Source: an uncultured Ignavibacteriales bacterium
GTDB taxonomy: Bacteria > Zixibacteria > MSB-5A5 > GN15 > FEB-12
Assembly (NCBI GenBank): GCA_964520865.1
Contig: CAZFOY010000008.1
Coordinates: forward strand, 3,155 to 67,154
Reading direction: 5' to 3'
DNA length: 64,000 nucleotides
In this document: positions 1-64,000 of the stretch, piece after piece
How positions within the stretch are numbered: position 1 is the stretch's first letter
Layout of the letters: every line of letters begins with the position of its first letter
Translations under genes and position numbers: made by a program
Notes under the pieces: generated by a model
Database searches by the model: none
Told to the model about the DNA's origin: nothing
Seen by the model: the letters and a program-made list of their open reading frames with translations, nothing else

Positions 1-519
1 CGCCTTACCCGCCACCTCAACCGATTTCACGCTCTTGCCGGCTGGGTGAACCTGAACGGTTCCTTCTTCACCAGCGACAAAACGCGAGTCCGCATCACCG
101 GAGATCCGTACATCTCAGCGGCCGATCAGACAATCAATGAATATGCTGCCGCCCTACAGTACGGTGTTCAGGTCGGGTCCGGCAACCGACAGGGACTTTT
201 CCGCCCGTACACCGGGATAGGACCGGGATTGTACCTCTTCAATACGGAGACTACGCTCGATGTCCCCGTTTTTGAAGACCACTACGCGCAATACAACGAT
301 ACCCATCTCAAATTCGGCTGGCATGCTTTCGGCGGTGCCGACTTTCTCCTCAGTTCAAAGTGGGGACTTTCCTGCGAGTTAACTTACGACTGGGTGTACA
401 AATTGGACCATTCCTACGAGTACGACGTAGGAAGAAGACTGATCCAGGTGTCGAAGACGGCAAAGTATTTCAGTTTTGTAGTAGGTGTGGTGATTCCGTT
501 CGAGACGCTGGTCGAGTAG
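1..519 (+). CDS. hypothetical protein, 3' part (open at window edge); possible outer-membrane beta-barrel
   Basis: Frame 1 is open from nt 1 to the stop at 517-519. The C-terminal half looks beta-strand-like, with alternating aromatic and Gly residues (KFGWHAFGGADFLL, GLSCELTYDWVY). No family recognised. Confidence 0.4.
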   Translation, partial: RLTRHLNRFHALAGWVNLNGSFFTSDKTRVRITGDPYISAADQTINEYAAALQYGVQVGSGNRQGLFRPYTGIGPGLYLFNTETTLDVPVFEDHYAQYNDTHLKFGWHAFGGADFLLSSKWGLSCELTYDWVYKLDHSYEYDVGRRLIQVSKTAKYFSFVVGVVIPFETLVE

Positions 520-522
520 AGA

Positions 523-972
523 TCACTCCAGCAGCTTTTTCATTTCTTCGAGGAATTCCGCTTTGTCTTTGAATTTACGGTAGACCGAGGCGAATCGCAC
601 GTAGGCGATCTCATCGGTCTGGCGAAGTTTCTCCATCACCAGTTCACCGATATCTTTCGAAGTTGCCTCCGCCTTTCCTCTCGTTTTGATCTGGTTCTCG
701 AGGTCATCAACTATCGCTTCGATCTCCTTGGGAGAGATCGGGCGTTTGTTGCAGGCGAGCTTGATTCCGTAGAGGAGTTTGTATCGATCGAACGGTTCTC
801 GCTGCCCTCCCGACTTGATAACCGTCAGCGTTCCCTGTTCGATGTATTCATAGGTGGTGAACCGCTCGTGGCACTTGAGACATTCACGGCGACGGCGGAT
901 GGCCAGGCCGTCCTGAGCCGGACGGCTGTCCACGACTTTATCTTCTTCGTAACCGCAGGCGGGGCATTTCAT
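523..972 (-). CDS. nrdR: transcriptional repressor NrdR
   Basis: N-terminal zinc ribbon MKCPACG...CLKCHERFTTYE followed by an ATP-cone; 149 aa, typical NrdR length. Confidence 0.95.
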   Translation of the reverse strand: MKCPACGYEEDKVVDSRPAQDGLAIRRRRECLKCHERFTTYEYIEQGTLTVIKSGGQREPFDRYKLLYGIKLACNKRPISPKEIEAIVDDLENQIKTRGKAEATSKDIGELVMEKLRQTDEIAYVRFASVYRKFKDKAEFLEEMKKLLE

Positions 973-1001
973 CTCTCAGGCGATTCTCGACAGCGGCAAG
1001 T

Positions 1002-1328
1002 TTATACGACTTCCTTCCCCATCTCGTCAATGACGTAGTTCAGATAATCCGGCAAACCCTCGGAGAGTTTGAAGGTCAGAATCTCCGGAACATCGTTCGG
1101 ATGGTGCTCCCGAACGAAGCTGATCAGGGCTTCCACTTTGAGCTGGGTAGTCTTGACGACCAGGAGAGCCTCTTCCGCCTCCTGGACCTTTCCATTCCAC
1201 CAGAAGACCGATTCGATCTTCGGAACTATGTTCACGCAGGCGGCCAGACGAGCTTCGACCAGATTCCTGGCCAGCTGCCGGGCGTCATCACGTGGAATCG
1301 TCACGAACGCGACACGTACATGATCCAT
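1002..1328 (-). CDS. cutA: divalent-cation tolerance protein CutA
   Basis: 108 aa with LAACVNI...ESVFWWNGKV...EEALLVVKT, the canonical CutA1 core. Confidence 0.9.
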   Translation of the reverse strand: MDHVRVAFVTIPRDDARQLARNLVEARLAACVNIVPKIESVFWWNGKVQEAEEALLVVKTTQLKVEALISFVREHHPNDVPEILTFKLSEGLPDYLNYVIDEMGKEVV

Positions 1329-1639
1329 TACTTTTCGACCTCTCTTCCTAAACGTCGTTCAACCGACTCGATTTTGCCGGTCAGTCTCTTTTTCGCGCCT
1401 TTGCGGTCATCGATATTGATGATGATGTAGATCCGTTGGTGCCCCTGACGATGCAGCATCATCCGGGCCCTGTTTATCACCTTCATCACCGGCTCCCAGT
1501 CGCCTTCGATGACGGTCGACATCGCTGTAAGTTTGTACGGCAGACCGGACTTGTCTATTATATCGATAACTTTCGCGACATCTTTAGAGACCGAGGTCGA
1601 ACGGTGAGCGGTCGGAAACATGGACAGCTGGAATAACAT
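1328..1639 (-). CDS. MTH1187/YkoF-family (DUF77) thiamine-binding-like protein
   Basis: The ~100-aa ferredoxin-like pattern begins at internal Met MLFQLSMFP. That start (1639) lies directly after the glyA stop (1641). The longer ORF to 1765 would run inside glyA. Confidence 0.7.
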   Translation of the reverse strand: MLFQLSMFPTAHRSTSVSKDVAKVIDIIDKSGLPYKLTAMSTVIEGDWEPVMKVINRARMMLHRQGHQRIYIIINIDDRKGAKKRLTGKIESVERRLGREVEK

Positions 1640-1640
1640 G

Positions 1641-2894
1641 TTACGGCTCCAGCCTTTCCGGGTAGAGTGGGAATTTTGCACAGAATCTCTCGACTTCGCC
1701 GGCGATTCCGGCCAGGGCTTCTTCGTCCCTTCGGTTCTGAATCGCCCGGTCGATAAAGTCGGCAATCACCGGCATTTCAGCTTTGCCCATCCCCCGGGTA
1801 GTAACGGCCGGAGTCCCGACACGAATGCCCGAAGTCACGAACGGTTTCTCAGGATCGAAAGGAACCGTGTTCTTATTCACGGTGATTCCGGCGAGGTCAA
1901 GCGCCTTCTCCACCTTCTTGCCCGTCACCTTCGGGACATCGATAAACGACACGAGGAAAAGATGCGTATCGGTGCCGCCGGCCACGAGACGATATCCTTT
2001 TTCTTTGAGAGTTTCCGACAGCGCTTTCGCGTTTTCAAGCACCCTTTGTTGATACTGCTTGAACTCATCGGTCATGGCCAATTTGAAAGCTACTGCTTTA
2101 GCGGCGATGATGTGCATCAGAGGTCCCCCCTGGATGCCGGGCATGACTGTCCGGTCGAGGTCGGCGGCATACTTCTCCTTGCACATGACGACTCCGCCGC
2201 GCGGGCCGCGAAGCGTCTTGTGGGTGGTCGACGTAACAAAGTCGGCCATCGGCACCGGTGACGGGTGCAACCCGGCAGCGACAAGCCCGGCGATATGGGC
2301 GATATCGACCATCATGTAGGCTCCGCAGGCATCGCACGCCTCACGGATCTTGTCGAAATCCCAGAACCGCGGATAGGCGGAGGCACCGGCAACGATCATC
2401 TTCGGCTTAAACTCGATCGCATCCTGTTTGAGCTTATCATAGTCGACAACTTCGGTCTTCGGATCGACCTGATACCCTTTAAACTCGTACAACTTTCCGG
2501 AGAAGTTGATCGGGTGTCCGTGGGTCAGGTGACCGCCGTGAGACAGATCCAGACCCATCACCCGGTCTCCCGGGTTAAGGACAGTAAAGTAAACGGCCAT
2601 GTTGGCCTGCGAGCCCGAATGCGGCTGGACATTGGCGTGTTCGGCGTTAAACAGCTTTTTCAAGCGATCGCGGGCCAGATCTTCGGCAACATCGACCCAT
2701 TCGCAGCCACCATAATACCGCTTCCCCGGATATCCCTCGGCATATTTGTTGGTCATTACCCCGCCGGCCGCCTCAAGGACCGCTTCCGACACAAAATTCT
2801 CCGAGGCAATCAGTTCGAGTTTGTTCTGTTCGCGCTGGGTCTCTTTGTATATCGCGTCGTATATTTCAGGATCAGCTTTTTGCAGATATGACAT
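1641..2894 (-). CDS. glyA: serine hydroxymethyltransferase
   Basis: 417 aa with [23 protein letters not shown] and the [15 protein letters not shown]-lysine motif. Confidence 0.97.
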
Positions 2895-2923
2895 ATAAAA
2901 ACTCCCGGTTTGAATTTTGCCTA

Positions 2924-2952
2924 AATGTATATGTTTTTGCCGGGAGGGTCAA
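2924..2952 (-). promoter_or_regulatory. sigma-70-like promoter for glyA
   Basis: Minus strand reads TTGACC, 17 nt, TACATT, about 30 nt upstream of the glyA ATG. Confidence 0.4.
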
Positions 2953-3099
2953 CACTGCTTATAGCGAGGGGACCGACCGCCTGGCTGTAGCACCGAGCAA
3001 GCAACTAAATTCAAACGCCCCCTTATGAATTTCCCAATTGCCCCGTATAAAGGCTGAGACAGAGAATTTCCGGGTAGAAGCAAGGGAGCATTTACATCC

Positions 3100-4083
3100 G
3101 TGACATCAGACTGCGATTGCATCGTTATCGGGGCGGGAATTACGGGCATAATGGCGGCCCTCTCCCTCCAGGAGAAAGGCCGAAGTCCGATTGTGCTGGA
3201 AAAATCCCAGAGCCCGGGCGGGCGAATGGCTACCCGAATAATCGGAAAGGTAACCTTTGATCACGGGGCTCAGTACTTCACCGCCCGAAATCAGGCATTT
3301 CGGAGAATTGTGACGGAGTGGGCCAAAAAGGGGATCGTGAGGCACTGGACCGACGCATTTCCCCGTCCGGGCAATCGGTCTCAGGACGGATTCCCCAAAT
3401 ACTGTGGGGTCGGTGGAATGGCCTCGATTTGCCGTCAGCTGGCCACGCCCCTTGACATCCGGGTCAACGAGCAAGTTACCACCGTGAAGTCGAAGAAAGA
3501 TAGATGGCTGATTTCTACCGAATCGGGTGGCCAGTATTCTACCGGAACACTCATTGTCACTGCGCCGATGCCCCGGACGCTGTCTTTGCTTAAGTCAGCG
3601 GATCTTAGACTCCCGGCCTACGTTCGAATGGGACTTACCATGATTGCGTATGACCCGTGTATTGCATTGATGGCCGTGCTCGACGGCCCTTCCAAAGTCC
3701 CGGAGCCGGGCGGAATCGAACTCGGCGGCGAGCCAATCTACTGGATGGCCGACAGCCGAATGAAAGGAATTTGCGACGACGGCCATGGCGTCACGATCCA
3801 CGCCGGACCGAACTTCAGTCAGCAGGTGTGGGATCAACCGGACGAAGAGATTGCCGAACGACTATTCGAAGAAACCGAGGAGTGGCTCGGACGAACGCCT
3901 GTGAGCTACCAGCTTCATCGATGGCACTATAGCCGAACGACGGCAACCTATCCGGAGCCGTATCTTATGATCGAAGATCCGGCCACGATGGTGCTTTGCG
4001 GCGATGGTTTCTGGGATGCCCGAATCGAGGGTGCGGCTCTTTCCGGACTGGCCGCAGCAGAGGCAGCGATGAGAGCGAAGTAG
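3100..4083 (+). CDS. NAD(P)/FAD-dependent oxidoreductase (renalase/amine-oxidase-like)
   Basis: GTG start. N-terminal dinucleotide fold DCIVIGAGITGIMAA...LEKSQSPGGRM; 327 aa. Confidence 0.8.
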   Translation: MTSDCDCIVIGAGITGIMAALSLQEKGRSPIVLEKSQSPGGRMATRIIGKVTFDHGAQYFTARNQAFRRIVTEWAKKGIVRHWTDAFPRPGNRSQDGFPKYCGVGGMASICRQLATPLDIRVNEQVTTVKSKKDRWLISTESGGQYSTGTLIVTAPMPRTLSLLKSADLRLPAYVRMGLTMIAYDPCIALMAVLDGPSKVPEPGGIELGGEPIYWMADSRMKGICDDGHGVTIHAGPNFSQQVWDQPDEEIAERLFEETEEWLGRTPVSYQLHRWHYSRTTATYPEPYLMIEDPATMVLCGDGFWDARIEGAALSGLAAAEAAMRAK

Positions 4084-4098
4084 AACGACGGATGATTT

Positions 4099-4129
4099 TG
4101 TAGGGCAGCCTCATCTTCGAGCCTGCCAT
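4099..4129 (+). repeat. REP-like element, family A (GTAG head + imperfect palindrome)
   Basis: TGTAGGGCAGCCTCATCTTCGAGCCTGCCAT. Same 31-nt architecture as 6601-6631, 23689-23719, 27552-27582, 27616-27646 and 27671-27699. Confidence 0.8.
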
Positions 4130-4136
4130 TCTCCGG

Positions 4137-4183
4137 GTGCTCTACAGCCCCGCTGCCGGTTCGTCACAACGTGAAAGATCTTC
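4137..4183. repeat. 47-nt direct repeat, copy 1 (partner 4449-4495)
   Basis: gtgctctacagccccgctgccggttcgtcacaacgtgaaagatcttc against gtgccccacagctctgctgtgggttcgtcgcaatatgagagatcttc, about 80% identity by eye. Confidence 0.7.
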
Positions 4184-4184
4184 C

Positions 4185-4213
4185 GTAGACCCGACCGTTC
4201 CTATGGCCGGGTG
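4185..4213 (+). repeat. REP-like element, family D
   Basis: GTAGACCCGACCGTTCCTATGGCCGGGTG. Near-identical copies in reverse orientation at 23467-23495 and 6490-6517. Confidence 0.75.
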
Positions 4214-4239
4214 AATCTCTGTCGAGACGCCACACCCAA

Positions 4240-4374
4240 GTCATTGCGAGAAGCAAAAGACTGAGCGCCAGCGAAGGGAAAGCGACGTCGCAATCTCGGC
4301 TTCGTCTTGTATTCGCAAGGTCGAGATTGCGACGGCTTCACGCCTATCCGGCGTGATGACCGCCTCGCAATGAC
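4240..4374. repeat. two tandem hairpin elements, family E (ATTGCGA...TCGCAAT)
   Basis: Four arms: gtcATTGCGAg (4240-4250), gTCGCAATctcg (4287-4298), cgagATTGCGAc (4322-4333) and cTCGCAATgac (4364-4374). They can pair as two adjacent hairpins or as a nested 11-bp + 12-bp structure. Confidence 0.75.
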
Positions 4375-4448
4375 GATATTTCAGCTCGCGTGAGACGGCA
4401 TATCGATGTCAGCTGTCGAGTCCCTGAACACCTATCGGCGAACGCAGC

Positions 4449-4495
4449 GTGCCCCACAGCTCTGCTGTGGGTTCGTCGCAATATGAGAGATCTTC
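4449..4495. repeat. 47-nt direct repeat, copy 2 (partner 4137-4183)
   Basis: See 4137-4183. Contains the hairpin ccacagc-tct-gctgtgg. Confidence 0.7.
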
Positions 4496-4554
4496 AAAAA
4501 AAACCACCGACACGAGTGCATCGGTGGTCGATTGATTTCCATTCGTCGACAGGG

Positions 4555-5499
4555 CTAAACCGTCACACCCTTATACGCCGGGACGTGCGTCAACCAGCCA
4601 TGCTTGTCTTCGATAGATCCATCGAGAATCCCGAAGAAGTGCTTTTGCAGTTTCTCCGTGATCGGACCACGCACCCCTTCCCCAATCTGAATATTGTCGA
4701 TTAATGAGATCGGTGTGATTTCGGCAGCTGATCCGGTAAAGAAGACTTCATCGGCAAGATAGAGCGCTTCACGCGGGATGTTCTGCTCGATAACTTTGAT
4801 ACCGAGTTCGCCGGCGATCCGAATGACGGAGCTTCGGGTAATACCGGGCAGAATCGACGCCGAAAAGGTCGGCGTAATGAGCGCACCTTTGCGAACCATG
4901 AAGATGTTCTCGCCGGAACCTTCGGACACATGTCCCATGACATCGAGGGCGATCCCCTCGACATATCCGTGGGACAACGCTTCAAGCTTGATCAATTGGC
5001 TGTTCATATAGTTCGCGCCCGCCTTGGCCATCGCCGGCATCGTATTCGGAGCGATTCGATTCCACGAGGAAAAACAGACCGACACTCCTTTTTCCAGAGC
5101 CTCTTCGCCGAGGTACTTCCCCCAGGGCCAGACCGCAATGGCGACATCGACCGGGCATTGCGACGGATCCACGCCGAGAGTGCCGTATCCGCGATAGGCG
5201 ATCGGGCGAACGTAACAGGTTTCGAGATTATTCACGCCGACCAGGTCGAGAATCGCCTGATTGATCTGTTCTTTAGAAAACGGCAGCTTCATCCGGTAGA
5301 TTTTGGCAGAATTGAACAGGCGGTCGGTATGGTCGCGGAGCCGGAAACAGGCCGGACCATCTTTGGTCTTATATACCCTCATTCCTTCGAAAACCGACGA
5401 ACCGTAATGAATCACATGCGAAAGGACATGGATCTTGGCGTCAGCCCATTTCACCAATTCGCCGTTCATCCAGATATATTCTACCGGAGTCATTGCCAT
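4555..5499 (-). CDS. ilvE: branched-chain amino acid aminotransferase (class IV)
   Basis: IWMNGELV...[16 protein letters not shown]...GANYMNS. Start moved to the Met 5 nt after a GGAGG box; the ORF is open to 5511. Confidence 0.92.
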
Positions 5500-5683
5500 A
5501 TCTGCCTCCATCTAAGCTTAAAAGTCATTTACACTTATACCTGTTTCGAAAATAACAGACGAGCCCGGCAAATTCAATCAAAATCGTCGAAGAGATACAC
5601 TTTTTCGCCCGGAGAGGGACCGCATCGCCACTCTTTATATGAAGAGTAACTATCTATGTTCCAGTAATTTACTGGGCGGTGGA

Positions 5684-6268
5684 CTATGCCTGTGGTGGCC
5701 GCGAGCGACCCACGAACCGCCAGATCGAAGGAAGTACGATCGATGCGATCACGATTTTGACGACAGCACCCGGAACGAACGGAACGAGCCCCATTTCGAG
5801 CAGAGTCGACGGTGTGGTAAAGCGTGAAAGCCAGAGCAGACCGACGGAGAATATGATCAGCGTGCCGACCAGCATCGCAACGGCCGATTTCGCATAACCG
5901 CGATCCCAGCCTTTGTCAGCGAGGTATCCGACGGCATATGCCGCGACCGGAAATCCGATCAGATAACCGCCGGTTGGGCCGAGGAATTTGCCGAATCCGG
6001 CAGAACCGCCCGCGAATACCGGCATGCCAAGCGCCCCTTCGACGAGATACGCGATCACGACCGCCGTGCCGCGCACGCGGCCGAGAGCCATGGCGATCAG
6101 CAGAACACCGAATGTCTGTCCGGTGATCGGAACGGGAGAAAACGGCAAATTGATCGACAGATAAGCGGAGGCGGCCAAAAGGATATTGAAAGTCAGGAGC
6201 AGCGGAAGCTCCATCCAGAGTGTTGTCGGTTTGTAGACTTGGTAGATTGCGGCGGTCTGTGATTTCAT
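5684..6268 (-). CDS. bioY: biotin transporter BioY
   Basis: 194 aa, multi-TM, with PVPITGQTFGVLL...GPTGGYLIGFP. GAGGAG box precedes the ATG. Confidence 0.9.
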   Translation of the reverse strand: MKSQTAAIYQVYKPTTLWMELPLLLTFNILLAASAYLSINLPFSPVPITGQTFGVLLIAMALGRVRGTAVVIAYLVEGALGMPVFAGGSAGFGKFLGPTGGYLIGFPVAAYAVGYLADKGWDRGYAKSAVAMLVGTLIIFSVGLLWLSRFTTPSTLLEMGLVPFVPGAVVKIVIASIVLPSIWRFVGRSRPPQA

Positions 6269-6392
6269 ATTAGTCTCCTCATATACTCCTGATACGGCAT
6301 CGGGAGGAATTTACTTTGAGAAGAATGCGAGGGCAAATGGTTTTGGGGGCCGGGTGGCCCGTCTGCTTGCGGCGGGTTTCTTTGACGAATTG

Positions 6393-6456
6393 AATGTCGG
6401 GTTTCTCCATCGCAGACCCCATGAATGGGGCCTGCTCGGTCGGAACGCCGACCTAC
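6393..6456 (-). repeat. REP-like element, family B
   Basis: Minus strand reads GTAGGTCGGCGTTCCGAC...GGAGAAACCCGACATT. Related to the tandem pair at 26446-26550. Confidence 0.7.
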
Positions 6457-6489
6457 ATCAAGATGACATGCGTGGCGGCATGCACGATA

Positions 6490-6517
6490 CACCCGGCCAT
6501 AAGAATGGTCGGCCCAC
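6490..6517 (-). repeat. REP-like element, family D (head degenerate, GTGG)
   Basis: Minus strand reads GTGGGCCGACCATTCTTATGGCCGGGTG. Confidence 0.65.
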
Positions 6518-6600
6518 GAAAGATCGGATTATGTCGAGACGAACCTACAGCAGAGCTGCCGGGCACCGAGGGTACATTTTGATGAAAGTGGTGCATCGGA

Positions 6601-6631
6601 ATGGCGGGCTCGAAGACGAGGCCGCCCTACA
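6601..6631 (-). repeat. REP-like element, family A
   Basis: Minus strand reads TGTAGGGCGGCCTCGTCTTCGAGCCCGCCAT, ending 8 nt past the stop of the acyl-CoA dehydrogenase gene. Confidence 0.8.
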
Positions 6632-6639
6632 CAAGAATT

Positions 6640-7785
6640 CTATTCGATTTCTTTGAGCATCTCGCGGGCGATCACGAGGCGCTGGATCTCCGAAGTTCCT
6701 TCGCCGATCTCGCACAGCTTGACATCGCGCCAGATCCGTTCGGCCGGGTAAGGTCCCGTGTAATAGCCGATCCCACCCAGGATATCCATCGCCCGCTCGG
6801 CCGCCCGTCGACCGACTTCGGATGCGTACAGCTTGCACATCGCCGAGAACTTGGTGAACTTCTCCCCCGCATCCTTCCGCTGGGCACAATCATAAATCAA
6901 CAACCGGGCGGCTTGAAGCTCCATGTCGGAGTCGGCGAGTTTATGTTGTATTGCCTGGTTGTATGCGATCGGCTTGCCAAACTGCTTGCGATCCGCGGCA
7001 TACTTCAGAGCACAGTCGAGAGCACCCTGTCCGAGTCCGAGCGCCATGGCGCCTATTGAGATGCGGCCGCCGTCGAGCGTGATCAACATCTGCTTGAACC
7101 CATCGCCGATCTTCCCGAGCAGATTCTCATCGGGAACTTTCATGTCATCGAAATGCAGGAATGCGGTGTCGGACCCACGAAGGCCGAGCTTGTTTTCTTT
7201 CTTCCCTACGGCATAGCCGGGGAAATCTTTTTCCATAATAAAGGTCGTGATCGCTTTATCTTCGGGATCGTCAGATGTGCGCGCCGTTCCGATAGTAGCG
7301 AACGCTTTCGTAGCCGACGTAATCCAGCACTTACTGCCGTTGACGATCCAGCCGTCGTCGACCTTCCGCGCCATCGTCTTGGTTCCCCCGGCATCGGAAC
7401 CGGCATCCGGTTCGCTCAAACCGAATGCGAGCAGTTCGCCTTTGGCGGCTCTCGGAAGATACTTCTTCCTCTGCTCCTCGGTCCCGAACTTGTAGATGGG
7501 AAACGTCCCGAGAGAATTGTGCGCGGCGATCATAATTCCGGTTGAGCCGCAGACGCGCGAAAGTTCTTCGACCGCTATGGCGTAAGAAATCGTATCGATC
7601 GGTCGGCCGCCGTACTTCTCCGGAAAGAGCGCGTTGAACATCCCCATCTCGGTCAGGGGCTGCATATGTTCAGTCGGGAATCGTTGTTCTATATCCAGTG
7701 TCTCCGCGAGCGGCGCGATCTTTTCCAGACAGAATGCACGCATCTTCTCGCGGAATTCGTGATGTTTCTTTTCCAGCAAAGCCAA
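6640..7785 (-). CDS. acyl-CoA dehydrogenase (SCAD/MCAD-type catalytic Glu)
   Basis: 381 aa with FGLSEPDAGSDAGG...GGRISIGA...EIGEGTSEIQRLVIA. Confidence 0.92.
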   Translation of the reverse strand: MALLEKKHHEFREKMRAFCLEKIAPLAETLDIEQRFPTEHMQPLTEMGMFNALFPEKYGGRPIDTISYAIAVEELSRVCGSTGIMIAAHNSLGTFPIYKFGTEEQRKKYLPRAAKGELLAFGLSEPDAGSDAGGTKTMARKVDDGWIVNGSKCWITSATKAFATIGTARTSDDPEDKAITTFIMEKDFPGYAVGKKENKLGLRGSDTAFLHFDDMKVPDENLLGKIGDGFKQMLITLDGGRISIGAMALGLGQGALDCALKYAADRKQFGKPIAYNQAIQHKLADSDMELQAARLLIYDCAQRKDAGEKFTKFSAMCKLYASEVGRRAAERAMDILGGIGYYTGPYPAERIWRDVKLCEIGEGTSEIQRLVIAREMLKEIE

Positions 7786-7789
7786 TGTG

Positions 7790-8935
7790 CTACTCCTTCA
7801 GCAGATCTTTTGAGATAACCATCTTCTGGGCTTCGGTTGTTCCTTCGTACAGCTCGGTCACGCGGGCATCGCGGAAATACCGTTCGACCGGATACTCTTT
7901 GATGTATCCGTAGCCGCCGTGAATCTGCACCGCCTCATTACATACGTAATTAGCGGTCTGAGTGCAAAAGAACTTGGCCATAGAGGCCTCGCGATGACAC
8001 GCCTTGCCTTCGTCTTTAAGACGCGCGGCCCGATATCCGAGCAGCCGTCCGGCATCTATCCGCGTCGCCATCTCGGCGAGCTTGAACTGAATTGCCTGGA
8101 AGTTAGCGATCGGCTGATTGAACTGCTTGCGCTCTTTGGCATACTTGAGCGCTTCGTTGAACGACGCCTGGGCGATGCCGAGCGCCTGGAAGGACACGCC
8201 GATGCGTCCGGAATTAAGAATAGTCACCGCCATGCGGAATCCGTCGCCGGGCTGTCCAAGAAGATTCTCTTTCGGGACCTTCACATCCGAGAAGCTGATC
8301 TCACGGGTGTCCGAAGCTTTGATGCCGCATTTCTTCTCCGGCGCGCCGAGGGTGATTCCGTCGGTGTCCTTATCGACGACGAAACAGCTGATACCGCGAT
8401 GACCTTCGTTAGGACGAGTCTTGGCAAACACGATCAGCACGCTCGCGTACATTGCGTTCGTCACGAACGATTTCGTACCGTTGATAACCCAGTGATCGTC
8501 GTTCTCGACCGCCGACGTGCTCAGTGAAGCGACATCGGTCCCGGCGTTCGGCTCGGTGATACAATAGGCACCAATCTTTTCGCCGGCCGCCATTGCGGGA
8601 AGGTACTTGCCCTTGAGATCGTCGCTGCCGAACAGCTTGATGATCTCGCACGTGAGAGAATTGTGAACGGACAGCATAATGCCAAACCCGGCGCACCCAC
8701 CGCACAATTCTTCGAGTACGCCCATGAACGATGTTGTCGGAAGACCGAGCCCGCCGTATTCCTCAGGGACGGTGAAGCCGAAATAACCGAGCTCCGCCGT
8801 TTCATCGATCAGTTCCTTCGGAGTGGTTCCCTCTTCGTCCAGTTCGAGCGCCCGAGGGTAGAGCCGCTTTTCCGCGAACTCCCGGGCCATCTGCTTGAGT
8901 TCAAGATCATCTTCGGACAGCATAAAATCCATCAA
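7790..8935 (-). CDS. acyl-CoA dehydrogenase (butyryl-CoA dehydrogenase-like)
   Basis: 381 aa with CITEPNAGTDV...SGRIGVS...ELYEGTTEAQKMVIS. Tandem paralogue of 6640-7785. Confidence 0.92.
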   Translation of the reverse strand: MMDFMLSEDDLELKQMAREFAEKRLYPRALELDEEGTTPKELIDETAELGYFGFTVPEEYGGLGLPTTSFMGVLEELCGGCAGFGIMLSVHNSLTCEIIKLFGSDDLKGKYLPAMAAGEKIGAYCITEPNAGTDVASLSTSAVENDDHWVINGTKSFVTNAMYASVLIVFAKTRPNEGHRGISCFVVDKDTDGITLGAPEKKCGIKASDTREISFSDVKVPKENLLGQPGDGFRMAVTILNSGRIGVSFQALGIAQASFNEALKYAKERKQFNQPIANFQAIQFKLAEMATRIDAGRLLGYRAARLKDEGKACHREASMAKFFCTQTANYVCNEAVQIHGGYGYIKEYPVERYFRDARVTELYEGTTEAQKMVISKDLLKE

Positions 8936-8944
8936 GACACTCCT

Positions 8945-9808
8945 TTAGGAATTGTATACATAGAAACCGCGACCGGACTTGCGCCCGAGATAGCCGGCCT
9001 GGACCATTTTCTTAAGCAACGGGCAGGGGCGGTATTTGGGATCCCCCAGACCGTCGTGAATAACTTGCATAATTGCCAGGCAGACATCAAGCCCTATAAA
9101 GTCGGCCAGAGTAAGCGGACCCATCGGATGCGCCATACCCAGCTTCATGACATCATCGATCGCTTCGGCCGTCCCCACCCCTTCCTGCAGGGCGAACACC
9201 GCTTCGTTGATCATCGGCATGAGCAGGCGATTCGAAATAAACCCCGGAGCATCGTTAACTTCGACCGGGATCTTCCCCAGCTTCTCGGAAAGCTCCTTGA
9301 TCAGAGCGAATGTTGCATCCGATGTCGCCATGCCGCGAATCAGTTCGATGAGCTTCATGATCGGAACCGGATTCATGAAATGCATGCCTATGAATCGATC
9401 CGGGCGCTTGGTCGCCGAAGCCACGCCAGTGATCGGCAGCGATGAGGTATTCGAAGCGAAAACCGTTTCTGCCGAACACATGTCATCGAGACGATTGAAA
9501 ATGTCTCTTTTGACGCTCAGGTTTTCGACCACGGCTTCGACCACCAGTTGCGAGTTTTTAGCGACAATCAGATCGGTTGTCGGGTTTATGCGGCCGAGAA
9601 TCTGATCCTTCTGCTCTTTGGACATCTCCCCTTTTTTGACGATACGGTCAAGGCTCTTGCCGATACCGGTCATTGACCGCTCGAGCAGCTCCCTTTTGAC
9701 GTCCACCATATGCATCTTGTAGCCGTAGGTCGAGAACACCTGGGCGATACCACTGCCCATGGTGCCGCAGCCGACCACGGTGACTTCTTTGATATCGTTG
9801 ACTGTCAT
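8945..9808 (-). CDS. hbd: 3-hydroxybutyryl-CoA dehydrogenase
   Basis: [15 protein letters not shown] Rossmann start, then [12 protein letters not shown]...[10 protein letters not shown]...[10 protein letters not shown]. Confidence 0.92.
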
Positions 9809-9832
9809 GAATGATCTCCCGGACTGATCCTG

Positions 9833-11023
9833 TTACACGATTTCAATCGCCATCGCGACGGCGTTGCCGCCGCCAAGACAGAGGGTCGCCAGACCGTTCT
9901 TTTTGCCACGGTCCTTCAAGGCATAAATGAGAGTCGTGAGGATACGCGTTCCCGAAGCGCCGATCGGGTGTCCGAGGGCGACCGCGCCGCCGTGCACATT
10001 GACACGGTCCCAGTCCCACTTGAGACCCTGACCATCCGCCAACGCTTGCGCTGCGAACGCTTCGTTCGCTTCGATGAGATCCCAGTGACTGATATCGACA
10101 TTCATCTTCTTCATCAGTTTCTCAACCGCGTAAATGGGCGAGAAAAAGAGATCTTCCGGAGGCGTGCCGGCGACCGCGTAGTCGATCACCTTCGCCAGCG
10201 GCTTCAAACCTTTCTTGTTCATATATTCGCCGGAGACAACAACTGTCGCCGAACTACCGTCGTTGAGACCGGGTGCGTTACCGGCCGTGACAGTACCATC
10301 TTTTTCGAAAGCCGGTTTCAGTTTTGCCAGAGCTTCCATCGAGATGCTGGCCCGCGGACCTTCGTCCTTATTGAAAATTACCGGGTCCCCTTTTCTCTGG
10401 GGGATTTCGACCGGGAAGATCTCGTTGTCAAACTTACCCGCAGCCTGGGCGGCAAGAGCCTTCTTGTGGGAGTTAAGCGCAAACTCATCCTGCATTTCGC
10501 GGGTGATGTTGGCTTTCTTCCGGGTGAGTTCAGCGGCACTGCCCATGTGGAAGTTGTTGAAACTGTCCCAGAGGCCATCTGTGATCATGATATCCCACAT
10601 CTTCTGATGGCCGAATTTGACGCCGGTCTTTGCCCCGAACAGCACCAGCGGTGTATTAGACATCGATTCCATACCGCCGGCGACGACTACGTCCTGGTCC
10701 CCGGCCCTGATCGACTGGGCGGCCAGCATAACCGCTTTGAGCCCGGAACCGCAGACTTTGTTGATCGTCAAAGCAGCAGCTTCCGGCGGGATTCCGCCAT
10801 GGATGGCGGCCTGACGAGCCGGGGCCTGTCCGGCTCCCCCCTGGACGACCTGGCCCATAATGACCTCTTCCACATCCTTGACGTCGATTCCGGACCGCTT
10901 GACTGCTTCCTTGATTGCGAGGGCGCCCAATTTTGGGGCGGTCAGGGTACCTAAGCCGCCGTGCAGCAGACCGATAGCGCTGCGGCAGGCAGAGACGATA
11001 TATGCATCTTTTCTTTCAGCCAT
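9833..11023 (-). CDS. acetyl-CoA C-acetyltransferase (thiolase II)
   Basis: NKVCGSGLKA active-site Cys, NVHGGAVALGHPIGASG and CLGGGNAVA. Start set at the Met preceded by GGAGG; the ORF is open to 11092. Confidence 0.92.
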   Translation of the reverse strand: MAERKDAYIVSACRSAIGLLHGGLGTLTAPKLGALAIKEAVKRSGIDVKDVEEVIMGQVVQGGAGQAPARQAAIHGGIPPEAAALTINKVCGSGLKAVMLAAQSIRAGDQDVVVAGGMESMSNTPLVLFGAKTGVKFGHQKMWDIMITDGLWDSFNNFHMGSAAELTRKKANITREMQDEFALNSHKKALAAQAAGKFDNEIFPVEIPQRKGDPVIFNKDEGPRASISMEALAKLKPAFEKDGTVTAGNAPGLNDGSSATVVVSGEYMNKKGLKPLAKVIDYAVAGTPPEDLFFSPIYAVEKLMKKMNVDISHWDLIEANEAFAAQALADGQGLKWDWDRVNVHGGAVALGHPIGASGTRILTTLIYALKDRGKKNGLATLCLGGGNAVAMAIEIV

Positions 11024-11068
11024 GAATATATACCTCCAAAATGATTCAATTAGGCGTAATAGTCCTGT

Positions 11069-11111
11069 TATATAACCAATGATCCGGGCCAACGCAAGTG
11101 AATCTATTCAC
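11069..11111 (-). promoter_or_regulatory. sigma-70-like promoter abutted by a perfect palindrome (candidate operator) for the thiolase-hbd-acd operon
   Basis: Minus strand reads GTGAATAGATTCAC (6+2+6 palindrome, 11098-11111) immediately followed by TTGCGT, 17 nt, TATATA. Confidence 0.4.
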
Positions 11112-11253
11112 AAATCTTGACACCTTACCGGTTTAGGACGATTCGGCGAACCGCTCCGGAAGGCTGCCTTTCTCAAATCACCACTAAATTGTGAGGACGA
11201 AACTGACGATTAAATGGAGTAAGGCTTGGCCTTCAATCAAAGGAGCTACAGAG

Positions 11254-11814
11254 ATGAAGAAAATCCTGTTACTGACAGCGGTTGTCGTTCTTATCGGTGC
11301 CAGCGTATTCGCGCAGGTCCCGTCGAAACCGTTCAGTCTCTATGTTGGCGGAGGAATGAACCTCCCCACCTCGCCGGACAATACCTTCAAGTCCGCGTAC
11401 AAAACCGGTTACCACGGTATGGTGGGAATCGGACTCGGCAGCATGCCGATGATGCAGTTCGTCGGAAAAGCCGAACTTTACTCGTTCCCGTCCGACGTAT
11501 CCGGACTGGGTGATTTCAGCTCTCTGATGTTCGGTGCCGACGTAAGATTCTCGATGGGTGTGCCGGCCGCTCCGGCCAGACCGTTTGTCTTCGGTGGCGG
11601 CGGACTCGCCCATGTTAAGATCGGCGAATCGAACGCCGGCGGCTTCACCATCCCCTCAGCTTCCGACAACAACTTCTACTACAACGTCGGTGCCGGTCTG
11701 GAATTCAATGCCAGCCCGAGCATGAAGCTGTTCGTCCAGACCAAGTATGTGGGCGTTCATTCGGGTGGCGACAATCTGTCGTTTATTCCGATCACGGTCG
11801 GACTGAAGTTCTAA
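11254..11814 (+). CDS. small outer-membrane beta-barrel protein (porin-family/OmpW-like)
   Basis: AGGAG box, signal peptide MKKILLLTAVVVLIGASVFAQ, alternating beta pattern, C-terminal VGLKF. Confidence 0.75.
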   Translation: MKKILLLTAVVVLIGASVFAQVPSKPFSLYVGGGMNLPTSPDNTFKSAYKTGYHGMVGIGLGSMPMMQFVGKAELYSFPSDVSGLGDFSSLMFGADVRFSMGVPAAPARPFVFGGGGLAHVKIGESNAGGFTIPSASDNNFYYNVGAGLEFNASPSMKLFVQTKYVGVHSGGDNLSFIPITVGLKF

Positions 11815-11834
11815 ATTTCGTTCTATGCGACACG

Positions 11835-11862
11835 AAAAAACCGGAGCCTGGCTCCGGTTTTC
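11835..11862. terminator. bidirectional intrinsic terminator between convergent genes
   Basis: aaaaaa-CCGGAGC-ctg-GCTCCGG-ttttc; A-run and T-run flank a 7-bp GC stem. Confidence 0.8.
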
Positions 11863-11894
11863 TTGTGATCTCAGTTCGTCTGAGGAATCTTAGA

Positions 11895-12392
11895 TTATTC
11901 GATTTCCAGTTCGATTATCGGGCTGTCGGTGTCGACCTGATCTCCCGCGGCGAAATTAACCACTTTGACTTTCCCCTTCGCCTGGGACACGACTTGATTC
12001 TCCATCTTCATCGCTTCGACAATCACCATCGCCTGCTTTTCTTCGACCTCGTCGCCGACCGCCACCATGATCTTGACGATCTTCCCCGGCATCGGTGCGA
12101 ATATCTTGTCCTTCTCTCCCCCATGGGCGCCCGCCGCGCCACCGGAGAAACCGTCTTCTGAAGGTTCTTTCAGCTCGAACAGGGCTGAATCGATATCGAC
12201 GAAAACCGAGCCTTTGTGCTTCACCGCAGCAGCATAATGAGTCCCGCCTTTGGTGGAGATCTTGAAGAGATTCTCTCCCGCGGGCTCAAGCGAGAATTCC
12301 TGACCGTCACAGGAGAACACTAACCGCTCACCCTTCTTCTCCAGCTCGACCGCCTTCAGCTCGCCATTCAACGTAAACTCGAAACTATTCAT
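11895..12392 (-). CDS. acyl-CoA carboxylase alpha subunit, C-terminal part (BT-like region + biotinyl domain, BCCP)
   Basis: Biotinylation motif EAMKMEN near the C-terminus. The ATG (preceded by GGAG) overlaps the stop of the upstream biotin carboxylase ORF (cATGAAtag). Confidence 0.85.
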   Translation of the reverse strand: MNSFEFTLNGELKAVELEKKGERLVFSCDGQEFSLEPAGENLFKISTKGGTHYAAAVKHKGSVFVDIDSALFELKEPSEDGFSGGAAGAHGGEKDKIFAPMPGKIVKIMVAVGDEVEEKQAMVIVEAMKMENQVVSQAKGKVKVVNFAAGDQVDTDSPIIELEIE

Positions 12393-13920
12393 GAATGGCA
12401 TCTCCTATTTGCATGCTTCCCAGTGTTTGCCAGGGGGTGGGGCGGGAAACCCGGCCTCCTGCACCGGCGGCTTGAGATGTTCCCGAGCCTGACTGCGAAG
12501 CAGCGGCCGCGGCGGCCAGGGCCATACCCTGGAACTCCGTGTGCGTAACATCGCGTCCACCCATATGACGTTCAATAAAATTAGTGTAGGTCCGGCCGGC
12601 CGCGAATTCCGGGTGATCCAGGACATCGATCATAAATCGCTTCGACGTCTTAACGCCGAGTATTTTGTATTGATTCAAGGCATCAATCATCTTGCGGATA
12701 GCCAGATTGCGGTCCGGCGCGTGGACGATGAGCTTCGCCATGATCGGATCGTAGTTGATCGTCACTTCTCCCCCACGCCTGATACCGGAGTCGATCCTGA
12801 TGCCGGGTCCCGAAGGCTCTGAATAGTGAACCACCGTCCCGGTTGAGGGCATGAAGTTGTTTTCACCGTCTTCAGCATAGATCCTGCACTCGATGGCGTG
12901 TCCGCGCTGACTCAGGCGACGAAACTGGTCACTCAGCGGCAGGTCTGCGGCAATGCGGATTTGCTCGACCACCAGGTCGGTGCCGGTTACCATTTCGGTG
13001 ATCGGATGCTCAACCTGGATCCTGGTGTTCATCTCGAGAAAGTAGTAGTGTTTCGATTCGTCGAGGAGGAATTCAACCGTACCGGCGTTGGTGTACCCGG
13101 CGGTTTGTGCGACCTTCACCGCATCGGCGCCCATCTTTTGCCGCAGGGAATCGTCGAGGGCCACCGAGGGAGTCTCTTCAATAATCTTCTGGTGGCGTCG
13201 TTGTATCGAGCATTCCCGTTCGAACACATGGACAGTAGTACCGTGGTGATCGGCGAGGACCTGAAATTCGATATGGCGAGGATTGACGATGTATTTCTCC
13301 AGATAGACGGTATCGTCATCGAACGCGTTCTTGGCCTCGCGCCGGGCTGCGTCGATTGCCTCGACCAGTTGGTTGTCGTCGTGGACAACCCGCATCCCTT
13401 TACCGCCCCCGCCTGCGGCCGCTTTTATCATAACCGGATAACCAACCTTGGCTGCCATCTCCTGATACAATTTGACGTCGGTCTCAGCCCCCTTCATCCC
13501 GGGGATAAGCGGTACGCCCGCATCGGCCATCTTCACGCGGGATTCCACTTTGTTGCCGAGCAGTCGAATCGCATTCGGTGTCGGTCCGATGAACGTAATG
13601 CCCGCGGCGCCGCATGCTTCCGCAAAGCGCGGATTCTCGGCAAGAAATCCGTAGCCCGGGTGAATAGCATCGGCGCCCACTTCTTTGGCCGCCGCTACGA
13701 TTCGGTCAATCGCCAGGTAGGATTCTCTCGGTGCGGACGGACCGATATGAACCGATTCATCGGCCAGCAGGCGGTGCTTGCTCCCGGCGTCGGCGTCGGA
13801 ATAGACTGCTACTGACGGAATGCCGAGCGTCTTGCATGCGTTGATCACTCTTACCGCAATTTCCGAACGGTTGGCGATCAGTATCTTGTCGAATAGTTGT
13901 TTCTTTTCAGTGTTCATCAT
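12385..13920 (-). CDS. acyl-CoA carboxylase alpha subunit, biotin carboxylase part
   Basis: ILIANRSEIAVRV, GYGFLAEN, KAAAGGGGKGMR and EMNTRIQVEHP. 511 aa that stop where fused MCC/GCC alpha subunits continue. Confidence 0.92.
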   Translation of the reverse strand: MMNTEKKQLFDKILIANRSEIAVRVINACKTLGIPSVAVYSDADAGSKHRLLADESVHIGPSAPRESYLAIDRIVAAAKEVGADAIHPGYGFLAENPRFAEACGAAGITFIGPTPNAIRLLGNKVESRVKMADAGVPLIPGMKGAETDVKLYQEMAAKVGYPVMIKAAAGGGGKGMRVVHDDNQLVEAIDAARREAKNAFDDDTVYLEKYIVNPRHIEFQVLADHHGTTVHVFERECSIQRRHQKIIEETPSVALDDSLRQKMGADAVKVAQTAGYTNAGTVEFLLDESKHYYFLEMNTRIQVEHPITEMVTGTDLVVEQIRIAADLPLSDQFRRLSQRGHAIECRIYAEDGENNFMPSTGTVVHYSEPSGPGIRIDSGIRRGGEVTINYDPIMAKLIVHAPDRNLAIRKMIDALNQYKILGVKTSKRFMIDVLDHPEFAAGRTYTNFIERHMGGRDVTHTEFQGMALAAAAAASQSGSGTSQAAGAGGRVSRPTPWQTLGSMQIGDAIHE

Positions 13921-13936
13921 CGTTGTTCCACGGGCT

Positions 13937-14719
13937 CTACTTCACCCATTTCGGCGGTCGTTTGTTGAGAAAGGCGTCCATCCCCTCCTGCCCTTCGTCC
14001 GATACACGGAGGCGTGCAATCATCTCAGCCGTATACGGCTTGAACTGATCAGGTGTCATCGAAGGCACCTCGCTGACCAGCTTCTTGGCCATCGCCACGG
14101 CTTCCGGACCGGATGAAAGCACCGACTCTACGAGCGTATCGACCTCGTCATGGAGTTGCTCGTCATCGACAACCTTGTTGACCAGCCCAACCTGGAAAGC
14201 GCGCTCGGCTTTCATCCGTTCTCCGGTGATAAACAGCTCGCGTGCTTTGCCTTCTCCCATCTTCTTGATTACATAGGGACCGATGCAGGCGGGTACAACG
14301 CCGATTTTCACCTCAGAGAACGAGAACTTGGCCGATCGGGCGGCGATAGCTATGTCACATACGGCGACGAATCCTGTTCCTCCACCGATCGCGGCCCCGT
14401 TGATCTTCCCGATAATCGGACGCTTGAATGTGTATATCTTATAGAAGAGGTCGGCGAGTTCGTTTGATTCGGCCAGGTTCTGCTCGAATGACTGCGTGAC
14501 GACCGACCGCATCCAGTTCAGATCCGCTCCGGCGCAAAACGACTTCCCTTTCCCGCTCAGGACCACCAATCGAAGGTCCTCGTCTTTCTCCAACTGGCTG
14601 AAGAGATCAAGCATTTCGCGAATGACGGTCGAGTTGAAGGCGTTGTGAATCTCGGGACGATTGAAGTCGGCATAGCCGACCGATTCCCGTTTCTGATATT
14701 GTATGGTCTCGTATTTCAT
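13937..14719 (-). CDS. enoyl-CoA hydratase (methylglutaconyl-CoA hydratase-like, LiuC/AtuE-type)
   Basis: Crotonase fold with FCAGADL...GAAIGGG...FSFSEVKIGV. Confidence 0.88.
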   Translation of the reverse strand: MKYETIQYQKRESVGYADFNRPEIHNAFNSTVIREMLDLFSQLEKDEDLRLVVLSGKGKSFCAGADLNWMRSVVTQSFEQNLAESNELADLFYKIYTFKRPIIGKINGAAIGGGTGFVAVCDIAIAARSAKFSFSEVKIGVVPACIGPYVIKKMGEGKARELFITGERMKAERAFQVGLVNKVVDDEQLHDEVDTLVESVLSSGPEAVAMAKKLVSEVPSMTPDQFKPYTAEMIARLRVSDEGQEGMDAFLNKRPPKWVK

Positions 14720-14734
14720 GAATTATCCGCCCGG

Positions 14735-16345
14735 TTACATTCGGAATACGCCGTACTTTTGTTCGGGAATCGGGCTGTTCAACGACATCGAGATCCCAAG
14801 CGCAAGCATCTGACGGGTTTCAGTCATCCCGATCATGCCGTCGTCCCACAAACGGGCGCCGGAGTAATACGGCGTCGATTCGCTTTCGTATTTGTCGATA
14901 ATCGGTTGTCTGATAGAACTAATCTGTTCCTCCGACAACTTCTTGCCGCCTTCTTTCTCGAGTTGCTCGATTTTGACCTGAGCGAGCACGTCGGCCGCCT
15001 GTTCTCCACCCATGACACAGATCTTCGCATTCGGCCACATCCACATAAGACGCGGGAAATACCCTCGTCCACACATGGCATAATTGCCCGCGCCATAGGA
15101 TCCTCCCACCACGACCGTGAATTTCGGAACGTCGGCATTTGCCACCGCATGCACCATCTTGGCACCATCACGGGCGATACCACCTGCTTCGTATTTCCGG
15201 CCCACAATGAAGCCTGAGATATTCTGCAGGAAGACAAGCGGGATGCGACGCTGTGTACACAGCTCGATAAAATGGGCACCCTTCTGTGCCGACTCGGCGA
15301 ACAGGACGCCGTTGTTCCCGACGATTCCTACCGGATACCCCATAATTCGGGCAAAGCCGGTCACCAGCGTCGCGCCATAGAGTTCTTTGAATTCGTGAAA
15401 ACGGGAGCCGTCGACGATCCTTGCAATTACTTCGCGGACATCGAACGCCTTGCGGATATCGTTAGACACGACTCCGTAGAGTTCTTCCGGATCATAGTAG
15501 GGATCCTCTGGGGTTTCGCAGTCGAGTTCGAATCGAGGCGATCGATTCAGGTTCTGGACGATGTTTCTGCAGATCTGTATGGCATGCTCATCATTGAGGG
15601 CGTAGTGATCTGACACGCCCGAGGTCCGACAGTGGACGTCGGCACCACCCAGTTCCTCGGCCGTGACAACTTCGCCGGTCGCCGCCTTGACAAGCGGCGG
15701 GCCGCCGATAAAGATCGTTCCCTGGTTCTTTACGATTATCGTTTCATCCGACATAGCCGGGAGATATGCCCCCCCTGCCGTACACGAACCGAGCACGGCG
15801 GATATCTGCGGGATCCCCTTTGCCGACATTCTCGCCTGATTATAAAATATCCTGCCGAAATGATCTTTATCCGGGAAGGTACCGGACTGAAGCGGAAGGA
15901 AGATACCTCCGGAGTCGACCAGATAGACGCAAGGAAGGTTGTTCGTCTCGGCGACCTCCTGTGCCCGGGCATGCTTCAGAATAGTCATCGGGAAGTACGT
16001 TCCGCCCTTAACGGTGGCATCGTTTACCACCACCATGACCTCGCGTCCATGCACGACGCCGATACCGGTGATAATACCTGCCGAAGGCGCCTGGCCCTCG
16101 TACATATCGTACGCGGCCAGCGGACTCAGTTCCACGAAGGGAGTATTACGATCGAGTAGTTTCGCGAGGCGGTCGCGCGGGAGCAGCTTGCCCCGATCGG
16201 TATGGCGCTTACGGGCCCGTTCCGATCCCCCCTGCTTGATTTTCTCCAACCGTTCCTTGAATTCGAGATGCTGAGCCCTATTTCTTTCGGAATTCTCTTT
16301 GAAGACAGGATTCTTCGGGTCGATCTTTGATTCGATGCGATACAT
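14735..16345 (-). CDS. acyl-CoA carboxylase carboxyltransferase beta subunit (methylcrotonyl-/geranyl-CoA carboxylase type)
   Basis: 536 aa with GGTYFPMT...DSGGIFLP...[13 protein letters not shown]...[13 protein letters not shown]. Confidence 0.92.
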
Positions 16346-16347
16346 AA

Positions 16348-18153
16348 CTATCTCTTCGTCGGTTTAGCTTTCAGAAGTGATGACGGCACCTTCACTTTCA
16401 TCTGAAGAAGGGCCTGAGCCAGAGTTTTCCCCTGCGGATCTATCATCAGCGATTCGGTGCCGCCGCCGCCAAGGGTTTCTTCGAGAAGAAAATTGAGGGC
16501 GTGTAAATTGTCCAGTTCGTAGCGGATGACTTTTCCCCGGGTGATGCCGGAGAAAAACTTCTTTACTTTGTCGGTCGTCAGATTCTCGACCAGCCAGTCA
16601 TAAATCTCCGGCGATCGGGCGAGCACTCCGATATTACACGTATCCCCTTTGTCGCCGGATCGGGCATAACAGAGTTCCTGTAAGCGGACCTCGTGTGCTC
16701 TACCGGTAGGCTTCTTCACGGAACGTTTGGGTTTGGACTCGGCCTTATCCACTTTTCTGGCTGCCTGTACTCGCAAGGGAAATGTGATCTCGAAGAATTC
16801 CTCGTCGCCTGACGTATCAACTGCGAGAACTTTTGCTTTCACCCGACTCCGATGCATGAGCGCCGGCCAATACGCTACGACCAGCGATGGCTTCGGACGG
16901 CCGCCCGTCGTAACCGCCATCCCCGCCGGTCCCGAAAGAATGAGAGTCGACAGCGCTTTGCCAAAGTCCTTAATCTTACTGAGGTCTCGATCGCGCACCG
17001 AGAAGCGGAGCAGGATTTCGTTGGTCTCACACGCTGTCAGTTGCGCGGGCCAAATCGATCCCGATCCGATCATATCGGTTCGCGTAGCCTGAAACTTGTG
17101 CTGCAGCTTTTTCCAGAATATATCCGCGATAACTTTCGCTTTCTCATTGACACCCGGACCCGATACCAGTACTGCGCCGTTCGACTTCCATCCATCCTCG
17201 TATGACATCGACACTTTCAAATTGTCCGGCTCGGGTTTCCCTTTGATACCGAATACGCGGACCCGGTCCTTTCCATCGGCCTTCAATTGGATGGAATCGA
17301 ATCTGGCGATACCGTCCGGACTGATATAGTTCGACGGATCTCCCATTTCGTAAACGAGCTGCTCTTTCACCGTCTTCTCCGACACAAGACCGCCGGTCCC
17401 TTTGTGTTTGGTGACGGTGAAATCGCCGGAGTTCTCCATCTCAACGATCGGGTATCCGATATTGTGGTAACTCGCCACCTCGTCCCAGTCGGTGATATTT
17501 CCTCCCGAGGACTGCGCACCACACTCGATGATATGCCCGGCCACGATCCCCGCCGCCATCTTATCCCAGTCGTCCATGGCCCAGCCGAATTCATAAATCA
17601 TCGGGGCAAGGGTAATGCCGGTGTCGGTCACGCGTCCGGTGACGACAATGTTGCACCCTGCTTCGAGCGCTTTGACTACCGGCTCGGCGCCAAGATAAAT
17701 GTTCGCGGAGGAGATCCGCGAGCGAACGTCGAAGAAGCTCTCCCCAGTTTCCATGTTGGTGAATCGCTCTCCGGCTGCGGTCAGTTCGTACAGATGATTG
17801 ACGATATCATCGCCGTAGACGATCCCGACCTTGACGTGAAGCCCCTTCTTCTTGGCCATCTCGATTATCCTGCGCCCCATCCCGATTGGGTTGATCCCTC
17901 CGGCGTTGGAGACAACCTTGACCTTCTTCTTCACGATAGTCGGGAGACACTCATCGAGCTGTTCGAGGAAATCGACGGCATAGCCGAGTTCCGGGTTCTT
18001 CTGACGCTGGCGTTGGAGAATCGACATGGTGATTTCCGCAAGGAAGTCCATGGTGATATAGTCGAGGGGGCCGCCGGTAAGTTGGCGCTTAAGGGCCGTG
18101 AGATCGTCCCCCCAGTAGCCGCCAGCGTTTCCGATTCGGATCTTTTTTTTCAA
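16348..18153 (-). CDS. atuA: AtuA-family protein (DUF1446 with C-terminal extension)
   Basis: [13 protein letters not shown]...VVTGRVTDT...[13 protein letters not shown]. Apparent TTG start. The stop is 2 nt from the carboxyltransferase start. Confidence 0.85.
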
Positions 18154-18220
18154 CCGATTGATTCCTTTAACCTGTTGCGATACAATAGATACCCGGACGT
18201 GTCACGGTCAGCAAAAAGCT

Positions 18221-18249
18221 AATATAAGCTAAATCGGGCCGTTTGTAAA
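18221..18249 (-). promoter_or_regulatory. sigma-70-like promoter for the atuA-carboxylase operon
   Basis: Minus strand reads TTTACA, 17 nt, TATATT, about 70 nt upstream of the atuA start. Confidence 0.4.
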
Positions 18250-18335
18250 GCTCTTGTCGCATCACCGAACGGAAGGTGGGCCGTCGACTCTCTTCACCGG
18301 GCGATCAAGAGACCGTTGCGTAATCTGGTTCAACG

Positions 18336-18364
18336 TTGACTCTTGTTATGGACGATGCTATACT
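18336..18364 (+). promoter_or_regulatory. near-consensus sigma-70 promoter for the small-membrane-protein pair
   Basis: TTGACT, 17 nt, TATACT, then AGAGG and the ATG at 18382. Confidence 0.55.
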
Positions 18365-18381
18365 GGATCAAGAGGTAGATT

Positions 18382-18687
18382 ATGCTAATATTCGGTCCGG
18401 ATTTCTGGTTCGGTCAAGGCTTCGTCCTATCCGTTCTTGTTGGAGTCATACTCGGAATGTTGCTGGGAGTGAAGTACGGTTATCCGAAGAGCTGGGTGGG
18501 ATACGCTGTCGTGCTTATGTTCAACATGCTCTCTCCAATGATCGGTGTAGATACCTGGATTATCGGAATGAAGCCAATGGGCCTGTACATCGTGCTGAAC
18601 TACACCCTCTTTGGCCTGTTCGCCACGCTCAACCTGGCATTTCTCTGGCGCTTGTCCAGCTCCAAAAAGCGCGTTGCGGAAGCCTGA
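18382..18687 (+). CDS. small hydrophobic membrane protein (about 3 TM), paralogue 1
   Basis: 101 aa. Shares a spaced pattern with the next ORF: LLG..(Y/F).(Y/F)PK.W.G......N(M/I)..P.IG....I.......NY.L.GL....N.AF.WR. Confidence 0.6.
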   Translation: MLIFGPDFWFGQGFVLSVLVGVILGMLLGVKYGYPKSWVGYAVVLMFNMLSPMIGVDTWIIGMKPMGLYIVLNYTLFGLFATLNLAFLWRLSSSKKRVAEA

Positions 18688-18726
18688 AATCTCTCACGCG
18701 CAGTCAGGTATCAAATCGCTTAACGT

Positions 18727-19020
18727 ATGGCTTTAGCAATTGCTCAAGGCGTCGGTGCATCGATCATAATCGGGTTGCTGCTCGGCACCCTGATTGGCAC
18801 TCGCTTTCGCTTTCCAAAAGAGTGGACCGGGTTCATGGTGACGGTTGCTCTCAACATTATGGCGCCGTTCATCGGTCAGGGGGTTATTCTTGTCGGCATC
18901 ACACAATGGAATATCACCATCGTGTTCAACTATCTTCTGCTAGGGTTGATTACGCCGATTAATATCGCGTTCGTTTGGAGATTCGTGCAGAATCGTAAGT
19001 CAGGAGGCCCGTCATCTTGA
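18727..19020 (+). CDS. small hydrophobic membrane protein (about 3 TM), paralogue 2
   Basis: 97 aa, co-linear similarity to 18382-18687, 39-nt spacer. Confidence 0.6.
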   Translation: MALAIAQGVGASIIIGLLLGTLIGTRFRFPKEWTGFMVTVALNIMAPFIGQGVILVGITQWNITIVFNYLLLGLITPINIAFVWRFVQNRKSGGPSS

Positions 19021-19051
19021 CGTTCAACAAAAACCCACAAGGGGATTGAGA

Positions 19052-19303
19052 CTACAGAGTCAACACACTCCAATAAATCACATTCGCGAGCATCCCGGCC
19101 AGAAATATGAGGACGCCTGTTGCGTGCAGATTGAACCCCGGACCGGAGAACCAGGCTTTCTGTCGCCTGATCGAGAACGGTGAGATCGGATTGGTATCGA
19201 ACAAGGCAGGCGCTGAAGGAAGTATGTATTTGGTCCGTGCGTAGAGAATCAACACGGCGCCTGCGAACCAACAAAGCAATGAAATGGCGAGCAGCAGTTT
19301 CAT
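19052..19303 (-). CDS. hypothetical small membrane protein
   Basis: 83 aa with two hydrophobic segments. No family recognised. Confidence 0.4.
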   Translation of the reverse strand: MKLLLAISLLCWFAGAVLILYARTKYILPSAPALFDTNPISPFSIRRQKAWFSGPGFNLHATGVLIFLAGMLANVIYWSVLTL

Positions 19304-19522
19304 TACACAAATCCCCTATCTTGACATTGCCTGAGAGCAGTTAGCCAATCTTACTCGTGCATTGCTCTGTAATTCAAGAAATACATCCGCGCCCTGTATT
19401 GTCAAGACAAAACCGGTACACTGCGTCGAAGATGTCGGGGTTCTCCGTCGGACGCCTGTACGGCGGGGCACCCCGCGCTCTTTCGTCGTTGGATGAGCCA
19501 GCTCGTGTGTAATCTATCTTCA

Positions 19523-19575
19523 GTAGCCCACCTCAGTGAGAATTGGCGATAGCCGATTCGAATGCCAGGTGGGTG
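19523..19575 (+). repeat. GTAG-headed palindrome with long loop
   Basis: GTAG-CCCACCT-(34 nt)-AGGTGGG-tg. Confidence 0.5.
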
Positions 19576-19739
19576 TTAACCCATTCGGTCAATCCGAGCC
19601 GAACGTCTTATCCCCACGCGGCGCTCAGGATGGCTGCCGTCACCCGTCGCTGACGCCGGCTACAAGGATGCCATTTGTAACCAGTGTGCATCAATTCAGG
19701 AACCCGACCGGAGGATCGCGCCCGGACAAGAGATGAAGT

Positions 19740-19792
19740 CGAGATCACGACGGCTGTAGCGCCTGCGGGCGCACCCATCGCCTCGTGATGAC
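19740..19792. repeat. hairpin element, family E (third copy, covarying stem)
   Basis: cgagATCACGAcgg...cgccTCGTGATgac is co-linear with 4322-4374 (cgagATTGCGAcgg...cgccTCGCAATgac). Two compensatory base-pair changes. Followed by TTTTTT. Confidence 0.7.
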
Positions 19793-19815
19793 TTTTTTCG
19801 GTTAGGCACTACGAC

Positions 19816-19842
19816 GTCAGGAACACAGGGTTCCTGACCTAC
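19816..19842 (-). repeat. REP-like element, family C
   Basis: Minus strand reads GTAGGTCAGGAACCCTGTGTTCCTGAC (9-bp perfect stem). A truncated family-A remnant follows at 19843-19871. Confidence 0.8.
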
Positions 19843-19894
19843 GGTGCTCGAAGACGATGCATACCTACAAGAATTTTGTCAGTAGACCGTGACC

Positions 19895-19924
19895 AAAAAG
19901 GCCGGGAGCAATTCACTCCCGGCC
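19895..19924 (-). terminator. intrinsic terminator of the HMGCS-thiolase-DUF35 operon
   Basis: Minus strand reads GGCCGGGAG-tgaattg-CTCCCGGCC followed by TTTTT, 30 nt after the DUF35 stop. Confidence 0.8.
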
Positions 19925-19953
19925 TTCGATCAGATCGAATCTGCGAATCTATA

Positions 19954-20355
19954 TCAATACCACTTCGGGACGAATTTGTAGCCGTAACTCAAAACGCCGT
20001 GGTGGCTTTCGGCCTGGATGCGACGGAACTCAATCCGTACTTCCATACCGATCTTCACTTCGCTGATATCGCAATCGGCTATCTGCGCCATCACCCGGGT
20101 GCCGTCGGTCAATTCCGCAATCGCCAGAGCGTACGGAGACTGATCTCCCCACTGGTCGGGCGCTATGCGAATGACAGTATACGTGATGACCTTGCCGGTC
20201 TCCGGCAGCCTGACCGTTTCCTGCTCGGTGTCACCCGTTTCCGGATCGACCGCGCGTTTCGGGAAATAGGTCTTGCCGCTCTTCTTGAATTTGGAGGCTT
20301 CGAGCCGATACCGGTGCGGGTATTCCCGCCAGTTACGAGCGCTGAACATTGTCAT
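19954..20355 (-). CDS. DUF35 OB-fold protein (thiolase/HMGCS scaffold subunit type)
   Basis: 133 aa. OB-fold segment [10 protein letters not shown]...[17 protein letters not shown]...IGMEV. The N-terminal ribbon region has no Cys. Start overlaps the thiolase stop (ATGA). Confidence 0.82.
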
Positions 20356-21524
20356 GATCCCACCTCCATGATGTGAACGACCGAGGATCCGCCGGAGCCA
20401 CCCATATTCTGGGTCATGCCGATCTTGGGCGATTTCGGAATCTGCCGTCCGTTCTCCGCAGTGCCGGTGAGCTGTTTGTACACCTCGACCGCCTGGGCCA
20501 CGCCGGTCGCGCCGACCGGATGTCCCTTGGACTTCAGACCGCCCGAGGAATTGATCGGGAATTTCCCGTCGAGTGCCGACTCACCGTCGAGGAACGCCTT
20601 CCCCGCTTTGCCCGGCTCGTACAGACCGATCGATTCCGCCACGACGATCTCGGCGATCGTGAAGCAGTCGTGAACCTCGGCGAACTGAACGTCTTTGATC
20701 GTCTTGCCGGCCATCTTGAACGCCTTGTCGGCGGCGATGGTCGCAGCTTTGATCGTCGTCATGTCAGCACGCTGCGCGAGTTGAATGGTGTCGGTTCCGA
20801 TTCCGGAGCCAAGGATCTTCACGTACGGCTTGCCCAGCTTTTTAGCGATATCCACCGTTGTCAGAATGACCGCCGCGGCGCCATCGGTAATCGGCGAGCA
20901 ATCGAGGATGTGAAGCGGATCGGCCACCATCACCGAATTCTCAACCTGTTCCACGGTCACTTTGAACGGATACTGCGCCACCGGGTTCATCGAGCCGTTG
21001 TGATGGTTCTTCGCCGCCACAGTCGACAACATCCGGCGAGTGGTCCCATATTTTGCCATATGGGCGTGAGCCATCATCGCGTAGAGACCCGGGAAAGTCG
21101 CGCCGTTGAATACTTCGTATTCCTGATCGGCGGCCGTTGCCAGGGCGTAGGTGGCTTCGTTGCCCGAACAATCGGTCATCTTCTCCACGCCGGAGGCCAT
21201 GACGATATCGGAGATGCCCGATGCAACTTCGATGAAAGCTGAGCGCACGGCCATACCGCCTGAAGCGCATGCTGACTCGACACGAGTGGCGGCGATTCCG
21301 CGCATTCCCATGTAATCCGTCAACATCGAAGCCAGATGCTCCTGTCCGACAAACAAGCCGCCGGACATGCAGCCGACATACATTGAATCGAGGTGATCGA
21401 CTCCGGCGCCTTTTACGGCGGCCAGGGCGGCATCGGTATGCAGGTCGCGAAGCGACTTCCGCCATACCTCTCCCCACTGACTCATGCCGACGCCGACTAT
21501 GCAAACTTCTCTCATGGTCGACAC
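20352..21524 (-). CDS. thiolase-domain protein (archaeal-type acetoacetyl-CoA thiolase, SCP-x-like)
   Basis: 390 aa with [25 protein letters not shown] and NMGGSG. Confidence 0.9.
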
Positions 21525-21527
21525 CTC

Positions 21528-22577
21528 CTAATCATTCTTTCTGATTTTGCGGCGGAACTTGGCATACGTACCGTAGTCCACATAAATCAGATTTTCTTCT
21601 AAGAGTTTACGGGTGCGGACCGCTTTGTCACGGACCTGATCGATCCGGTCGGTCACTTTCCAGATGAAGGCGTCAGAGCCTGCGCCGGAACCGTAAGAGC
21701 ACATGAAAATCATGTCTCCCGGCTTGGCCACATCGAGCGTAGCCGTCAGACCGATCGGCGAAGCACCGGAGTAGGTGTTGCCGAGGATCGGCGAGAGCCA
21801 GCCCGGGTCGATCTGTTTCTGGGTGAAGCCGAGTTCGAGCGCGACGCGCTGCGGGAATTTGCCGTTCGGCTGATGGAAGACGGCCCATTGGAAATCGGCC
21901 GGCTTCATCCCGCTCTTCTTGAGGATGGCGTTCGAGGCACCCTTGGTGTGAGCAAAATACGCCTCTTCGCCGGTGAAACGGCCGCCATGCTGCGGATAGA
22001 ACTGGTGCTCGCGGCGCCAGAAATCCGGCATATCGGTCATGTAGGAATGCGTGAACAGACACTCCGCGATAAGATTGTCGCTGCCCATGATGAACGCACC
22101 GGCGCCGGCTGCGGCCGAGAACTCGAGCGCATCGGAGGGAGCGCCCTGCGAGGTATCGGCGGCGATCGCCAGAGCATACTTCATCGCTTTCGAATCGATA
22201 TGACTCAAAGCGACAAACATCGCTTCCGATCCTGCCTTGCAGGCGAATTCAAAATCTGCGCAATGGATGTCCGGAGTGGCGCCGATTGCCTCGGCCACCG
22301 TCGTTCCCGATGGCTTCACGGCGTACGGATGCGACTCGGAACCTATATATATCGCTCCTATATCTTTCGGATCGACATGTTCGGCCCGCCTCAGCGCGTT
22401 CCTGGCTGCCTCGACCGACAGGGTAATCGTATCCATGTCCGGCGGGGGAACCGATTTTTCGCGAAGCATCAGGCCTTTTTTGTAACTGGGCGCGTCCGCT
22501 CCCCACACCTTCGCGATCTCTTCGACTTTGATGCGATGACGTGGAAGGTGAGCGCCGTAACCGACAATACCTGCCAT
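21528..22577 (-). CDS. hydroxymethylglutaryl-CoA synthase, archaeal type
   Basis: 349 aa with GIVGYGAHLPR...DFEFACKAGSEA...VFHQPNGKFP...GNTYSGASPIGL. Confidence 0.88.
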   Translation of the reverse strand: MAGIVGYGAHLPRHRIKVEEIAKVWGADAPSYKKGLMLREKSVPPPDMDTITLSVEAARNALRRAEHVDPKDIGAIYIGSESHPYAVKPSGTTVAEAIGATPDIHCADFEFACKAGSEAMFVALSHIDSKAMKYALAIAADTSQGAPSDALEFSAAAGAGAFIMGSDNLIAECLFTHSYMTDMPDFWRREHQFYPQHGGRFTGEEAYFAHTKGASNAILKKSGMKPADFQWAVFHQPNGKFPQRVALELGFTQKQIDPGWLSPILGNTYSGASPIGLTATLDVAKPGDMIFMCSYGSGAGSDAFIWKVTDRIDQVRDKAVRTRKLLEENLIYVDYGTYAKFRRKIRKND

Positions 22578-22792
22578 ATGAACCTCTAAAGTTTCTGGTT
22601 ACTGGAAACATCTATCTGTTTCATTTCGTTTTCGATCCGAATATTGCGACTAAAATAGGACGATTTGGCCGGGATGACAAGCGGTATGTGAAAATTTACG
22701 CAATCTAACTCCACCAAAGGCCCCATTTCCCTGCCGTTTCCGGCCGGGAATTAGCCGTTGGATAAATGGTTTGAACTTCCGATATTCTCGGT

Positions 22793-23383
22793 ATGCGAAA
22801 CACAGCCTTGATACTCATCCCCTTGCTCTTCTGCGCTGCGCTTTTGCGGGCACAGGACAAGCACCCGCCGCTGGACAACAACTCGGCCTTTTACGAAGGC
22901 GAGACTATGAATTACATCGTCGCCCCACCGGACAGTTTCAAGATGGTGTCGGACGATGCGGTCGATGACGGCTATTCGTTCGCATTCATCCCTAAAGGAG
23001 ACGATTACAAGTCGGCGTCGGTCATCATCGGGGTGAACATCTTCAAAGTCAAAGCGGAGCAGAAGAAGCAGTTTACGATCAACGAACTGATCGGGAACGA
23101 CACCACCGCGATTCGTGAGCATTTCGGAAAAGAGCTCAGCATCAGCGAAGTTGATCCGATCATGACCGATGACGGTCACATTCTTCGAACGATTTACCTG
23201 AACGATTCACTTGCCTTCATTCCGAATGTGATGATGTCCTACTATGATGGCGGGACGGAGGTTTTCATTTTCGATCTTTCGATCTCCAGCACTTATCCCC
23301 GCTTCAAGGCCGAACATTATTATCTTGATTGCGTCAAACGCTTCCGCGTCATGCTCAAGGGCGACCTTGGGATGAAGAACTGA
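22793..23383 (+). CDS. hypothetical secreted protein
   Basis: Signal peptide MRNTALILIPLLFCAALLRAQ. 196 aa, no family recognised. Confidence 0.55.
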   Translation: MRNTALILIPLLFCAALLRAQDKHPPLDNNSAFYEGETMNYIVAPPDSFKMVSDDAVDDGYSFAFIPKGDDYKSASVIIGVNIFKVKAEQKKQFTINELIGNDTTAIREHFGKELSISEVDPIMTDDGHILRTIYLNDSLAFIPNVMMSYYDGGTEVFIFDLSISSTYPRFKAEHYYLDCVKRFRVMLKGDLGMKN

Positions 23384-23466
23384 GGCGACTTACTCCCGGA
23401 CAGATTGATTTCCGCGGTGCCATTCGATTCATGGTGTTTCCGGTACTGCTTGCGGTGGGTCCAGCA

Positions 23467-23495
23467 CACCCGGCCATAAGAACGGTCGGGCCTAC
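23467..23495 (-). repeat. REP-like element, family D
   Basis: Minus strand reads GTAGGCCCGACCGTTCTTATGGCCGGGTG. Confidence 0.75.
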
Positions 23496-23502
23496 GAGCA
23501 TC

Positions 23503-23529
23503 GTAGGTCAGGAACCCTGCGTTCCTGAC
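23503..23529 (+). repeat. REP-like element, family C
   Basis: GTAGGTCAGGAACCCTGCGTTCCTGAC. Confidence 0.8.
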
Positions 23530-23556
23530 ATTCATGATCGATTGGTGCTGCGTAAA

Positions 23557-23584
23557 GGTCAGGAGGGCGGGCCTCCTGACCTAC
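23557..23584 (-). repeat. REP-like element, family C variant
   Basis: Minus strand reads GTAGGTCAGGAGGCCCGCCCTCCTGACC. Same head and GTCAGGA arm start, with the rest of the stem swapped compensatorily. Confidence 0.75.
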
Positions 23585-23688
23585 GGATCCGGGCGTGAGG
23601 GTATTTGTTGGAGTCGAGAGAATCGAGGCGCCGAAGAAAATCTGGCCCCCCGCATTCGCGAGGGTGACATGCCTGCGGCATGCGCGTA

Positions 23689-23719
23689 ATGGCACGCTCG
23701 AAGACGAGGGTGCCCTACA
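23689..23719 (-). repeat. REP-like element, family A
   Basis: Minus strand reads TGTAGGGCACCCTCGTCTTCGAGCGTGCCAT, 18 nt past the clpB stop. Confidence 0.8.
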
Positions 23720-23737
23720 AGAGAACGTCGAGGCGGG

Positions 23738-26368
23738 TTAGGCCTCGACATGTTCTTCGGAAGGAGCCGATGAATTGTCCGCGACCAGTTGCAGCTCGTT
23801 GTCGGCAGCATCGATTTTCAGTCGCTGGCCGGCATGCAGCTGACCCGCAAGGAGCATCTTTGCGATCTGCTGGCTCAGTTGCTTGTTGACGAATCGCTTG
23901 ATCGGCCGCGCCCCGAACATCGGATCATAGCTGCTCTTCGCGATGAATTCCACAGCCGGTTCGGACGCAACAATCGTAACATCCTTCTCCTTCAGCAGAG
24001 CTTCGAGATGATGCAGCTGCAGCCTTACGATCTGCTTGACGTCTTCAGTCGTGAGCGACGCAAACACGATCGTCTCGTCGATCCGGTTGAGGAATTCCGG
24101 ACGGACCGATTGGCGAAGGGTCGCGAGCACATTCTTCTTGATGTTCTCAAGCACGACATCACGATTGAACTCGCCGATATTCTCTGATTCCTTGAGGATG
24201 TACTCGGCCGCGATATTTGAAGTCATGATCAGGATCGTGTTCTTGAACGACACGGTCCGACCCTTGTTGTCGGTCAGCCGGCCTTCGTCCAAAACCTGCA
24301 GCAGGATGTTGAACACTTCCGGATGCGCCTTCTCGATTTCATCGAGCAGAACGACCGCATACGGACGCCGTCGGACTGCTTCGGTCAGCTGTCCACCCTC
24401 ATCATAGCCGACATATCCCGGAGGGGCGCCGATCAGCCGCGATACCGAATGCTTTTCCATGTATTCCGACATGTCGATTCGGGTTATCGCATCCTCGGTG
24501 CCGTACAGAAATTCCGCCAGCGCCCGGGCAAGTTCCGTCTTCCCTACTCCCGTCGGACCGAGGAAGATGAACGAGCCGATCGGACGGTGCGGATCGGACA
24601 ACCCGGCTCTGGACTGCCGCACGGCGTCGGAGACAGCGCGGACTGCTTCATCCTGGCCGATTACACGTTTATGCAACTCGTCTTCAAGACGCAACAGCTT
24701 CTCGGACTCCGACTCGGTCAGGCGGGTGACCGGAATGCCTGTCCATTTGGAGACGATCTCGGCAATATCTTCGGCATCGACCATCTCTTTGAGCAACTGC
24801 CGCTTCTCTTGAATGACCGTCAAAGAATGCGTGAGCAACTGCAGCTTCTTTTCCGCGTCGGCAATCTCGCCATACTTGATCTTGGCAGCCGTTTCATAGT
24901 CGGCCCTGCGCTCGGCTTCGCCGGCTCGATGTTTCAACTGCTCAATCTCGACTTTCAGCCCGCGGATGGCGTCGACAGTATCTTTCTCTTTCTTCCATTG
25001 AGTGTGCAGGTCCTCACGCTGAGCGTAAAGATCTTTCAACTCTTCTTCGATCGGTTTCAGAGCTTCTTTCGCGTTCTTCTCGCGTTTGATCCCTTCTTTT
25101 TCGATCTCAAGCTGACGAATCCGCTTCTCGACCGAGTCGAGTTCTTCCGGCATCGAGTCAATCGATATGCGCAGTTCCGCCGCCGCTTCATCGACCAGGT
25201 CAATTGCCTTGTCCGGAAGGAACCGGTCGGCGATGTATCTATCTGACAGCTTCGCTGCTGCTATGAGGGCAGCATCAGAAATCTTAATCCCGTGATAGTT
25301 CTCATAGCGCTCGCGCAGGCCGCGGAGAATTGAGACGGTATCTTCGACCGAAGGCGGCGCAATGAGCACCGGAGCAAGTCTCCGCTCAAGGGCAGCGTCC
25401 TTCTCGACATGAAGGCGGTATTCATCGAGCGTCGTCGCGCCGATGAAACGTATCTCCCCACGGGCCAGGGCCGGTTTGAGCATGTTGGAGGCATCGAGCG
25501 ATCCGCCTACCGCTCCGGCACCGACTATCGTGTGCATTTCGTCGACAAACAAAATGACCCGCCCTTCGGCATCGGTCACTTCCTTAATGATCGCCTTCAG
25601 GCGTTCTTCGAACTCGCCACGGAATTTCGATCCGGCGATAAGGGCGCCGATATCGAGCGCGACAAGCTGCCGGTCTTTCAGCGTCTCGGGGACTTCACCG
25701 ATCGCGATCTTTTGCGCCAGTCCTTCGACCACCGCCGTCTTCCCCGTTCCTGGCTCGCCGATAAGCACTGGATTGTTCTTGGTGCGGCGCGAGAGGATCT
25801 TGATCACGCGGCGGATTTCGTCCTCACGGCCGATGACCGGATCGAGCTTGCCGTCGCGGGCCATCTTGGTCAGGTCGCGCGAGTATTTCTCCAGCACGGC
25901 GTATTTCGATTCCGGGTTGTCATCGGTCACGCGGGTCTTGCCGCGGATCGAGGTCAGCGCCTTGAGGATCTCGTCTCGTTTGATGCCATTCCGTTTCAGG
26001 ATCTCCTGCGCCTTACTCTTTTCTTCCAGCAGGGCCAGAAGGATATGCTCGACCGAGACGTATTCGTCGTGAAAATTCTTGAGCTCGTTTTCGGCTTTGT
26101 TGAGCACCTGGGTGAACTCCGGCGATGCATAGAGCTGTCCTCCCTGTTGTTTGGGGAGGGTCTTGATGGCATCATCGGTTTCGGCTACGATCGTATCGTA
26201 ATCGGCACCCATCTTCTTGATAATCTGTTCGACCAAACCGTCTTCCTGCAGCAACAAGGCATCGAGCAGATGCACCGGCATGACCTGCGGGTGCGCTTCT
26301 GACTGCGCCTTCTGCTGTGCGTACTGGACAGCATCGATCGACCGCTGGGTAAATCTATTGAAATTCAT
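23738..26368 (-). CDS. clpB: ATP-dependent chaperone ClpB
   Basis: 876 aa with two AAA+ modules ([18 protein letters not shown]) and a long middle coiled coil. Confidence 0.97.
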
Positions 26369-26445
26369 ATTTTGTTACCTCGACTTTCGTTGTATTGACG
26401 GATCGCTTTGCGACCCGCCGCTCCCCTCCTCTAACCCCGGAATTC

Positions 26446-26550
26446 AATGTCGGGTTTCTCCCTCGCCCTTCGGCTCATCCGGAACCCGACCTACGGGGCT
26501 CAATGTCGGGTTTCTACTTCGCCATTCGGCTTGTCCGGAACCCGGGCTAG
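26446..26550 (-). repeat. tandem pair of REP-like elements, family B (period 56 nt)
   Basis: Copies at 26446-26494 and 26502-26550. Minus strand reads GTAGGTCGGGTTCCGG...GGAGAAACCCGACATT, and a second copy with a degenerate CTAG head. They lie between the J-protein stop and the clpB start. Confidence 0.8.
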
Positions 26551-26554
26551 GGGA

Positions 26555-27490
26555 CTACCCCTCCCACTCGTCCAGCAGCTTCTGCTGCTTCTCGGTCAGG
26601 TGCTTCGGGATTGTCACTTTGATCTCGACATAGAGATCTCCCTGTTTCCCGCCGACCGCCAGTCCCTGGCCCTTAAGACGCATCCTCGTTCCCGGCTGAG
26701 TTCCGGGCGGAACGGTCAGCTTGATCGTTTTGGTCAGCGTCTTGACCTCCGCTTTCGTTCCTTTCATCGCCTCGATAAACGAAATCGTGGCCGACGTATA
26801 AATATCGTTTCCCTTGCGTTCGAAATTTTGATCCGGCATGACATGCACCGTTATGATTAGGTCACCACTTTTGCTTCCATTGTAGCCCGACACACCCTGT
26901 CCGGCCAATCGTATTTTCTCACCGTCGCCGATCCCCGCAGGGATCTTCACCCGGAGTTTCCGGCCGGTATTGCCGATCGTGATCGTCTTCGACACACCTC
27001 TGGCTGCTTCCACGAACGAGATCGACAGATCGGCCGCGATATCCGGGGCTTTCTGCGGCTGACGTTGCCACGGCTGTTGGGCGGCCGGGTGGCCGCCGAA
27101 TATCGACGACAGGATATCTTCGAACCCGCCCGCGCCGGCGGCATTACCGCCGAAATTGAAATGGAACGACCGGCCTCCGCCGCCTCGTCCGCCCTGGCGG
27201 AACATCTGGGCAAACGCGTCCGGATCGAACCCGCCCATTCCCGGACCGCTTCCGGGCCCGCCTCCGGCGAACGCGCCGTACTTGAGCATCGTGTCGTACT
27301 CGGTTCGCTTTTTCGGATCGGACAGCGTCTCGTTCGCTTCGGAGATTTCCTTGAATCGCTTTTCCGCGTCGACGTTGCCTTTGTTGCGATCGGGATGATA
27401 CTTCTTGGCCAGCGTGCGGAACGCTTTCTTGATGTCATCCTGCGAAGCATCTTCCTTCACGCCGAGTATTTCGTAAAAGTTCTGGGCCAT
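26555..27490 (-). CDS. J-domain co-chaperone, CbpA-like (DnaJ class II, no zinc finger)
   Basis: J domain YYEILGV...YHPDRN, a Gly-rich linker and two C-terminal beta domains. No CxxCxGxG repeats. Confidence 0.88.
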
Positions 27491-27551
27491 GTTAAAGTAT
27501 CACCACCTTATCTTCAAATTTCTCCCGGCATCGGTCGGTTGTTGGCAGTCT

Positions 27552-27646
27552 TGTACTGCACGTCCTTCTTAGAACGTGCCATCAGTGAAAGGCTTGAGCC
27601 TTTCTCGGGCAGCCTTGTAGGGCACGTCCTTCTTAGAACGTGCCAT
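27552..27646 (+). repeat. two tandem family-A REP-like units (64-nt period), each followed by the hairpin gaaaggc-ttga-gcctttc
   Basis: 27552-27582 reads TGTACTGCACGTCCTTCTTAGAACGTGCCAT. 27616-27646 reads TGTAGGGCACGTCCTTCTTAGAACGTGCCAT. Confidence 0.85.
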
Positions 27647-27670
27647 CGGTGAAAGGCTTGAGCCTTTCAA

Positions 27671-27699
27671 GGCAGTTTCTAAGAAGGAACTGCCCTACA
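27671..27699 (-). repeat. family-A REP-like unit in inverted orientation (REPIN-like partner of 27616-27646)
   Basis: Minus strand reads TGTAGGGCAGTTCCTTCTTAGAAACTGCC. Together with 27616-27646 it forms an 84-nt imperfect palindrome. Confidence 0.8.
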
Positions 27700-27884
27700 A
27701 TCGAACCGCCCTACAGAGCAACTGCCCTGCGGGAGATTATGTAAACTGTAACGTACTATACTCGCAATCCGTTTCACTATTCGCGGCCCTGCGCCGGTCA
27801 AACCGTACGTTTAACCGACGCCGCCACGAACGGGTCGGAGCCTGTGAATAGAAACTACTCACAGAACTCCATCTATGTCAAAGG

Positions 27885-29777
27885 TTACTTCACTTCTTCG
27901 AATTCAGCGTCAACCGCATTGTCGTCCTTCTTCGGCTCTTCCGAAGGGGAATCGCCGGAAGGCGGGGCATCCTGCCTGCTGGCCTGCTGATACATTTCAG
28001 CAGAGGCTTCCTGCCAGATTCGATTCAGTGATTCAACCGAGCTTTCCATTTCGGTCACATTGTCGGACTTCATCGCTTCCCTGACTCGACCGATTCCGGC
28101 TTCGATCTTCGCTTTCGCGTCTGCGCCGATCTTGTCGCCGAATTCCTTCAGCTGTTTCTCGGTCTGGAAGATCGCCGAGTCAGCCTGGTTGTGGGCCTCG
28201 ACCTTGCGCTTCTTCTCGCGGTCTTCGGACTCGTGCACCTTGGCGTCATCGACCATCTTTTTGATGTCGTTTTCGGTAAGGCCGGACGAAGCTTCGATCC
28301 GGATATTCTGCGATTTGCCGGTCGCGTTGTCCTTGGCCGTGACACTGAGGATACCGTCGGCGTTGATGTCGAACGAGACTTCAATTTGCGGAATCCCGCG
28401 CGGCGCCGGCGCGATACCGTCGAGCACGAACCGTCCGATCGTCTTGTTGTCAATCGCCATCTCCCGCTCACCCTGGAGGACATGGATGTCAACCTGCGGC
28501 TGATTATCGCTTGCAGTCGAGAAGACCTGCGACTTTTTGGTCGGAATGGTCGTATTGCGTTCGATCAACCGGGTCATCACGCCGCCGAGCGTCTCGATAC
28601 CGAGCGACAGCGGGGTGACGTCGAGCAGGACGACATCCTGAACTTCGCCGGTGAACACACCGCCCTGAATAGCCGCGCCGACCGCAACTACTTCGTCCGG
28701 GTTGACCGAGCGATTCGGCTCCTTTCCGAAGAATTCGCGAACCAGTTCGACCACCTTCGGCATACGGGTCATTCCGCCGACCATGATCACTTCGTCAACC
28801 TGATTCATCTTCAGCTTCGCGTCATCGAGCGCTTTCTGGACCGGTTCGATCGACCGTTTGAGCAGGTCGTCGACCAGCTGTTCGAATTTCGCCCGGGTGA
28901 GCGACAGATTCATGTGCTTCGGACCCGAACTGTTCGCCGTAATGAACGGCAGGTTGATCGTCGTCTGCATAGTTGAGCTGAGTTCGATCTTGGCTTTCTC
29001 GGCCGCTTCTTTCAGGCGCTGGAGGGCCATCGGATCGGTTGAGAGATCAATGCCATCGCTCTTCTTGAATTCAGCCACGAGCCAGTCGATAATCCGCTTG
29101 TCGAAATCATCGCCGCCAAGATGCGTGTCACCATTGGTCGAGAGCACTTCGAAGACGCCATCGTTCAAATCGAGAATGGAGATATCGAACGTGCCGCCAC
29201 CGAGGTCGTACACGGCCACTTTGCCGGTTTTCTTCTTGTCGAGACCGTAAGCAAGCGCCGCCGCCGTCGGCTCGTTGATAATTCGCTTTACATCGAGCCC
29301 GGCAATCCGCCCGGCATCTTTGGTTGCCTGACGCTGCCGGTCGTTGAAGTAGGCGGGGACCGTGATCACCGCTTCCTTGACCGAATGACCGAGATACTCC
29401 TCGGCCGTCTTTTTCATTTTCGCCAGTACCATAGCGGAGATCTGCTGTGGAGCGTAGTCTTTGCCGTCGAGTACGATCACCGGTTCGCCGGAGCTGTTCG
29501 AGGCTACCTCGTAGGGATAGTTCTTAATCTCTCCCTGGACCTCGTCGAATTTCCGGCCGATCAGCCGCTTGGCCGAAAAGACGGTGTTCATCGGGTTAGT
29601 CACTGCCTGGCGCTTGGCCACCGTTCCGACCAGCCGTTCGCCGTTCTTGTCGATTGCGACAACCGACGGGGTAGTGCGATCGCCTTCGGAGTTGGGGATG
29701 ACTTTCGGATCATTCCCTTCCATGATTGCGACCACCGAGTTGGTGGTACCTAAATCTATGCCTATGATTTTGTTCAT
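27885..29777 (-). CDS. dnaK: molecular chaperone DnaK (Hsp70)
   Basis: [26 protein letters not shown]; 630 aa. Confidence 0.98.
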
Positions 29778-29795
29778 CTTCTGTTCTCCTTTCCG

Positions 29796-29827
29796 AAAAA
29801 AAGCCGGCCCACTTTGCAGACCGGCTT
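29796..29827 (-). terminator. intrinsic-terminator-like hairpin after hsp20, inside the dnaK leader
   Basis: Minus strand reads AAGCCGG-(13 nt)-CCGGCTT followed by TTTTTTT, then cggAAAGGAGaacagaagATG (dnaK). Confidence 0.65.
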
Positions 29828-29863
29828 CAATATTTCACCAAGACATGAGAATCCGGAGTGGTC

Positions 29864-30298
29864 TTAGGAAACCTTTACTTCGATCTCCTTCGGCTTGACT
29901 TCCTCTTTCTTCGCCAGGGTGATCTCGAGCAGTCCGTTTTTGTACTCGGCCGAGATCTTCTCTGCGTCGATCGTCTCCGGCAGGGTGAAACTGCGGGAGA
30001 AGGAGCCGGTGAAAATTTCGTTGCGGACGAAATCATCTTCCTTCTTCTCGGATTCGAATATCCGTTCGCCTGAGACAGTCAGGGTGTTCTCAGCGATCAT
30101 GATCTTGACATCCTTCTTGTCCATACCGGGCAGCTCGAACGTCAGCCGGACATCATCCTTGGTCTCCCGGATATTGACGCGGGGAGTGAAGTCGTGCTTC
30201 TCGGCGTTGTTGCCCGGGAAGCGGAAGAAGTCGTTCATCAAATCGGTGAAATCCCGATTCAGTCTGTTGGTTGTGACGACGTTAAACATGGTTAACAC
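29864..30298 (-). CDS. Hsp20/alpha-crystallin small heat-shock protein
   Basis: 144 aa with PRVNIRETKDDVRLTFELPGMDKKDV...AEYKNGLLEITL. Confidence 0.93.
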   Translation of the reverse strand: MLTMFNVVTTNRLNRDFTDLMNDFFRFPGNNAEKHDFTPRVNIRETKDDVRLTFELPGMDKKDVKIMIAENTLTVSGERIFESEKKEDDFVRNEIFTGSFSRSFTLPETIDAEKISAEYKNGLLEITLAKKEEVKPKEIEVKVS

Positions 30299-30351
30299 CT
30301 CCGTTTGGTTTTGTATGTTGTCTGACTTTCTTTCTCATCATGCCCGAATAT

Positions 30352-30370
30352 ATATCAACATCCATGCCAA
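30352..30370 (-). promoter_or_regulatory. sigma-54-like -24/-12 element upstream of hsp20 (imperfect -12)
   Basis: Minus strand reads TTGGCAT-GGATG-TTGAT. Spacing is exact, but -12 reads GA rather than GC. About 55 nt upstream of the hsp20 ATG. Confidence 0.3.
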
Positions 30371-30427
30371 ACTCCGTAACCTGTTGTCACCACAAACATT
30401 AACAATTACCGCATATCACCAGCCAGA

Positions 30428-30474
30428 ATGCGCATGCCAATATGACGCATTATCTAAGTCATTATGGCATACGC
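30428..30474. promoter_or_regulatory. 47-bp imperfect inverted repeat flanked by direct CCAGAATG repeats (candidate regulator or enhancer site)
   Basis: Arms tgcgcatgccaatatgac and gtcattatggcatacgca match at 15 of 18 positions, with an 11-nt spacer. CCAGAATG occurs at 30422-30429 and 30480-30487. Confidence 0.4.
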
Positions 30475-30522
30475 ATGAAGCCAGAATGTCAGTCGTCTGC
30501 TGAATTGGCAGATGTGGGAAGA

Positions 30523-32739
30523 TTAGTACTTGGAGAGGATATCGTCGATCGCCCGATTCACCGGCGAACTCTTGAAAAATATCTTCTGGGTGGTCGAGAG
30601 GCCTTCTTTGTAGGCTTTGATTGCCTTGATCGTACCGGGCTTGCCGATACTTCCGAGCGCCTTGATAACGGCCAGTTTGATGTCATCTTTGGAGGCATCG
30701 ATCGAAGTCAGTTTGACCAGCTGCCCCTGATCTTCGAGCAGCGAGATCAGGAATTGATCGGCCTGGTCGCCGCTCACTTTGCCGAGGGCAGCGATAGCCT
30801 TCAGCGTAACGGGCGGATGGGTCCGGGCGAGATCGATAAGCATCGGCGTCATCTCGTGCGTGCCGATCAGGCCGATCGTGATAACGGCGCTTTCACGGAT
30901 CTCTTTCACCGGATCATCGGCCATCATCAGAAGGATATCACACGCCTCTTCCCCGCCGATCTTTTCGAGGGAACTGATGATTTCGCGACGTACCCGGACA
31001 TCGTTGTCGGAAATGCGAAGGCGCAGCGGCACGGCGGCGAGCGGATCGCCGAGCAGTCCGAGGACGAAGATTGAGTTTCTGATGATATACCATTTGTTGT
31101 CGGGGAGTTCATGGCGGCCGGCTTCGCGTTCGAACATCGAATCATCGACCAGGATCTGCGTGAAGACCTTCAACGAAGCTTTACCCAGCTCACCGAGAAT
31201 CTTGAGCGCCTGCTGACGGACTGACCGCTTCGGATGAGAGATGATATTTGACAGCGCCATCGCGACTTCCTCCGAACCGGCGGTAATCAGGATCTGTCGG
31301 ATCAGAGAGGCGGTCTCGAACTCGGCGGCAAGCATTTCATCGATCAGCGCGTTGATCACTTCGGAACGGTTGAAATTGCCGAAGATCTTTTTGATCGCCA
31401 TCGAATCATAGACCGTAACTTCATCTTCGAACTTTCTTCTCTGGGCGATCGCCTTCACCATCTCAAGAAGCAGCTCGTATTTGTGCTCGTTCATGCACTT
31501 TTCCATCAATAGCCAGACCAGCTCGGAATACTCGAAAGATTCCTTACGGTCCCGGATGTTGCCTATGACGAGTTGAATCAAGTTGGTCAGCAGGGAGAGA
31601 TCGGTAACGACATTCAGTTCACCGGTCAGTTCCAGCAGCAGGGTCAGGGCGCGCTGACGGAAATTGGCATCGGCGACACTTAGCATTTCCACCAGATGCA
31701 AGGCTACTTCGAGCGCCTTCTCCTTCTGCCCGGTTTTGAGCAGCCGTCCGAACACTTCCACAAAATCTCTCGTTGAATACGACGAGTGTTGTCCGGCGAA
31801 GACGTTGTTGAGTAAATCATCGATCCGCTGACTCGACTCGATTCTGATCTTACCGGTAGGAGACTCAAGTTCCCGCGCAAGTTCTTCCGGAATGGCGTCC
31901 GAAGCAAAGTGCTTGTTGAGCCGTTTCACGATCTTCATCCGTTCCGGGTGGTACTCGACCATTCGATAGATCGCCAGACTCTGCTCGAGCAGTTCATTGC
32001 GCTTTTTTCCGTCTTCCGAGGTTTTGACTCCGGTAAACAGCTCGATCAATTCATCGCCGATCGCTTCGGGCGAGATCGAAGCCAGTTTCTCAGGAAGGAT
32101 GTACTTTACCAGGTGGTAGTCGTAGTCGATCCCCTGCTTGAGCGCGTAGTCTGCTCCCCTTCGGCTGACTTCGCTCAACCCAAGCAGATCATCGGGCAGC
32201 CGCTGCCAGATCATATTCTTCAGTGAGAAATCGTAGTTCGCGTCGCCACGGAACTGCTTGTTGTCTTCGAACAACTGATAGGCAAGTTCCGAATTCACTT
32301 CAACCGTCTTAATGCGCATCTTGTCGATGAAGGTCGTGAGGAGGTTGGCATGGTCCGCTATATCTACCCGCTGTACGAACCGTCCAAGCACCTTGTCGAG
32401 ATCCGGCGCCGAAAGACCCTGCTTGAAGAGGATGGCGTTGATATCCTGAAGCTGCATGTACTTGATGATTTCCTGCGTGAAGACGCTCTCTTTGAGCCGG
32501 ATATTGATGACGTAGAGGCTGCCGCTTTGCAGGTTGATATTCAGGTAGTTCTTGAGACGAAGAAGCGTCTGGAGCTGGACAAACGGTTTCTCGACCGCGC
32601 GGGTCGAGGAGGGATGGCCGACGCCGTAGATCGAGACTTTCTTGCAGCTCATGGCGAGATCGCGCACGAGTGCATGTACCATTTCATTGAGATTGAGATA
32701 GAGGGTCGCTTCTTTGGTCGGGCTGGCTACCTGGCTCAT
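30523..32739 (-). CDS. HEAT-repeat protein with large uncharacterised N-terminal region
   Basis: C-terminal third has HEAT/PBS-lyase-like repeats (SVRQQALKILGELG, DVRVRREIISSLEKIG, VKEIRESAVITIGLIG). Start placed at the Met preceded by GGAGA. The ORF is open to 32799, and a later ATG at 32682 is possible. Confidence 0.7.
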   Translation of the reverse strand: MSQVASPTKEATLYLNLNEMVHALVRDLAMSCKKVSIYGVGHPSSTRAVEKPFVQLQTLLRLKNYLNINLQSGSLYVINIRLKESVFTQEIIKYMQLQDINAILFKQGLSAPDLDKVLGRFVQRVDIADHANLLTTFIDKMRIKTVEVNSELAYQLFEDNKQFRGDANYDFSLKNMIWQRLPDDLLGLSEVSRRGADYALKQGIDYDYHLVKYILPEKLASISPEAIGDELIELFTGVKTSEDGKKRNELLEQSLAIYRMVEYHPERMKIVKRLNKHFASDAIPEELARELESPTGKIRIESSQRIDDLLNNVFAGQHSSYSTRDFVEVFGRLLKTGQKEKALEVALHLVEMLSVADANFRQRALTLLLELTGELNVVTDLSLLTNLIQLVIGNIRDRKESFEYSELVWLLMEKCMNEHKYELLLEMVKAIAQRRKFEDEVTVYDSMAIKKIFGNFNRSEVINALIDEMLAAEFETASLIRQILITAGSEEVAMALSNIISHPKRSVRQQALKILGELGKASLKVFTQILVDDSMFEREAGRHELPDNKWYIIRNSIFVLGLLGDPLAAVPLRLRISDNDVRVRREIISSLEKIGGEEACDILLMMADDPVKEIRESAVITIGLIGTHEMTPMLIDLARTHPPVTLKAIAALGKVSGDQADQFLISLLEDQGQLVKLTSIDASKDDIKLAVIKALGSIGKPGTIKAIKAYKEGLSTTQKIFFKSSPVNRAIDDILSKY

Positions 32740-33880
32740 GTGATTCTCCAAAACAGAGGATGTATCCTTTGTCGGTCGCAACGTACACGTTGTCTCCATC
32801 GCTTACCGGGGCCTGGGCGATGGCGCCTTTCAACTGCCGTGTCTGAACCACGCTGCCGTCGGTCCGCTTCAGGGAGTACAGTTTGCCCGACATCGTTCCG
32901 AAGATCACGTAATCATCGACTGCGATTGCCGAAGCTCGGATGACGTCGACCGCGTCGTACTTCCACTTCACGCTACCGTCGGAACCGTCGATCGCCGCGA
33001 GCACGCCGCCGCTGTGCCCGACATACACGCTTCCGTTCTCGACTGAAGGTGAAGTCCAGATAGGTCCGTCGAGTTTCGTTTGCCAGCGGATACTTCCCGA
33101 GCCGGGGTCGATACCGACTACGTCACCTTTCATGTCGGTGGCGTAGACCAATTCCCCGACTGCCACTGCGCTCACCATCGGGCCATCGAGCTTCACCCGG
33201 TACAGCTCGGATCCATCCTTGATCTCCAGAGCGTACAGCGTGCCGTCATCGGACGGTTGGTAGAGCCTGCCGTCGGCGAATGACGCCGGCGCAGAGATTC
33301 TTCCATCGACAGTGACACTCCAGATCGTCTTGCCGGAAAACCGGTCAAAAGCGGTAACGGTCTTGCCGGAACCGACAATCAGGAGGTCTTTTACTATTAT
33401 CGACCCGGCGGCGGCATCCTTTACCGGCCTGTCCCATAGCTGCTTGCGGCGAAGCAGGTTGATACATTTGAGCTGGCTGTGGTACGGGCCGACAGCGAAA
33501 TAGCCAAGGCTATCTTCAACTGCCATACCCGTTTGCGGGTTTCCACCCGCCTTCACATAGCCCAGGTATGAGCCGTCCCGAAGAGCATATATCTTAATCT
33601 TGTTTCGGGTCCCCGGGTAGATCAGGTCATTGAAAGCCAGCGTCAGCGGGCCGGCCGGTTTGTCGTTGCTTCTTGTCTCCCAGCGGATGTCGAGTCGGCC
33701 GGAGAATTTTCCGGCCGGCTTGGAGGCTTGCGAAGCCGGCATATCGCGGTACAGCGGCCAGGCACTGTTCAAAGATGCTTCTTCCCGATCCAGCTTGAAT
33801 CGCCGGGTGCAGCCTGGGGCCAGCAGCAGTCCCGCCGCGAGTATTAGTATTATGAATCTGAGCCTGCTCAAAAGTTCCAC
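32684..33880 (-). CDS. PQQ-like beta-propeller lipoprotein (BamB-like)
   Basis: Lipobox LLLAPGC. Repeated ...DG.LYA../G..W... propeller blades. The GTG start overlaps the upstream gene end by 13 nt. Confidence 0.8.
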   Translation of the reverse strand: MELLSRLRFIILILAAGLLLAPGCTRRFKLDREEASLNSAWPLYRDMPASQASKPAGKFSGRLDIRWETRSNDKPAGPLTLAFNDLIYPGTRNKIKIYALRDGSYLGYVKAGGNPQTGMAVEDSLGYFAVGPYHSQLKCINLLRRKQLWDRPVKDAAAGSIIVKDLLIVGSGKTVTAFDRFSGKTIWSVTVDGRISAPASFADGRLYQPSDDGTLYALEIKDGSELYRVKLDGPMVSAVAVGELVYATDMKGDVVGIDPGSGSIRWQTKLDGPIWTSPSVENGSVYVGHSGGVLAAIDGSDGSVKWKYDAVDVIRASAIAVDDYVIFGTMSGKLYSLKRTDGSVVQTRQLKGAIAQAPVSDGDNVYVATDKGYILCFGESHEPGSQPDQRSDPLSQSQ

Positions 33881-36723
33881 CCGAAGAAAAAGTTGAAATG
33901 GGTATGCGGACTGATCGTGTGATAGTCCGTAATCCGACTGAAATCGAATCTCAGCACGACCAGATAGGCGAGGTTTACCCGGAAGCCTGCTCCGATTGAG
34001 CCGAGAAACTGATCGAACTCATCGTCCCACGCCGCTCCGGTGTCGTAAAACAGAGCTCCGCGAATGGCGCTGAAGCCGAGGCCGCCGATCGGAAAACCGA
34101 TCAACAGGTGATCGATAAGCGGGAAGCGAAGTTCGTTTGAGGCAAAGAGAATATTCCGGTTGTAGAAAGCGCGGCGGTCAAACCCACGGAACGACCAGCT
34201 GCCGCCGAAATAGATCCGTTGCGGTTCGAGACCGCTTGAAGCATAAGCGAACAACCGATTGGCGAAAGCCGAGAATCGTCCGAGCCGGAAATAATGCCGG
34301 AGATCTATCGAGAACTGCCGGCTGTAACTTCTCATGTCGTTGAGCGAAGAGGTGATGCCGACCGAAATGTTGTACCGACGGCCGTCGATCGGACCGGATA
34401 TATCCCACAGGGAATTATCGTAGATCCAGCTAACATAGTTGGTCACGAGGAATTTTTCGCGCGACTTCAAACCGTACAAACGGTCTTTCTTTGAGTATCG
34501 CGCAATGGTGGTGAAGTCAACCCGATGAAACTTGGAGATCGGATAGCTGAACAAGGAGATTCCACCCGCCTGTCGCTCGTAGTAGTAGCCGTCATAATCG
34601 TTGTAGTATTCGTCGTATAGGTGGAATATCCCGGCTCCCCAGTTCAACCGGTGTTCCCGGTTGATATAGGTCATTCCGAAATTGAACGACTTAAGCAGAT
34701 CGTCCTTTGTAGTTGCGGTGTTGGTCAGCAGGAAATAGACGGCGTGATTCCCAAGGACATCGGAGAGAGCAACCTGTAGTCCGCCGATCGAACCGTAGAC
34801 GGGGTCATACCCGACCGATGACTGCGCGATATCGAAGGAGTAATTGGTGCGGTATTTGATCGAAGCTTGTCGGTAGTTCGATGCGATCGTAGGCGGCTTC
34901 CACGCCGGGGCTTCAGTCGCCACCGGTTGCACGACCGGCTCGGGAGCTTTCGGCATCTTCATCTTGTAAATCTGGAAGTCAAGATTCTGGTACCCGGTGT
35001 AAATCAGATGATGGCCGTCGGACGAAACGCGTGGATTAAACGCCCCGGTGGCGAAGGTCGATTGTTTGGTCAACGTCCCGGCGCTGTCCAGCAGAAACAG
35101 GTTGAAGGTGCCCGCGCGATTCGATGAAAAATAAATTCCCCGGCCGGTAGGCTCCGGCGTCTCGTCGATATAGTCGCCGAACGTGAGCTGCGTCGTGTTA
35201 CCGTCTTCCAACGACATCCTGAACAAATTCTCGGCACCTTTGTCGCCTCCGCTGCATCGATCCGAAGTAAAGATCACGGAACTACCGTCGAGACTGAAGA
35301 CCGGATCGATATCATAGTAGATGTCGTGAGTCAGGCGGCGATATTTCTCCGTCTCAAGGTCGAGCAGATACAGATCGGCGAATCCGTTTTTCTTGAATCC
35401 GGTGAAGACAACCTGACGGGCGTCGGGAGAAAATCGCGGCGAGCGAATCGCCACCAATTCGTTGAACTCGAACCGCCGCGTGACTTTCCTCTTGCGAATG
35501 TCGTACAGATATATGACGTCGCGTTCCTTTGATTTCGATGAAAATACGACCAGGCCGGAATCATTGGCGTCGATCCCCGACCGGAGAAGGTACAGCGACT
35601 CGTACTTCGAAGAGCGCTCTCCCTTAAGAAGGGTCACCACCTGTTTATTGGCGTGATCCGCCGGCTTCATGTAAAGGCCGGAATAACCGAGGCGGTTCGC
35701 CTTATAGACGATCCAATCCTTGAGTCCGTCGCCATTGTCCCATCGGATCGGCACAGCCTTGACGTTGAAGCCGCTTCCGGTTAGTTTAGACGACTCCATC
35801 TCCGGCAGACCGAGGCTGTCGAGTTCGGGATAATATTTCTTCTTGAGCGAATACTCCCACTTGCGGGAGACCTCAAGGAGGTTGTCACCGAGGGTGGTTT
35901 CGACAACGTCCTCGAACGTCTTTCCTTTGGACCAGTTATCGAACAGCAGCGTCAGTTTGTCGCTGCCGTATTCCGAATCGATAAATCCGCAGATCGACTC
36001 CCCGAGCTTGTACATGAAGAATGTTCCCTGGATTTGATAGAGATTCGGAATGGTGAACAGGTGGCCGTTGATTACCATATCTTTGATAATCATATCCGCC
36101 TGGGTGTCCCATTTCTTCGACCAGTATTCAGCCAGGCCCTCGGTGAACCAGAGCGGCGGATAGCTGAATCGAATCTGACTGCGACGCTCGGTTGCCCAGT
36201 CGAGCTTGGAGAGGGTGAATACATGAACAAGCTCGTGCTGAATGACATGCTTGAAATCGGCGAGCGGTCCGTAAAACGGAACAACCACTCGGCCTTTCAT
36301 GAACTCCGTGAATCCGCCGACCGACTCGGGTATCAGATCCGGAATGACGTTCGTCTGCGAGAAGTAGCCCGGTGACGAGTAGATAATCAGCGGGATTTTT
36401 TTACTCACCTCGTGGTTGAATTTCTCGGCCAGGGTCCGATAGGAATCTTCGGCGTAACGGGCCGCTATCGCCGCCAGATCGGACTCATCGGTATAGAAAT
36501 AGATCTTGAAATGATCGGTCGTCATGACCTGCCAGTCAAAGTCGGTGTACTGGACTTTGTTCTTGCCAAAATAGAATTGCGCCGACGCCGACCCTGAGAA
36601 GAGCAAAAGCGCCATGACCGCCCAGATCAGGATGTTCAACCTTCGGGAGGATCTAAAGACACCTTCGAAACTCAGGAGCGTGGGTTTTATCGACAATTTT
36701 GACCGGGTGGTGAATAACGACAT
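33868..36723 (-). CDS. outer-membrane fusion protein: MA-clan metallopeptidase-like domain + TolB/PD40-type beta-propeller + C-terminal Omp85/surface-antigen-like beta-barrel
   Basis: Signal peptide ...LLLFSGSASAQ. HExxH site VIQHELVHVF. PD40-like repeats (PRFSPDARQVVFTG, DPVFSLDGSSVIFTSDR, PRVSSDGHHLIYTG). About 340 aa of alternating beta pattern ending FNFFFGWNF. Confidence 0.78.
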   Translation of the reverse strand: MSLFTTRSKLSIKPTLLSFEGVFRSSRRLNILIWAVMALLLFSGSASAQFYFGKNKVQYTDFDWQVMTTDHFKIYFYTDESDLAAIAARYAEDSYRTLAEKFNHEVSKKIPLIIYSSPGYFSQTNVIPDLIPESVGGFTEFMKGRVVVPFYGPLADFKHVIQHELVHVFTLSKLDWATERRSQIRFSYPPLWFTEGLAEYWSKKWDTQADMIIKDMVINGHLFTIPNLYQIQGTFFMYKLGESICGFIDSEYGSDKLTLLFDNWSKGKTFEDVVETTLGDNLLEVSRKWEYSLKKKYYPELDSLGLPEMESSKLTGSGFNVKAVPIRWDNGDGLKDWIVYKANRLGYSGLYMKPADHANKQVVTLLKGERSSKYESLYLLRSGIDANDSGLVVFSSKSKERDVIYLYDIRKRKVTRRFEFNELVAIRSPRFSPDARQVVFTGFKKNGFADLYLLDLETEKYRRLTHDIYYDIDPVFSLDGSSVIFTSDRCSGGDKGAENLFRMSLEDGNTTQLTFGDYIDETPEPTGRGIYFSSNRAGTFNLFLLDSAGTLTKQSTFATGAFNPRVSSDGHHLIYTGYQNLDFQIYKMKMPKAPEPVVQPVATEAPAWKPPTIASNYRQASIKYRTNYSFDIAQSSVGYDPVYGSIGGLQVALSDVLGNHAVYFLLTNTATTKDDLLKSFNFGMTYINREHRLNWGAGIFHLYDEYYNDYDGYYYERQAGGISLFSYPISKFHRVDFTTIARYSKKDRLYGLKSREKFLVTNYVSWIYDNSLWDISGPIDGRRYNISVGITSSLNDMRSYSRQFSIDLRHYFRLGRFSAFANRLFAYASSGLEPQRIYFGGSWSFRGFDRRAFYNRNILFASNELRFPLIDHLLIGFPIGGLGFSAIRGALFYDTGAAWDDEFDQFLGSIGAGFRVNLAYLVVLRFDFSRITDYHTISPHTHFNFFFGWNF

Positions 36724-36750
36724 ATTTCTTCTATCGGCCCTCTGCTCTTG

Positions 36751-37740
36751 CTACTGTATAATGCCGGTGTCAAAGTTACACCCGGAGCAGAGCGAACCGC
36801 TAAGTCCTTTAGTTTCTATAGAATAGCCGGTACGGTTGATGAGGAGCTGACCGCAACGAGGACAAAATGTATCTGACCCGCCTTCTACGCGGGCATTTCC
36901 AATATAAACGTATTTGAGGCGGCTTTGTGCAATCTCTCTGGCGCGCAACAGGGTAGCTATCGGAGTCGGTGGAGCGTCCAGCTCGTAGTCGGGATGAAAC
37001 GCAGAGAAATGAAGCGGAACATCCGGTGAAACCGAGGCGACAAAATCGACCAGCCCGGAAATGTCCTCCTCCGAGTCGTTCTTTCCCGGAATCACGAGGT
37101 TCGTCAACTCCAGATGCACTCCGGCTTCGAATACCGTCTTTATCGTTTCCAGTACCGGCTCGAGCTTTCCTTTGCAGACTTTCAGGTAGAACTCAGGGCG
37201 AATTCCTTTGAGATCGATGTTCATCGCATCCACATGGCCGACCAGTTCACGCAGTGGATCGGGATTGATATATCCGTTCGTGACGAGCACCGTCTTCAGA
37301 CCTGTCTCACGGAGCAACGGAGCCGTGTCCATCAGGTATTCAAACCAGATCATCGGCTCGGTGTAAGTAAAGGCAACGCCGATGGAATTGTGCTGCCGGG
37401 CAGCGTCGACAAGGCGGTCCGGAGTGAAGAACATAGTCCGAACCTTTTGTTGCGAGATGGTCCAGTTTTGACAATTCACGCAGGCGAAATTGCAGCCGTT
37501 AGCACCGGTTGACAGAATTTCCCGGCCCGGATGGAAGTGGTAAAGCGGCTTCTTTTCAATCGGGTCGACCGCGACCGTCACCAGCTCACCGTAGTTGTCG
37601 GTGAACAGCTCTCCCCCTTTGTTCATACGTGCGCCGCAGATCCCGACTTTACCTTCGGTCAAGCTACAGAACGCCGGACAAAGCGTGCACCGGACCACGT
37701 CATCGTGGAGCTTTTCGTAATATCTCGCAGATTTTACCAT
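36751..37740 (-). CDS. AmmeMemoRadiSam-system radical SAM enzyme
   Basis: N-terminal CTLCPAFC...GICG auxiliary Cys cluster and the GCNFACVNCQNW CxxxCxxC motif. Start set at the Met 4 nt after the upstream stop; the ORF is open to 37776. Confidence 0.82.
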   Translation of the reverse strand: MVKSARYYEKLHDDVVRCTLCPAFCSLTEGKVGICGARMNKGGELFTDNYGELVTVAVDPIEKKPLYHFHPGREILSTGANGCNFACVNCQNWTISQQKVRTMFFTPDRLVDAARQHNSIGVAFTYTEPMIWFEYLMDTAPLLRETGLKTVLVTNGYINPDPLRELVGHVDAMNIDLKGIRPEFYLKVCKGKLEPVLETIKTVFEAGVHLELTNLVIPGKNDSEEDISGLVDFVASVSPDVPLHFSAFHPDYELDAPPTPIATLLRAREIAQSRLKYVYIGNARVEGGSDTFCPRCGQLLINRTGYSIETKGLSGSLCSGCNFDTGIIQ

Positions 37741-37744
37741 CGTG

Positions 37745-39328
37745 TCATCCCTGACCGATAATGAACTTTGCAGCATCCTTCAAATTGTCTACCACCGTAA
37801 CATCGCTATGAAACCGCTCCCGGTCAAGCAGCTGTGACTGAGCCTTGCCGTAACCGGACGTGACCATAACAGAGTGACCGCCCATCACTTTACCCAAATT
37901 GACATCATCGAGCTTGTCCCCGACAACGTACGATCGACTCAGATCTATGTCGAGCTGATAGGCTGCCTCTTCGACCATGCCGGGGGCCGGCTTTCGGCAG
38001 TCACACACCATCCTGTACTCAGTTATACTCCCCTCCGGATGATGCGGGCAGTAGTAAATTGCGTCGATAAATACATGCTGTGCGGTCAGCATCTCAAGCA
38101 GCCGGGCGTTTACGCTCTCAACTGCGTCAATATCCAGCTTCCCTCTCGCTATCCCTGATTGATTCGAGACGAAGATGAGTTTGAAAGAAGCGTTCTGAAG
38201 CTCCTTCAGGGCTTCAATCGCGCCCGACTCGAATTCGATCTTGTCCGGGTCGCCGAGAAAATGTTTCTCGACGATCACGGTCCCGTCCCGGTCAAGAAAT
38301 ACGGCCCGGTTATGCCGAATACGGCGACCGAGCAGACCGTCCGCCAGGTAGGCGATTCGCGCCGGAGCGATCTTTGTAAAACAGTACTGCTCGTCGCGAT
38401 AGCACGGCTTGCTACCATGCAACGAGCAGGGTCGGCAAAACTCGTCGACCTGGGCTATCATATCGTTGATCCCCGCCGGTGCGAACCCCAGCACCGGATG
38501 AGTCGGACCGAAAACGGCAATAGTTGGCGTACCGACTGCCGACGAAAGATGAGCGATCCCCGAATCATTCGCGATCGTCAGGTCGGCCCTTTCAATAACC
38601 GGTGCAAGCGCTCGAATTGGAGAGTCCGTCAAGCGAACGAATGACCCCTCGTCGATAAGTATGCCCGGATCTCCCTTGTCCACATCTTCAGATGTGACTG
38701 CCCAAACGATGTTCGCCTTGTTCTTCTGATGAATTGCGACCGCCGCTTCCACGAACCGATCGACCGGGTACTGCTTGGTGGCGTGAGCAGCTCCCGGAGC
38801 AAAGACAACAATCGGATCGTCGTTTTTGAACAGTCCGGTGGATTTTTCTCGCTGTCCATCCGACCCTGTCTTCAAGTGCGGTCGACGGGAAACAGCTCGT
38901 GCTCCTGCGGCCTGGACCGCATGGTTGTATAGATCTATAGTGTGCGGCCAGACTTTCGGAAAAGCCTTGTGCTTCACGGCGAGGATGCGCTCGAACCGAC
39001 GTTTCGGATAGACCACCTTGCGATCGGCCGTCAGCAGCTTGCGAGCGGCCCAGGATCGGAAATTTCCCTGAAGATCGATAATATGACTGAAATTCCGGTT
39101 GTCGAGCTTGAGCAGGAAGGCGTAGTAGCGCACGCCGGAGATGCCGTCGGGAATCGTGATCAGATCGTCTACTCCCTCGATCATCCCGGCGGCTTCGCGG
39201 TATTTCTCCTTACATAGCAGACAGATCTCTGCAGAGGGAAAAGCCAGCCTTAGATTGGTGATGGCGGCCGATGTAAGGATGATATCGCCGAGAGAGCCGA
39301 GGCGAATGACAAGAATACGTTCGCTCAT
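37745..39328 (-). CDS. fusion of glycosyltransferase family 9 (heptosyltransferase-like) and D,D-heptose 1,7-bisphosphate phosphatase (GmhB-like HAD)
   Basis: N-terminus ILVIRLGSLGDIILT...ANDSGIAHLSSAVGTPT. C-terminus AVFLDRDGTV...SNQSGIARG...CDCRKPAPGM...VGDKLDD. Confidence 0.85.
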   Translation of the reverse strand: MSERILVIRLGSLGDIILTSAAITNLRLAFPSAEICLLCKEKYREAAGMIEGVDDLITIPDGISGVRYYAFLLKLDNRNFSHIIDLQGNFRSWAARKLLTADRKVVYPKRRFERILAVKHKAFPKVWPHTIDLYNHAVQAAGARAVSRRPHLKTGSDGQREKSTGLFKNDDPIVVFAPGAAHATKQYPVDRFVEAAVAIHQKNKANIVWAVTSEDVDKGDPGILIDEGSFVRLTDSPIRALAPVIERADLTIANDSGIAHLSSAVGTPTIAVFGPTHPVLGFAPAGINDMIAQVDEFCRPCSLHGSKPCYRDEQYCFTKIAPARIAYLADGLLGRRIRHNRAVFLDRDGTVIVEKHFLGDPDKIEFESGAIEALKELQNASFKLIFVSNQSGIARGKLDIDAVESVNARLLEMLTAQHVFIDAIYYCPHHPEGSITEYRMVCDCRKPAPGMVEEAAYQLDIDLSRSYVVGDKLDDVNLGKVMGGHSVMVTSGYGKAQSQLLDRERFHSDVTVVDNLKDAAKFIIGQG

Positions 39329-39420
39329 TTACTGAAAAAGATACAGACCGAGCGCCCCTGCCGCAAAACAATAATACCCAGAATACTCGAATTTCCCCTC
39401 TTAACTGAGGGTACAGTCTG

Positions 39421-40350
39421 TCAAATAACACCGCTGTATAGAAGCAGGGCTGTAACAGCGGCCAGGAGTATGCGATAATAGCCGAAAAGGGTCAGACCCC
39501 GGTTTCTCACGTAAGACAAAAGCCACTTGACCGACAGCCAGGCCGCGATAAACGAACAGATGATACCGGTCAGCGATGGGCCAATTCCATAAGCCGTGAC
39601 TACCGCTCCGCCCAAATGCATCATTTCATACGAAGTCGCTGCTCCAAGGGTAATGAGTCCCAGAAGGAAGCTGAACTCCACTGCGGTCGCAATGCTCAAA
39701 CCGGCAATCATACCGCCCATGATGGTAGCCAGACTCCGGCTGACACCCGGCCACATGGCCGTCACCTGAAAGAGACCTATAACCAGTGCGTGTTGCCATC
39801 TGATGCCTTCGGTCGATGTCACAGATTCTTGTCCCCGGTTGTTCGACTTGAAAAATATGGCAATTCCGCCGACCAGCCAACCGACCACGATCGGCCAGGG
39901 TCCGAACAGGTGAGCTTTGATCTGGTGTTCCAGGAGCGGTCCAACAACAGCCGCCGGGAGAAATCCCACCACCAGCATTATGGCCAGGCGCAGTCCCGTT
40001 GCGTCGCGACCGAGCAGCCCTCGGATCATTTCGAGAATGCGTTTACGATAGATGCCGAATACGGCGAAGATCGCACCGATCTGAATTATTATAGCGTAGG
40101 CGTCGGCAGCTTCCCTTGCTTCGCTCGTGCGACTCATACCCATAATTCGTTCGGTCAGCAGTAAATGACCGGTTGAACTTACAGGCAGGTATTCCGTAAC
40201 ACCTTCCACGATTCCCAGTACCACAGCGTTACTCCAATGAAGATTCTTCGATCCATCGACGGGAGCTGCCGACTGCGTCGAATCGGCGGCGAGGGCAGTT
40301 CCATATTGGAGAACGACACAAATAGCCAGACAGGTTAAGATTTTACTCAT
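39421..40350 (-). CDS. uppP: undecaprenyl-diphosphate phosphatase
   Basis: LGIVEGVTEYLPVSSTGHL and PGVSRS motifs. An unusual ~45-aa N-terminal extension resembles a signal peptide. Confidence 0.9.
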   Translation of the reverse strand: MSKILTCLAICVVLQYGTALAADSTQSAAPVDGSKNLHWSNAVVLGIVEGVTEYLPVSSTGHLLLTERIMGMSRTSEAREAADAYAIIIQIGAIFAVFGIYRKRILEMIRGLLGRDATGLRLAIMLVVGFLPAAVVGPLLEHQIKAHLFGPWPIVVGWLVGGIAIFFKSNNRGQESVTSTEGIRWQHALVIGLFQVTAMWPGVSRSLATIMGGMIAGLSIATAVEFSFLLGLITLGAATSYEMMHLGGAVVTAYGIGPSLTGIICSFIAAWLSVKWLLSYVRNRGLTLFGYYRILLAAVTALLLYSGVI

Positions 40351-40586
40351 AGCATGGTTCCACAGCAGTTTCGTCAGCGATCGACGAGAGTTTCCCTTAC
40401 TTCCATTGACTTCACCGTAGAAGCACGGGTGTCAGCTCGCCCTTACAACATTCAAAATGGCGGCAGTCACGGCACTATCAAAAAGGACCAAAGCCGAGTT
40501 ATGCACGGAATAACCGGTACGCTTGCGAAAAAGAGTACCGGTCCTTATGTCCGAAATAGGCGGTGGTCATTATTATCACAGAAGAA

Positions 40587-41219
40587 TTACATCGTTCTGA
40601 AATCTATGCCGAAGAAGATCCCATCGTTTCCGTCGAGCTGGAATTCGCCGTATAGATTGATATCCTGATTCACCTGCCACTGCACACCGCCGTTAAGTCC
40701 GAACTGAAGATCAGTCTTGCTGTCTATGAGCGGTGAATCGAAGCTCTTCCTCTCGAGTCGCATATTGAAACGTCCGTAAGGAACAAGGGTGGTGCCGTTC
40801 GTCATCTTGAACGGGTAAGAACCGAGGTACTGGCCACCAAGGGTAAAATCCGAAAAACCGCTCTGGTTGTAATACTCGGTGAACGCTCCGGCCGCCATAT
40901 CGAACGGACCATTTGAGTTGGCATCGACAAACTGATACTTGAAATCCGCTCCGAGAAAGAGCGAGGCATTGACGTTACTGTTGTCGATAACCCCAAGCTT
41001 GAGCCGACCGTCGGTGTGCGCTGAGAGCCCGTACGTAAACGAACCGAATGCCGAAGTTGCATCGGCGATACCGACTCCGCCGCCGAAGTAACCGCGCCCC
41101 ATTCCAATTGTCTGGGCCGTGCTGAGGGAGCCGAACCCTGAGCCGAGAGCATCGCTGGCATAGGTTGCAGTTCCGGCAAGCATCAGAATCGAAAGACTCG
41201 CGAGCAGTAGCTTCTTCAT
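40587..41219 (-). CDS. outer-membrane beta-barrel protein
   Basis: Signal peptide MKKLLLASLSILMLAGTATYA, with a Gly/aromatic alternating pattern throughout. Confidence 0.7.
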   Translation of the reverse strand: MKKLLLASLSILMLAGTATYASDALGSGFGSLSTAQTIGMGRGYFGGGVGIADATSAFGSFTYGLSAHTDGRLKLGVIDNSNVNASLFLGADFKYQFVDANSNGPFDMAAGAFTEYYNQSGFSDFTLGGQYLGSYPFKMTNGTTLVPYGRFNMRLERKSFDSPLIDSKTDLQFGLNGGVQWQVNQDINLYGEFQLDGNDGIFFGIDFRTM

Positions 41220-41511
41220 GACCTATTCCTCTCCTTGTTGGTCTTACTCCAATATCAGAGCAATCTTAATGTCCACGCTAAGAGTGTCAACTACAAACGA
41301 ATGCGGAAAACCACCCTTTTTGAACGTGACAACCGGGCTGAGGTTCCATTTTAATTATTAGTTGACAATCACTTGTCCTGGGAATTTTCTTAAAACGATT
41401 ACAGCGTAGCCGAAAGTCGGCCATATTGTTTCTAATCGAGAACAGGATCCGACAGAACTTCGGGATTCACGCTGCCTCATAAGCAGAACACGATAATTTT
41501 GCAGGAGTAGA

Positions 41512-43083
41512 TTGATGGCGAAAGTCAGGGAAAGATGGGGTTCGAAGATCGGTATCATCCTTGCCGTAGCCGGATCTGCGGTCGGCCTGGGGAATTTCCT
41601 CAGGTTCCCGTCGCAAGCGGCCCAAAACGGCGGCGGAGCGTTCATGATACCCTATTTCGTAGCTCTACTATTAATCGGCATTCCTCTCATGTGGGTCGAG
41701 TGGACCGCCGGACGATTCGGCGGCTCGTTCGGCCACTCATCGGCGCCGGGGATTTTTCAGTCCCTGTGGCGCAAGAATCGTGCGATCAAGTATCTCGGCG
41801 TGTTGGGTATAGTCGGGCCATTCATAATCTACATGTACTATGTCTATATCGAGTCGTGGTGCCTCGCCTACGCCTACTACTCCCTCGTCGGACACCTCAG
41901 CCTCGGGACCTCGCAAGGGTATATCCATTTCCTGCAATGGTATCAGGGCGTTTCTTCGTCCGGCACCTTTTCCGGTTCGGCCCCCGGTGCGATCTTCTTC
42001 CTTATCACATTTGTGCTGAATGTATCAGTAACCTATTTCGGCATCCGGGGGGGTATAGAAAAGCTGTGCAATATCGCACTCCCCACTCTGTTTTTCTTCG
42101 CGATCGTCCTGGCAATTCGCGTGCTCACGCTGGACGCGCCTCCGGGCGCTCCGGTCAACCAACACGCCATCAATGGACTCGGCTATTTATGGAATCCCGA
42201 TTTTTCTGCGCTTAAGTCGCCCGATGTCTGGCTGGCGGCGGCCGGACAAATATTCTTTACTCTCTCAGTCGGGATGGGGGTGATCCTGACGTACTCAAGT
42301 TATTTGAAGAAATCCGATGACGTCGCTCTCTCCGGCCTTACCGCCGCGGCGACCAATGAGTTTGCTGAAGTCATCCTCGGGGGTTCGATTGTTATACCGG
42401 CCGCGTTCGTGTTCTTCGGCGCGATGAATATTCAGGCGGTGGCCAATTCAGGATCGTTCAATATCGGCTTCATCACCATGCCGCAGATTTTCGCGGGCCT
42501 TCCCGGCGGAGGGATCTACGGTTTCCTCTGGTTCTTCATGCTCTTCCTCGCCGGCATTACTTCATCGGTTTCGCTGGCCCAGCCGACAGTCGGATTTCTC
42601 GAAGATGAATTCAGCTGGTCGAGGCAGAAAGCGGTGAAAGTATTCGGCGTGGCGGCATTCATACTCTGTCAGCCGGCCGTCTGGTTCCTCCACAGAGGAG
42701 TACTCGACGAACTCGACTTCTGGGGCGGCACAGTGCTGATCGTGTTGGGAGCGACGCTTGAGGTGATCCTCGTAGCCTGGGTATTCGGGATCGACCGGGC
42801 CTGGGAAGAACTGCACCGGGGACACCAGTTGAGAGTCCCGAAGATCTTCAAGTTCATCATCAAGTATATCTCCCCAACTCTGCTGATCTTTATGCTCGGC
42901 TGGTGGTTGATTGACCAGTGGTGGCCCGTAATCACCATGAAGGGTGTTCCGGATGAGAACAAACCGTACGTTCTGGGCATCCGTCTCGTTCTCCTCGGAG
43001 CGATCCTGCTGTTGATGTTCCTTGTCTACAAAGCATGGAAGGGACGACCGGAAGAAACCGACAGCCAGGGAGACGAATCATGA
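41512..43083 (+). CDS. sodium-dependent transporter, neurotransmitter:sodium symporter (NSS/SNF) family
   Basis: WGSKIGIILAVAGSAVGLGNFLRFP signature; 523 aa, about 12 TM. Confidence 0.93.
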   Translation: MMAKVRERWGSKIGIILAVAGSAVGLGNFLRFPSQAAQNGGGAFMIPYFVALLLIGIPLMWVEWTAGRFGGSFGHSSAPGIFQSLWRKNRAIKYLGVLGIVGPFIIYMYYVYIESWCLAYAYYSLVGHLSLGTSQGYIHFLQWYQGVSSSGTFSGSAPGAIFFLITFVLNVSVTYFGIRGGIEKLCNIALPTLFFFAIVLAIRVLTLDAPPGAPVNQHAINGLGYLWNPDFSALKSPDVWLAAAGQIFFTLSVGMGVILTYSSYLKKSDDVALSGLTAAATNEFAEVILGGSIVIPAAFVFFGAMNIQAVANSGSFNIGFITMPQIFAGLPGGGIYGFLWFFMLFLAGITSSVSLAQPTVGFLEDEFSWSRQKAVKVFGVAAFILCQPAVWFLHRGVLDELDFWGGTVLIVLGATLEVILVAWVFGIDRAWEELHRGHQLRVPKIFKFIIKYISPTLLIFMLGWWLIDQWWPVITMKGVPDENKPYVLGIRLVLLGAILLLMFLVYKAWKGRPEETDSQGDES

Positions 43084-43205
43084 CAACAGGTGGTTGGATC
43101 TTCATGCTGCTTTCCTGGACTGTGATCATAAGCGTGCTGATTTTCTGTTACCGACGCAGCTTCGGCGGCGATAGCAACGCACAGGATTCGCAGGACAAGC
43201 AGTAA
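43080..43205 (+). CDS. NSS transporter small subunit (MetS-like), 41 aa; absent from the supplied ORF track
   Basis: The ATG overlaps the transporter stop (ATGA). Translation is MTTGGWIFMLLSWTVIISVLIFCYRRSFGGDSNAQDSQDKQ: one TM plus a basic, polar tail. Confidence 0.6.
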   Translation: MTTGGWIFMLLSWTVIISVLIFCYRRSFGGDSNAQDSQDKQ

Positions 43206-43229
43206 GTCACAGAATCTGGCCCCGGCGAC

Positions 43230-43260
43230 GCCGAGCACTTCGATATTCTCGGCGTTTTCT
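43230..43260 (+). terminator. intrinsic terminator after the NSS pair
   Basis: GCCGAG-(12 nt)-CTCGGC followed by gttttctgatttt. Confidence 0.6.
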
Positions 43261-43272
43261 GATTTTGAGCTG

Positions 43273-44388
43273 TCAGTCTTCTTCGCTTAGATACGTCAGT
43301 GCCATCTGCCGGAGCTTGTCCGAATCGAATCCCTTGAGATCGATCGTTTCAAGAAACCTTAGAAACTCGCTGTCGAGTCTGCCGATCGCAGAGCGTCCGA
43401 ATCCGGTCGATTCCTGGCCGTTCTTCTGTTTCTCGAACGAGATATCCAGAGCGAACGACTTCTGTTTGAGGTCAGCAATTACATCTGCCGGGATGGTCTT
43501 CAACGTCTCTTCAGTCACACCACTTACCTTGACCCGAACAATCTTATCGGAGCTGTCCACTTCGGACAGCTTATCTTTGAGCAGTGCCGCCAGTTCATCG
43601 CCGCGTTGTCCCCGGGCATCGATGGGCGTCAGGTCGACCATCTGTCGGCACTGAACCTCGTGGAAGTTGACACTGAACGGTTGCAGGATCACCTCTACAA
43701 ACCCCTTGGGTGACTCCCGCTCCGATTGTGAGAGCCGTTCGGTCGACCCGGCATAGAAGGATCGTTCGGCTACCTTACAGTAGTTGTGAAAGTGTCCTAA
43801 GGCGGTGTAGTCAAAACTCTCCATAATGTCAATCGGCAATTCCTGCTCTCCGAGATCGGCCATCGAGAACTCAGGCATTCCGGCCGCGACGCCGTGCATG
43901 ATAAGAACGTTGTGTCGTTTGGAGCTGTCCGGAAGGCACTTGGTCAATTCATCTTTCTGGATCTGTGTAGTAAGACAATGGGGAAGCGCAAAGAACCTCG
44001 TGTCGGCAATGTCGAATGTCTGAAGCCGGGTGCCTGATGATATGAAGAGATTGTCGATATGCTTGTAGACTTCAAGAGCGGCCCCGATATGCGGCTGTTT
44101 GGGGGCGTCGTGATTGCCGCTTATGATTACAGTCGGAATCCCGGCCTCCGAAGCAAGGCGATGGAGCTGTTCGCCGGCGATAGCCATGATCCGGTTCAGA
44201 GGGCGGACGACATGGAAGAGATCACCCGAGTGAATACATACGTCCGGCTTCAGCCTGATGATCTCGTCAACCGCTGCTACGAAGCTGTTGATGATATCTT
44301 CCTGCCGCAGGGTCAGGCCGCTGGCGCCTCGCCGGGCGTGTCCTTCACCGGCCCCAAGATGGCTGTCAGAAACATGACATATTCGCAT
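43273..44388 (-). CDS. SbcD/Mre11-family metallophosphoesterase (nuclease)
   Basis: MRICHVSDSHLG, HSGDLFH, GNHD and GHFH motifs; 371 aa. No SbcC/Rad50 partner adjacent. Confidence 0.85.
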   Translation of the reverse strand: MRICHVSDSHLGAGEGHARRGASGLTLRQEDIINSFVAAVDEIIRLKPDVCIHSGDLFHVVRPLNRIMAIAGEQLHRLASEAGIPTVIISGNHDAPKQPHIGAALEVYKHIDNLFISSGTRLQTFDIADTRFFALPHCLTTQIQKDELTKCLPDSSKRHNVLIMHGVAAGMPEFSMADLGEQELPIDIMESFDYTALGHFHNYCKVAERSFYAGSTERLSQSERESPKGFVEVILQPFSVNFHEVQCRQMVDLTPIDARGQRGDELAALLKDKLSEVDSSDKIVRVKVSGVTEETLKTIPADVIADLKQKSFALDISFEKQKNGQESTGFGRSAIGRLDSEFLRFLETIDLKGFDSDKLRQMALTYLSEED

Positions 44389-44454
44389 ACAGGAGAATAT
44401 AAAGCACCGACAGATGTAATGGAATCACAAAACAATATTGAGAGGAAGCAGAGA

Positions 44455-45885
44455 CTAATAGATGTCGTAGCGGGCGACACGGTCTCGAAGCGTATTGCGG
44501 CTGATGCCGAGTGCCTCAGAAGTTTTGACCTGGTTGCCTTCAAAATGCTTCAGGCAGGAAGAAATGATGGCCCGCTCGAAAGCCGACTCCATGAACTGAA
44601 ATATCCGTCCGTGGGAGCTGGCGATCAGTTTCGGCATCACCGGATCGACGATCTTCTTGAACGTCTCGGTATAGTCTTCCTGGAGTACGTCGAGATCGAC
44701 GTCGAGCTTGCCGGAGGTTTCCGTGAAGACCGGGAAGTCTTCGGGCTGAAGGGTCTCCCCTTTGGACATGACCATGGCCGTATGAATGTTGTTCTCAAGC
44801 TCACGAACGTTGCCCGGCCAGTTGTATTTCAGCAGCATCTGCAGGGCGTTCTTGGACACCTTCCGAACCGGCTGCTGCAACTGGTTCGCGAACTTCTTGG
44901 CGAAGAAGTCGATTAACAGGGCGATGTCTCCGCGACGTTCGCGGAGCGGGGGTATGAAGATCGAAACGACTTTCAGACGATAGAACAGATCGACCCGGAA
45001 TGATCCGTCTTTCATTCCCTGGACCAAAGACTTGTTGGTTGCGGCAATAATACGGACGTCGACATCGATCGATTCGTTTCCGCCGACTCGCTCGAACTGT
45101 TTCTCCTGAAGGACTCTCAGCAGTTTCGATTGCGTGAGCATCGACATATCACCGATCTCGTCGAGGAAGAGCGTACCTTTGTCGGCCTGCTCGAACTTAC
45201 CGATCCGTTTGAAATAGGCTCCGGTAAATGCACCCTTCTCATGACCGAACAGCTCCGACTCAAGGAGTGTCTCGGGAAGAGCCGCGCAGTTGACCGAGAG
45301 GAAGGCGTTGCTTCGCCGATTCGAGTTACGGTGGATCGCCCGGGCAACCAGCTCCTTACCGGTGCCGCTCTCGCCGAAAATCAGCACTGCAGCGTCGGTC
45401 TTTGCCACCTGGCCGATCAGCTTGGCGATTTCTACGATCTCGGGCGACTGGCCGATTATTTCCCCGACCTCTTTGGTCGCGGCGGGAGCCTCGATCGTCT
45501 CGCCCGGAGCTTTCGGCTTGTGGTGGAATCCGCAGGCCTTGTTGACCGAGTCGATGAGCTTCTGAATCTCGAACGGTTTCGTGAGATACTCGTAAGCGCC
45601 CTCGCGCATCGCCTCGATTGCATTGTCCGTGGAAACGAATCCGGATATGACGATTACCGGCATCTCCGTATCAATCTGCTTGATCTGTTTGAGAACGTCG
45701 AGACCCGAGAGCGACGGCAGGTTGACGTCGAGCATTACCAGATCGACATCGTTGTGTTCCTTCACGTACCTGCCAACTTCGAGTCCGTCCTCGAGAAATG
45801 CAAAATTGTATTTGTCCGGGTCAAACAGGTTGGCCAGGGACTGAGACAGGTCTTGATCGTCGTCTACAAGCAGTATATTCTTCAT
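44455..45885 (-). CDS. sigma-54-dependent response regulator (REC + AAA+ + Fis-type HTH; NtrC family)
   Basis: REC domain with DLVMLDVNLP. AAA+ domain with GESGTGKELVARAIH and GAFTGA. C-terminal HTH. Confidence 0.95.
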   Translation of the reverse strand: MKNILLVDDDQDLSQSLANLFDPDKYNFAFLEDGLEVGRYVKEHNDVDLVMLDVNLPSLSGLDVLKQIKQIDTEMPVIVISGFVSTDNAIEAMREGAYEYLTKPFEIQKLIDSVNKACGFHHKPKAPGETIEAPAATKEVGEIIGQSPEIVEIAKLIGQVAKTDAAVLIFGESGTGKELVARAIHRNSNRRSNAFLSVNCAALPETLLESELFGHEKGAFTGAYFKRIGKFEQADKGTLFLDEIGDMSMLTQSKLLRVLQEKQFERVGGNESIDVDVRIIAATNKSLVQGMKDGSFRVDLFYRLKVVSIFIPPLRERRGDIALLIDFFAKKFANQLQQPVRKVSKNALQMLLKYNWPGNVRELENNIHTAMVMSKGETLQPEDFPVFTETSGKLDVDLDVLQEDYTETFKKIVDPVMPKLIASSHGRIFQFMESAFERAIISSCLKHFEGNQVKTSEALGISRNTLRDRVARYDIY

Positions 45886-46115
45886 AACCCTTTTTCTACG
45901 CTTTGCAGTACACTCGTATTATCGGCGGCAGTTGAATTTTATGAACAGACCGAGGTCAAAATTTGCACGGTTTTCTTCAGAAAAACGGAAGATTATTCCG
46001 CGTCAGTCGGCGGTTTTCAAACTATTGGACGGAACGGTGCAAACAACGGAACCTCGGCGATGCAAACCGATGCTCATTCGCCGAAAGGTGTTTCAAAATG
46101 AGATGGAAAATTGAA

Positions 46116-46958
46116 TCAGTCTTCTTCGATAAGAAACCGGGTGGCCGTCCCCATCCAGAGAAAATTCACGGCCATATCAACGACAAGGCCGATCAATAGA
46201 AGCCAGTAAATCAACTCCGGACGGAACTTATTCACTATAGTGTCCTCTTGATTAATGAGCAGGTTCAACAGCAGAGGAACCACCATTATGGTCAGGGACA
46301 GAAAGAAAGCCGTGAACGGATGTTTGAGAAATATCTTGAGAGATTCCAGCAATCCGCGGGCAAAGCTCACCTGGTGCACCACGATATAAGGGATAGCGAA
46401 GAAGAAGAACGATACCGTCAGGACGTATAGAAACGGCTGAACCATGTTCGTGAAAACGTAAATACGCCTCGGTGAACCGACCAGTACGGTATGAAGCATT
46501 CCCGGCAACTTGACGTTGATGAACAGGATAATTCCGTTAATCACCAGCCAGGCCAGAACCAGCTGAAACCAGAGATAGACTACGCCGCCAAACGTCTTCT
46601 CTTCTCTTTCGGTGACCTTGACAAATCCGTAGTAGAACATCATGGCCACGGCTCCGAGCACCGCACCTTCGACCAGGATCCCGGCATAGAATTTGGCCCA
46701 ACCGAAGAAATACGGCAGGGTCAGGAAATGTCCGGGGTAATGGGTGAATCCGGTGGCGTAACGGCCATTCACTATATGTATCCAGGGATTGATCAGTCCG
46801 TAGAAGATCGGCGAGAAGAAATCGTAATGGGCGTACAGAATCAGCCAGTCAAAGAGGAAGTAAAGGAACAGCAGTCCCCATATTCTCCCCCGGCCGATTT
46901 GCTTTATGGTATCAACATAAAGGGCGATGAACCTGTTGAGACCCTGGAACGCTGCCAT
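46116..46958 (-). CDS. polytopic membrane protein, unknown function
   Basis: 280 aa, about 6 hydrophobic segments. 12-nt gap to the upstream FN3 lipoprotein gene. Confidence 0.6.
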   Translation of the reverse strand: MAAFQGLNRFIALYVDTIKQIGRGRIWGLLFLYFLFDWLILYAHYDFFSPIFYGLINPWIHIVNGRYATGFTHYPGHFLTLPYFFGWAKFYAGILVEGAVLGAVAMMFYYGFVKVTEREEKTFGGVVYLWFQLVLAWLVINGIILFINVKLPGMLHTVLVGSPRRIYVFTNMVQPFLYVLTVSFFFFAIPYIVVHQVSFARGLLESLKIFLKHPFTAFFLSLTIMVVPLLLNLLINQEDTIVNKFRPELIYWLLLIGLVVDMAVNFLWMGTATRFLIEED

Positions 46959-46970
46959 CGAGATCCTCCC

Positions 46971-48209
46971 TTACGGATTGGATATTCTGACCGTATTCGA
47001 ACCGGCAAATGCACCGTGACGATCGAAAACAAATACCCGGAAATAGTAGCTATTGCCGGCTCCGACACGATAGGCAAACGAAGTACCACCCGTTCCCGGT
47101 TCGTAGTCAATCATCGTGCTGCTGGTGTCCACGGTACTTGAACTCGACCGGTAAAGTCGATAAGCCTCGAAATCGGCATCGTTGGTCGTCGTCCAGTTGA
47201 ACCGTGCCGAATCGCCATCGAGATACCCGACCAATTGGACCGGCAACGGCGGCGTGTTGATATTCAGAAGCGGATTGGCTAACACCGAAGGAGCGTTGTT
47301 GCCGGCCTCGTCGGTAAACGAGCCGGTCACCGTTCCATCGAGCAAATTGGCATTGATCGGAACTATGTACCATCCGGCGTAGATACCGTCGTTGGCAATG
47401 CCGTCCGGAGCGTTACCGTCGTCGTAGAGACTCACTCCCGAGGTCCCACTGAAAGATACTCTCGCCTGACCTCCCGTTTCTCCGGCATCCAGACCGAACG
47501 TTATCGTATCACCCGGGGTGAACGTCGTACCGGTCGGGCTGTAGTAAACAGAATCGATATTCGCGCGGGTATCGAGCGTAATACTGTCCGATAGCAGGGA
47601 CAAAGACTCCACACCATCGGAGAACTGAATCCGTGAGTAAACAGTCTTGTTACCGTCGCCATCCGAAAGCGCGAAACTCACGGTGGTATTGTAGCCCTGA
47701 TAATTCGCATCGGGAAATGTCGAATCCTCGGAAAGAATAACGTCACTCGCACCTGTCGGCGCCGTGAACTGAATCTGAACTGTCCGGGACCGGGTGTAGC
47801 GGGCACCGCCGTTTATGGTGATTGACATGTGCGCTACTCGAGCCACGACCGCCCCTGATCCTCTCCCTTCCAGGCCGCTCAAGAGAACCGGTACGATCCG
47901 GAAAGCATACACCGTGTTGATCTTGAGATTCGTGAGCGTAATCTCGGTCGTTGTCGAAGAATCGAGAAGCTCGGTCGGGATCGTATCGGTGGTAGACGAA
48001 TAAACTCGATACTGGCTGAACAGGGATGAATCGGCAACCGTCCAGGTCAGTCGGACGGCGTCGTTATCCAGAAACACGTGAACATTGGTTGGAGCCTTTC
48101 CGACATCCGGCGGCGAATTCGTCGGATATTTCGAGTCGATATAGCGATTGCAGGCAACTGCCAACAGGAGGCTGACCGCGCATATGATATATAGAAATCT
48201 CCTGGTCAC
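46971..48209 (-). CDS. lipoprotein with N- and C-terminal fibronectin-III-like domains
   Basis: Lipobox LLLAVAC. FN3-like segments (RLTWTV...YRVYSS...YAFRIVPV and RFNWTT...YRLYRS...YYFRVFVFD). Central INGGARYT...DGDGNKTVY Ig-like module. Confidence 0.68.
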   Translation of the reverse strand: MTRRFLYIICAVSLLLAVACNRYIDSKYPTNSPPDVGKAPTNVHVFLDNDAVRLTWTVADSSLFSQYRVYSSTTDTIPTELLDSSTTTEITLTNLKINTVYAFRIVPVLLSGLEGRGSGAVVARVAHMSITINGGARYTRSRTVQIQFTAPTGASDVILSEDSTFPDANYQGYNTTVSFALSDGDGNKTVYSRIQFSDGVESLSLLSDSITLDTRANIDSVYYSPTGTTFTPGDTITFGLDAGETGGQARVSFSGTSGVSLYDDGNAPDGIANDGIYAGWYIVPINANLLDGTVTGSFTDEAGNNAPSVLANPLLNINTPPLPVQLVGYLDGDSARFNWTTTNDADFEAYRLYRSSSSTVDTSSTMIDYEPGTGGTSFAYRVGAGNSYYFRVFVFDRHGAFAGSNTVRISNP

Positions 48210-48225
48210 TTCGATCTCCTTCGGC

Positions 48226-48963
48226 TCAAAACTTGAATGAAAGCTGCAATCCGACGTGGGCGGGATCGCTCGACGGCGCCACGGACAGGCCCTTCACGAA
48301 AATCTCGCTCCGGTTGTTCGGGAAAAAGAACAGCGCATCGAGAAAGCTCAGTCCCCAGGTCCCGATGGCAGATCCGATACTGATACGCCGCAGGTTCTCG
48401 GCATCCCAGGCATCGTGCTGACGGCGCTGGAGGGTGGCGTATGACGTCTGCAGCTCGGTGATGTTCCCGTATCGCAGCAGGGAATCGTACTCGTTTTTGG
48501 CTGTCCTGTATCGGTCGTACTTGATGTCGAAATCATGATCGGTGACGAAATACGCGGCCACCGAAGCGGCGGCGAGAAAAGTCAGCGCATACCCCTTGAA
48601 TTTCTGGTCGGCGTAGCGCTGGCCCCATCCCGGAATAAAAAGGGATCTGGCTGCCGCCTTGAAACGAGTCTTCGGAGACAACGTAACGTTGACTTCCATC
48701 GGCTGGGTAGGATCGACTGAAATTCTGGTCCTGTACGTCTCGTACCCCTGCCTTCTCACGACGACCTTGTAGTTGCCGATGATGAGCTGTCGGAATCTTG
48801 CGGGGGTTACTCCGGCCACCCGGGCCTCTCCTTCGAGCGTAACCTGAGCGCCGGCCGGGGTTGAATTGACGGTGAGATCCGAATTGAACGGACTCTGACA
48901 CCAAGACGCCGAAGAAAGCGTCATCATTATCGTGGCAATGGCCAAAATCCGTTTCAGTACCAT
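48226..48963 (-). CDS. PEGA-domain protein with DUF5683-like C-terminal region
   Basis: Signal peptide. PEGA pattern VNSTPAGAQVTLEG...GVTP...GNYKVVVRRQGYE, then FIPGWGQRYA. Confidence 0.72.
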   Translation of the reverse strand: MVLKRILAIATIMMTLSSASWCQSPFNSDLTVNSTPAGAQVTLEGEARVAGVTPARFRQLIIGNYKVVVRRQGYETYRTRISVDPTQPMEVNVTLSPKTRFKAAARSLFIPGWGQRYADQKFKGYALTFLAAASVAAYFVTDHDFDIKYDRYRTAKNEYDSLLRYGNITELQTSYATLQRRQHDAWDAENLRRISIGSAIGTWGLSFLDALFFFPNNRSEIFVKGLSVAPSSDPAHVGLQLSFKF

Positions 48964-49041
48964 CTGTCTTCCTGAGTAACTGCTGACACGTCTTTAATTA
49001 TCGGTGAAAATACGACATTCATAATATCAAGACAAGCAAAT

Positions 49042-49068
49042 AAAAAAAGCCGTGTGGGGCGCACGGCT
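49042..49068 (-). terminator. intrinsic terminator after the sugar transferase gene
   Basis: Minus strand reads AGCCGTG-cgcccca-CACGGCT followed by TTTTTTT. Confidence 0.8.
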
Positions 49069-49105
49069 CTTATAGCTTTTGCGGCTGTAGTTCGGCATTT
49101 CTCGC

Positions 49106-50047
49106 TTAATGAGCGCCTTTACCGGTGAATACAACCTTGACTGTCTTGAACAGAATCTTGATGTCGAGCCAGATCGATCGATTCTCGATATAGCTCAAAT
49201 CGTAGGCGACTTTTCTGCGCACCGAGGAAATCGAGTCATCATATCCATTTTCGACCTGGGCGAGACCGGTGATTCCCGGCTTGACGGCCAGCCGATCGCT
49301 GTATCCGTCCACCTGCTTGGAGAGATCCGCGACGAATTTCGGACGTTCCGGGCGCGGACCCACGAGGGACATTTCCCCTCTCAGGACATTGATGAACTGC
49401 GGGATCTCGTCGATACGGGTCTTGCGAAGGAACTGGCCCAAGCGGGTGATCCGCGGATCGTTCTTGGTCGCCCAGACCGGACCGGAAGCCCGCTCTGCGT
49501 CGTTTACCATAGTGCGGAATTTGATCACGTCGAACAGCTTGCCATGATAGTTCTCACGGCGGCGGTCCCGGCTCCGACGGTCGTTCGCCTCGGCGTCCTG
49601 ATAGACCCGACGGCTGCGCTTGCGTCGTTCGCAACCCACTCTGGTCTGCGAGTAAAAGACCGGACCTTTCGAGTCGAGCTTAATGAGGACCGGCACGATC
49701 AACCATACCGGCAAGGTCAGGACCAGACCTACGATCGCCCCCATTATATCCATTAACCTCTTAACAACGTCGGTCAAAATCCCTCTCACACTCCCCGGCC
49801 TGGTCAGAACTCTCGGCATCGCGAAAATAAATACCGAAGACAGCGCTACAAACAACAGACCCTTGAAGTACTCGCTGAAGAAGTAATTGAATTGGTTGGC
49901 CAAAGTCAAGGACTGTGCGGGCTCGGCCATGGTCCGAGTGATCGTGAAGCTCGAAGCCATGCCGTAGGTAATGTTCTCCCGGGGATAAGCCACTGCGTTT
50001 TCTGTTCTGATATCCAAGTTGTTATTTTGTCGATTTTCCATAATCAC
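49106..50047 (-). CDS. polyprenyl-phosphate sugar phosphotransferase (bacterial sugar transferase, WbaP/EpsB-like)
   Basis: [13 protein letters not shown]...[11 protein letters not shown]...KFRTM...[37 protein letters not shown]. The start codon is uncertain. Confidence 0.88.
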
Positions 50048-50320
50048 TTATAAAGTTTGGGGCTCGTATTAAGTTTTGTTCGATATACAACTGCCTTGAG
50101 CAAATGATTTGCCGAATCCCGAAACCCAGTGCAATTTATGCCTACAAACAGGTAAATTTTTAACCTACTGTGTCACTTGCTGTTACGATGGCAGTTTTTG
50201 CCATTATCGGAGATTATTTTTGTCCGTTTTTGCGGGCAGGAAAAAAGTGGGACGAGAATGTCGTTCTCGACACAATAGGTGCAACAGAATGCGCAAAGGA
50301 CTGAAATACAGGTGCAATTG

Positions 50321-50345
50321 AAAAGCCGGTCGAAATAGACCGGCT
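50321..50345 (-). terminator. intrinsic terminator after the PorV-like gene
   Basis: Minus strand reads AGCCGGTC-tatttc-GACCGGCT followed by TTTTcaatt. Confidence 0.65.
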
Positions 50346-50371
50346 TACACGATTACTCTGATGGGGTCAGA

Positions 50372-51325
50372 TTACCGACCGAATTTGAGAATCAGGGACA
50401 GACGGTGGACATCCTCGGACGAGTATTTGTCTCTGGTGGTGTAGGAATAGTCGAATTCGGCCTTGCCGAGGGTCATTCCGGCGCCGAACGTCAGCCCCGA
50501 ACCGAACGATTTGGTATCGTCCTGAGAATAGAAGTTATAGCCGGTCCTGATGAAATACTCATCATTATAGTTGAACTCGAGTCCGTGCCGTACGACCAGA
50601 TTGCCGTTGATCGGCTTATCGAATTCGATCGCGGCCAGAAGGGAACGGTTGTCCAGGGGAAGAACCGAAGCGCCGATTCGAATCTCCGATGGGAGTTTCT
50701 CAGCCACCAGGCCCTCGAATTTCATAGTGGGACCGAAATTACCGGCGAAACCGGCCAGGGTCACCCGTTCGAATTCGTAACGTAGACCAAAATCAGCGGC
50801 GATAGTCGAGGCGCTTACCTTGTCGAGATGTTGTCCGATGAATTTTCCGGTCACGCCGACGGAGAAGTTCGGGTTTACTTTGTAGCCGATAGACAGACCG
50901 CCCGCCCAATCGTAAGCGGAGATTTCGTTCGTGTATGTTCCGTTGACGTCGTACCCCTTGATGGTACCATAGCCGAGATAAGTCATGGACGCGGCGAAAG
51001 TCGTGCGGTCGGAGACGGTATAGGCGAATGAACCGTGCTCGAGGTTCAGATCCTGAAGCCAGGAAAAGTGCCCGAGCGAAACCTCACCGGCATCGACACT
51101 GGTCAGTCCGGCCGGATTCCAGTAAGACGAGATTGCTCCATTCGACACGGCTGTAAACGCTCCGCCCATTCCGGCAGCTCTGGCACCCACGCCTATGGTA
51201 AGAAAATCAGCAGCCGTACGACCGGCATCGGTCGCGGCCACTGAGACTTTGCCAAGCAACGCAACGAGAATAATCAGGAGAACCCAGCCGACGAGGATTC
51301 TCTTCACAGCGATTTTGACTCCCAT
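50372..51325 (-). CDS. PorV/PorQ-family outer-membrane beta-barrel
   Basis: Signal peptide, then AADFLTIGVGARAAGMGGAFTAVSNGAISSYWNPAGL, the family N-terminal signature. 317 aa, beta pattern throughout. Confidence 0.72.
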   Translation of the reverse strand: MGVKIAVKRILVGWVLLIILVALLGKVSVAATDAGRTAADFLTIGVGARAAGMGGAFTAVSNGAISSYWNPAGLTSVDAGEVSLGHFSWLQDLNLEHGSFAYTVSDRTTFAASMTYLGYGTIKGYDVNGTYTNEISAYDWAGGLSIGYKVNPNFSVGVTGKFIGQHLDKVSASTIAADFGLRYEFERVTLAGFAGNFGPTMKFEGLVAEKLPSEIRIGASVLPLDNRSLLAAIEFDKPINGNLVVRHGLEFNYNDEYFIRTGYNFYSQDDTKSFGSGLTFGAGMTLGKAEFDYSYTTRDKYSSEDVHRLSLILKFGR

Positions 51326-51366
51326 AATCTACCCTTTCGTGAGCATTAGCGTTTTCCGCTTTAATC

Positions 51367-51381
51367 GCAACGCCAATGCCA
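51367..51381 (-). promoter_or_regulatory. sigma-54 (-24/-12) promoter upstream of the PorV-like gene
   Basis: Minus strand reads cTGGCAT-TGGCG-TTGCg, with exact GG-N10-GC spacing. The -12 GC is 41 nt upstream of the ATG at 51325. Confidence 0.6.
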
Positions 51382-51908
51382 GAACCATCCAGTGGTTCGG
51401 GCTTTTTCTCCGTTATCCTGCGATTCCGGAGATGTGTCTGTAACTGATTATGGTCCAACCCATTCCCAGTGAGGCAAGACCGTATTTCAGACGGTTTTTC
51501 GGAGTCCCCTGGAGCCGTCGCAGTAACGTCGGCACCCTCTCTGTTCAGTCTGTGGCCACCGCTATTGCGAAAACTCCAGATCCTATGAACCATCTCTCAC
51601 TTCTACAACGACTTCTGCCCGGAGTCCAAAAATACAACACTTTATTTGTATTGTCGGAAACTTGAACAGCCATTTCACTCAAATATGGGGACTATCCCAT
51701 ATTTCTTGACCTGATTTAGCGTAACTTCAAGTTGTTGTCAACAAAAATGGTAGTTTTTCCGGAAATATTTTCCGCCGACTATCTAATTGTAATTTATAGA
51801 CTTAACTTGACGAATAATTTCATCCAATGAAATCAGAGGCTGTTACCATGATCGCACCGCAGAAACGGTTGAAAGTGCAGGATTTGAGTCAGAGAGAAAG
51901 CTCGAAAA

Positions 51909-52334
51909 TCACCACTTCGTCTTTTCGACGAATTCACCGATGAACGGGAGCTTGTAGTTCTTTCCCTGAAGAGCGAAGAATATCCCGATCAGAGAGAACA
52001 CAATCGCGACAATCAGAATCACTTTGAAAATAAAGTGGGCTATGCCATCCACCAGGAAAACTGCTGCGAACAACTCGACGATAAACAGCAGCGTTCCTTG
52101 CCGAGCATGCAGGCGTGCTTCTTTGTTGTCGGGCATATTGAGAAGGGGAATGAAGCACAGGAGTGGGATGTATGACATGATAGCCGCCATCCTTCCTTCT
52201 TCGGACTTGAAATCTTCCGCCAACTCGGCGTCATCACTCACTTCGGAATTGTCCGTAGTCGGTTTATTGAGCTCCGGAACTTCTCCGCTCGGAGTCTGTT
52301 TCGGCTGATCATTCTTGAAAAAAGATTCGCTCAT
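51909..52334 (-). CDS. DUF4870-like membrane protein
   Basis: RMAAIMSYIPLLCFIPLL...ARLHARQGTLLF pattern; 141 aa. Confidence 0.62.
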   Translation of the reverse strand: MSESFFKNDQPKQTPSGEVPELNKPTTDNSEVSDDAELAEDFKSEEGRMAAIMSYIPLLCFIPLLNMPDNKEARLHARQGTLLFIVELFAAVFLVDGIAHFIFKVILIVAIVFSLIGIFFALQGKNYKLPFIGEFVEKTKW

Positions 52335-52355
52335 ACATCCTCCCTGCCGCCTTCA

Positions 52356-54485
52356 TCAGGCAGGCCAGAACATTTCCATGTCGCGCTCGGGGATGTCAAT
52401 CGAGATCGGTTCGTCCTCCGGGCAACTTTCGAGGCGATTCTCACCGTCGAATAACGTCGCAGTTATGCCGACCTTGCCGTTTCCATCCTTGAACAGCGCG
52501 TTACGAGAGATCGCCACTTCCAGTATTTCGTCGCAGCAGTAGGTCATGCCGATGTCGGAGTCGGTCACCGTTCCCTTCTCGTTGAGGGCGAGCCGAACCT
52601 TCTTTTGCTGCGGGGCTAACAACGTTACGACGCAAACCGGCTCTGTAAGTAAGTCTATCTTTTTCTTATTCAGGAAGTCAAGCCGAATGTACAGGTTGTC
52701 ATGATCGAAAGCGAACCAGATCCGGGAGATGTAGCGTTCAACGCGGTGCATTGCGCCGCCGGCATCGGCACATTCAAAGTGACCCGCCCCGGTCCACTCG
52801 TAGAAATGCGACAGACGGCCATCGATTTGCGGGGTGACCATGTCATCGGGCATGATCGGTTTGATGGAAGCCTCACCGGAGGTAATCGGATTAAGCAGTT
52901 GCACCGGAATCTCCAGACCGAGGAATTCGTACACAGCTATGAGATGATGACGAAAGATCCGGTCGAACTGCTCGTTGTGCTCTCCCCTGTGCTCATCTCC
53001 GTACCACCAGCACCAGTCGGAACCTTCGGCAATGTAGATCTGCCGCCAGGCTTTTTCAAGTTTGACCGGATCGAAATTCGGGTGCTGTTTCTCGAACTCA
53101 ACCAGTTTATCGCGCGTACGTGAGAGCTGATCCCACGCGGCGTTGTCTTCGGGATGTCCGATCCAAATCCGAAAGTTGTGATTAATCCAGGAACCGGCGA
53201 AAAGTTGCTCCAGAGGCTTGGCCGGAGCGTTTGTCGCAAGCTCGGACATGGTTACCAGCTCGATATTGGGCTCCTTCGCCAGCGCAGAATAGAACTTGGT
53301 AAGGAACTCTCTCCCGTCTTCCGGAAAGTACTCCCAGGCGTTCTCACCATCGAGAATCACCGGAATGACGGTGTTGTCGAGTTGATCGATCCGATGCTGT
53401 CTAATCGAGAGAAGATTCGAAACGAAGTCGGTCACCGCCATATCGGGCGAGAGGCCGGAATAGACGAATCCGATCCGATCGGAGAGGAGATGATCCCTGA
53501 AGAACATCTTGAGTCCCGATCCGAATTGATAAACCGAATGGATAGGATACGCCGCAGGGTCTTTCCCCGCCTTCTTCGCCGAGTGATACAATATTTCCTC
53601 GTCGGTGGCAATCCACTCCACCCCGAATTTGAGCATGATTCGGGCGACTTCTTCCGAAACCGAACCCTCGGACGGCCACATCCCTTTCATCTTCTTCCCG
53701 AAGAGCTTCTCATATTTCTCCGCCGCAAGCCCGACTTGGCGCTCAGCGTCTTCCGGATGAACGAACCTGTTTCGAGGAAGCGTCACTCCCGGCATTGCCT
53801 CAAGGGCTACGTTCGTATCGCAGAGCAGTGGCAGAATAGGGTGATAGTAGGGTGTAAACGAGATGTCGATCCGTCCTTCATCGAACAACTTTTTGTAAGT
53901 GGGCACGATCCGTTTGAGAAACTCGTGTTGCCACGCAAGCAGAGTAGTCTTTTCTTCTTCGGTGAAATGCCGCCCTTTCGCGAACAACGACTTCAGCGGC
54001 TCCTCCTGGCGGAACATCGGATCCACCCAGGTCAAATTCGACCAGACCTGAAGATCTCGGATCTCTTCCGAGGTGAAGAGGGACGGCAGGATATCCTGTT
54101 TCAGGTTGTCCCTCACCTTGCGATGGAGTTCCCGATAGCGGGGATACGGCTCGATCATCGTTTGCGGATGACACGAGAAGAAGGAATTCAGGATCTCCAT
54201 CCGTTGGGATCGGGTAAGTTCTTCGGCAGCTATCCCCGATAAATGCAGATGCGGGTCGGTGCCACCCTGGATGTACAGTTCGATCTGGTCGAGAAGCGAG
54301 GGTACGAGATTGAAAGTAACCTTGATGCCTTCGTGGCGAGCGGCCTCCAGGGGCATGTCGAGATAGTCCTTGAGGGCGTGTAACCGCACCCACGGCATCA
54401 TCATTCGAGCCGAATCGGGTTCCTGGTAATTCGGCTGGTGCATGTGCCACAGAAGGGCTACCTTGACAGGTTGGGTCCCCGGCAA
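52356..54485 (-). CDS. glycoside hydrolase family 57 protein (alpha-glucan-active)
   Basis: N-terminus LLWHMHQPNY; 709 aa. WWYGDEH segment typical of GH57. Confidence 0.88.
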   Translation of the reverse strand: MPGTQPVKVALLWHMHQPNYQEPDSARMMMPWVRLHALKDYLDMPLEAARHEGIKVTFNLVPSLLDQIELYIQGGTDPHLHLSGIAAEELTRSQRMEILNSFFSCHPQTMIEPYPRYRELHRKVRDNLKQDILPSLFTSEEIRDLQVWSNLTWVDPMFRQEEPLKSLFAKGRHFTEEEKTTLLAWQHEFLKRIVPTYKKLFDEGRIDISFTPYYHPILPLLCDTNVALEAMPGVTLPRNRFVHPEDAERQVGLAAEKYEKLFGKKMKGMWPSEGSVSEEVARIMLKFGVEWIATDEEILYHSAKKAGKDPAAYPIHSVYQFGSGLKMFFRDHLLSDRIGFVYSGLSPDMAVTDFVSNLLSIRQHRIDQLDNTVIPVILDGENAWEYFPEDGREFLTKFYSALAKEPNIELVTMSELATNAPAKPLEQLFAGSWINHNFRIWIGHPEDNAAWDQLSRTRDKLVEFEKQHPNFDPVKLEKAWRQIYIAEGSDWCWWYGDEHRGEHNEQFDRIFRHHLIAVYEFLGLEIPVQLLNPITSGEASIKPIMPDDMVTPQIDGRLSHFYEWTGAGHFECADAGGAMHRVERYISRIWFAFDHDNLYIRLDFLNKKKIDLLTEPVCVVTLLAPQQKKVRLALNEKGTVTDSDIGMTYCCDEILEVAISRNALFKDGNGKVGITATLFDGENRLESCPEDEPISIDIPERDMEMFWPA

Positions 54486-54513
54486 ATCACACTCTCCGAC
54501 TTTTCATGGAAGT

Positions 54514-55197
54514 TCAGCTTTGAATATCGAGGCTCTTTTCCTCGAAGAGACGCTCGGCACGCATTTCAAGCTGGGTACCGGCAAAGTTCTTCTTGATATA
54601 ATCGAGCTTGGCGCGAGCCTTCTCGACATCACCGGCGGCAAGGTAGTCCCGCATAGCCGAGTAGTTGTAATCTCCCGCCAGCGGACCGTCCGGGTACTCG
54701 TTATAAGCGGCGTCAAACTGCTTTGCCGCATCCGCGTAGTTTCCCTGATTCTCCTGACAGGACGCAAGTCCGGCAAGGGCTGAGGCCCGGTCCAACTTGC
54801 TGTCTTTGTACTTATCCAGGTACATTTGATAGTAGCGGGTAGCCTCAGGGTAATTTTTCGTCTGATAATTGATATTCCCCAGCAGCAGGGTAGCCTGCTC
54901 CGCTATTTTCGAGCCCGAGTAATTCTCGAGAACATTCTGCAAACCGAGGATAGCGACCTGGTTGTTACCACTGCGGAAATTCGACAGCGCGTCCGAGAAC
55001 TGATTGGAAGCATCGACCCGTTTGGTCGCCTGGCTGTTCTGATAGTAAACTGCCGCCACAACCAGCAGCACCACGACGACCAGACCGATAAGATAGAATT
55101 GCCAGTTATCACTCAGCTGCTGCTTGGCCTGAAACATGAAACTGGTGAACTTGTCTTCTTTGATCTGTCGCTTGGACAGCTTGACTTTGCCGTACAT
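54514..55197 (-). CDS. membrane-anchored tetratricopeptide-repeat protein (YfgM-like)
   Basis: N-terminal TM segment FYLIGLVVVVLLVVAAVYY followed by TPR-like repeats. Confidence 0.72.
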   Translation of the reverse strand: MYGKVKLSKRQIKEDKFTSFMFQAKQQLSDNWQFYLIGLVVVVLLVVAAVYYQNSQATKRVDASNQFSDALSNFRSGNNQVAILGLQNVLENYSGSKIAEQATLLLGNINYQTKNYPEATRYYQMYLDKYKDSKLDRASALAGLASCQENQGNYADAAKQFDAAYNEYPDGPLAGDYNYSAMRDYLAAGDVEKARAKLDYIKKNFAGTQLEMRAERLFEEKSLDIQS

Positions 55198-55311
55198 GTA
55201 ATTTTTACTCCCGAAACTGTTTATCGCTACCGAGAATTATCGGCGCGATCAATCATTCTCTAAACGCTGTTATCTCTTCCGTCGAGTCGGTCTCTGGTTC
55301 CCGACCCGGAA

Positions 55312-56721
55312 CTAAAATACGCCGCTGAAGGAAAAAGAGATCTGGTGATTCCGATCTTTTTCATTCTCAATCAACACGGTCGGAGCGGCGCCCTGGTTCG
55401 TCGCCGGCACTGTGCTCGACAAAGTACGGTCGAATGTCGAATACGTATAAGCGATATCCAGCTTGATCTGATTCCAGTGAATTCCAGTTCCGGCCGTGAC
55501 ATTGTACTGAGTGGCTGTCGAGGTGTTGCCATTAACGTCGACATTCGGCGCCTGCGACGGCACGTAGCCAAAGCCGGCCCGCAACGGCACCTCGCCGATG
55601 CTTGTCTGCTTCATGTATTCGGCGCCTGTCCGGACTACAAATGTATTCTTCCACATGGGATCGAGGACCTGGAATTTCTCTTCGTTGGTGCCGCCCGGAT
55701 TAATAGTAATCGAAGTCCGGTTCTTGACCTTCAGGCCGGAGAATTTTCTGAACTCAAGATCAGCCGCCAGCAGGAGATTCTCGGTCGCCTTGTAGCCGAT
55801 TCCACCTCCGATAATTAGCGGCATTTCATACTTGATAAGATTGTTGCCGAAATAGACGGTGTCGGTACCGTCGTCCTGAACGAGATTATTGAACCGGTAA
55901 ATGTTGAAGATCGATTCATCGAACTTGTTGTTCAACGTGAACGGCGTTCGTACAATCACACCGCCGTCGAACTTGTCGCCGGTGTATTTGAAACCGATCG
56001 TAAAGTTCACGCCGCTGAATTTATTCGTGTCAATCGTGGTCACGTCGAACGTGGCCAGACCGCGCTGTGCGCCGTTCGGATCGTAACGAAAATCGGGGAT
56101 CGCCGTGAACGAAGTTGTCGTGCGCGGAATGTGACCGGAATAGACGTTCACGGACAGGCCGAACGACACCTTGTCGTAGAATCTGGTGCCGAAAGCGAAA
56201 TTCGCGGTATAGAGTCCTCCGTCGAGCGTGGAGCTGACATCCTGTGTCAAAGCCAGCGTGTCGTCTTCGGGTCCGGTTGTCGTGATCCAGTGGAAGATCT
56301 CCGTTCCCGTAAAATTGAATCCGGACTGCTGGAAAATATCAGCATTTCTGGTCCAGTTGACCGATCCGACGAACGGATGGCCTTTGATACGAAGCGGTGC
56401 AATAAAACTAAGCGAATTGATGGAACCGAAACTTCCGGTGTGATCGGAAGCCGAAGAAATCATAGCGAAACTCACCACCGAATTGCCGCGCGGAATCAGC
56501 GATTGGTAGCTGACCCCGAGCTGAATCTTATCATCAAGATAGATGCCGGCCGGGTTCCAGGACGCTCCATTGACCCCATCAGAAATTCCAAGGTATGCGT
56601 TCCCCATTCCCCGCGCTCTGGCCCCTCCGCCAACGAAATCAAAATTGTAGTACTCGAAACCAAAAGCGGTTGCTGATAGCAGCACAAAAACAACCGCAAC
56701 CCTTAACCACATACGCATCAT
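55312..56721 (-). CDS. outer-membrane beta-barrel with PorV/FadL-like N-terminal motif
   Basis: Signal peptide, then GGGARARGMGNAYLGISDGVNGASWNPAGI. 469 aa, ends FSFSGVF. Confidence 0.68.
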   Translation of the reverse strand: MMRMWLRVAVVFVLLSATAFGFEYYNFDFVGGGARARGMGNAYLGISDGVNGASWNPAGIYLDDKIQLGVSYQSLIPRGNSVVSFAMISSASDHTGSFGSINSLSFIAPLRIKGHPFVGSVNWTRNADIFQQSGFNFTGTEIFHWITTTGPEDDTLALTQDVSSTLDGGLYTANFAFGTRFYDKVSFGLSVNVYSGHIPRTTTSFTAIPDFRYDPNGAQRGLATFDVTTIDTNKFSGVNFTIGFKYTGDKFDGGVIVRTPFTLNNKFDESIFNIYRFNNLVQDDGTDTVYFGNNLIKYEMPLIIGGGIGYKATENLLLAADLEFRKFSGLKVKNRTSITINPGGTNEEKFQVLDPMWKNTFVVRTGAEYMKQTSIGEVPLRAGFGYVPSQAPNVDVNGNTSTATQYNVTAGTGIHWNQIKLDIAYTYSTFDRTLSSTVPATNQGAAPTVLIENEKDRNHQISFSFSGVF

Positions 56722-56771
56722 CCTCGTTATCTCCTTTATCCCTAAACAGACAATATTCTCTCGTTACAGTA

Positions 56772-56785
56772 GTGACGTACGTCAC
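56772..56785. promoter_or_regulatory. perfect 14-bp palindrome GTGACGTACGTCAC upstream of the 469-aa barrel gene
   Basis: Located 51-64 nt upstream of the ATG at 56721. Confidence 0.35.
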
Positions 56786-56976
56786 CTGAAAAATAATTAA
56801 CGAATATATGCCAACTTTTCAGCCGTGTCAAATGATTTCCCCAAATATCTCCCCTTATATTCTCTTGACAGTCAGAAAGTTAAGGGCCAAATGCGGAGTG
56901 CGGGGCAGATGTTAGACCGGACCTGCGGGGCGGGTTAACGAACCGGAAAATTCGACCATCGAGGCCTGATTTTCAA

Positions 56977-57050
56977 TACCCCCGGCAGGAATTGAACCTG
57001 CGACCTGCGGTTTAGGAAACCGTCGCTCTATCCAACTGAGCTACGGGGGC
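56977..57050 (-). tRNA. tRNA-Arg (anticodon CCT)
   Basis: Hand-folded cloverleaf: GCCCCCG/CGGGGGT acceptor, GCTC/GAGC D stem, anticodon loop TTCCTAA, GCAGG/CCTGC T stem with a TTCAATT loop. 74 nt, no encoded CCA. Confidence 0.9.
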
Positions 57051-57101
57051 TCTTGCGCAAAAAGTATGCGGTGGGGAAGAAAAACGCAACAGGAGAATGG
57101 T

Positions 57102-57626
57102 CTATTCCGAATCGTAGGAGACGAGATAATTCACATCATACTCTTTCAACGCTTCCCGCCAGGGAAGAAACGCGAGATCGATCACGACCGAGACGCCTGC
57201 CACCTTCCCGCCCGATCGTTCGATCAGCTTGCAGGCAGCCTTGATCGTTCCACCGGTGGCGATGAGATCGTCGACAACCAGCGCCCGTTGGCCCGCCCGC
57301 ACTGCGTCCTCGTGGAGTTCCAGACGATCGGTGCCGTATTCCAGTTCGTATTCCTCTGAGATCGTCTTGTAGGGCAGTTTTCCGGGCTTTCGCGCAACCG
57401 CCACGCCGAGACCGAGTCGATCGGCCAGAGCGGCGCCGAAAATAAACCCCCGAGACTCAATGGCGACAATCGTCTGAATATCCCTGGTTCTGGCGTACTC
57501 CTCCATTCGATCAAGCGCCATGTGAAGTCCCTCCGGACTCTCAAGCAAGGTGGTAATGTCGTAGAAGAGTATTCCCGGTTTCGGAAAATCCGGGACGTTA
57601 CGAATGTATTTCTTCAAGTCTTCCAT
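57102..57626 (-). CDS. apt: adenine phosphoribosyltransferase
   Basis: IRNVPDFPKPGILFYDITTLL and the PRPP motif ALVVDDLIATGGT. Confidence 0.95.
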   Translation of the reverse strand: MEDLKKYIRNVPDFPKPGILFYDITTLLESPEGLHMALDRMEEYARTRDIQTIVAIESRGFIFGAALADRLGLGVAVARKPGKLPYKTISEEYELEYGTDRLELHEDAVRAGQRALVVDDLIATGGTIKAACKLIERSGGKVAGVSVVIDLAFLPWREALKEYDVNYLVSYDSE

Positions 57627-57644
57627 GGATGCGGCGTCAAATAG

Positions 57645-57923
57645 TCAATGTGTAATTTCGAACGAGCGATACTTCCCGGAGTAGTTGCCCCATCGAAGCT
57701 TGATATCGCGAACCGATGCCGGGGCGGGTCCTGCCTTGAGCTCCTTGACGTATTCCTCGATCGTGCCTCGCTCCCCTTCAACGAGTGTCGATACTGACCC
57801 GTCAGGATTATTCGCGACCCAACCGGTTAGATTGAGTCCGACCGCCGTGCGATAACAGAAGTAGCGAAAGCCCACTCCCTGTACATGTCCGAAGATAGTA
57901 AGTTCGGCGGACACCGAACTCAC
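57645..57923 (-). CDS. acyP: acylphosphatase
   Basis: GHVQGVGFRYF...GWVANNPDGSV. 92 aa from a GTG that overlaps the upstream stop (GTGA). The 233-aa ORF in the track is an artefactual extension. Confidence 0.85.
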   Translation of the reverse strand: MSSVSAELTIFGHVQGVGFRYFCYRTAVGLNLTGWVANNPDGSVSTLVEGERGTIEEYVKELKAGPAPASVRDIKLRWGNYSGKYRSFEITH

Positions 57924-58393
57924 TTGGTTCCTCCAACAAGGTCCATGACCGTTTTGGCTGCTTCGAGCGGCGTATCGACCTGCTTGATGTCTTCGCCCAG
58001 TTTCCACGCGTTGACCGCCACCAGCGGAATGCCGGCCTGAAGGGCCAGAGCCATTTCCGATAGGGTACCATATTTGCCCGGAAAAGCGATGACAGCATCG
58101 GCGGTACGTACAACCAGGATATTTCTCGCTTCGCCGAACCCGCTGGGTATTACATAGTCGATAAATTCGTTTGCTTCGTCCTTGATTTCGCCCGGGAGTA
58201 TTCCGATCGTGACACCGCCGGCCTCTTTGGCGCCTCGTGCGGCACCTTCCATGATACCACCCAGTCCTCCACATACAACAATACCGCCGTGCTCGGCAAC
58301 ATACTTGCCGGCCTCGGCGGCCATATCCCGGAGTTTCTTCGAACACTTGCCAGCCCCGATGATCGCTATTACAGGATTCCGTTTAGGTTTCAT
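57920..58393 (-). CDS. TIGR00725/LOG-family protein
   Basis: VVCGGLGGIMEGAARGA and PGKYGTLSE (PGGxGTxxE-type) motifs; 157 aa. Confidence 0.85.
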   Translation of the reverse strand: MKPKRNPVIAIIGAGKCSKKLRDMAAEAGKYVAEHGGIVVCGGLGGIMEGAARGAKEAGGVTIGILPGEIKDEANEFIDYVIPSGFGEARNILVVRTADAVIAFPGKYGTLSEMALALQAGIPLVAVNAWKLGEDIKQVDTPLEAAKTVMDLVGGTK

Positions 58394-58480
58394 ATCGAGA
58401 CCCTTTCCTCACTCCTATCTCCCCCGAGATTAAGATTCACATTATTGTTCCACTGCGCCATCGGCGGATCGCAAAAAAAA

Positions 58481-58554
58481 TCGGGGCGACTGGATTTGAA
58501 CCAGCGACCTCTTAGTCCCGAACCAAGCGCGCTACCAATCTGCGCCACGCCCCG
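58481..58554 (-). tRNA. tRNA-Pro (anticodon CGG)
   Basis: Hand-folded: CGGGGCG/CGCCCCG acceptor, anticodon loop TTCGGGA, GCTGG/CCAGT T stem. 74 nt. Confidence 0.9.
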
Positions 58555-58637
58555 AGCCTTCGATTGCGGTGAATATGATACTTCATTTTCCGGCAAAGTC
58601 AACTCCCTTTTTGCAGGAGTTGAAATCTGCGAAACAC

Positions 58638-59414
58638 CTAACGCAGCCTGAACTTGCCATCGGCGAGACGACCGAGCGTCTCGGTGTCAGTGAAGTTCAA
58701 AGTCAGAGGTGTAATAGAGATCACACCCCTGTGCACGGCCTCAAAATCGGTCCCTCGCGTCATTTTCCATTTCGGACGTCCACCGATCCAGAAATACGGC
58801 TTGCCGCGGGGGTCCTTCTTGTGTACTACGATATCTTTGTAGTGACGATAACCAAGAGCGGTGAACTCATATTTGGCATACGGCCTGCCGCTGTCCGGCG
58901 GGAGATTGATATTCAAGAAGGTGGCCGGATCCAACTCAAGTTTCTCGAACGAACCGACGAGTTTTCCCACGAACTGCACCGCACGCTTCATACTCATCCC
59001 CGGCTCGTAATGTGCCATGGAGACCGCAATTGACGGTACCTTCAGGATCGAACCCTCGATGGCGGCAGCCACCGTGCCTGAGTAGGTGACATCGTCGCCC
59101 ATATTTGCCCCGTGATTGATGCCGGAGATTATCATATCAGGCTTATGCTTCTTAAACAGCATGTGCACCGCAAGCATTACGCAGTCGGTGGGCGTACCAT
59201 CGGTCGTAAAGACCGACTTCTCGATGCGATGCACTCTCAGGGGGCGATTCAACGTCAGGGAGTGAGAGCTCGCTGATTGCTCACGATCGGGGGCGACCAC
59301 GAAGACATCGTGCTTCTTCTGTAAGTGCTTATACAGCGTGTTGATACCTTCGGAAAAGTATCCGTCGTCGTTGGTAATGAGTATCTTCTTCCTGGTCACC
59401 ACAAATCGTACCAT
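58638..59414 (-). CDS. surE: 5'/3'-nucleotidase SurE
   Basis: KILITNDDGYFSEGI...SGINHGANMG. Confidence 0.93.
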   Translation of the reverse strand: MVRFVVTRKKILITNDDGYFSEGINTLYKHLQKKHDVFVVAPDREQSASSHSLTLNRPLRVHRIEKSVFTTDGTPTDCVMLAVHMLFKKHKPDMIISGINHGANMGDDVTYSGTVAAAIEGSILKVPSIAVSMAHYEPGMSMKRAVQFVGKLVGSFEKLELDPATFLNINLPPDSGRPYAKYEFTALGYRHYKDIVVHKKDPRGKPYFWIGGRPKWKMTRGTDFEAVHRGVISITPLTLNFTDTETLGRLADGKFRLR

Positions 59415-59535
59415 TCGTTCGAGTTTGAGAAAGAGTACGGCAATCCGTGAGATGAGGCAAGCGATAGTTCCACATCGGCCTCACCTTGTGAGCATGCCGT
59501 CCGGATTGCCCTCAGCGATAATCGCCGGGTTATGT

Positions 59536-60234
59536 TCAGGCCCAGATACGTTTCCAGATCTGACGAATGAAGCGACCGGTATCCCGGACCGGATTAATGA
59601 ACGACGTTGAGTCATCGTACACGGTCGTAACGGGAACCTCCCCGAACCGACACCCAACAGCGCCTGCCTTGAAAAGCATCTCTGATTCGAAGTCATACCC
59701 GACTGTTTTGAGGTGAATTTTCCTGAGGAGCGAGGTCGGAATCAGCCGGAAGCCTGACTGACTGTCCCGGACACGTTGCGTGGAGAAGATCGAAATGATG
59801 AGCGAGGTCAGATTGTTGGTCATCCAGCGGGAAAACGGCATAATTCGGAGATCCATCCCCCGGGTACCGACGATAAGATGCTCCCCATCGTCATCGGCGT
59901 AGAATCTCGGTATCTCCTCGGGAAGGTGCTGCAGGTCGGCGTCGACCGTTAACACTGACCGATACCCGTGGGACATTGCGTACCTGAAGCCGGCGGCAAG
60001 AGCCGATCCCTTACCCTGATTAGCAGGAAATGAGATGTAATTTACATCGTGCTGCTTGAGTACGTTCAGCGTCTCATCGGTGGACCCGTCATTGACGAAC
60101 AAGGTGTTCTCATCGCATACGAACTGCCGCAGTCTCGGAATCAGGTCGGGGAGGTGGCGGGCGGCGTTGAATACCGGAATCAGGACAAGAATCTGTTTGG
60201 ACGGATCAGTATGGTGCATTACGGGAGACTTCAT
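59536..60234 (-). CDS. glycosyltransferase family 2 (polyprenyl-phosphate glycosyltransferase-like)
   Basis: VLIPVFNAA...NDGSTD...DADLQH; 232 aa. Confidence 0.85.
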   Translation of the reverse strand: MKSPVMHHTDPSKQILVLIPVFNAARHLPDLIPRLRQFVCDENTLFVNDGSTDETLNVLKQHDVNYISFPANQGKGSALAAGFRYAMSHGYRSVLTVDADLQHLPEEIPRFYADDDGEHLIVGTRGMDLRIMPFSRWMTNNLTSLIISIFSTQRVRDSQSGFRLIPTSLLRKIHLKTVGYDFESEMLFKAGAVGCRFGEVPVTTVYDDSTSFINPVRDTGRFIRQIWKRIWA

Positions 60235-60362
60235 AATTCGCTCAGGCTTTGATCGTTTCTACCGCTGAAGATTCGTCCGGTTCCGGGAAACGGACGTCGA
60301 GTCTTAATTGGAGGATATCTGAAGAGCACCCTGCGCTTCACGATCTTCATCATCAGGGAAAA

Positions 60363-60440
60363 TGGTCGGAGCGAGCCGATTCGAACGGCCGACCTCTCGC
60401 ACCCCAAGCGAGTGCGCTAACCAAACTGCGCTACGCTCCG
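60363..60440 (-). tRNA. tRNA-Pro (anticodon GGG), CCA encoded
   Basis: Hand-folded: CGGAGCG/CGCTCCG acceptor, anticodon loop TTGGGGT, TTCGAAT T loop, 3' ACCA. Confidence 0.9.
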
Positions 60441-60535
60441 ACTTTTAACCGCTTTCGGGACTTGGACTTGGAGTCAAGCCCGGCCGGCCCTATGGTGTGC
60501 CGACATTGGCTAATCTACCCAAATCGGCTGAAAAC

Positions 60536-60886
60536 TCAAGCGAAATGTTTGAGCAGGTCCTCAATATCCTTTCGGATCTGGCCAACCAGCGTTCTTGCTC
60601 GCGCCGATACGACCATCGTTTCTTTTTCTTCGCTTGGCCTTTTCATCATCAGTTTCGTCCGGGCGCCGGCAATGGTGAGCTTTTCTTTGGTCCGCAAATG
60701 GTTTATCCGATTGATAATCTCGATATCCTTCTGCGTGTAAGTCCGATTCCCTCCGCGGTTCTTCTTCGGTTTGAGAACGTCGAACTCTTTCTCCCAGTAG
60801 CGCAGGACGTATGGTTCCAGGCCGGTAATCTTGGACACTTCGCTTATCGAGTAGTATAGCTTCTCACCTCCGTTGGTTTTTCCCAT
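60536..60886 (-). CDS. MerR-family transcriptional regulator
   Basis: YSISEVSKITGLEPYVLRYWEKEF...NRTYTQKDI helix-turn-helix; 116 aa. Confidence 0.85.
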   Translation of the reverse strand: MGKTNGGEKLYYSISEVSKITGLEPYVLRYWEKEFDVLKPKKNRGGNRTYTQKDIEIINRINHLRTKEKLTIAGARTKLMMKRPSEEKETMVVSARARTLVGQIRKDIEDLLKHFA

Positions 60887-60910
60887 AGCGTATCCCTTTC
60901 GGCAGATGCT

Positions 60911-61918
60911 TTACTGCCATATTTCTGCTTTCAATGTTCTTCCCATCAGATCGCCCATAGCCTCCGAAGGCGATTTATCGGCAAACAAAACGTTGTAGAC
61001 CTCACGGGTTATCGGCATTTCCACCTGGTGTTTCTCCGCGAGGGCGTATCCGGAACGAGTCGTCTGCACTCCTTCAGCCACCATCGTCATTCCGGCAAGA
61101 ATGTCTTTGAGCTTCTCCCCGCGCCCGATATTGTATCCGACGAATCGGTTTCGGCTGTGGCGCGAGGAACAGGTCGTCACCAGGTCGCCGATTCCCGACA
61201 GGCCCGAAAAAGTGAGTGGATCCGCACCCATGGCCGTTCCAAGCCGGGAGATCTCGGCCAGGCCCCGTGTAATCAGCGCTCCCAGCGTGTTGTCCCCGGT
61301 TCCGATTCCGGCGGCGATGCCGGCGGCGATTGCGATTATATTCTTGAGTGCCCCGCCCAATTCCACACCGATCAAATCTTCGCTTTGATATACACGGAAG
61401 GACTGATTACTGAAGAGATTCTGAACGTGTGAAATCAGGTCGGACGAACGGCCCGCCGCAACTACCGCGGTAGGTATGTCGTGAACTACCTCTTCGGCGT
61501 GGGATGGTCCCGAGATCGATACGACCCTGTCGCTTGGCAGTTCGAGCACTTGCTCAATTACCTCCGACATTCGCAGAAGCGAACCGATTTCGATTCCCTT
61601 TGCCAGATTGACGAACCCGCGTGCTTCCGTCTTGAGACTCTTCAGATCCATCAACACGCCGCGAAGATGCTGTGATGGAATCGCAAGGACGACCAGATCC
61701 GCCTTCTCGACGGCCTCGCCAAGGTTATTGGTCAGATCGATGGCGTCGTCGAGACGAACATCTTTGAGTTTGTCGGGATGTCCGCGATAGCTCACGAGAA
61801 TGTCGAAATCGCGATGACTGTATTCCCAGAGAATGACATCAGCCCCGTTTCGCTGCAGCAGCCGTGCGACCGCCATTCCCCAGGAACCGGCGCCGAGTAT
61901 GGCGATTCGCTCAGACAT
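60911..61918 (-). CDS. gpsA: NAD(P)H-dependent glycerol-3-phosphate dehydrogenase
   Basis: IAILGAGSWGMAVA...GALKNIIAIAAGI. Start set at MSERIAILG; the ORF is open to 62056 but that stretch overlaps plsY. Confidence 0.93.
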   Translation of the reverse strand: MSERIAILGAGSWGMAVARLLQRNGADVILWEYSHRDFDILVSYRGHPDKLKDVRLDDAIDLTNNLGEAVEKADLVVLAIPSQHLRGVLMDLKSLKTEARGFVNLAKGIEIGSLLRMSEVIEQVLELPSDRVVSISGPSHAEEVVHDIPTAVVAAGRSSDLISHVQNLFSNQSFRVYQSEDLIGVELGGALKNIIAIAAGIAAGIGTGDNTLGALITRGLAEISRLGTAMGADPLTFSGLSGIGDLVTTCSSRHSRNRFVGYNIGRGEKLKDILAGMTMVAEGVQTTRSGYALAEKHQVEMPITREVYNVLFADKSPSEAMGDLMGRTLKAEIWQ

Positions 61919-62570
61919 TGACTTTCTCCCTGGACGAGCCGCCGGATCGTGAGAATTTGTTCTCGGTGCCGGAGAGCAGCCTGACGATGTTCTGCCGGTG
62001 AGTGAGCAGGATGAGTAGCAGCAGAGCGGCCGCAAGATAGAAGTAGACGATCGCAATCTGCGTATGCATCATAAATCGCTCAATTGTTATCACGGCGAAC
62101 AGGGTCAACGCACCCATCATTGAACCGAGCGATATGTATCTGAAAACGACTGCCACAATCAGGAATACTCCGAAACTTATCAGCGTCTGCAGCGGAAGCA
62201 TGGTGACCATTGTCCCGAGGGCGGTGTTAACTCCCTTGCCGCCTCTGAAACCAAGATAGACGGGGAATATGTTACCGATCACACAGGCCATGGCACATAT
62301 TACATAGAACACATCCGGTGATACCACTGCGAGCGCGTAATGGGCTGCTACATACTTCGCGCCGAGGATCACGGCGACACCTTTGCCGATATCAAGAGCG
62401 AACACCCAGACGGCTACTTTGAAGCCAGCGGCCCGCCAAACGTTGGTGGCGCCGATATTTCCCGATCCGACTGTGCGAATATCAGGAATACCGGCCAGCC
62501 GGGCCACTACGAGGCCGAAAGGAATGGCGCCGATCAAATAGGCGATTATGACGACGAGAAGAGTAATCAT
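61911..62570 (-). CDS. plsY: glycerol-3-phosphate acyltransferase PlsY
   Basis: YLIGAIPFG...GSGNIGATN...FRGGKGV. Confidence 0.93.
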   Translation of the reverse strand: MITLLVVIIAYLIGAIPFGLVVARLAGIPDIRTVGSGNIGATNVWRAAGFKVAVWVFALDIGKGVAVILGAKYVAAHYALAVVSPDVFYVICAMACVIGNIFPVYLGFRGGKGVNTALGTMVTMLPLQTLISFGVFLIVAVVFRYISLGSMMGALTLFAVITIERFMMHTQIAIVYFYLAAALLLLILLTHRQNIVRLLSGTENKFSRSGGSSREKVNV

Positions 62571-62591
62571 CGGTAGACGTATGTATCTAAG

Positions 62592-62616
62592 CGATGGCGC
62601 GCATCGCGCGCCATCG
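62592..62616. other. perfect 11-bp GC-rich hairpin/palindrome
   Basis: CGATGGCGCGC-atc-GCGCGCCATCG, between the hypothetical gene stop (62646) and the plsY start (62570). No U-tract on either strand. Confidence 0.5.
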
Positions 62617-62645
62617 ACCCACTTTAGCTTCTTAGATCCGTAGTT

Positions 62646-63104
62646 CTATTCACCCGACTGGAGGGTATCGGCAGCAGCCGTACTGTCCGATTCGGGCATC
62701 TGCCCCTCCGGTATCGATTCCTTGAGCTCGGGGAAGTAATCATATATGGCGTTCATGAATTGAACCGCCTCGGCAGAATCAACTTTCTTGTCGCTTGCGA
62801 TTGACTGGATCTCGGTCATGAAGTTCTTATATTTTTCGCCGTCCAGTTTGGATTCCTTCAGTTTCTTGAGGAATCCGTCGCTGACCGCGTCGAATTTCGT
62901 CGTGTCGATACCTTGCGGCGGTTCCTTGGCAACCATCTCCTTGAGACCGTTCACGACGGTTGCGGCGCCGAATTTGGCGAGATCCTCTCTCTTCAGGTAG
63001 CATGTGATGGAGATAGCGATGATCAGAATGAGCAGTACCCCCACTACGATCAACCCGATTAGACAGCCCTTCGACATTCCCTGTTTCTTAGCAACCTCTG
63101 TCAT
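62646..63104 (-). CDS. hypothetical single-pass membrane-anchored protein
   Basis: N-terminal TM segment CLIGLIVVGVLLILIIAISI, then a charged helical region. No family recognised. Confidence 0.5.
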   Translation of the reverse strand: MTEVAKKQGMSKGCLIGLIVVGVLLILIIAISITCYLKREDLAKFGAATVVNGLKEMVAKEPPQGIDTTKFDAVSDGFLKKLKESKLDGEKYKNFMTEIQSIASDKKVDSAEAVQFMNAIYDYFPELKESIPEGQMPESDSTAAADTLQSGE

Positions 63105-63314
63105 AATCCCTCACCTGTTAGATGATTATGTGGTAGTGTTTGGCTATTGTCATATAACGCGATATGTCGACCATTCTCAAGAGTCGGTTGAAATTCCTTC
63201 TATAGGAATTTATATAACACACGACCGGATGGAACGCAAGCGGATTAACTTTTCCGAGCCTGGAAACGGCTGGATTCGCCGACGGCCGGTCGGGCGTAAC
63301 TGATTTCGCGGCAT

Positions 63315-63341
63315 AAAAAAACCCGCCCGGGACGGGCGGGT
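63315..63341 (-). terminator. intrinsic terminator after rplQ
   Basis: Minus strand reads ACCCGCCC-gtccc-GGGCGGGT followed by TTTTTTT. Confidence 0.85.
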
Positions 63342-63366
63342 TGAAATGTTTTCAAAGCGATCGGAA

Positions 63367-63846
63367 TTATCCGGCGGCCTCGGCCTTCTTTGACTTGGAG
63401 GACGCCTTTTCGGCTTTCTTCGGGGCGGTTTTGGCAGCAGCCTTCTTCCCTTTCCCCTTCTTGCCTTTCGCATCCTCGGCTTCCTTCGGCTTCTCGGTGA
63501 GCAGCTCCACCACCGACATCGGTGCGCCATCGCCGCGACGGACACCGAGCTTGATTACACGCGAGAAACCGGAAGTGCGTTCCGAAAACTGGGGCACGAT
63601 TTCACTGAACAGCTTCTTGAAGACGTCTTTGTTCTTCACTGTCCGGGCGACTTCGCGCTTTGCGTGCAGGGTGTTCTGCTTCGCCGTACTGATGAGCCGG
63701 TCGACCAGCGGGCGAAGCGCTTTCGCCTTGGCGTCGGTTGTCTTGATAATGCGATGCGTAAAGAGCGACATGGCCATATTAGCCAGCATGGCATCGCGGT
63801 GCGAGGCGGTACGCCCAAGCTTCTTGACTTTATCTCGATGTCCCAT
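63367..63846 (-). CDS. rplQ: 50S ribosomal protein L17 with Lys/Ala-rich C-terminal tail
   Basis: MGHRDKVKKLGRTASHRDAML...; about 40 extra residues (KGKKGKGKKAAAKTAPKKAEKASSKSKKAEAAG). Confidence 0.95.
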   Translation of the reverse strand: MGHRDKVKKLGRTASHRDAMLANMAMSLFTHRIIKTTDAKAKALRPLVDRLISTAKQNTLHAKREVARTVKNKDVFKKLFSEIVPQFSERTSGFSRVIKLGVRRGDGAPMSVVELLTEKPKEAEDAKGKKGKGKKAAAKTAPKKAEKASSKSKKAEAAG

Positions 63847-63864
63847 TGTGATACTCGTCTCGTC

Positions 63865-64000
63865 TTACTTTTTTTGAGTTTCTACGAATTTGGAGATGTC
63901 CATACCGAAGGCGAGTCCCATTTCGTCCAGAATGGCGCTGATTTCGTTCAGCGACTTCCGGCCGAAATTGCGATACTTCAACATCTCGCTCTCGCTCTTG
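63865..64000 (-). CDS. rpoA: DNA-directed RNA polymerase alpha subunit, C-terminal end (partial, open at window edge)
   Basis: Translates to ...[44 protein letters not shown], the alpha-CTD signature. Confidence 0.9.

Follow-up and report, generated by a model that had tools for sequence, protein, structure and literature searches.

The 471-bp spacer at positions 4084-4554, which separates a gene for an FAD-dependent amine oxidoreductase from the converging ilvE gene, is best read as a nest of short, non-autonomous hairpin DNA repeats of two known classes, GTAG-tagged REPs and a pair of units designated E1 and E2; we put the probability of this reading at about 0.85. The spacer was analysed as part of a 64-kb stretch of DNA, hereafter the window, and holds the following elements between its flanking genes.

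3100-4083, + strand: gene for the FAD-dependent amine oxidoreductase (Pfam Amino_oxidase, 8e-26; NAD_binding_8)
4100-4127, + strand: family A GTAG REP; its hairpin folds with RNA and DNA parameters and is backed by other copies and by covariation
4137-4183, + strand: family B (47-nt repeat), copy 1; an imperfect palindrome with CTAC at 4142-4145, then a GGTTCGTC... tail
4185-4212, + strand: family D GTAG REP; GTAG at 4185-4188, then ACCCGACC / GGCCGGGT
4240-4298, − strand: E1, left half of a head-to-head dimer; tag strand aGTC-ATTGCGAG...CGTCGCAAT-CTCG, with a purine-rich interior
4320-4374, + strand: E2, a 55-nt composite hairpin of GTC/GAC, a GAG bulge, ATTGCGA/TCGCAAT, CGG/CCG and an inner stem
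4449-4495, + strand: family B, copy 2; a perfect 8-bp hairpin CCCACAGC/GCTGTGGG at 4453-4471
4496-4530, − strand: ilvE intrinsic terminator; 12 counted stem pairs, then T8, outside all repeat families
4555-5511, − strand: ilvE, branched-chain amino acid aminotransferase (class IV) (Pfam Aminotran_4, 1e-50)

The elements follow one another in the order A(+), B, D(+), E1(−), E2(+), B and ilvE terminator. The repeat elements had been listed in an earlier note on this DNA, and all of them were present where it placed them or within 1-2 nt; the terminator was missing from that list. Its description of the spacer as built almost entirely of repeats went too far, as about 70% of the spacer was assignable to repeats, with positions 4375-4448 lying outside them. 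Two short repeats flanking the E dimer (4219-4243 and 4392-4420) probably resemble each other by chance. As a whole, the spacer folded more stably than its shuffles, with z values of −3.7 (+ strand) and −4.8 (− strand). Two open reading frames that touch repeats are most likely spurious calls, namely 4390-4704, which begins in the spacer and runs antisense to ilvE, and 6354-6656, which crosses a repeat-filled spacer beyond bioY.

The ilvE terminator precedes the repeats, and the ilvE transcript should therefore stop short of them. The spacer yielded no terminator on the + strand, and the first repeat begins 16 nt past the oxidoreductase stop codon, so that the oxidoreductase transcript probably enters the repeats. 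The two transcripts bear in opposite ways on the suggestion that the hairpins are mainly RNA elements (3′-UTR stabilisers, terminators or small RNAs) whose repetition is secondary. Read-through from the oxidoreductase gene is compatible with such a role, as are the stability of the hairpins as RNA, the few G.U pairs in family A and a U.G pair kept in the nested fold of E heterodimers, whereas an ilvE transcript that ends ahead of the repeats speaks against it. We regard a primary role in RNA as unlikely, also in view of the distribution of family E described below.

Families A and D are classical GTAG REPs. In family A, the GTAG at 4100-4103 is followed by a GGCAGCCTC / GAGCCTGCC stem (4104-4127) of nine positions with one conserved C.C mismatch and a 6-nt loop. 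The stem of family D has eight positions, one of them a conserved A.C mismatch, and folds with RNA and DNA parameters alike. The tag of family B is degenerate, reading CTAC in copy 1, GTGG in copy 2 and GTAG in the copy at 6538. Further copies of family B were found at 6531-6566 (−) and, as the fourth, at 1407-1430 of locus L010; those of family D lie at 23467-23496 (−), at 6486-6512 (−) and in locus L090, which gives 4-5 copies of each of these two families in the sequences examined. Beyond these single copies, whole arrangements recur in the window as follows.

6478-6640, − strand: inverted second copy of the composite module A-B-D, identified by alignment, with a 27-nt insertion
23467-23718, − strand: further REP mosaic, with D at 23467-23496, two F units, a TGTC-tagged SRM at 23642-23669 and A at 23691-23718
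27617-27698, both strands: inverted, REPIN-like pair of A′ REPs, with units at 27617-27644 (+) and 27671-27698 (−)

The A-B-D modules at 4090-4225 and 6478-6640 bracket ilvE-bioY. The units of the A′ pair (27617/27671) are 87% complementary, and a tandem 64-nt copy lies upstream of them. GTAG or CTAC adjoins the stem in families A, A′, D, F and G.

Recurrence and position both bear on a further explanation, in which the palindromes arose by chance or from the composition of a GC-rich spacer, or are what is left of decayed genes that stand at this site in relatives. In its favour, some short two-copy matches within the spacer are at chance level, and the region from the SHMT gene to ilvE has undergone rearrangement when compared with distant relatives. 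Families A, B and D, however, recur in the window with blastn-short E-values of 2e-7 to 7e-4 (against 64 kb); the weakest recurrences are the third copy of D (7e-4) and the two spacer copies of B, which are 79% identical and match each other at E = 3e-3. Strict GTAG hairpins number 14 in the window, against 5.9 GTAG-plus-hairpin sites in shuffles of the whole window, and 10 of them fall in the 8.6 kb of intergenic DNA (13.5%) and 4 in the 55 kb of coding DNA, a density about 16-fold higher between genes than within them. A gene remnant was rejected, since tblastn with the rpiB and MORN proteins of relatives returned nothing in the window. Together with the covarying stems and the sharing of the families with a sister species, both described below, these results make an origin by chance or gene decay scarcely credible.

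The stems of the GTAG families vary in a manner that preserves pairing. Family A occurs in stem sub-types AG/CT, AC/GT and GG/CC, all of which are complementary and keep the C.C mismatch. Across families A and A′, five of eight stem pairs change on both sides, and 93% of the cells are paired, compared with 82% in shuffles and 19-42% after sliding of the partner columns; none of 500 shuffles reached the observed pairing or covariation score. Compensatory stem changes are well supported in A, and likewise in E2, which is treated below; of B and D there are few copies. The view of the earlier note that structure rather than sequence is conserved, drawn from a single pair of E units, is supported for A/A′ as well as for a far larger set of E sequences, and the lack of covariation that would have counted against that view was not observed.

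We then considered where these families occur outside the window. A strict search pattern for family A gave 14 matches among 185,579 species-representative genomes, that is, 14 exact copies, all in one Zixibacteria MAG that is 82-87% identical to the window over syntenic genes. The named homologues of the ilvE product are also Zixibacteria proteins. The families are not confined to the spacer, an outcome that would have spoken against the reading of the earlier note had it been otherwise: copies of A, B, D and E are present elsewhere in the window, in this related MAG and in related metagenome contigs. In more distant Zixibacteria, rpiB directly follows ilvE with a gap of 0-1 nt, which indicates that the repeat load is lineage-specific.

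The sister MAG also carries a gene of the kind expected to act on GTAG repeats.

6559-7056 of locus L013 (sister MAG), − strand: RAYT gene, 165 aa (NCBIfam REP_Tyr_transpos, 130 bits against a cut-off of 80)

Its product matches TnpA-REP (PDB 4ER8) at E = 2e-25 and is 34% identical to E. coli RayT, and the gene is flanked by inverted family-A REPs with GTAG facing outward, at 6494-6521 (+) and 7151-7178 (−). A second RAYT, 62% identical to the first, is encoded on L099, a contig from the JGI metagenome sample in which part of the window is also present as a 99.96% copy; L099 may derive from the same organism as the window, to which it is tied by this common sample. The L099 gene is flanked by A-like and D-like REPs and by other units also present in the window, and it sits between direct copies of a composite module. 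The third RAYT, on L101, lies inside strictly alternating A-like REPs. A module of D, H and G adjoins RAYT genes, H and G being two further repeat units of the window. The L013 gene was found by tblastn with E. coli RayT (NC_000913.3) and missed by a regular expression for HUH/Y1 enzymes, and negatives from the latter are therefore uninformative. Neither regular expression nor tblastn found a RAYT gene in the 64-kb window, and apart from L013 and L099 the examined loci of the closest relatives gave no RAYT or GIY-YIG gene.

The second class of repeat is represented by E1 and E2 and by one more unit elsewhere in the window.

19738-19792, + strand: E3, a solitary E unit with the stem ATCACGA/TCGTGAT, two compensatory pair changes away from E2

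E2 (4320-4374) and E3 (19738-19792) are co-linear, and the stem change from ATTGCGA/TCGCAAT to ATCACGA/TCGTGAT is exactly as the earlier note had described it; an orthologous copy of E3 in L029 has the identical CA/TG pair. The inner stem of E2 has seven predicted pairs with the core CACGCC/GGCGTG, and its tag, on the opposite strand, reads CGTC-AT. The tag of E2 is CGTC, and those of E1 and E3 are AGTC. E2 folds at −28.9 kcal/mol as RNA (z = −4.7) and at −19.6 kcal/mol as DNA (z = −5.5), and significant hairpins were obtained for E2, E3 and the combined E1-E2 dimer. E1 alone gave none (z = −0.2 as RNA and −0.6 as DNA), so that only one of the two hairpins previously assigned to family E stands by itself. 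The arms at 4240-4250 and 4364-4374 are complementary at 11 of 11 positions, as had been reported; the companion figure of 12 bp did not hold, since the arms at 4286-4298 and 4322-4334 are complementary at 13 of 13. Of the two folds proposed for the E pair, side by side or nested, the nested one is the thermodynamic optimum (−65.9 kcal/mol). As a conserved structure it was rejected, because its pairs do not covary and covariation among six sequences favours the side-by-side E2 fold.

To E2 and E3 we can add a large set of family-E sequences from metagenomes. A scan with the E pattern gave 88 matches in 84 stretches, and a re-scan by regular expression of the metagenome stretches together with the window and earlier loci gave 91, of which 79 were taken as true units. 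These 79 units lie on 73 metagenome contigs with GC contents of 35-75%; the GC range serves as a proxy for the diversity of the contigs, one of which (L027) belongs to Dehalococcoidia. The units have conserved ends around a variable inner hairpin, with 68 distinct interiors. At the two stem positions left free by the pattern, bases are Watson-Crick complementary in 80 of the 91 matches, with the pair types TG/CA, CG/CG, TC/GA and CA/TG. Of the 11 non-complementary matches, ten fall within long open reading frames and look like chance hits, and one GA/TC match inside a 1015-aa frame is probably another. Among 70 distinct units, 60 have T or C as the base before GTC in the tag, which the search also left free (TGTC 47, CGTC 13, AGTC 9, GGTC 1). 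A unit can be read as GTC-AT(TG/CG/..)CGA ... T(C/G)GCA-AT-C, that is, a stem that starts with AT and ends with AT, followed by C. Because the AT...AT-C positions are fixed in the search pattern, they hold by construction for the metagenome set, and they are independent evidence only in the window units and in the partners within the dimers on either side of the L016 gene, which the pattern had not picked out.

A head-to-head partner was present upstream in 25 of 74 E units and a tail-to-tail partner downstream in 6 of 68; for the other 49 of these 74, all of which had sufficient upstream sequence, no partner tag was found. The spacers that hold E units are convergent in 10 cases, unidirectional in 17 and divergent in 6. 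In the unidirectional spacers, 11 of 17 units are on the strand of the gene. Either orientation with respect to the adjacent genes is seen among the copies, and the same units stand beside unrelated genes in many organisms, both of which speak against elements that act mainly as RNA. The work in PMC3733652 points to transcription of many REPs, which speaks for the RNA view. Against it, RAYT acts on single-stranded REP DNA, and Ssn binds ssDNA and not RNA (PMC8266576, PMC11893778). No Rfam family matched the repeats either: at the gathering threshold the window gave two tRNAs only, the spacer and 16 E-bearing loci gave only sub-threshold chance matches at E ≤ 1-5, and Rfam has no entry for family E. 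Any effect in RNA would have arisen as a side effect of DNA repeats or through their later co-option.

Small nuclease genes were found beside some E units. Four loci selected for family E encode GIY-YIG proteins of about 80-100 aa (tblastn), and in three of them (L016, L032 and L018) the distance from the small GIY-YIG gene to E units is at most about 250 nt. In L016, E dimers stand on both sides of the gene. L032 is homologous to L016, and as its contig ends within the gene, only the downstream E dimer is visible. In L018, the gene is flanked by a canonical TGTCATTCCCGCGAAGGCGGGAATCCAG motif together with E units. With L016 and L032 counted once as homologues, the independent loci with E units close to a GIY-YIG gene are two. 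No RAYT was found in the GIY-YIG-encoding E loci, and no GIY-YIG gene in the 64-kb window or in the examined E-bearing Zixibacteria loci; for most E units, no neighbouring gene encodes a nuclease. A test for enriched Pfam families around E units covered 171 families and gave no enrichment and no transposase; since it considered no open reading frame shorter than 90 aa and took just the longest one within 1.2 kb, the small GIY-YIG genes escaped it. Judged from gene neighbourhoods, the partner of family E is probably a small single-domain nuclease of the GIY-YIG, Ssn type.

The same neighbourhoods help to judge whether the 135-nt E1-E2 unit could instead be a MITE, formed by deletion from a DDE-type IS, with 11-bp terminal inverted repeats and mobilised by a conventional transposase. 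The perfect inversion of the termini over 11 bp (4240-4250 and 4364-4374) is what such an element would show, and the entire unit recurs at 84-90% identity in related contigs (L060, L069, L090, and twice each in L028 and L064, where the copies are in tandem). The MITE reading was nevertheless rejected, as no target-site duplication was seen at the dimer ends (alignment, by eye) and solitary units exist, among them E3 at 19738, an E1-like unit in L004 and the many units noted above with no partner tag. Transposase genes are not enriched among the neighbours, and no parent element was found. Moreover, the ends bear the tag, AT and C signature of CGTC/SRM hairpins, E dimers flank GIY-YIG genes, and in E heterodimers the terminal arms are imperfectly matched whereas the own stem of each unit pairs perfectly. 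On this evidence we hold a MITE origin to be very improbable, and return to the reading of E1 and E2 as hairpin repeats.

As a cluster of two known kinds of hairpin repeat, packed in the manner of a BIME, the spacer is ordinary in kind. With the GTAG REP/RAYT systems (E. coli REP/RayT, Pseudomonas REPINs and Stenotrophomonas SMAGs) it shares the 5′ GTAG, the imperfect palindrome of 20-30 nt with a conserved mismatch, the presence of several families per genome, sub-families whose stems differ by complementary changes, an intergenic position with a preference for gene 3′ ends, doublets in inverted orientation, and RAYT genes flanked by their own REPs (here L013, L099 and L101). It differs in its stem and loop sequences, in its Zixibacteria host and in a modest apparent copy number, the 14 exact family-A copies of the sister MAG being far fewer than in classical REP families; also, the L099 RAYT lies between direct and not inverted module copies. 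The inverted doublet copied together, by which a REPIN is recognised, is found in the 135-nt E1/E2 unit and in the A′ pair, alongside solitary units. A full-text literature search found no paper on REP-type repeats in Zixibacteria.

The mosaic character that the earlier note had compared with enterobacterial BIMEs (Y and Z REPs plus linkers) is borne out: REPs of several types crowd the DNA between gene ends, composite modules recur as whole blocks (A-B-D, and D-H-G near RAYT genes), and L101 has strictly alternating orientations. Unlike BIMEs, the units and linkers are unrelated in sequence to those of E. coli, the orientations in the spacer do not strictly alternate, and GTAG-tagged and GTC-tagged super-families are mixed. 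The spacer is built like a BIME, yet is not a member of the enterobacterial BIME family. PMC3733652 describes GTAG and CGTC super-families of REPs, head-to-head dimers, and a preference for convergent and unidirectional spacers. RAYT recognises a bulged hairpin with its preceding motif and processes single-stranded REP DNA in vitro (PMC8266576), and Ssn nucleases with their SRM motifs are described in PMC11893778.

Family E resembles the CGTC-tagged REPs (Di Nocera 2013), which are the same as NTS/dRS3 and as the Ssn-related motifs (Chenal 2025). It shares with them a (C/T)GTC tag left unpaired, a stem that starts with AT and ends with AT and is followed by C, the arrangement mostly as head-to-head dimers and often heterodimers, an intergenic location, and occurrence in many phyla with no transposase nearby. 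Repeat-flanked single-domain GIY-YIG genes of about 80-100 aa (L016, its homologue L032, and L018) may be a further common feature. In contrast, the 7-bp stem of family E reads ATTGCGA, in many units with a C.C or G.G mismatch, and not ATTCCCGC, its tail is CTCGAC and not CCA, and an interior of 20-36 nt, variable and often with its own hairpin, takes the place of a 4-5-nt loop; family E may yet correspond to one of the families CGTC-1 to CGTC-4 of PMC3733652. E1, E2 and E3 did not match the published SRM pattern HGTCWYN(0-2)YYVSBRHN(0-5)WNVSBRGN(0-2)RNCYNB, which has one canonical-type match in the window, at 23642-23669 (0.37 expected in shuffles). When the literature was searched with the ends of E, nothing but unrelated PCR primers came up, and the supplements of PMC3733652 held no sequences matching the E ends. 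Integron attC sites likewise have short conserved ends, a highly variable central hairpin, extrahelical bases and single-stranded recognition. The likeness is architectural only, as here there are no cassette arrays, no integrase and other end sequences, and E units form inverted pairs in ordinary intergenic regions.

On the basis of these comparisons, we propose that repeats accumulated in the spacer because insertions would be harmless there, 3′ of two converging genes and beyond the ilvE terminator. Units of the first class, the GTAG REPs A, D and degenerate B, each with a GTAG tag and an imperfect palindrome, would fold as hairpins on single-stranded DNA, and a RAYT (TnpA-REP, an HUH/Y1 enzyme) would recognise the tag and the bulged stem and would cleave and rejoin the strand. 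Such cleavage and rejoining is thought to underlie the spread of REP families. The second class, E1/E2, would be a head-to-head heterodimer of (C/T/A)GTC-tagged units built of a tag, an AT-starting stem, an interior, an AT-ending stem and C, in which the longer interior replaces the short loop; an Ssn-type nuclease would bind such hairpins on ssDNA and cut just upstream of the tag. Compensatory stem changes would be expected because only copies that still fold would be recognised and propagated, and sub-families would accordingly descend from different master copies. Larger blocks, such as the A-B-D module and the 135-nt E dimer, may have been copied whole by recombination or replication slippage. 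Enzymes of the RAYT and Ssn types presumably act on these particular copies and may well be encoded elsewhere in the genome from which the window comes, and the host may derive a benefit, for example in protection of the 3′ end of the oxidoreductase mRNA.

These results extend REP/RAYT biology to Zixibacteria, an uncultured phylum of the FCB group, and indicate that long structured spacers in these genomes are nests of repeats and not hidden genes or riboswitches. Family E is a modest novelty as a subclass and the more useful lead, its ends being conserved over a range of 35-75% GC. As family E lacks an Rfam entry and escapes the published SRM pattern, surveys of SRMs may under-count a whole subclass. 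GIY-YIG proteins of the L016 type, together with E units, could add specificities to the toolbox of ssDNA nucleases that Ssn has opened. A broader proposal, which we advance tentatively and judge somewhat less likely to be right than wrong, is that family E is a modular, cross-phylum subclass of SRMs that has so far gone unrecognised, with a strictly conserved tag and outer stem for recognition and cleavage and a freely replaceable inner hairpin that need only fold, served by a distinct clade of single-domain GIY-YIG ssDNA nucleases, while a RAYT system shapes the same Zixibacteria spacers. If this is true, two unrelated systems that process single-strand hairpins would shape common spacers.

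Inspection of the spacer between the convergent genes for a FAD amine oxidoreductase and ilvE recovered every element named in the earlier note, which had read it as a BIME-like mosaic of structured repeats.

Features of the spacer and further copies of its repeats in the window.
3100-4083, + strand: FAD amine oxidoreductase gene, upstream flank of the spacer
4084-4554: spacer
4100-4127: family A unit, from its GTAG to its end; 9-position stem with one C.C mismatch
4137-4183 and 4449-4495: 47-nt direct repeat (family B), copies 79% identical
4185-4212: family D unit, from its GTAG to the end of the stem
4240-4374: family E arms, four of ATTGCGA/TCGCAAT
4555-5511, - strand: ilvE, class IV aminotransferase gene, other flank of the spacer
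6486-6512 and 23467-23496: further family D copies
6531-6566: further copy of the 47-nt family
6599-6631, 23688-23720 and 19846-19872: further family A copies
19738-19792: E3, a unit co-linear with family E, stem ATCACGA/TCGTGAT
27544-27700: A', a variant of family A

An intrinsic terminator of ilvE, absent from the earlier list, was found at 4529-4496 on the - strand, so that the ilvE transcript should stop short of the repeats. The + strand of the spacer gave no terminator-like site, and the oxidoreductase transcript therefore probably extends into them. The whole spacer folded better than shuffled sequences (z = -3.7 on the + and -4.8 on the - strand), as did E2, E3 and the whole E pair (z from -2.9 to -5.5, with RNA or DNA parameters), whereas E1 by itself did not (z = -0.2 and -0.6 with RNA and DNA parameters, respectively). 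Two + strand ORFs were most likely called in error: one begins in the spacer and runs antisense to ilvE (4390-4704, 104 aa), the other crosses the repeat-filled spacer past bioY (6354-6656, 100 aa).

The earlier reading took the repeat families to occur beyond this spacer, and A, B, D and E indeed recur in the window, where other spacers are filled by additional GTAG families F and G. In a strict scan, a hairpin followed GTAG at 10 intergenic sites (8.6 kb) and at 4 coding sites (55 kb); whole-window shuffles gave 5.9. All 10 intergenic sites fall in 4100-27700, within the first 28 kb, and there are none in 28000-64000 despite long gaps such as 32800-33867, 51326-51908 and 62057-62645. Published GTAG REPs (repetitive hairpin repeats) consist of the tag and a bulged palindrome, form several families per genome, complementary sub-families and dimers, and sit between convergent or co-directional genes (PMC3733652, PMC8266576); the GTAG families of the window agree with this description.

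The family A pattern, with variable stem positions left free, was searched in 185,579 species-representative genomes. All 14 exact matches fell in one uncultured Zixibacteria MAG, which is a sister species and not the source, because its syntenic genes are 82-87% identical to those of the window. In both species the family A stem occurs as sub-types AG/CT, AC/GT and GG/CC, all complementary and all retaining the C.C mismatch. Across 17 distinct A/A' sequences, 5 of 8 stem pairs changed on both sides, and 93% of cells paired, compared with 82% in shuffles, none of 500 of which attained the observed value; with partner columns slid, pairing was only 19-42%. The proposal that structure is kept through compensatory change thus holds for A/A', and the covariation, the recurrence of the families and the intergenic excess of GTAG hairpins do not support a chance origin.

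The sister MAG also encodes a REP-associated tyrosine transposase (RAYT), found by tblastn with E. coli RayT as a 165-aa ORF (L013 6559-7056, - strand). It scored 130 bits on NCBIfam REP_Tyr_transpos (cut-off 80) and matched the TnpA-REP structure 4ER8 with E = 2e-25. An inverted pair of family A REPs flanks it, GTAG outward, and the locus is thus a REPtron, a RAYT gene with its own REPs. Its closest homologue (L099, 62% identical) lies on a contig of the JGI metagenome sample that also holds the sequence closest to the window, a contig with 99.96% identity over 1555-8511. This RAYT gene lies between direct copies of a composite that joins an A-like and a D-like REP to two further repeat units known from the window; part of the composite aligns with window 6395-6507 at 80%. 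A third homologue (L101) is embedded in alternating A-like REPs. A palindrome, GACTGACATCCCCTGTCAGTG, is conserved about 20-25 nt upstream of the start codon in all three RAYT genes examined (L013 7077-7096, L099 197-216, L101 about 941-961), the proteins themselves sharing only 59-62% identity. It may have a regulatory role or act as a recognition hairpin of the REPtron.

Repeats are also arranged in larger blocks. The spacer opens with an A-B-D module (4090-4225, + strand), of which an inverted second copy, carrying a 27-nt insertion, lies at 6478-6640 (- strand); the copies bracket ilvE-bioY and could be a substrate for inversion or recombination. A larger composite, consisting of a D-like REP, a CATGCC...GGCATG palindrome and a G-type long hairpin, is kept as a block at about 80% identity (window 6395-6507, L099 735-935, L013 7316-7513) and adjoins a RAYT gene in two genomes. 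A 56-nt G-family unit is present twice in tandem at 26444-26555, as is a 61-nt repeat with a 64-nt period at 27544-27668, made of an A' REP and a second small hairpin, GAAAGGCTTGAGCCTTTC; these duplications indicate that REP clusters also expand locally in tandem.

Family E is a repeat of another kind and is widespread. It was surveyed by a metagenome scan for GTCGAGATNNCNACG, a 20-36 nt gap and CTCGNNATGAC, which reported 88 matches in 84 stretches; a regex re-scan including the window and earlier loci gave 91. The free NN/NN positions were fully complementary in 80 of these (TG/CA 41, CG/CG 32, TC/GA 4, CA/TG 2, GA/TC 1). Eleven matches were not complementary, ten of them within long ORFs; these ten and the lone GA/TC match, itself in a long ORF, resemble chance hits. 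The CA/TG change in the E3 stem, which the earlier note had spotted against ATTGCGA/TCGCAAT as compensatory, is present; its only occurrences are at 19738 and at the orthologous locus, pointing to a single event. The 79 true units have 68 different interiors, about 65% of which hold a perfect inner stem of at least 5 bp, and their contigs range from 35 to 75% GC, one being attributable to Dehalococcoidia. Within E3, the interior (19756-19776) contains a GTAG and, after it, a 5-bp stem (GCGCC/GGCGC), and so resembles a miniature GTAG REP nested within GTC-tagged ends; in the homologous E2 interior, TCAC stands where the tag would be.

On the opposite strand, an E unit reads as a (T/C/A)GTC tag, ATNNCGAGG, the interior, CG(T/C)(G/C)GCAAT and CTCGAC; among 70 distinct units, 60 have T or C as the tag base. 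A head-to-head partner lies 38-178 nt upstream in 25 of 74 units, tail-to-tail partners being rare (6 of 68). These partner counts, together with the aligned dimer ends and the neighbour genes, do not support a reading of the units as MITEs. The E1-E2 pair of the window is a head-to-head heterodimer, and the whole 135-nt pair has copies of 84-90% identity in five related contigs. Its arms can pair side by side or as a nested structure, for which the 11-bp stem claimed earlier was recovered and the second stem proved to be 13 bp, not 12. In three of six aligned dimers E2 has changed to CG/CG while E1 is still TG/CA, so that the stem of E2 itself covaries (U-A to C-G) and the nested fold gains a U.G pair and an A.C mismatch. 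On these six sequences, the conserved fold is side-by-side, and the nested one was rejected.

E shares with CGTC-tagged REPs the set of features that marks them: the tag, a stem that starts with AT and is followed by C, head-to-head pairing and the lack of a transposase (PMC3733652). In 2025 CGTC-tagged REPs were linked to the Ssn family, single-domain GIY-YIG nucleases (94 aa in N. meningitidis); NTS (CGTCATTCCCGCGMAVGCGGGAATCYRG) is among these repeats, as is the broader group of Ssn-related motifs (SRMs) (PMC11893778). Ssn binds the hairpin only on single-stranded DNA and cuts just upstream; cleavage depends on the three bases before the palindrome and binding on the C after it (PMC11893778). 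GIY-YIG proteins of about 80-100 aa are encoded in 4 of the 84 E-selected loci. E-type dimers lie on both sides of the gene in L016; the homologous L032 ends within the gene, and only the downstream dimer is seen. The L018 gene is immediately preceded by a canonical SRM and has E units to either side, and the L065 gene comes with SRM-like hairpins of its own, the E unit lying 3.8 kb off. No RAYT was found in these loci by tblastn. The L018 SRM and gene, with five tandem 20-nt partial SRM copies, form a cassette (2760-3345, - strand) bracketed by direct repeats of about 45 nt, each of which takes in the 5' portion of an E unit, as though the cassette had been inserted at an E unit or had duplicated one.

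The E units fall outside the published SRM pattern, and no GIY-YIG gene was found in the window or the examined loci of close relatives. The window does hold one canonical-type SRM that fits the pattern, TGTCACCCTCGCGAATGCGGGGGGCCAG (23642-23669, - strand), with orthologous copies at L007 1832-1860 and L009 2486-2513; in another Zixibacteria MAG (L106), canonical SRMs very similar to it flank a GIY-YIG gene. Upstream of the GIY-YIG gene in L111 and L113, an SRM has a long interior holding its own hairpin, TGTCATCCCGGCcaagtCACGCgaaGCGTGatgcgaGCCGGGATCCAG; extended-interior variants thus occur beside ssn-like genes, paralleling the E architecture. On balance, E is taken to work like an SRM and to be a probable, divergent representative of the class.

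Among named proteins, the best ilvE homologues come from Zixibacteria. More distant Zixibacteria (L102, L104, L105) have the order ACAD-ACAD-bioY-ilvE-rpiB-(MORN/RLAN)-SHMT on a single strand, with rpiB directly after ilvE and a bioY-ACAD gap of 54-97 nt, which makes the repeat-filled spacers specific to the lineage of the window. At 1641-5511 the convergent oxidoreductase gene and the repeat spacer stand in place of rpiB and its neighbour. Judged by gene order, this apparent rearrangement is lineage-specific, with its junction at the spacer. No rpiB remnant was found in the window, and a reading of the spacer as a gene remnant is not supported. At the site orthologous to window 23387-23719, the sister MAG (L007 1621-3857) has a REP-bounded insertion of about 1.9 kb that the window lacks, in which there are two hypothetical ORFs of 305 and 178 aa.

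The picture best supported by the observed anatomy, distribution, covariation and gene-repeat associations is that the spacer would be a collecting site for two kinds of single-strand hairpin repeats. The GTAG REPs would have been spread by RAYT, an Ssn-type nuclease would probably act on the GTC-tagged E units, and larger blocks would later have been duplicated through recombination; we infer such action on these particular copies from the associations described. An RNA-level function of the hairpins is possible as a secondary effect, and the repeats may benefit the host, for example by protecting mRNA 3' ends. As the main role, however, an RNA-level function is disfavoured by the mixed orientations of the copies, the unrelated neighbouring genes and the single-strand DNA specificity of the known enzymes. 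The results bear out the earlier note and its reading of the spacer. The spacer is a further instance of known repeat kinds, in a phylum without prior description of them, and the E subclass offers a modest lead for work on Ssn nucleases and REP evolution.

Follow-up and report, generated by a model that had tools for sequence, protein, structure and literature searches.

GTAG REPs are described, in the sections of the survey of Di Nocera et al. considered here (2013, PMC3733652), as an unpaired GTAG, an imperfect palindrome of 20 to 40 bp, and a short conserved tail at the untagged end. According to these sections, several families may be found in one genome, and units form HH dimers with spacers of 20 to 100 bp, which are sometimes structured; heterodimers also occur, as do trimers made of a singleton plus a dimer. 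The same sections place REPs within about 20 nt of the 3′ ends of ORFs, the TAG of the head sometimes acting as the stop codon, and mention families that reside in multiple species. The ends of IS200/IS605 elements (IS608 and ISDra2) combine, in the parts of PMC6006769 considered here, subterminal imperfect hairpins with a short 5′ cleavage motif, and are handled as single-stranded DNA by an HUH/Y1 transposase without target duplication. In the REPINs of Pseudomonas fluorescens (Bertels and Rainey 2011, PMC3116915), two inverted REPs separated by a short spacer form one long hairpin in extragenic DNA.

The stretch analyzed here, referred to as the window, comprises 64 kb (G+C content, 54%) and contains six copies of a palindromic repeat, family A, three of which are clustered between dnaK and dnaJ. 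All of the traits listed above for the GTAG REP superfamily are also present in family A, as far as the considered sections of the survey describe them (PMC3733652). Since every trait measured is one described for GTAG REPs (Di Nocera 2013), we assign family A to this class: with a probability of about 0.8, it is a GTAG-type REP family of a Zixibacteria lineage that forms REPIN-like dimers. Zixibacteria, the hosts of the sequence TGTAGGGC-N-TCTT-N-GCCAT, are not among the phyla named in the consulted passages of the survey, which covers 24 families (PMC3733652). A search of a literature library retrieved no paper linking Zixibacteria with REP, REPIN, or RAYT.

As in the P. fluorescens REPINs, two inverted family-A units flank a short spacer and form one long hairpin at extragenic sites, and sequences of this kind also flank the RAYT genes of the lineage; unlike in P. 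fluorescens, the two arms of family-A dimers differ, spacers vary from locus to locus, and most copies are singletons (PMC3116915). The hairpin plus short 5′ motif of these REPs recalls IS200/IS605 ends, and no conserved duplicated flank was seen in family A. REPs differ from IS200/IS605 elements in being non-autonomous, RAYT genes being typically present in low copy number, and the orientation of family A tracks the neighboring gene rather than a locus-wide strand. Family A also resembles the E. coli REP/BIME elements by its 5′ GTAG, by a mismatch near the loop, and by clustering in operon spacers. The kind of element is well known, and family A is an ordinary bacterial mobile repeat. Only two points are mildly unusual, namely, the occurrence of one identical 29-mer across 17 species (among those listed) and the gene-linked orientation.

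Family A in the window

The pattern TGTAGGGCNNNNNCNTCTTNGANNNNGCC, searched with up to 3 mismatches, matched the window at exactly six sites (4099+, 6603-, 23691-, 27552+, 27616+, and 27671-), against a chance expectation of 0.03 matches per shuffled window; none of 100 shuffles reached six. These are the only copies found by the pattern and the same six that a first-pass annotation of the window had proposed. All six lie between ORFs, according to both the ORF list and gene calls, in agreement with the intergenic placement claimed in that annotation. The GTAG head that it had ascribed to the whole family is present in five of the six copies (TGTAG before the stem), the head of the copy at 27552 being degenerate. 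The three clustered copies occupy a spacer of 394 nt that separates two minus-strand genes, dnaK (27885-29777) and a gene of the dnaJ/cbpA type (26555-27490). The heat-shock neighbors include clpB (23738-26368) and an hsp20 gene upstream of dnaK; the names dnaK, dnaJ, clpB, and hsp20 were taken from Pfam marks (JGI metagenome contig, 100% identical to the window). The cluster contains the following features.

27552-27582, plus strand: degenerate family-A REP unit, with the head TGTACTGC where TGTAGGGC is expected; within the first copy of a tandem duplication
27587-27604, no strand: small hairpin GAAAGGCTTGAGCCTTTC, duplicated along with the REP unit; local to the dnaK-dnaJ spacer and not a part of family A elsewhere
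27616-27646, plus strand: full family-A REP unit TGTAGGGCACGTCCTTCTTAGAACGTGCCAT, left arm of a GTAG-outside (HH) dimer
27651-27668, no strand: structured spacer of the dimer, which is the second copy of the small hairpin
27671-27699, minus strand: full family-A REP unit TGTAGGGCAGTTCCTTCTTAGAAACTGCC, right arm of the HH dimer
27703-27729, minus strand: two partial units, TGTAGGGCGGTTCGAT and CGCAGGGCAGTTGCTC (head plus 5′ arm only), adjoining the full minus-strand unit

The sequence from 27616 to 27699 is an HH dimer, i.e., it has the REPIN layout, across a structured spacer. The two facing sites (27616-27646, plus strand, and 27671-27699, minus strand), described in the first-pass annotation as a long palindrome, do form one: an 86-nt hairpin with the GTAG ends outside, whose 30-nt arms (27615-27644 and 27671-27700) are 87% complementary and separated by 26 nt. 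The left and right arms are different stem variants, and the dimer is therefore a heterodimer. Its left half, consisting of the REP and the spacer hairpin, is part of a 64-nt tandem duplication (27544-27604 versus 27608-27668; 93% identity), which accounts for the appearance of a triplet. The small hairpin was unique to the window locus among the fetched loci that were compared. The predicted DNA fold of positions 27540 to 27735, taken as a whole, had a z score of -6.8 relative to shuffled sequences, with the long hairpin as its core. Searches with Rfam retrieved only tRNAs at gathering scores and, at lenient E values, chance matches of miRNA precursors to the long hairpin that were far below threshold. 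Scanning the dnaK-dnaJ spacer for promoters and terminators gave no relevant match.

The family-A head and 5′ arm are stuttered at 16 nt in the segment from 27703 to 27729, possibly owing to slippage or to abortive RAYT processing. Degenerate CGCAGGGC heads are also present in two of the loci fetched from other genomes (L016 and L039).

The remaining copies of family A in the window, one degenerate relative, and units of the sibling families B and D are located as follows.

4099-4129, plus strand: family-A singleton, co-oriented with ORF 3100-4083 and 15 nt beyond its stop codon
6601-6631, minus strand: family-A singleton, co-oriented with ORF 6640-7785 and 8 nt beyond its stop codon
19816-19844, minus strand: further family-B unit
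19846-19872, minus strand: degenerate family-A-like unit TGTAGGTATGCATCGTCTTCGAGCACC, abutting a family-B unit
23502-23586, GTAG outside: two family-B units, GTAGGTCAGGA...TCCTGAC
23689-23719, minus strand: family-A singleton, 18 nt past the stop codon of clpB and co-oriented with it; kept at the orthologous position of a related genome (L103, 3736-3764)
26444-26555, minus strand: two tandem family-D units of 56 nt, 84% identical, GTAGGTCGGGTTCCG...GAAACCCGAC, filling the clpB-dnaJ spacer

The three singletons (4099+, 6603-, and 23691-) thus all lie head first, 8 to 18 nt beyond a stop codon on the same strand. The first-pass annotation had noted that families B, C, and D likewise start with GTAG, and GTAG-headed families in addition to family A were indeed located in the same few intergenic regions. 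A strict scan for GTAG plus a hairpin retained 10 units in the window, compared to about 2 in Markov controls; the earlier count of about 15 GTAG-headed units is plausible once the looser units of families C and D and the degenerate copies are added. The consensus of family C is (C)GTAG(A/G)CCCGACCGTTC(C/T)TATGGCCGGGTG. Further units of GTAG-headed families are present at 23467-23586, 19816-19872, 18994-19024, 4184-4213, and 6486-6512, and a copy related to family D is found at 6387-6413.

Structure of the family-A unit

The family-A unit comprises 29 to 33 nt (about 32 nt). It begins with (T)TGTAGGGC, continues with an imperfect stem of 9 bp that encloses a loop of 6 nt, (N)TCTT(N), and ends in an AT tail. 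In a profile of the copies, information was limited to positions of about -2 to +31, corresponding to (T)nT-TGTAGGGC-stem-loop-stem-AT, and the flanks were random or unrelated. Family A is a discrete unit dropped into unrelated contexts.

Structural conservation was evaluated with a model of 5 unpaired, 9 paired, 6 loop, and 9 paired positions applied to 29 different variants, taken from the window and from related genomes. At each of the four stem pairs that the search pattern did not fix, both sides changed. Double-sided cells numbered 23, compared to 7.6 in shuffles (none of 500 shuffles was as high), and 87% of the cells were paired in the real structure versus 26 to 49% in slid-partner controls. 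The invariance of the head across loci is by construction, since the search pattern demanded it. The first-pass annotation had inferred compensatory changes from five stems of the window. The paired changes are real, but only two of these stems pair perfectly (GGCACGT/ACGTGCC and GGCAGTT/AACTGCC), whereas the three others (GGCAGCC/GCCTGCC, GGCGGCC/GCCCGCC, and GGCACCC/GCGTGCC) are imperfect, with a common C.C mismatch at stem position 6; this mismatch characterizes the CCTC sub-type seen in the window. On the GTAG strand, 17 of the 29 variants have a C13.A22 mismatch by the loop, at the second pair from it. In E. coli, re-pairing of the loop edges abolishes cleavage by the RAYT, according to the sections of the survey considered here (PMC3733652); a substrate of a RAYT would thus be expected to conserve such an asymmetry.

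Distribution and turnover in related genomes

Other genomes were sampled as 8-kb loci around matches to family A. At least 109 strict copies (loci plus window) were recovered from at least 26 species-level metagenome-assembled genomes (MAGs), mostly Zixibacteria; the assemblies, which are species representatives, are labeled Zixibacteria, GN15, "Ignavibacteriales," or just "bacterium." Among the copies listed, 10 of the 97 that were testable lay in long open frames (at least 60 codons on each side), versus 61% of random positions in the same loci. The first-pass annotation had proposed a check for copies beyond the window and for a restriction to intergenic DNA, and had named the lack of both a RAYT-like gene and further copies, or a similar density of copies inside coding sequence, as speaking against its REP-type reading. 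Neither was observed, and that reading is supported. Single matches in Streptomyces, Eubacterium, Anoxynatronum, Aminicenantes, and others were dropped as non-palindromic; those of Streptomyces share flanks and were therefore taken as chance or coding matches.

An identical 29-mer, TGTAGGGCGGGTCCGTCTTCGAACCCGCC, accounted for 43 copies in 17 species-level assemblies among the matches listed, whereas the window and its closest relative carry lineage-specific variants of the stem and loop. Some GTAG REP families of the survey occur in several species, and sharing of the 29-mer by 17 genomes (among those listed) is therefore not unprecedented, on the basis of the sections considered here (PMC3733652).

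In the fetched loci, 22 inverted pairs with GTAG outside were found (up to 4 mismatches), 21 of them with a start-to-start distance of 49 to 65 nt; other neighboring pairs of family-A units were tail-outside (4 pairs) or direct (5 pairs). The tail-outside pair of L058, which is the one that was inspected, falls between tandem dimers. The two arms of a dimer mostly represent different variants. Spacers also differ from each other in sequence, except for those of local tandem copies, which are alike (L058 and L088). Singletons far outnumber dimers in the loci sampled and have the same sharp edges.

Turnover was apparent from the comparison of the window with the Zixibacteria MAG MFD02416.bin.1.319 (L103), to which it is 84 to 88% identical at the DNA level; the window accordingly comes from a Zixibacterium. 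Downstream of clpB, a family-A copy is present in both genomes between flanks that are about 90% identical. L103 contains an extra A-like unit between clpB and the shared copy, and the family-B and family-C units present at this site in the window are absent from L103. Thus, whole units come and go while some persist, and conservation of the post-clpB copy between genomes that are about 13% diverged indicates that at least some copies are old and stable.

Two observations concern the gene content of the same region. The L103 units 1701+ and 3736-, with GTAG outside, bracket about 2 kb (the counterpart in the window is 23387-23719), and this bracketed stretch contains two hypothetical genes (305 and 178 aa) absent from the window. 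The clpB-dnaJ interval of L103 contains a 324-aa gene where the window has just the 56-nt repeats.

In a GN15 MAG (L100) whose dnaK is 77% identical to that of the window at the DNA level, the dnaK-dnaJ spacer (685-1196) contains a canonical family-A unit (774-802, minus strand), indicating that this operon spacer is occupied in a distant lineage too. It also contains a long-stem variant, TGTAGGGCAGAACC...GGTTCTGCCATT, with the head and tail of family A (812-861), and other GTAGG-headed hairpins.

RAYT genes in the lineage

A tblastn search of the window with 240 RAYT-family proteins gave one spurious match only, confirming the earlier statement that the window contains no RAYT gene. A motif screen of the fetched loci identified a 166-aa gene in L081 encoding a protein with HFH and YIHYNP motifs. 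This protein scored 26.9 bits against PF01797 (cut-off, 23) and 137.3 bits against NF047646, the NCBIfam model "REP-associated tyrosine transposase" (cut-off, 80), and matched the E. coli TnpA(REP) structure 4ER8 with an E value of 7e-24. The alignment covers residues 12 to 153, with conservation of the HUH and Y motifs. From its sequence, the L081-type gene is a RAYT of the E. coli TnpA(REP) type, which we take to be the type whose complex with REP DNA has been solved (4ER8). In contrast to the E. coli enzyme, it is associated with a different REP sequence; the two proteins are about 40% identical, by eye. The E. coli REP/BIME elements and TnpA(REP) are reportedly the subject of studies by Messing (2012) and Ton-Hoang (2012).

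The flanks of the L081 RAYT gene carry, with GTAG outside, GTAGGTCAGGAGCCCTGCGCTCCTGAC, which is family B of the window. Family B is the REP type flanking the RAYT genes in L081, L111, L112, L196, and L199, and family D is the REP type flanking those of the metagenome loci L117 and L122. In a set composed of 80 metagenome relatives of the L081 RAYT and four more Zixibacteria RAYT genes (seven fetched loci), the genes were almost always flanked on both sides by matched GTAGG-headed hairpins, with GTAG outside; a single GTAGG-head type was present on both sides at 59 of the 88 RAYT-type loci tallied, two of which are relatives of the L023-type gene described below. Close look-alikes of family A flank the RAYT genes of L119 (GTAGGGCGGGCTTGCTTCAAGCCCGCCAT, with GTAGGGCGGG...CCCGCCAT) and L194 (TGTAGGGAAGGAGCC...GGCTCCTGCCAT, with TGTAGGGAAGG...CTGCCAT).

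Family A itself was found next to one RAYT-type gene and one remnant. In L023, it lies in the outward orientation 92 nt upstream of a gene that runs off the end of the locus and whose 102-aa N terminus scored 56 bits against NF047646; homologues of this gene are named RayT in their sources. In L049, it lies 22 nt after the C-terminal remnant of a RAYT, in the expected outward orientation; a word-indexed protein search detected no homologue of this 46-aa remnant. Among the RAYT loci examined, no intact RAYT had family A on both flanks: none of the 80 metagenome loci with relatives of the L081 RAYT contained strict family A, hairpins other than family A flanked the three relatives of the L023-type gene, and other families flanked the four Zixibacteria RAYTs. 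The flanking of RAYT genes by repeats of the window, which the first-pass annotation had proposed as a check, was observed for families B and D; family A was found on one side of the gene of L023 and on one side of the remnant of L049.

Further observations were made on the RAYT loci themselves. In L081 (6139-6390), a tandem duplicate of the 3′ end of the RAYT gene (~70 codons) and of its 3′ family-B REP lies just downstream of the gene, and a family-A-like fragment follows the duplicated end (about 6418-6440). L110 of MAG50 contains, at 2026-2517, a more distant RAYT-like gene with an HMH motif and NPVKSGLV; its flanks carry a different inverted hairpin, CCCACCATTTATGGTGGG, which has no GTAG head.

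Proposed mobilization, gene-linked orientation, and alternative explanations

Family A would be cleaved and mobilized by a RAYT. In the mechanism that we propose, the hairpin and its 5′ GTAG would be bound and cut on single-stranded DNA by an HUH/Y1 transposase, a RAYT of the E. coli TnpA(REP) type whose gene would lie outside the window. Singletons or dimers would then spread to intergenic sites, chiefly those right behind stop codons, and units would afterwards be kept, duplicated, or lost singly. Several findings run against this explanation. The window contains no RAYT gene, none of the RAYT loci examined has an intact RAYT between two family-A units, and at least some copies are old and stable. 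Dimer spacers differ, whereas a strict REPIN is a dimer that replicates as one unit, and the gene-tracking orientation is not predicted by lagging-strand targeting alone.

Orientation was assessed among the copies listed. Long co-oriented ORFs end within 30 nt of the head of 38 of the 109 copies, compared to 11 of 109 for convergent ORFs ending within 30 nt of the tail. In 10 copies, a frame of 100 codons or more has the TAG of the head as its stop codon, although some of these frames may be spurious. Orientation agreed with that of the adjacent gene in 26 cases versus 7, and with the majority gene strand of the locus, estimated by a crude ORF-based proxy, in 38 cases versus 30. In conflict cases, it tracked the adjacent gene 8 to 1. 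Lagging-strand targeting as the sole cause of the bias is unsupported by this crude test.

A further possibility, which we consider plausible as an added function though less likely than not, is that the elements act mainly as RNA, in the form of 3′-end hairpins, terminators, or barriers to 3′-to-5′ exonucleases; the spacer cluster would then set the DnaK:DnaJ ratio. The preference for co-oriented gene ends and the tracking of the adjacent gene, even on the minority strand of a locus, argue for such a role, as do the z score of -10.6 for the predicted RNA fold of the 394-nt spacer and the presence of family A in the dnaK-dnaJ spacer of the distant GN15 MAG. In MAGs labeled Ignavibacteriales, a T-run follows 9 of the 15 listed copies of the perfect-stem variant GGGTTCGTCTTTGAACCC, an arrangement that resembles an intrinsic terminator, and transcription has likewise been proposed for published GTAG REPs, according to the sections of the survey considered here (PMC3733652). 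However, T-runs are absent from all copies of the window, and the orientation that prevails places a C.A mismatch in the RNA, whereas the opposite strand would pair better through G.U. The occurrence of identical 29-mers at unrelated loci in 17 species (among the matches listed) also speaks against an origin of this kind, since identical 29-mers cannot arise in place and a dispersal mechanism is still required. Dispersal would need a transposase in any case, and an RNA role would thus be an added or co-opted function rather than a true alternative to mobilization by a RAYT.

The perfect-stem T-run variant TGTAGGGCGGGTTCGTCTTTGAACCCGCC was observed in L008, L012, L018, L034, L035, L055, L076, and L079, among others (MAGs CAZNAI01, CAYVWS01, and CP070777).

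A more far-reaching version, which we regard as unlikely, is that Zixibacteria co-opted family A as a general 3′-end RNA element (terminator or stabilizer), the T-run variant being an intrinsic terminator in one sub-lineage, and that host-level selection maintains it phylum-wide with the RAYT as the maintenance enzyme. Such a co-option could follow from the 29-mer shared by the 17 genomes listed, the head-first placement after stop codons on either strand, and the presence of family A in the dnaK-dnaJ spacer of distant lineages.

Returning to mobilization by a RAYT, we consider it highly improbable that a DDE-type transposase, recognizing terminal inverted repeats, moves the inverted pair as a MITE, or that the copies are immobile fossils spread by recombination without any RAYT. 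The window does lack a RAYT gene, family A did not occur on both sides of any RAYT in the loci examined, dimers of about 80 nt with inverted ends are MITE-like, and some copies are old and positionally conserved. Nonetheless, singletons far outnumber dimers and have equally sharp edges, the flank profile shows no conserved duplicated flank, and an unpaired 5′ GTAG followed by an imperfect hairpin is the signature of RAYT/IS200-type processing. In addition, sibling GTAGG-headed families flank RAYT genes in the same genomes, and family A adjoins one RAYT gene and one RAYT remnant, oriented as expected.

Operators of a heat-shock regulator (like CIRCE/HrcA or HAIR/HspR) controlling the hsp20-dnaK-dnaJ-clpB cluster could be suspected from the position of the repeats between dnaK and dnaJ, from the copy after clpB, and from the family-A unit upstream of dnaJ in a distant relative, but this explanation has next to no likelihood, as most copies lie downstream of unrelated genes, by stop codons and not in promoters, family A and its siblings also occur in other intergenic regions of the window, and the scattered distribution of more than 100 copies in unrelated contexts argues strongly against it. 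The CIRCE (TTAGCACTC-N9-GAGTGCTAA) and HAIR (CTTGAGT-N7-ACTCAAG) operators had no match within the window.

Implications for Zixibacteria genomes

With family A, the known range of the REP/RAYT system comes to include an uncultured phylum. Family A also shows that one REP sequence is able to stay identical across many species, in keeping with the idea that REPIN-RAYT systems are long-lived residents inherited vertically. Family A and its siblings explain the structured intergenic DNA of the window and ought to be annotated or masked before any hairpin in the heat-shock operon is taken to be regulatory; they might also be of use as markers of lineage in Zixibacteria MAGs.

One minor observation concerns the coding sequences upstream of the singleton at 6601-6631. 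ORFs 6640-7785 and 7790-8935 (minus strand, 381 aa each) are adjacent and have in common a 114-nt stretch that is 70% identical; they are probably tandem paralogues.

What the first reader, a model, noticed from the sequence alone, without database searches (positions are those of the whole stretch)
51367..51381. Consensus-quality sigma-54 promoter in front of a PorV/PorQ-family outer-membrane gene
The minus strand reads cTGGCAT-TGGCG-TTGCg, matching TGGCAC-N5-TTGC at 9 of 10 defined positions with exact spacing. It lies 41-56 nt upstream of the PorV-like ATG (51325), leaving a ~30-nt leader with an AAGGG box. It was the only exact GG-N10-GC match I found when hand-scanning the intergenic spacers of this window.

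An NtrC-type activator is encoded 5.5 kb away (44455-45885). Enhancer-dependent control of a PorV-like barrel, a family tied to type IX secretion cargo shuttling and OM homeostasis, is not something I know to be described.
Basis: partly seen in the sequence, partly recalled or inferred. Interest (0 to 1): 0.55.

Follow-up and report, generated by a model that had tools for sequence, protein, structure and literature searches.

The report
Conserved sigma-54 promoter, Zixibacteria envelope locus
The flagged motif is very probably a real sigma-54 (enhancer-dependent) promoter for an outer-membrane barrel gene in an uncultured Zixibacteria genome, because every close orthologue keeps it; this kind of control is ordinary for cell-envelope genes.

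Summary
The sequence is as described: minus strand 51381-51367 reads TGGCATTGGCGTTGC, and 41 nt separate it from the ATG (51325) of a PorV/PorQ-family gene. Motif quality alone is not above chance for 64 kb. Comparative evidence decides it. All 14 distinct orthologous upstream regions (37-90% aa identity, Zixibacteria-type MAGs and metagenome contigs) keep GG-C-A-Y-N5-TTGC 36-47 nt before the start codon, while the spacer and flanks vary. About 55 more distant PorV-family homologues lack it.

It follows an intrinsic terminator and precedes a sugar-transferase/PEGA/fn3/membrane operon. An NtrC-family response regulator with intact GAFTGA lies downstream in conserved synteny and has its own sigma-70-like promoter.

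The barrel is not a PorV or PorQ equivalog, and the window holds no T9SS genes, so the T9SS angle is unsupported. rpoN could not be checked.

One oddity: five short boxes upstream of the first promoter keep their spacing to ±1-2 nt over ~320 bp in 13 loci, with no conserved RNA structure. This may be a fixed-geometry enhancer.

Verdict: a real promoter and a new member of a known kind, of modest interest.

The parts
51367..51381 (-). P1: sigma-54 promoter core TGGCAT-N5-TTGC (-24 GG at 51380-51379, -12 GC at 51368-51367). Predicted start site about 51355.
   Evidence: Sequence read. Only exact match in the window. Conserved as GG[C/T]A[C/T]-N5-TTGC in all 14 distinct orthologous contexts.
51332..51337 (-). 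Shine-Dalgarno box AAAGGG in the predicted ~30-nt leader.
   Evidence: The AAGGG/AAAGGGG box is conserved in alignments A1 and A4.
50372..51325 (-). PorV/PorQ-family outer-membrane beta-barrel gene (317 aa). Not a PorV or PorQ equivalog.
   Evidence: NF033709 198 bits (cutoff 90). NF033710 102 (cutoff 250). NF033711 141 (cutoff 220). PF19572 37 bits.
50319..50346 (-). Intrinsic terminator after the barrel gene (AAGCCGGTC...GACCGGCTTTT). It makes the P1 unit monocistronic.
   Evidence: Folds at -17.6 kcal/mol, z = -5.3. Equivalent hairpin plus T-run in L003, L004, L005, L010 and L011. Compensatory changes seen in L003.
50099..50115 (-). P2: second sigma-54 promoter TCGGCAAATCATTTGCT, about 58 nt upstream of the sugar-transferase ATG (50041).
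   Evidence: Third-best PWM hit in the window. GGCAA...TTTGCT is invariant in 7 of 7 loci.
46116..50041 (-). P2 operon: polyprenyl-phosphate sugar transferase (49106-50041), PEGA/DUF5683 protein (48226-48963), fn3/choice-of-anchor protein (46971-48209), polytopic membrane protein (46116-46958).
   Evidence: Pfam and NCBIfam hits. Gene order conserved in L006, L003, L005, L008, and partly in L012.
44455..45885 (-). NtrC-family response-regulator bEBP (REC + AAA+ sigma-54 interaction domain + HTH_8; GAFTGA intact). It has its own sigma-70-like promoter (GCCGATAATA at 45917-45926).
   Evidence: It is 74-96% identical in orthologous loci against 39-60% for its neighbours in the divergent loci. Its promoter block is conserved in 5 loci.
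51439..51704 (-). Conserved boxes upstream of P1 at rigid spacing. Box1 is a TGTGGG hairpin/palindrome (51681-51704). Box2 is CTGTTCA-N4-TTCCGACAAT (51650-51669). Box3 is TGnnCA (51553-51558). Box4 is GGGAATGGGTTGG...AATCAGTTACA (51439-51467). These are candidate enhancer and DNA-bending sites.
   Evidence: Alignments A1 and A4. Ungapped display. Offsets constant to within 1-2 nt in 13 loci. No ORF, no Rfam family, no conserved RNA pairing.
51713..51773 (-). Distal sigma-70-like promoter P0: -35 TTGACA at 51736-51741, 17-nt spacer, -10 TAAATC at 51713-51718. It is preceded by the palindrome GGAAAATATTTCC (51761-51773).
   Evidence: TTGACA is present in 8 of the 12 aligned loci; it is absent in L011, and replaced in L013, L017 (not among the 12) and L025. 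Not listed by the consensus scan because the -10 lacks the final T.

Best explanation
The site is a functional sigma-54 (RpoN) promoter, here called P1.

Proposed mechanism: sigma-54 holoenzyme binds the -24 GG (51380-51379) and -12 GC (51368-51367) and forms a closed complex. The complex waits for ATP hydrolysis by an enhancer-binding protein bound upstream. Transcription then starts near 51355. The product is a monocistronic mRNA with a 30-nt leader and an AAAGGG ribosome-binding site. It encodes a PorV/PorQ-family outer-membrane barrel and ends at the intrinsic terminator at 50346-50319.

A second sigma-54 promoter, P2 (50115-50099), drives the adjacent sugar-transferase/PEGA/fn3/membrane operon. 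Together they form a small enhancer-dependent cell-envelope locus that is conserved across Zixibacteria-type genomes.

The most likely activator is the NtrC-family response regulator encoded at 44455-45885. It would be phosphorylated by a kinase that I did not identify. The rigidly spaced conserved boxes 65-320 bp upstream of P1 are the candidate enhancer and DNA-bending sites.

What is shown: the motif, its conservation, the gene content, the terminators and the synteny.
What is inferred: sigma-54 dependence, the start site, which activator acts, and the role of the boxes.
For: 1. The sequence and spacing match the sigma-54 -24/-12 consensus.
2. All 14 orthologues with at least 37% aa identity carry the motif ending 33-42 nt before the estimated start codon (36-47 nt after start codons were refined). 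Of about 55 PorV-family homologues at 26-34% identity, only one (L030) has a comparable site.
3. Column counts over the 14 distinct contexts: GG 14/14, C 13/14, A 14/14, Y 14/14, TTGC 14/14. Spacer and flanks vary.
4. The conserved pattern is asymmetric. TT before GC is invariant, but the mirror positions after GGCA are T/C rather than AA. This fits sigma-54 and not a palindromic operator.
5. A second promoter of the same class, 1.27 kb downstream, is conserved in 7 loci.
6. A bEBP with intact GAFTGA sits in conserved synteny in 6 loci and is 74-96% identical. GAFTGA integrity is the accepted criterion for sigma-54-dependent activators (PMC3162934).
7. Sigma-54 regulons characteristically cover EPS, LPS, lipoprotein and other envelope genes (PMC3162934).
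Against: - rpoN was not found in the window or in 814 kb of fetched loci, and the rest of the genome could not be searched.
- There are no transcript data.
- Motif score alone is within chance for 64 kb.
- The T at -26 is not conserved, and -11 is mostly C rather than A/T.
- A conserved sigma-70-like promoter lies 360 nt upstream on the same strand, so P1 need not be the only or main promoter.
- No sequence word is shared between the upstream regions of P1 and P2.
- In L009 the P1-gene module is followed by secA rather than the operon and regulator. This weakens the assignment of the local bEBP to P1.
- The conserved boxes lie mostly farther upstream than the usual 100-150 bp (PMC7057263).
Confidence: 0.82

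Rival explanations
1. The gene is transcribed mainly from the distal sigma-70-type promoter P0 (TTGACA-17-TAAATC, 51741-51713) with a leader of about 380 nt. P1 would then be only a conditional second promoter, as with glnAp1/glnAp2, or inactive.
For: The -35 TTGACA is present in 8 of the 12 aligned loci, with a TAnAnT-like -10 at a 17-nt spacing in most of them. An upstream palindrome GGAAAAnnTTTCC is also conserved. A hairpin lies at the predicted 5' end, with one compensatory change in L003.
Against: L013, L017 and L025 have lost the TTGACA region and L011 lacks it, yet all four keep the boxes and P1. The -24/-12 bases are more strictly conserved than the P0 -10. The two promoters are not mutually exclusive.
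Confidence: 0.1
2. The conserved GGCA-N7-TGCC is an operator for a dimeric transcription factor, not a sigma-54 promoter.
For: In 10 of 14 contexts the base after TTGC is C, which gives the inverted repeat GGCA-N7-TGCC.
Against: The conservation is asymmetric: TTGC is invariant, but the mirror position is GGCAY, not GGCAA. Four of 14 contexts break the palindrome. P2 (GGCAA-N5-TTTGCT) is not palindromic yet has the same GG-N10-GC frame. The distance to the start codon suits a promoter. A bEBP is encoded in the locus.
Confidence: 0.05
3. The motif is part of a structured cis-regulatory RNA or small RNA that occupies the 580-nt spacer.
For: The spacer is long, non-coding and of conserved length, with conserved islands. 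The window copy folds better than shuffles (z = -3.4).
Against: No Rfam match. The RNAalifold consensus energy is about zero, -1.7 kcal/mol. z-scores are +1.2 and -0.6 in L005 and L008. No base pair is positionally conserved in at least 6 of 9 sequences, the same as reverse-complement and shuffled controls.
Confidence: 0.03
4. The match is chance, with no function.
For: 13% of shuffled windows contain such a match, and its PWM score is within the shuffle range.
Against: It is conserved at the same position in every orthologue down to 37% aa identity while the surrounding bases diverge.
Confidence: 0.01

Closest known systems
Sigma-54-dependent envelope and exopolysaccharide loci (the 'bacterial exterior' regulon theme, Francke et al. 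2011, PMC3162934; for example NtrC- or RpoN-controlled EPS clusters in Vibrio, PMC11722192)
   Same: A -24/-12 promoter in front of a priming sugar transferase and outer-membrane or surface proteins, with an NtrC-family bEBP with GAFTGA encoded in the same locus.
   Different: The lineage is uncultured Zixibacteria. The first gene is a PorV/PorQ-family barrel with its own promoter and terminator. The enhancer is not identified. Nothing has been tested experimentally.
E. coli glnAp1/glnAp2 tandem promoters (my own knowledge)
   Same: A distal sigma-70 promoter and a proximal sigma-54 promoter on the same strand, with regulatory sites between them.
   Different: The two promoters here are about 360 nt apart, against about 115 nt in glnA. 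The boxes do not resemble NtrC sites (TGCACC-N5-GGTGCA). The regulated gene is an outer-membrane barrel.
IHF-assisted sigma-54 promoters such as Pu, nifH and psp (PMC7057263)
   Same: An asymmetric conserved element, T-a-n-CAA-N4-TTA in most clades, lies about 65 bp upstream of the -24 element. That is where IHF sites usually lie, with further conserved boxes upstream of it.
   Different: The window's own copy matches only AA-N4-TTA. The presence of IHF in Zixibacteria was not checked. The upstream boxes extend to about 320 bp, farther than the usual 100-150 bp.
T9SS PorV / PorQ of Bacteroidota, regulated by PorXY-SigP (my own knowledge)
   Same: The protein belongs to the same broad FadL-like barrel family (NF033709).
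   Different: It fails both equivalog models. No T9SS genes or CTD cargo are in the window. The control is by sigma-54 rather than an ECF sigma factor.

Membership tests
Sigma-54 (-24/-12) promoter | GG and GC dinucleotides exactly 10 nt apart within TGGCAC-N5-TTGCW | tested here: met
   TGGCAT-TGGCG-TTGC matches 9 of 10 positions. The base at -11 is G rather than W.
Sigma-54 (-24/-12) promoter | Lies upstream of and co-oriented with a gene, in non-coding DNA, leaving a plausible leader | tested here: met
   41 nt lie between the GC and the ATG. The spacer has no conserved ORF.
Sigma-54 (-24/-12) promoter | Core bases conserved in orthologous upstream regions while the spacer varies | tested here: met
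   14 of 14 distinct contexts keep the core. Distant homologues lack it.
Sigma-54 (-24/-12) promoter | rpoN present in the genome | not testable with these tools
   No RpoN box in the window or in 814 kb of loci. Presence is inferred from the GAFTGA-bearing bEBP.
Sigma-54 (-24/-12) promoter | A bEBP with an intact GAFTGA loop is available | tested here: met
   The protein at 44455-45885 has GAFTGA and PF00158 at 242 bits. It is conserved in 6 loci.
Sigma-54 (-24/-12) promoter | Transcription start about 12 nt downstream of the GC, dependent on rpoN | not testable with these tools
   No transcript data are available.
Sigma-54 (-24/-12) promoter | Identifiable upstream activating sequence | tested here: inconclusive
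   Conserved, rigidly spaced boxes exist 65-320 bp upstream. None is a clear dyad, and none is shared with P2.
T9SS PorV (NF033710) / PorQ (NF033711) | Score above the curated equivalog cut-off | tested here: not met
   PorV 101.6 against 250. PorQ 141.1 against 220.
T9SS PorV (NF033710) / PorQ (NF033711) | T9SS genomic context (PorU, Sov/SprA, GldKLMN, CTD cargo) | tested here: not met
   None among about 40 window proteins scanned. The genome-wide situation is unknown.
PorV/PorQ broad family (NF033709) | Score above the subfamily cut-off | tested here: met
   198.4 bits against 90, covering residues 37-315.
NtrC (TIGR01818) proper | Score above the equivalog cut-off | tested here: not met
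   460 against 558.6. PEP-CTERM PrsR scores 411 against 502.6. It is therefore a generic NtrC-family response-regulator bEBP.

The most novel reading that the evidence does not exclude
The roughly 320-bp region upstream of P1 may be a fixed-geometry enhancer module. It holds five short boxes: TGTGGG, TGnnCA-N5-TTCCGACAAT, TGnnCA, AATGG and AA-N4-TTA. Their distances to each other and to the -24 GG are held to ±1-2 nt in 13 loci, including orthologues at about 50% aa identity. The DNA between the boxes is unalignable between clades and shows no conserved RNA structure. This would imply an unusually long and rigid nucleoprotein architecture for sigma-54 activation, or an undescribed cis-element class, specific to Zixibacteria.
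Probability: 0.25. Interest if true: 0.55.

Novelty: new member of a known kind. Interest (0 to 1): 0.32.

Why it matters
The result gives a well-supported pair of sigma-54 promoters, and hence a first regulatory handle, in an uncultured phylum where no transcriptional regulation has been described. No paper in the searched library links Zixibacteria or PorV with sigma-54 or RpoN. It extends the known association of sigma-54 with cell-envelope genes to a PorV/PorQ-family barrel. It also warns against reading T9SS function into every PorV-family hit. The rigidly spaced upstream boxes are a concrete target for DNA-binding assays.

Tried and rejected
- **PWM significance from the window alone.** The site is the top hit but is not above shuffled windows.
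- **Structured RNA or sRNA in the 580-nt spacer.** Rejected on five results. Rfam gave nothing at the gathering or E-value threshold. RNAalifold gave -1.7 kcal/mol. Single-sequence z-scores were inconsistent. No base pair was positionally conserved across 9 sequences.
- **Small ORF in the spacer.** No frame is consistently open, and inter-box distances differ by 1-2 nt, not by multiples of 3.
- **Shared enhancer word between the P1 and P2 upstream regions.** No 6-8-mer is common in at least 4 of 6 genomes.
- **Sigma-54 promoter before the bEBP gene.** Only L005 has a candidate. The conserved element there is a sigma-70-like GCCGATAATA block.
- **Sigma-54 promoter before the second barrel gene (55312-56721).** The only nearby hit lacks the GC.
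- **rpoN in the held sequence.** None found.
- **Literature linking sigma-54 to PorV, T9SS or Zixibacteria.** Nothing relevant.

Full report
**1. Observation**

The minus strand at 51381-51367 reads TGGCATTGGCGTTGC.
- GG lies at 51380-51379 and GC at 51368-51367. This is exactly the GG-N10-GC frame of sigma-54 promoters and matches TGGCAC-N5-TTGC at 9 of 10 positions.
- The ATG of the downstream ORF (50372-51325, minus strand) is at 51325, and an AAAGGG box lies at 51337-51332.
- With the C of GC taken as -12, the predicted start is about 51355 and the leader about 30 nt.
- It is the only exact TGGCAY-N5-TTGC in the window. However, 13 of 100 dinucleotide shuffles contain at least one such match.
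- With an approximate position weight matrix, which I built from memory of the Barrios-type consensus and is therefore rough, the site is the best hit in the window at 13.4 bits. Shuffled 64-kb windows reach 12-18 bits.

The motif is therefore real. Its quality alone does not exceed chance.

**2. Source and genes**

The identical barrel protein occurs on JGI metagenome contigs. The closest genome hits are MAGs labelled Zixibacteria/Zixiibacteriota, with two labelled uncultured Ignavibacteriales.

The downstream protein passes the broad PorV/PorQ family model (NF033709, 198 bits against a cutoff of 90). It fails the T9SS PorV equivalog (102 against 250) and the PorQ equivalog (141 against 220).

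The following genes all lie on the minus strand:

| Coordinates | Product |
|---|---|
| 49106-50041 | polyprenyl-phosphate sugar transferase |
| 48226-48963 | PEGA/DUF5683 protein |
| 46971-48209 | fn3/choice-of-anchor protein |
| 46116-46958 | polytopic membrane protein |
| 44455-45885 | response-regulator bEBP (REC, Sigma54_activat 242 bits, AAA_lid, HTH_8) |

The bEBP has an intact GAFTGA. It is below the NtrC and PrsR equivalog cut-offs, so it is a generic NtrC-family activator. Scanning about 40 proteins of the window found housekeeping and lipid-metabolism genes. It found no T9SS component, no rpoN and no histidine kinase.

**3. Comparative test of the promoter**

Five genome loci and 80 metagenome loci encoding relatives of the barrel were fetched.
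- Every relative with at least 37% aa identity carries GG[C/T]A[C/T]-N5-TTGC ending 33-42 nt before the estimated start codon. These are 14 loci besides the window.
- Of about 55 homologues at 26-34% identity, only one (L030) has a comparable site at that position. The reverse strand of the same regions serves as a control and shows nothing similar.
- After start codons were refined, the GC-to-start gap is 36-47 nt.
- In the 14 distinct sequence contexts the counts are GG 14/14, C 13/14, A 14/14, T/C 14/14 and TTGC 14/14.
- The five spacer positions, the base before GG and both flanks vary freely.
- The conserved pattern is asymmetric. TT before GC is invariant, but the mirror positions after GGCA are T/C. 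This fits sigma-54 recognition better than a palindromic operator, even though 10 of 14 sites read GGCA-N7-TGCC.

This is a clear phylogenetic footprint of a -24/-12 promoter, specific to one orthologous group.

**4. A second promoter and the transcription units**

Directly after the barrel gene there is an intrinsic terminator (window 50346-50319, -17.6 kcal/mol, z = -5.3). L003, L004, L005, L010 and L011 have equivalent hairpins with T-runs, built from different sequences.

Downstream of it lies TCGGCAAATCATTTGCT (50115-50099), the third-best PWM hit in the window. GGCAA...TTTGCT is invariant in all 7 loci that extend that far. In each it sits about 35-85 nt before the sugar-transferase start.

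The bEBP gene is separated from the operon by 230 nt. It has its own conserved sigma-70-like block (GCCGATAATA, 45926-45917) rather than a sigma-54 site.

The order barrel / sugar transferase / PEGA / fn3 / membrane / bEBP / Mre11-like is kept in L006, L003, L005 and L008, and partly in L012. The bEBP is 74-96% identical, against 39-60% for its neighbours in the divergent loci.

In L009 the barrel gene keeps its full upstream region but is followed by secA. The P1 module is therefore separable from the operon.

**5. The long upstream spacer**

The 580-nt spacer (51326-51908) contains a distal sigma-70-like promoter: TTGACA at 51741-51736, a 17-nt spacer, then TAAATC. It is preceded by the palindrome GGAAAATATTTCC.

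Between this promoter and P1, alignments show short conserved islands:

| Box | Sequence | Window coordinates |
|---|---|---|
| 1 | TGTGGG hairpin/palindrome | 51704-51681 |
| 2 | CTGnnCA-N4-TTCCGACAAT | 51669-51650 |
| 3 | second TGnnCA | 51558-51553 |
| 4 | GnAATGGnT...AA-N4-TTA | 51467-51439 |

Their offsets are almost invariant in 13 loci: 26, 59/70, 169, 263, 278, with the -24 GG at 345-347. The CCGACAA-to-GG distance is 275-277 nt everywhere. By contrast, the spacer before P2 varies from 256 to 452 nt.

The region is not coding. No frame is consistently open, and length differences are 1-2 nt rather than multiples of 3.

I found no evidence that it is a structured RNA:
- Rfam gave no match.
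- The RNAalifold consensus energy is -1.7 kcal/mol.
- Single-sequence z-scores are -3.4, +1.2 and -0.6.
- No base pair is positionally shared by at least 6 of 9 sequences, the same as the controls.

L013, L017 and L025 have lost the TTGACA region but keep the boxes and P1.

In most clades box 4b reads T-a-n-CAA-N4-TTA. This resembles the IHF consensus WATCAANNNNTTR (my own knowledge) and lies about 65 bp upstream of -24, where IHF sites usually sit. The window's own copy is the weakest.

My reading, which is inference, is that these boxes form the enhancer and bending architecture for P1. This would be longer than the usual 100-150 bp (PMC7057263). No 6-8-mer is shared between the regions upstream of P1 and P2. 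The region upstream of P2 has its own conserved block, GCGCAA-N4-TTGCA (50296-50271).

**6. Mechanism**

Most likely, sigma-54 holoenzyme occupies P1 and P2 as closed complexes. A phosphorylated NtrC-family bEBP bound upstream then drives open-complex formation through its GAFTGA loop, which is the general mechanism (PMC7057263). The locally encoded bEBP is the best candidate.

The outcome would be conditional expression of an outer-membrane barrel and of a glycan-priming and surface-protein operon.
- Shown: motif, conservation, terminators, synteny and domain content.
- Inferred: sigma-54 dependence, start sites, the activator's identity and the role of the boxes.

I put the functional sigma-54 promoter at about 0.8. 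I put the specific activator assignment for P1 at about 0.45.

**7. Comparison with known systems and novelty**

Sigma-54 promoters and bEBPs are characteristically associated with EPS, LPS, lipoprotein and other envelope functions. GAFTGA integrity marks true sigma-54 activators (PMC3162934). This locus fits that theme.

The tandem sigma-70/sigma-54 arrangement recalls glnAp1/glnAp2 (my own knowledge). T9SS porV in Bacteroidota is controlled by PorXY/SigP (my own knowledge). The protein here is not a PorV or PorQ equivalog and has no T9SS context, so 'sigma-54 control of T9SS' is not what is seen.

No paper in the searched library links sigma-54 or RpoN with PorV, T9SS or Zixibacteria.

**8. 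Verdict**

This is a real, conserved promoter and a new member of a known kind. Interest is modest at 0.32. The rigid upstream architecture is the one feature that might deserve follow-up.

Noticed in passing
window 50099-50115 (-): A second sigma-54 promoter (TCGGCAAATCATTTGCT) sits in front of the sugar-transferase operon. GGCAA...TTTGCT is invariant in 7 orthologous loci.
   Followed up: yes
window 51439-51704 (-); L003-L025 equivalents: Five short conserved boxes upstream of P1 keep their mutual distances and their distance to the -24 GG to within ±1-2 nt over about 320 bp in 13 loci. The intervening sequence is unalignable between clades. There is no ORF, no Rfam family and no conserved RNA pairing.
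   Followed up: partly
window 51713-51773 (-): A conserved sigma-70-like promoter (perfect TTGACA, 17-nt spacer, TAAATC) with a palindrome GGAAAATATTTCC centred about 26 nt upstream of the -35. It lies 360 nt upstream of P1 on the same strand. It is replaced in L013, L017 and L025, and L011 lacks it.
   Followed up: partly
window 50271-50296 (-): A conserved block TTGCGCATTCTGTTGCACCTATTGTG lies about 160-185 nt upstream of P2. Its core is GCAA-N4-TTGC, an inverted repeat that is perfect in L005, L008 and L010. It is a candidate activator site for P2.
   Followed up: partly
window 45917-45926 (-): The bEBP gene has its own conserved sigma-70-like -10 block, GCCGATAATA, 30-40 nt before its start in 5 loci. 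The regulator is therefore probably not autoregulated through sigma-54.
   Followed up: partly
window 54514-56721 (-): A second, larger barrel of the same superfamily (469 aa; weak BamG and PorV_fam hits, both below cutoff) is followed by a BamD/YfiO-like TPR lipoprotein gene (227 aa). The pair is conserved in L006, L003 and L007. No sigma-54 site lies in front of it.
   Followed up: partly
L012 7986-8934; L013 844-1741; L025 1748-2518: In these metagenome contigs the barrel gene is split into 2-3 frames, from frameshifts or assembly errors, yet P1 and the boxes are intact.
   Followed up: no
L009 6626-9601: In this contig the P1-plus-barrel module is followed by a secA-like gene instead of the sugar-transferase operon. 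The module has therefore moved independently of the operon.
   Followed up: partly
window 51382-51398: An inverted repeat GAACCA-N5-TGGTTC abuts the -24 element. It is conserved only in the closest relatives (L006; imperfect in L003). The scan flags it as terminator-like on the + strand.
   Followed up: no
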